NCBI GenBank assembly: GCA_949746675.1 | Contig: CATKDT010000040.1 | Coordinates: 1-28,978, forward strand | From: an uncultured Clostridia bacterium | Lineage (GTDB): Bacteria > Bacillota > Clostridia > TANB77 > CAG-508 | Reading direction: 5' to 3' | DNA: 28,978 nucleotides | Shown: positions 1 through 28,978 of the stretch, piece by piece | Position numbering within the stretch: position 1 is the first letter of the stretch | Layout: each line of letters begins with the position of its first letter | Position numbers and translations under genes: made by a program | The notes under the pieces: model-generated | Databases searched by the model: none | What the model saw: the letters and a program-made list of their open reading frames with translations, nothing else | What the model was told of the DNA's origin: nothing

Positions 1-1
1 A

Positions 2-301
2 ATACCTAAACAAGAAAAAATCACTTTAAATAAATATGGAAGAATGAGATTAAAATATTTAAAAGAACACAAAAAAGCTGAATATACTATAATGCTTATG
101 AATGGAACTTTAAATGCACACTTAAAAGAATTACAAGAAACGGCAGATAATAGAGTTGAGCAGATTATCAACGAGTTAAAAGCAAAAAGCGACTTGACCG
201 AAGATATGAAAAATACAGATATGTTATATTGGGTTGGTACTATGAACTCTATTAAAGCTCAAGCTGAGGAAATCATTTTTAGCGAATTGATTTATATATA
301 A
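2..301 (+). CDS. tnpV: TnpV-family transposon-associated protein, 5'-truncated by the window edge
   Basis: The frame is open from base 2 (IPKQEKITLNKYGRMRLKYLKEH...), so the ATG at 44 is internal. The GRM..YL.EH, G.L..HL.E and W...MN.I...AEEII motifs match my recollection of TnpV from Tn4451-type clostridial elements. A hairpin terminator follows. Confidence 0.7.
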   Translation: MPKQEKITLNKYGRMRLKYLKEHKKAEYTIMLMNGTLNAHLKELQETADNRVEQIINELKAKSDLTEDMKNTDMLYWVGTMNSIKAQAEEIIFSELIYI

Positions 302-312
302 AAAATTGTCAA

Positions 313-340
313 AGCGAGTGATATATATCATTCGCTTTTG
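313..340 (+). terminator. Rho-independent terminator, possibly bidirectional, between tnpV and the convergent 647-aa gene
   Basis: Stem GCGAGTGA (314-321) pairs with TCATTCGC (328-335) with one G-U pair. The loop is TATATA and TTTT follows at 336-339. Confidence 0.6.
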
Positions 341-380
341 TCCTCTTGAATATACTATTTATTGGATTCAGGTATAATAT

Positions 381-2324
381 TTATTCATTTTTTATAAATT
401 CCCAGTGATATCCTCCAGCTGTTTCTTTTTCATTTTTGCAACATTTGCTAATATTCTCGTTTGTGGTATGATAAAAGCGTGAAGCAGCAGAAAGGCTTTT
501 AAAAATTTCTCCAGTATCCATATTTTTTACTTTAATACCTCTATTTTCCCTTGCACATTTTGGACATCCTCTACCATTTTTGGCTCTATCTTGAATTAGT
601 GTGCTCCATGAATGACCACATTTGTTACAAATCCACCAGACTCTTCTGCCACTTCCACAAGTTATATCTGACGGTAAAAAATTATTTTTATTATAATCCC
701 ATTCTTTAGCTAAATTGGGACATAAAGTTTCTAAATCATTTTCTCCTCTAATAAGATTTTGAGAATATACTCTAGCAATTTTTAACATACAAACTTTTTC
801 TATAACATCATCATCTATTTTAATTTCTTTACTTATTTTTAGATATTTTAAAATTTGTGTAATAGCCTTTTCCATTTCTATAAAGAATAAATCCGTTTCT
901 TTTTTATCACTTGTTGTAGTAAGTTTTATATTTATATGTTTAGAAGATTTATGTTCAAAAGCCCCTTTCTCTAAAATTGTAATTACTTTATCTATTTCTT
1001 GTGCATTTCTGATTAATTCAAACTTCTTTTTGCTTCTATAGTTTTCTTCTTTATGCCAAACTACACCATCATACTCAATTCCTATTTTTTTTGATGGTAT
1101 CCACAAGTCAAGTTCCATGTTAGCATTGGTTTCTTTATTTTTTAACCAATCTGGTCTATAATTTTGAACAGTATCTGGATAAAATTCATGTAGAAAGTAA
1201 AATATTAATCTTTGTGGCATTGATGAAACATTCATAAGTGAAGGATTTAGTATACTCCTTGATTGAAATGAATGTCTTATTCTATGTCTAACAATTGTTC
1301 CATCTTCAAATTGTACTGAAATATCATCTGCTGAATTATCTTCAATGACTGTACATCTCATACCACATTTCATCAATTTTGTCTGTCCTAAAATACTATT
1401 TTTTTTAGAATAAGCATATCCTCTGCCTAAATCAGGATGGATTATAGAACCTTTAAAATAACTATCTCGAGAACAATTCTTTTTTATTTTTCCATCCTCA
1501 AACTGAACTGTTATTTTATTTTTTCCCATATCTTCTATAACTGTACAACGAAGTCCTGATTTCATAATTTTACTATTACCTTTAATGCTATTATTTATGA
1601 CTCTAGAAAAATTTTTACCTAACTTAGGGTTGGCTATAGATTTATTTTTGAAATAATCTCTTCTAATATGCTTTACAAGCGTACCATCTTCAAATTTAAC
1701 TGTAATATCTCTACTACTTTTATCTTCCACAACTGTACATCTCATACCACACCTCATTAGTGCTGATTGTCCAAGTACGCTTCCTTTTATAAAATTGGGA
1801 TTAGCAATTTTACCTTTATTAAAATTATATCTACTAGATTTCGTTATATAGCCATCCTCAAACTTAACAATTATATCATCTCGTCCATTATCTTCGATAA
1901 TTGTGCATTTCATGCCATTGGACATAACTTTACTTTTGCCTTGAATACTATATTTCCTAGAACAAGTATAGCCTCTCCTTAATGAAGGATTTGTTATTTT
2001 TCCACTAAAAAAATTATATCGTGTGCAGTTATTTTTTATAGTTCCATCTTCGAATTGTACTGATATGTTATCATAACCATTATCTTCTATAACAGTACAT
2101 TTCATTCCGTTAGACATAGTATTACTTTTGCCTTTTATACTAATTTTACGTTTTAAAGATGGATTTAAAATAGAACCTTTATTAAATCCTTGTCTAGTGC
2201 ATTTTTTTATAGTTCCATCTTCAAATTGTACAGCTATGTCATCATAACCATTATCCTTTATAACAGTACATTTCATCCCACAGTGCATCATTTTTGATTG
2301 ACCTATTATTGTTTTTTTTCGCAT
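381..2324 (-). CDS. Multidomain nuclease-like protein: six tandem ~56-64 aa repeats, a Vsr/DUF559-like PD-(D/E)xK core, a treble-clef zinc ribbon and a NUMOD1-like DNA-binding tail
   Basis: ATG at 2324 is preceded by GAGGT. The repeats span aa 8-363. The motif ELDLWIPSKKIGIEYDGVVWHK (aa 404-425) resembles the D...IEyDG..wH core of Vsr-like endonucleases. WDYNKNNFLPSDITCGSGRRVWWICNKCGHSWSTLIQDRAKNGRGCPKC resembles the DUF4379-type zinc ribbon. The C-terminal VKNMDTGEIFKSLSAASRFYHTTNENISKCCKNEKETAGGYHWEF resembles homing-endonuclease NUMOD/IENR modules. Confidence 0.65.
   Translation of the reverse strand: MRKKTIIGQSKMMHCGMKCTVIKDNGYDDIAVQFEDGTIKKCTRQGFNKGSILNPSLKRKISIKGKSNTMSNGMKCTVIEDNGYDNISVQFEDGTIKNNCTRYNFFSGKITNPSLRRGYTCSRKYSIQGKSKVMSNGMKCTIIEDNGRDDIIVKFEDGYITKSSRYNFNKGKIANPNFIKGSVLGQSALMRCGMRCTVVEDKSSRDITVKFEDGTLVKHIRRDYFKNKSIANPKLGKNFSRVINNSIKGNSKIMKSGLRCTVIEDMGKNKITVQFEDGKIKKNCSRDSYFKGSIIHPDLGRGYAYSKKNSILGQTKLMKCGMRCTVIEDNSADDISVQFEDGTIVRHRIRHSFQSRSILNPSLMNVSSMPQRLIFYFLHEFYPDTVQNYRPDWLKNKETNANMELDLWIPSKKIGIEYDGVVWHKEENYRSKKKFELIRNAQEIDKVITILEKGAFEHKSSKHINIKLTTTSDKKETDLFFIEMEKAITQILKYLKISKEIKIDDDVIEKVCMLKIARVYSQNLIRGENDLETLCPNLAKEWDYNKNNFLPSDITCGSGRRVWWICNKCGHSWSTLIQDRAKNGRGCPKCARENRGIKVKNMDTGEIFKSLSAASRFYHTTNENISKCCKNEKETAGGYHWEFIKNE
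1236..2303 (-). repeat. Six diverged in-frame tandem coding repeats (periods 57, 64, 56, 64 and 64 aa)
   Basis: Consensus G.S..M..GM+CTVIEDNG.D.I.VQFEDGTI.....R..F..G.I.NP.L starts at aa 8, 65, 129, 185, 249 and 313 of the 647-aa protein. Confidence 0.85.
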
Positions 2325-2344
2325 TTAGTTACCTCAATAAATTA

Positions 2345-2776
2345 TTACTTTCTATTTTTATTTAATTCAATAAACTCTGTAAAGTTAGCATTTGAATACC
2401 TATCAGCATTATCTGAAATATTAATAACATATGATAAACTCATTTCACAAAATAATGATATCGTTAATAATATTTTTTCATTTACAGTTTGCATTTGAAA
2501 AAAATGTGAATTATTAAATTGTTTTTTTAGATAATCTATATTTTGTACTAATCTATCTTCATTAGGTAAATGATGTATCAAATTACATTCTTCAATATTA
2601 TTAGTATTAATTGCTTTTAGTATAGTTTTTCTTATTTTACATCCACATTTATCGTCATAATATGTATTACCTAATTTTAAATATGCATATTCATAAGCTA
2701 TTTTAAGTATTGCTAATTCAATTTCATTAAAATTAATTTCAAATTTATATGATATAGTTGGATGTGTAAATTCCAT
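2345..2776 (-). CDS. C-terminal part of a split HNH-family protein. The frame is open upstream to 2836.
   Basis: This 143-aa ORF ends 20 nt upstream of the 647-aa gene start. Its frame continues upstream as KKKINSNQKDKIIEQIKNTK-MEFTH, overlapping the end of the HNH ORF. No independent RBS is obvious. Confidence 0.5.
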   Translation of the reverse strand: MEFTHPTISYKFEINFNEIELAILKIAYEYAYLKLGNTYYDDKCGCKIRKTILKAINTNNIEECNLIHHLPNEDRLVQNIDYLKKQFNNSHFFQMQTVNEKILLTISLFCEMSLSYVINISDNADRYSNANFTEFIELNKNRK

Positions 2777-2823
2777 TTTAGTATTTTTAATTTGTTCAAT
2801 AATCTTATCTTTTTGATTACTAT

Positions 2824-3240
2824 TTATTTTTTTCTTTCATGATTTTTTTTGATTATTTCTATTGCTTTTTCCCTACTAGATGTTTTAATAGTATATATAT
2901 TATCTTTTTCATTAACTCTTGTTTCAATAGTTGGTTCAAAATTTTCATTTAATATTACATTATCACCATTTTCATCTATACCTTTTTTTAAAGGGAAAGG
3001 TATTTTTCCATTTTTTCCTGCAAGTTTATAACTATTTCTAAGTAGCTCCATAAAAAAACCTGTTGTGATATATCTATCTACTTTACTTCCTAGTTTGCTA
3101 TTACATTCTATACATAAATTATCAGTTTTTAAAATTTTATTTCCCAATGCTTCTGGTATAATATGTTCTATATTAAATTCATTATCCTCTTTATTTTTTC
3201 CACAAATTATACATCTTTTCATAGCATACCTAACTTTCAA
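2824..3240 (-). CDS. HNH endonuclease, N-terminal part. The likely real start is ATG at 3222.
   Basis: CIICGKNKEDNEFNIEHIIPEALGN...CIECNSKLGSKVD is a CxxC...EH...CxxCN HNH motif. The codon at 3240 is TTG. The ATG at 3222 (MKRCIICGK) has AGGT 5 nt upstream. The ORF ends in an A7 run. Confidence 0.75.
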   Translation of the reverse strand: MKVRYAMKRCIICGKNKEDNEFNIEHIIPEALGNKILKTDNLCIECNSKLGSKVDRYITTGFFMELLRNSYKLAGKNGKIPFPLKKGIDENGDNVILNENFEPTIETRVNEKDNIYTIKTSSREKAIEIIKKNHERKK

Positions 3241-3316
3241 TTACTATTTATTTTAATAAATAATACCATAAATTTATATTTTTATCAACAAGTATAAAAC
3301 TTCCTACTAAAAGCAC

Positions 3317-3469
3317 TTGAAAATTTACAAAAGTTATGTTAAAGTAAAGATAATGAATTGATTGATATTTGTATCAATCGTTAAGAGAGAAAAAAGTTGT
3401 AGATAACTACGACGTTCGCTCCAATTTATAGCAACTTACGAACTTATAAAAAATTTCGTAAGTTTTTTT
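3317..3469 (+). ncRNA. Candidate small non-coding transcript (promoter, internal hairpins and terminator) with no ORF
   Basis: The promoter reads TTGAAA (3317-3322), a 17-nt spacer containing TG, then TAAAGT (3340-3345). There is a hairpin GATTGATA/TATCAATC (3360-3379) and a small GTAG/CTAC hairpin. A 9-bp terminator stem ACTTACGAA/TTCGTAAGT (3434-3463) overlaps the T7 run at 3463-3469. Only a 2-codon ORF lies inside. Confidence 0.3.
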
Positions 3470-3493
3470 CATTTTAGTAAATATCTTTATATT

Positions 3494-3520
3494 AGAAAAG
3501 ACCCTTATTGGGTCTTTAAC
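3494..3520 (-). terminator. Rho-independent terminator of the transglycosylase gene
   Basis: AAAGACCC (3497-3504) pairs with GGGTCTTT (3510-3517). On the minus strand TTTTCT follows. Confidence 0.7.
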
Positions 3521-3530
3521 AATGATTTAA

Positions 3531-4241
3531 TTATATACTATCAATAAAGCTATTATCTATATTTTTAGCCTCTTCATCAGTTATCATTTTTTCATGAGTT
3601 ATTGTAGATATTACTTTTTTCTGTCTTTTTTTACATAAATCTTTATTAGCTGTTGGCGCATATACACTAGGAGCATTTGGAACTCCTACCATCATAGTTA
3701 TTTCTGATAAATTCATATCTTTTGGCTCTTTGTGTAAATAGCCATTTGTTGCTTCTTTTATTCCATAATATCCATCACCGAAATAAATAATATTAACATA
3801 TAGCTCTAATATATCTTTTTTGGAATATTTTCTTTCAAGTGCACTTGCTGTAAATGCTTCTGCAAGCTTTCTCTTCACTGGATTCTTTTCTTCAATATAA
3901 TACATATTTTTTGCAACTTGTTGAGTTATTGTACTTCCACCTTCTTTAAAAGCCTTGCTCTTTAAGTTTGCAAAAAAGGCTCTTCCAATTCCAACTATAT
4001 CAATAGCTCCATGTTTATAAAATCTCTTATCCTCTACTGCAACCACTGACTTTAAATAAATTTCTGGTAGTTCTTCTGATTTTACATATGTGTAGTCATT
4101 TCTTATTTCTGTAACTTTTGTATCTATTGGAACTTTTGCAATTGTCTGTCTATAAAAAGCATATCCATATGTCATTAGACCAGTTCCAACAAATATCATC
4201 AAAACTACTAATACTAAAATTACTTTTTTTAAAACTTTCAT
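3531..4241 (-). CDS. Monofunctional peptidoglycan glycosyltransferase (GT51 transglycosylase) with an N-terminal membrane anchor
   Basis: EDKRFYKHGAIDIVGIGRA and GGSTITQQVAKN are hallmark GT51 motifs. An N-terminal TM helix is present. ATG at 4241 follows GAGGT. Confidence 0.9.
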   Translation of the reverse strand: MKVLKKVILVLVVLMIFVGTGLMTYGYAFYRQTIAKVPIDTKVTEIRNDYTYVKSEELPEIYLKSVVAVEDKRFYKHGAIDIVGIGRAFFANLKSKAFKEGGSTITQQVAKNMYYIEEKNPVKRKLAEAFTASALERKYSKKDILELYVNIIYFGDGYYGIKEATNGYLHKEPKDMNLSEITMMVGVPNAPSVYAPTANKDLCKKRQKKVISTITHEKMITDEEAKNIDNSFIDSI

Positions 4242-4343
4242 ATTTTACCTCAATTATTGTATAATATATTTTTCCCCTAATATGTTCTAATTATTGTATA
4301 TTAATAAATATTTTTTTATTTTCTAAAATTTGTTTCCAAATTT

Positions 4344-4755
4344 CTAATATTCTTCTACTTTTACATATACCTTATCTACATCACCATATCTTTTTTCAAC
4401 ACTTATTTTGCTAACTTGTGTATCATCCTTAATTATATAGTTATTCATTGCATCAAGTATAACTTTTGCTATATTGTCAATGTCTGGTTTTCTGGTAGGA
4501 CTTATCTTATTTTCTTCCATTTCTTGTCTTTTAACTCTACTTGTTTGTTTTGGAATCTTCATGTATGATATTATGTCTACTGATACTCTCCCTTCTATTT
4601 GTTGAAATCTTGGATATTTAACTCTAAATAATTGTTGTACTAATAATTCATAGTCTTTTGTACGTCCGTGGAGTATAAATCATTCCTGTATGTGTATTTA
4701 ATCTAGGTCTTTCTTTTCCTACTATTGTACCTTCTACTTCAAATTCATACTTCAT
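4344..4755 (-). pseudogene. rusA: RusA-family Holliday junction resolvase, interrupted at CCA-CGG (needs a +1 shift at 4666-4671)
   Basis: ATG at 4755 follows AAGGGAG. The 0 frame reads MKYEFEVEGTIVGKERPRLNTHTGMIYTPRTYKRL then TGA at 4648-4650. Skipping one C gives ...YTPGRTKDYELLVQQLFRVKYPRFQQIEGRVSVDIISYMKIPKQT..., which joins the 72-aa ORF containing the RusA motif KPDIDNIAKVILDAMN...KDD.QV. Confidence 0.85.
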
Positions 4756-4924
4756 TTATTGTATATACTCCCTTCGTTCATTTATATATTAACATATTAT
4801 ATGTGACAACTAAATGACAATTCTACAAATTTTTCAAATTTTCGTTCTTTAATTCTATTATATTTTGATTATATCAAACCAATTTTTTTTATACAAGATT
4901 TTGTTTGATTTTTTTCCATTCCAT

Positions 4925-4956
4925 TGTAAAAAGCTATGCATTTTACATAGCTCTTT
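4925..4956 (-). terminator. Putative terminator downstream of ppaC
   Basis: AGCTATG (4932-4938) pairs with CATAGCT (4946-4952). On the minus strand TTTTAC follows. Confidence 0.5.
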
Positions 4957-4966
4957 TCTTTATAAA

Positions 4967-5893
4967 TTATATTTTTTCTAGTATTTGTGGTAATATTTGT
5001 TTCTTTCTTGAAACAACTCCTTCTAATACCATTGAATCATCACTATCAAGTTTATTATTAAATGCTTTTTCTGTAACTTCTTTATCATTTCCTAAAGCAA
5101 TTATCTTTGAATTAGAATTAATTATATCTGTTATTACAAATACAAATAAGTCAAGTTTACTTTCAGCAATTACTTTTTCAATTTCAAATGATATTTCTTC
5201 CTTACGTACAAATACATCATTAATATCTACTGTATTTACTTGTGCAATTACAAATGTTTTTCCATTTTCTTCCACTTTTTTTGCATCTATATTTATTAAT
5301 TCTTCTGCTGAAAATGTACTTAAATCTGTTCCTGCTTTTAACATTTCTAGTCCATATTCTCTAGCATCTATACCAGCTATTTTTTCAAGTTCATTAAATG
5401 CATTTACATCTTTTTCAGTACATGTTGGCGATTTTAATAATAATGTATCTGATACTATTGCACTAAGCATAAGTATTGCTTGCGTTTTTTCTATTTCCAA
5501 TTTTAAATTTTTAAATTCTTCAAATAATATTGTTGCTGTGCATCCATATGGTTTTGCTGTATAGTATAATGGATCTTTTGTTTGAAAACTTGCAATTCTA
5601 TGATGATCTACTACCTCTTGTATTTTTGCATTTTCTATTCCATCTGCACTCTGTGGAAATTCATTATGGTCAACCAATATAACCTTTTGTCCTTCATCAA
5701 CTTTTGATATTAATTCAGGCTCTTCTACACCTGCATAATCAAGTGCGTATTTTGTTTCTTTACTTACATTTCCTAATCTAACTGCTTTATAATTTTCTCC
5801 TGTTCTTTTTGTTTCTATATATGTTTTTACTAAGCTCGAACATATTGAGTCTGTGTCAGGGTTTTTATGTCCAAATACTAATATTTCTTCCAT
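4967..5893 (-). CDS. ppaC: Manganese-dependent inorganic pyrophosphatase (family II, DHH/DHHA2)
   Basis: The N-terminus reads ILVFGHKNPDTDSICS and the DHH motif reads VVDHHR. The length is 308 aa, and the DHHA2-type C-terminal half is present. Confidence 0.92.
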   Translation of the reverse strand: MEEILVFGHKNPDTDSICSSLVKTYIETKRTGENYKAVRLGNVSKETKYALDYAGVEEPELISKVDEGQKVILVDHNEFPQSADGIENAKIQEVVDHHRIASFQTKDPLYYTAKPYGCTATILFEEFKNLKLEIEKTQAILMLSAIVSDTLLLKSPTCTEKDVNAFNELEKIAGIDAREYGLEMLKAGTDLSTFSAEELINIDAKKVEENGKTFVIAQVNTVDINDVFVRKEEISFEIEKVIAESKLDLFVFVITDIINSNSKIIALGNDKEVTEKAFNNKLDSDDSMVLEGVVSRKKQILPQILEKI

Positions 5894-6007
5894 TTTATAT
5901 TTTCCTTTCTTTTTGGCTTTTTTATAGAATGTCTTAAACTATATTCATTAGTTTTTTGTTTAATGCGATTATATAATTTTTTTTCAAATATGTCAATAAC
6001 AAGTTTT

Positions 6008-6052
6008 TTATTAAAAATAATTATCCCTCAGTACAACTGAAGGATAATTATT
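6008..6052 (-). terminator. Terminator downstream of the deacetylase gene
   Basis: A 16-bp stem, AATAATTATCCCTCAG (6016-6031) with CTGAAGGATAATTATT (6037-6052), has one mismatch. The minus-strand flank is U-rich. Confidence 0.55.
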
Positions 6053-6081
6053 CATTTTATAATTGTAATTCATTTGTAATG

Positions 6082-7056
6082 TTATTCTCTTCCTATAGCA
6101 TCAAACATAGTTTGAAACTCATATCCATTTTCTTTACAGTACTTTATTATATCTGGTAATACTTCATAAGTTAATATTTTGTCTGCTGCATCATGCATTA
6201 GTAATACTATACTTGTTTTGTTTTGAATTGTTTCTATAAAGTTATTCATTAGATCTTCTTTAGTTTTAGCTCCTTCAGCATCTTTTGTAAGTGCGTTCCA
6301 GTCAACATTCGCAATTCCCTGTTCTTTTAGTTTTTGTGCCGCTTCATGTTTCATGTCGTTGTATTTTCCGCCAGCAAGGCCACCTGGAAATCTAAATACT
6401 ATTGAATTGTATTTATCATTTTGAACTGCACTTTTTATAGCATTATTCGTTCTATTATATTCATCAAAAAGTGAATCAATACTTTCATATATCTTGCTAT
6501 ATTTATGTGAATAACTATGATTTCCAATAAAATGCCCTTCATCAAATTCTCTTTTTACTAAATCAGGGTTTTGTTCAACTCTCATACCTAGTACAAAAAA
6601 GTTTGCTTTTACATTTTCTTCTTTTAATAAATTTAAAATATATGGTGTTACTGACTTTGTAGGTCCATCATCAAAAGTTAAAAATATTCTTTTCTTATCG
6701 CTGTGTCCATATATTTTGTTCATTTTATCAAATTCTTCTTCATTTAAGGGATTATATCTTTTACTTATTTTTTCTTGCTCTTCTAGTTCCTTTTGTCTTT
6801 GCTCTTCTTCTAGCCTTTTTTCTTCTGCTTCTTTTTTTGCTTCAAGTTGTTCTAACTGGCTTATTTCTTTTTTCTCTGCATCTTTTATTCTTAATTCTTT
6901 TATTATATTATCAATCATTACTATTATTGCAATGATTGACAATAGGCAAAATATAACCAATAAAATTCTATCTACTTTAAGATGTTTTTGTTTTTTGACT
7001 ATTGATACTTCATCCCAGTTTTCTTTTATAACTCTTCCTTTTTCCTTCTTTTTCAC
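6082..7056 (-). CDS. Polysaccharide deacetylase (CE4/NodB homology) with a membrane anchor and an E/K-rich coiled-coil linker
   Basis: NodB motifs are FLTFDDGP, HSYSH and LMHD. A TM helix lies at aa ~30-50. The start is GTG at 7056, 5 nt after AAAGAGGA. Confidence 0.85.
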   Translation of the reverse strand: MKKKEKGRVIKENWDEVSIVKKQKHLKVDRILLVIFCLLSIIAIIVMIDNIIKELRIKDAEKKEISQLEQLEAKKEAEEKRLEEEQRQKELEEQEKISKRYNPLNEEEFDKMNKIYGHSDKKRIFLTFDDGPTKSVTPYILNLLKEENVKANFFVLGMRVEQNPDLVKREFDEGHFIGNHSYSHKYSKIYESIDSLFDEYNRTNNAIKSAVQNDKYNSIVFRFPGGLAGGKYNDMKHEAAQKLKEQGIANVDWNALTKDAEGAKTKEDLMNNFIETIQNKTSIVLLMHDAADKILTYEVLPDIIKYCKENGYEFQTMFDAIGRE

Positions 7057-7149
7057 GTTTTTCCTCTTTATTTACAAATTAATAAATTTACATTAATATC
7101 TTTCCTTGATTATTTTGTTATGTTCTATTGTTTTGTTATACTAATATTT

Positions 7150-7578
7150 TTATTTTTCTATTAGTTTTTCCATTGTATACCATGCTAACTCTGCACATTT
7201 TACTCTTGCTGGCAAGTTTGATATATTTTTTAATGCAATAGCATCTTCTAATTTTGCAGTTTCTTCTTCTGTAATATCTTCTCTTTTTATCATTCTTAAA
7301 AATATATTTATTAAATTAAGAGCTTCCTCTTTTGTTTTTCCTTTTAATAAGTCTATCATTATTGAAGTTGAAGCTTGTGATATAGCACATCCACTTCCAG
7401 TAAAAGCTAAATCTTCAATTAGATCACCATTCCAAATAATTTCAAGCGTTATATCATCTCCGCAACTTGGATTGTGTCCATGCTCTTTAACTGCTCCGTT
7501 TCCAAGTTCATGTTTGTTATAGGTTGCTGTGCTATGTTCCATTATTATATCTGTATAAACTGATTCTACTTCATCCAT
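7150..7578 (-). CDS. sufU: SufU-type Fe-S cluster assembly sulfur-transfer/scaffold protein
   Basis: The three cysteine motifs are NPSCGDD, GSGCAISQAS and RVKCAELAW. The gene overlaps the sufS stop by 13 nt. Confidence 0.92.
   Translation of the reverse strand: MDEVESVYTDIIMEHSTATYNKHELGNGAVKEHGHNPSCGDDITLEIIWNGDLIEDLAFTGSGCAISQASTSIMIDLLKGKTKEEALNLINIFLRMIKREDITEEETAKLEDAIALKNISNLPARVKCAELAWYTMEKLIEK

Positions 7579-28978: not shown

Follow-up and report, generated by a model that had tools for sequence, protein, structure and literature searches.

A candidate homing-type endonuclease joining six zinc-free repeats to a Vsr-like nuclease core in a mouse-gut Clostridia bacterium

Homing endonucleases that combine small repeats with a nuclease domain have been described in papers from 2023 and 2025 (PMC10448857; PMC12350094), as has Hef (PMC3239194). 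Hef-type enzymes were placed by Taylor 2011 in the EDxHD family (PMC3239194), the prototype of which is I-Bth0305I (PDB 3r3p; PMC3239194). This 266-aa enzyme, whose gene lies within a group I intron of recA, couples a modular DNA-binding region that includes two N-terminal NUMOD2 helix-turn-helix motifs to a Vsr-like nuclease, and has a footprint of about 60 bp. Its catalytic residues are D196, E206, H213 and D222, and those of Vsr are D51, H69 and D97 (PMC3239194). The T5orf172 homing endonucleases with CapR/DUF723 repeats, together with the domesticated repressor CapR (PMC10448857), carry exchangeable small modules that bind zinc and DNA, and the number of modules differs between alleles. 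CapR-type domains bind DNA sequence-specifically (PMC10448857; bioRxiv 10.64898/2026.02.23.707548). Four further multi-domain nucleases are described as having three to five zinc-type domains of ~60 aa followed by a C-terminal Vsr-like nuclease, with thousands of unannotated relatives. Among the closest known proteins to the one reported here are the 'putative Hef-like homing endonuclease' of Campylobacter phage CP30A (AFR52366.1), its Fletchervirus homologues and, by annotation, Hef of T-even phage U5.

The window, the whole 28,978-nucleotide stretch of DNA analysed here, comes from a mouse-gut bacterium of low G+C content (about 27%). A single ATG-started ORF, with a GAGG ribosome-binding site 8 nt upstream of its start, encodes a 647-aa protein without a signal peptide. 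The protein comprises, in order, six repeats (R) of 56-64 aa in tandem, a nuclease core (N), a DUF4379 treble-clef zinc finger (Z) and a helix-turn-helix tail (T), as listed in Table 1. This confirms the series of repeats, nuclease core, zinc element and tail reported in the first-pass annotation, whose calls of a Vsr-like core, a zinc element and a NUMOD-like tail were essentially right.

Table 1. Features of the repeat-nuclease gene and its neighbours (positions in the window).
Feature	Position	Strand	Basis or remark
Whole ORF, 647 aa	381..2324	minus	architecture R6-N-Z-T; stop codon 381-383
Repeat R1, aa 5-60	2145..2312	minus	AF2: strands 10-42, helix 44-49; inter-repeat identity
Repeat R2, aa 62-117	1974..2141	minus	sequence, AF2
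Repeat R3, aa 126-181	1782..1949	minus	sequence, AF2
Repeat R4, aa 182-237	1614..1781	minus	sequence, AF2
Repeat R5, aa 246-301	1422..1589	minus	sequence, AF2
Repeat R6, aa 310-365	1230..1397	minus	sequence, AF2; adjoins nuclease
EDxHD/Vsr-like nuclease core, aa 366-530	735..1229	minus	conservation, HMM, Pfam, AF2/Foldseek
DUF4379 treble-clef zinc finger, aa 531-596	537..734	minus	Pfam; PDB sequence and fold match
C-terminal helix-turn-helix tail, I-HmuI/NUMOD-like, aa 597-647	384..536	minus	Foldseek, PHROG, homologue annotation
Upstream HNH_5 endonuclease gene, 292 aa when intact	2345..3240	minus	ends 20 nt before the ORF
TnpV fragment	44..301	plus	convergent with the ORF; edge of mobilisable-transposon region

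The CP30A Hef-like protein likewise has an N-terminal array, of nine ~52-aa repeats, followed by the same nuclease core; tblastn aligns it to aa 21-458 of the 647-aa protein, and its repeat aligns with R (hhalign 92%, E=6.5e-7). Its repeats, however, retain a zinc site, C..H..CxxC, and are recognised by the Pfam model DUF4379 (E=7.2e-13), whereas R has F/T/N at the positions of the Hef ligands C, H and C; another C-terminal domain replaces Z and T, and it is a phage gene rather than a bacterial mobile-element gene. I-Bth0305I has a homologous catalytic domain and the same combination of a modular DNA-binding region with a Vsr-like nuclease, but lacks both beta-rich repeats and a zinc finger. 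The four described multi-domain nucleases resemble the present protein, by description, in joining several small domains to a Vsr-like nuclease, and differ from it in that the array here is zinc-free and six-copy and the nuclease internal. The T5orf172 enzymes share the principle of exchangeable modules on a homing nuclease, but their nuclease is T5orf172/GIY-YIG-like, not Vsr-like. A link between the repeat and phage homing endonucleases, made in the first-pass annotation, was found in PHROG 559/3339 and in the Campylobacter phage Hef-like enzymes.

The nuclease core contains the motif ELDLWIP...IGIEYDGVVWH. Residues S368, P370, E404, D406, I416, E417, Y418, D419, H424, K434 and E452 are invariant in 27 diverse homologues. 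Among the catalytic residues that had been proposed, D406, E417 and D419 are thus conserved but K425 is not, its conserved neighbours being H424 and K434. An HMM of the family core matched I-Bth0305I, whose sequence was taken from NC_009760 (E=1.5e-9, 24 bits; hhalign 73%), and the CP30A Hef-like protein (E=4.6e-11). In the alignment to I-Bth0305I, D406 corresponds to D196, E417 to E206, H424 to H213, K434 to K223 and E452 to E241. At the position matching the fifth EDxHD residue, D222, the present protein has K433, and R-type members vary there. The D and the H lie 18 residues apart, the spacing also reported for Vsr (PMC3239194). Weak Pfam matches of the core were confined to the PD-(D/E)XK clan (MTES_1575 in 10 of the 27 members, DUF559, Vsr, DUF2726 and PDDEXK_3). 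The AF2 model of aa 364-647 has a pLDDT of 92, and a Foldseek search with this uncropped model gave weak matches to AbaSI, PvuRts1I, BamHI, Bax1 and Vsr (1vsr), with E from 0.04 to 1.3. When the PDB sequences were searched with the whole protein, with profiles of the core and of R, and with the Hef core, only the DUF4379 match and noise came back, and neither 3r3p nor 1vsr was recovered.

Downstream of the core, Pfam DUF4379 matches aa 538-592 (E=9.4e-21, 74.2 bits against a cut-off of 24.5). Its ligand cysteines, read from the sequence, are C566, C569, C587 and C590, and the finger matches PDB 6sga_Fd by sequence (E=8e-9) and by fold. The zinc element first called a zinc ribbon is present, but is more precisely a DUF4379 treble clef. 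A Pfam search of the protein gave no match for the tail (aa 597-647), although PF22083 is recorded on the close homologues P0003 and P0012. With Foldseek the tail matched 8b6e_A, a DNA-binding sCTP protein (TMt 0.82, E=0.011), and 1u3e_M, I-HmuI (E=0.029), so that it resembles the I-HmuI/NUMOD-like helix-turn-helix, as had been suggested. There was also a match to PHROG 20162, 'HNH endonuclease' (E=0.017).

The six R repeats share 42-66% pairwise identity at the protein level. Their anchor cysteines, C19, C76, C140, C196, C260 and C324, give periods of 57, 64, 56, 64 and 64 aa; cysteines inside R are not conserved across the family. At the DNA level the copies are spaced by 171, 192, 168, 192 and 192 nt and are only 64-77% identical to the first, which indicates that the repeats are old; TRF did not report them. 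In a search of 1.84 billion proteins, a profile derived from repeats outside this protein matched six stretches of it (E=2.8e-140), far beyond chance. Each repeat position is kept across orthologues, with 63-85% in the closest homologue and 55-85% over all eight compared, as against the 42-66% seen among the protein's own repeats. A recent expansion of the repeats was considered and rejected because of this divergence between the DNA copies and because each repeat position has its own orthologues. R6 is the most conserved repeat across close homologues, and the distal repeats are missing from most shorter ones. The array is basic (pI 9.8), and the variable R positions, in alignment columns 50-64, are concentrated in strand 4 and the helix, beside conserved R/K residues. 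Searches of Pfam and NCBIfam with the repeat gave nothing above noise (sub-threshold Tudor_3, DUF6763 and Plk4_PB2).

In the AF2 model each R unit comprises four strands and a short helix. The pTM is 0.34, three long linkers have pLDDT below 50, and the domains appear independent. The superhelical, TALE/PUF-like solenoid raised earlier was rejected because of this low pTM and the disordered linkers, AlphaFold predicting instead beads on flexible linkers. In a Foldseek search of BFVD with the R-array model, the two strongest matches were unnamed; those with names among the best matches were CapR-homology, treble-clef, zinc-ribbon and homing-endonuclease proteins (E from 3e-9 to 1e-7), including viral proteins called CapR-homology or treble-clef. 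The flexible links between the domains keep the global TM scores low. Matches of the six-repeat model to beta-propellers and Spt5 in the PDB had a TM of about 0.1 and were discarded as an artefact, because a string of small beta units had been aligned. The Hef repeat that aligns with R also aligns with DUF4379 (hhalign 70%, E=4e-5). Direct profile comparison of R with DUF4379 gave no match and the four Cys/His zinc ligands are absent from R in the hhalign alignment, so that DNA binding by R would be assigned by analogy only. R and the CapR/DUF4379 fingers share the same predicted fold and the same use, as arrays joined to nucleases, and R and Z arrays swap around one nuclease core among relatives. 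We infer that R is a zinc-free descendant of a CapR/DUF4379-type finger that fills equivalent positions in relatives. The array plausibly recognises a long nucleic-acid target, as had been proposed, which agrees with the published DNA binding of CapR-type domains.

The architecture, first thought unusual, proved to be widespread. R arrays occur in 109 of the best 120 homologues, and nearly all of these 109 share the nuclease core; the R profile identified 2,990 protein clusters, and repeat-plus-nuclease homing endonucleases are already published. Copies per protein number six here and up to 14 in relatives. R either stands by itself or is accompanied by the nuclease core, DUF4379 fingers and the helix-turn-helix tail; no other recognisable domain was seen beside it. 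R repeats only were present in 69 of 130 library representatives; such entries may be truncated sequences from short metagenomic contigs. The clusters that were traced belong to animal-gut bacteria. Genomes carrying the core, found by a contig profile scan with a six-sequence core alignment, span several phyla and derive nearly all from animal-gut samples, and Z-flanked versions of the core were found in many bacterial phyla. A search of IMG/VR with narrow patterns gave only eight distant relatives. The family is large, common and barely annotated, and recent papers have begun to describe it.

The ORF sits on the border of a mobilisable-transposon region that carries TnpV, Mob_Pre and large serine recombinases and is seen whole on a longer contig, L002. 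In this window the neighbouring HNH_5 gene has lost 1 nt from a poly-A run, which breaks it, and its tie to the repeat-nuclease gene is uncertain. Some relatives are roughly 3-kb insertions between duplicated secA 3' ends or comM halves. An Rfam intron search around the comM-flanked relative found nothing. For the ORF itself, no target-site duplication, flanking direct repeats or empty site were found.

In the reading that we favour, with moderate confidence, the product of this gene at the edge of the mobilisable-transposon region is a site-specific DNA endonuclease of the homing type that is free-standing, belongs to the EDxHD/Vsr-like (Hef-type) lineage and has modular DNA-binding arms. The central PD-(D/E)XK/Vsr-fold domain would cut DNA, with D406 and E417 predicted to bind metal and H424 to serve as general base. 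An extended target would be held on both sides of the cut by three kinds of small nucleic-acid-binding modules, namely the six basic, flexibly linked R repeats N-terminal to the core, the DUF4379 finger C-terminal to it, and the I-HmuI-like helix-turn-helix tail at the C-terminus. Alleles without the gene would be cut and then repaired by recombination, and in this way the gene and its flanks would spread or be retained. The insertion footprints of relatives in secA and comM are homing-like, and among characterised or named proteins its nearest relatives are homing endonucleases. Both points speak against a stand-alone nuclease of defence or inter-element conflict, whose arrays would pick out the DNA of invading phages or plasmids, or a modified DNA feature, for destruction by the Vsr-like core, the gene being island or mobile-element cargo that does not propagate itself. 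This is possible but on balance unlikely. It would suit homologue P0010, which sits inside a type I R-M locus beside YobI-ATPase, FRG and DUF2971 genes, as well as P0004, which adjoins a serine recombinase and a large helicase, and P0068, in a conjugative-element-like block; contexts of this kind, in defence islands and mobile elements, agree just as well with a role in defence. The gap of only 20 nt to the preceding HNH_5 nuclease gene and the existence of Vsr-like restriction enzymes such as AbaSI and PvuRts1I point the same way. Yet PADLOC-DB 2.0 gave no match for the protein or for three neighbour genes (one from its own locus, two from relatives' loci), and no partner gene is conserved among the homologous loci compared.

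The invariance of E404, D406, E417, D419, H424, K434 and E452 across the 27 diverse cores argues for retained catalysis, and hence against a domesticated relative that now acts mainly as a sequence-specific DNA-binding regulator, like CapR/CasPR, and cleaves DNA little or not at all. In favour of such a regulator, there are CapR-type arrays that have been recruited as repressors (PMC10448857; bioRxiv 10.64898/2026.02.23.707548), R-type members do not conserve the position equivalent to D222, and R-only entries are frequent; the last may reflect contig fragments, and we consider a regulator quite improbable. We regard it as highly improbable that the repeats, like Tudor/SH3/KOW-like beta-barrels, are multivalent binders of something other than DNA, be it RNA, a phage protein or cell-wall material. 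The faint Pfam matches to the SH3-like domains Tudor_3, eIF-1a and Myosin_N, and the Spt5 KOW arrays among the Foldseek PDB matches, lie far below threshold or at the TM noted above, whereas the significant profile and fold links point to CapR/DUF4379-type nuclease fingers. The company that R keeps, the strongly basic array and the lack of a signal peptide also count against it, and the earlier suggestion that the arrays bind a phage component found no support.

It is conceivable, though unlikely, that R arrays are a zinc-independent, position-specific modular DNA reader. Each ~56-aa module would read a short, fixed stretch of DNA with the variable residues of its strand 4 and helix, and 3 to 14 modules on either side of the Vsr-like cutter would specify very long targets that could be changed by module swaps. 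Such arrays would be a natural scaffold that could be used much as TALE or zinc-finger nucleases are. If each repeat does read DNA predictably, the arrays may, speculatively, interest protein engineers.

For annotation the gain is modest, since the gene is that of a selfish or conflict-related nuclease and not a new kind of system. The analysis suggests a zinc-free derivative of the homing-endonuclease CapR/DUF4379 finger that curated libraries have missed, and it extends the recently noticed EDxHD/Vsr-like homing-endonuclease outgroup from phage introns to bacteria, on chromosomes and mobile elements in Bacillota, Bacteroidota and further phyla. It thereby offers a name and a likely function for about 3,000 clusters of gut-bacterial "hypothetical proteins".

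The 647-aa protein is encoded by an ATG-initiated ORF with an upstream GAGG ribosome-binding site, in a window of ~27% G+C. Its N-terminal part comprises the six tandem repeats (R) described in the first-pass annotation, which are confirmed by anchors at C19, C76, C140, C196, C260 and C324, by periods of 57/64/56/64/64 aa, and by an R profile from other proteins that matched six stretches of the protein (E=2.8e-140; 1.84 billion sequences searched). The repeats share 42-66% protein identity, and 64-77% DNA identity with the first copy, and are therefore old; Tandem Repeats Finder missed the six copies.

The array is followed by a nuclease core (N). A tblastn search of phage genomes aligned residues 21 to 458 to the Campylobacter phage CP30A protein annotated as a "Hef-like homing endonuclease" and to its relatives, and an HMM of the core matched both the CP30A protein (E=4.6e-11) and I-Bth0305I, the EDxHD family prototype (E=1.5e-9; sequence from gp29 of phage 0305phi8-36). 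Taylor et al. 2011 (PMC3239194) assigned Hef-type enzymes to the family of I-Bth0305I. Foldseek matches of the core were all weak, with PD-(D/E)XK nucleases among the better-ranked, and included Vsr-like AbaSI, PvuRts1I and Vsr itself; weak Pfam matches of the cores, to MTES_1575 (10 of 27 members), DUF559, Vsr, DUF2726 and PDDEXK_3, fall in the same clan. The HMM and clan-level matches agree with the Vsr-like core proposed earlier and place it in the EDxHD/Vsr-like homing endonuclease lineage. Core and I-Bth0305I residues pair as D406-D196, E417-E206, D419-N208, H424-H213, K434-K223 and E452-E241. Residues E404, D406, E417, D419, H424, K434 and E452 are invariant in 27 diverse cores; three of the four catalytic residues initially suggested (D406, E417 and D419) are thus conserved, and the fourth, K425, is not. 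The metal ligands of I-Bth0305I are D196 (Vsr D51) and D222 (Vsr D97), and its general base is H213 (Vsr H69) (Taylor et al. 2011, PMC3239194). K433, aligned with D222, is variable among R-type members. The CP30A protein continues for ~150 residues after its nuclease core (aa ~590-744), a stretch with no match in the R/N/Z/T family and no Pfam match above threshold.

The AlphaFold2 model of residues 364-647, built from 32 aligned homologues, has a mean pLDDT of 92. The sole Pfam domain found is a DUF4379 treble-clef zinc finger (Z; residues 538-592, E=9.4e-21), which resembles, by sequence and by fold, a DUF4379 protein of the trypanosome mitoribosome assemblosome; the zinc element first read as a ribbon is present, its Pfam class being a treble clef. 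The tail (T, last 50 residues) superposes in Foldseek on 8b6e_A (TMt 0.82), a helix-turn-helix protein that binds DNA, and also on I-HmuI (1u3e_M), and Pfam's I-HmuI NUMOD-like domain is present in two close homologues, in agreement with the NUMOD-like tail originally proposed.

Searches of Pfam, NCBIfam and PDB sequences returned no match for R, which is contained in several PHROG families. The repeats of the CP30A enzyme number nine, are each ~52 aa long, follow the pattern C..H..CxxC and match Pfam DUF4379 (E=7.2e-13). With hhalign, R matched this Hef repeat at 92% (E=6.5e-7) and Z matched it at 70%; R and Z did not match each other directly. Because F, T and N occupy the Hef zinc-ligand positions, R is considered zinc-free. 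The AlphaFold2 model of residues 1-366 (pLDDT 83) shows each repeat as four strands and a short helix. Its pTM of 0.34, and a pLDDT below 50 in the three longer inter-repeat linkers, argue against the superhelical array envisaged at first; a solenoid was rejected and the model describes beads on a string. Among viral predicted structures, the two strongest matches of the array are unnamed or uncharacterised phage proteins, followed by named CapR-homology-domain, treble-clef and zinc-ribbon proteins and Campylobacter phage homing endonucleases. Against the PDB only propellers matched, and these were dismissed as meaningless. We infer that R derives from a CapR/DUF4379-type finger, with loss of the zinc. 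The three long linkers (aa 113-125, 234-245 and 298-309; nt ~1950-1988, 1590-1625 and 1398-1433) share a motif, L(G/R)(R/K)(G/N)(Y/F)..S+ (LRRGYTCSRKY, LGKNFSRVINN, LGRGYAYSKKN), which recurs across the family, is modelled as disordered and might contact DNA.

Mapping R, N, Z and T onto homologues defined their arrangements. None of the 120 best homologues has an informative name, most being unnamed and the rest hypothetical proteins, with one evident misannotation. R is present in 109 of them, and the R profile collects 2,990 clusters at 50% identity (1,908 at E<=1e-10), so the architecture is not the unusual one it had been taken for. The R3-6-N-Z-T arrangement is found in the 647-aa protein and its close relatives; others are R5-N-R6 and many further R-N-R forms. 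A further 130 representatives include 38 of the R-N-R form and 69, possibly fragments, that have R alone. The 647-aa protein is one form within a large combinatorial family.

With a pI of 9.8 (K+R = 67 vs D+E = 34), the array is strongly basic. When its repeats were compared with those of close homologues, each position had in most cases an orthologue of its own, with position-matched identities of 63-85% in the closest and 55-85% across all eight compared, vs 42-66% between repeats inside the protein. Most shorter homologues retain the nuclease-proximal repeats (R4-R6 in P0011, R3-R6 in P0010), except P0012, whose repeats best match R2, R1 and R6. In a set of 800 repeats, structural positions hardly vary and variable positions concentrate in strand 4 and the helix, beside conserved basic residues, a pattern that would be compatible with sequence-specific nucleic-acid reading. 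Such reading has been shown by experiment for CapR-type domains (PMC10448857; bioRxiv 10.64898/2026.02.23.707548).

Coordinates of the gene, its neighbours and related loci
Feature	Sequence	Position	Strand	Remarks
647-aa ORF	window	381-2324	minus	ATG start
HNH_5 endonuclease gene, 292 aa if unbroken	window	2345-3240	minus	ends 20 nt before the 647-aa ORF
TnpV, Mob_Pre, serine recombinase genes	L002	12024-20838		same locus on a longer contig; past the left end of the window
P0010 locus	L007	6090-14168		gene between N6_Mtase and HTH_3/HsdR pair
comM/yifB Mg-chelatase 3'-half copies around P0013	L015/L016	5052-5774, 8527-9248
secA 3'-end copies	L058	2848-2899, 6009-6060
secA 3'-end copies	L038	2674-2717, 5625-5668
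secA 3'-end copies	L036	2655-2698, 6643-6686
Direct repeats, 208 nt, either side of a Z-type relative	L050	2994-3201, 5990-6196		starts within 3' end of tRNA-Ser gene
Direct repeats, 51 nt, either side of a Z-type relative	L046	2870-2918, 5914-5964		with terminator-like hairpin
CP30A Hef-like protein	L001	2485-4719

An identical protein is present on mouse-gut contigs. One flank of the gene holds housekeeping genes (SUF, DHH, a transglycosylase) and an HNH_5 nuclease gene; a 72-aa RusA fragment also lies on this side (L002). The HNH_5 gene reads as two ORFs in the window (one of 138 aa that carries HNH_5, the other of 143 aa), split at ~2826-2833, where a poly-A run has lost 1 nt (A7 vs A8 on contig L005), the remainder of the 950-nt stretch being identical; phase variation, decay or assembly error could be the cause. 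The other flank, with two TnpV, two Mob_Pre relaxase and two large serine recombinase genes, is a mobilisable-transposon region, apparently derived from one or two Tn4451-like elements. One homologue adjoins a serine recombinase gene and another lies within a conjugative-element-like block. P0010 (R4-N-Z-T) is enclosed by a type I R-M locus that forms part of a defence island; YobI-ATPase, FRG, DUF2971 and integrase genes are close by. PADLOC gave no match, and no partner gene common to the homologues was found in the loci compared. The main rival reading, a defence or conflict nuclease, appears rather improbable.

Relatives have left insertion footprints. P0013 (Muribaculaceae, R5-N-R6) is flanked on both sides by diverged copies of the 3' half of a comM-type gene (75% over 729 nt), with no intron detected there by Rfam, and may be a nuclease-only insertion that brings along a substitute for its target. 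In each of three unrelated gut MAGs, an intact secA is directly followed by a Z-type gene and one small unknown ORF (~3 kb together), after which the secA 3' end (SEC-C motif) occurs again over 44-52 nt; the L058 duplication, 96% identical, passes the secA stop codon into the 3' UTR. These footprints resemble small site-specific insertions with duplication of the target, which fits homing-type mobility; none of this kind was found at the locus of the 647-aa gene.

The CapR/DUF723 zinc-finger DNA-binding domains of T5orf172 homing endonucleases were described as repeated and exchangeable by Barth et al. 2023 (PMC10448857), and phage-intron proteins with 3-5 CapR/DUF4379/DUF723-like domains of ~60 aa followed by an EDxHD/Vsr-like nuclease were described in 2025 (PMC12350094); the 647-aa protein fits the latter kind. 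As far as the literature could show, no earlier description exists of the zinc-free R module, of how abundant it is in gut bacteria, of a nuclease set between long arrays or of the mixed R-N-Z-T form. With modest confidence, we take as the best mechanism that the 647-aa protein would be a free-standing DNA endonuclease of the homing type, its arms built of DNA-binding modules.
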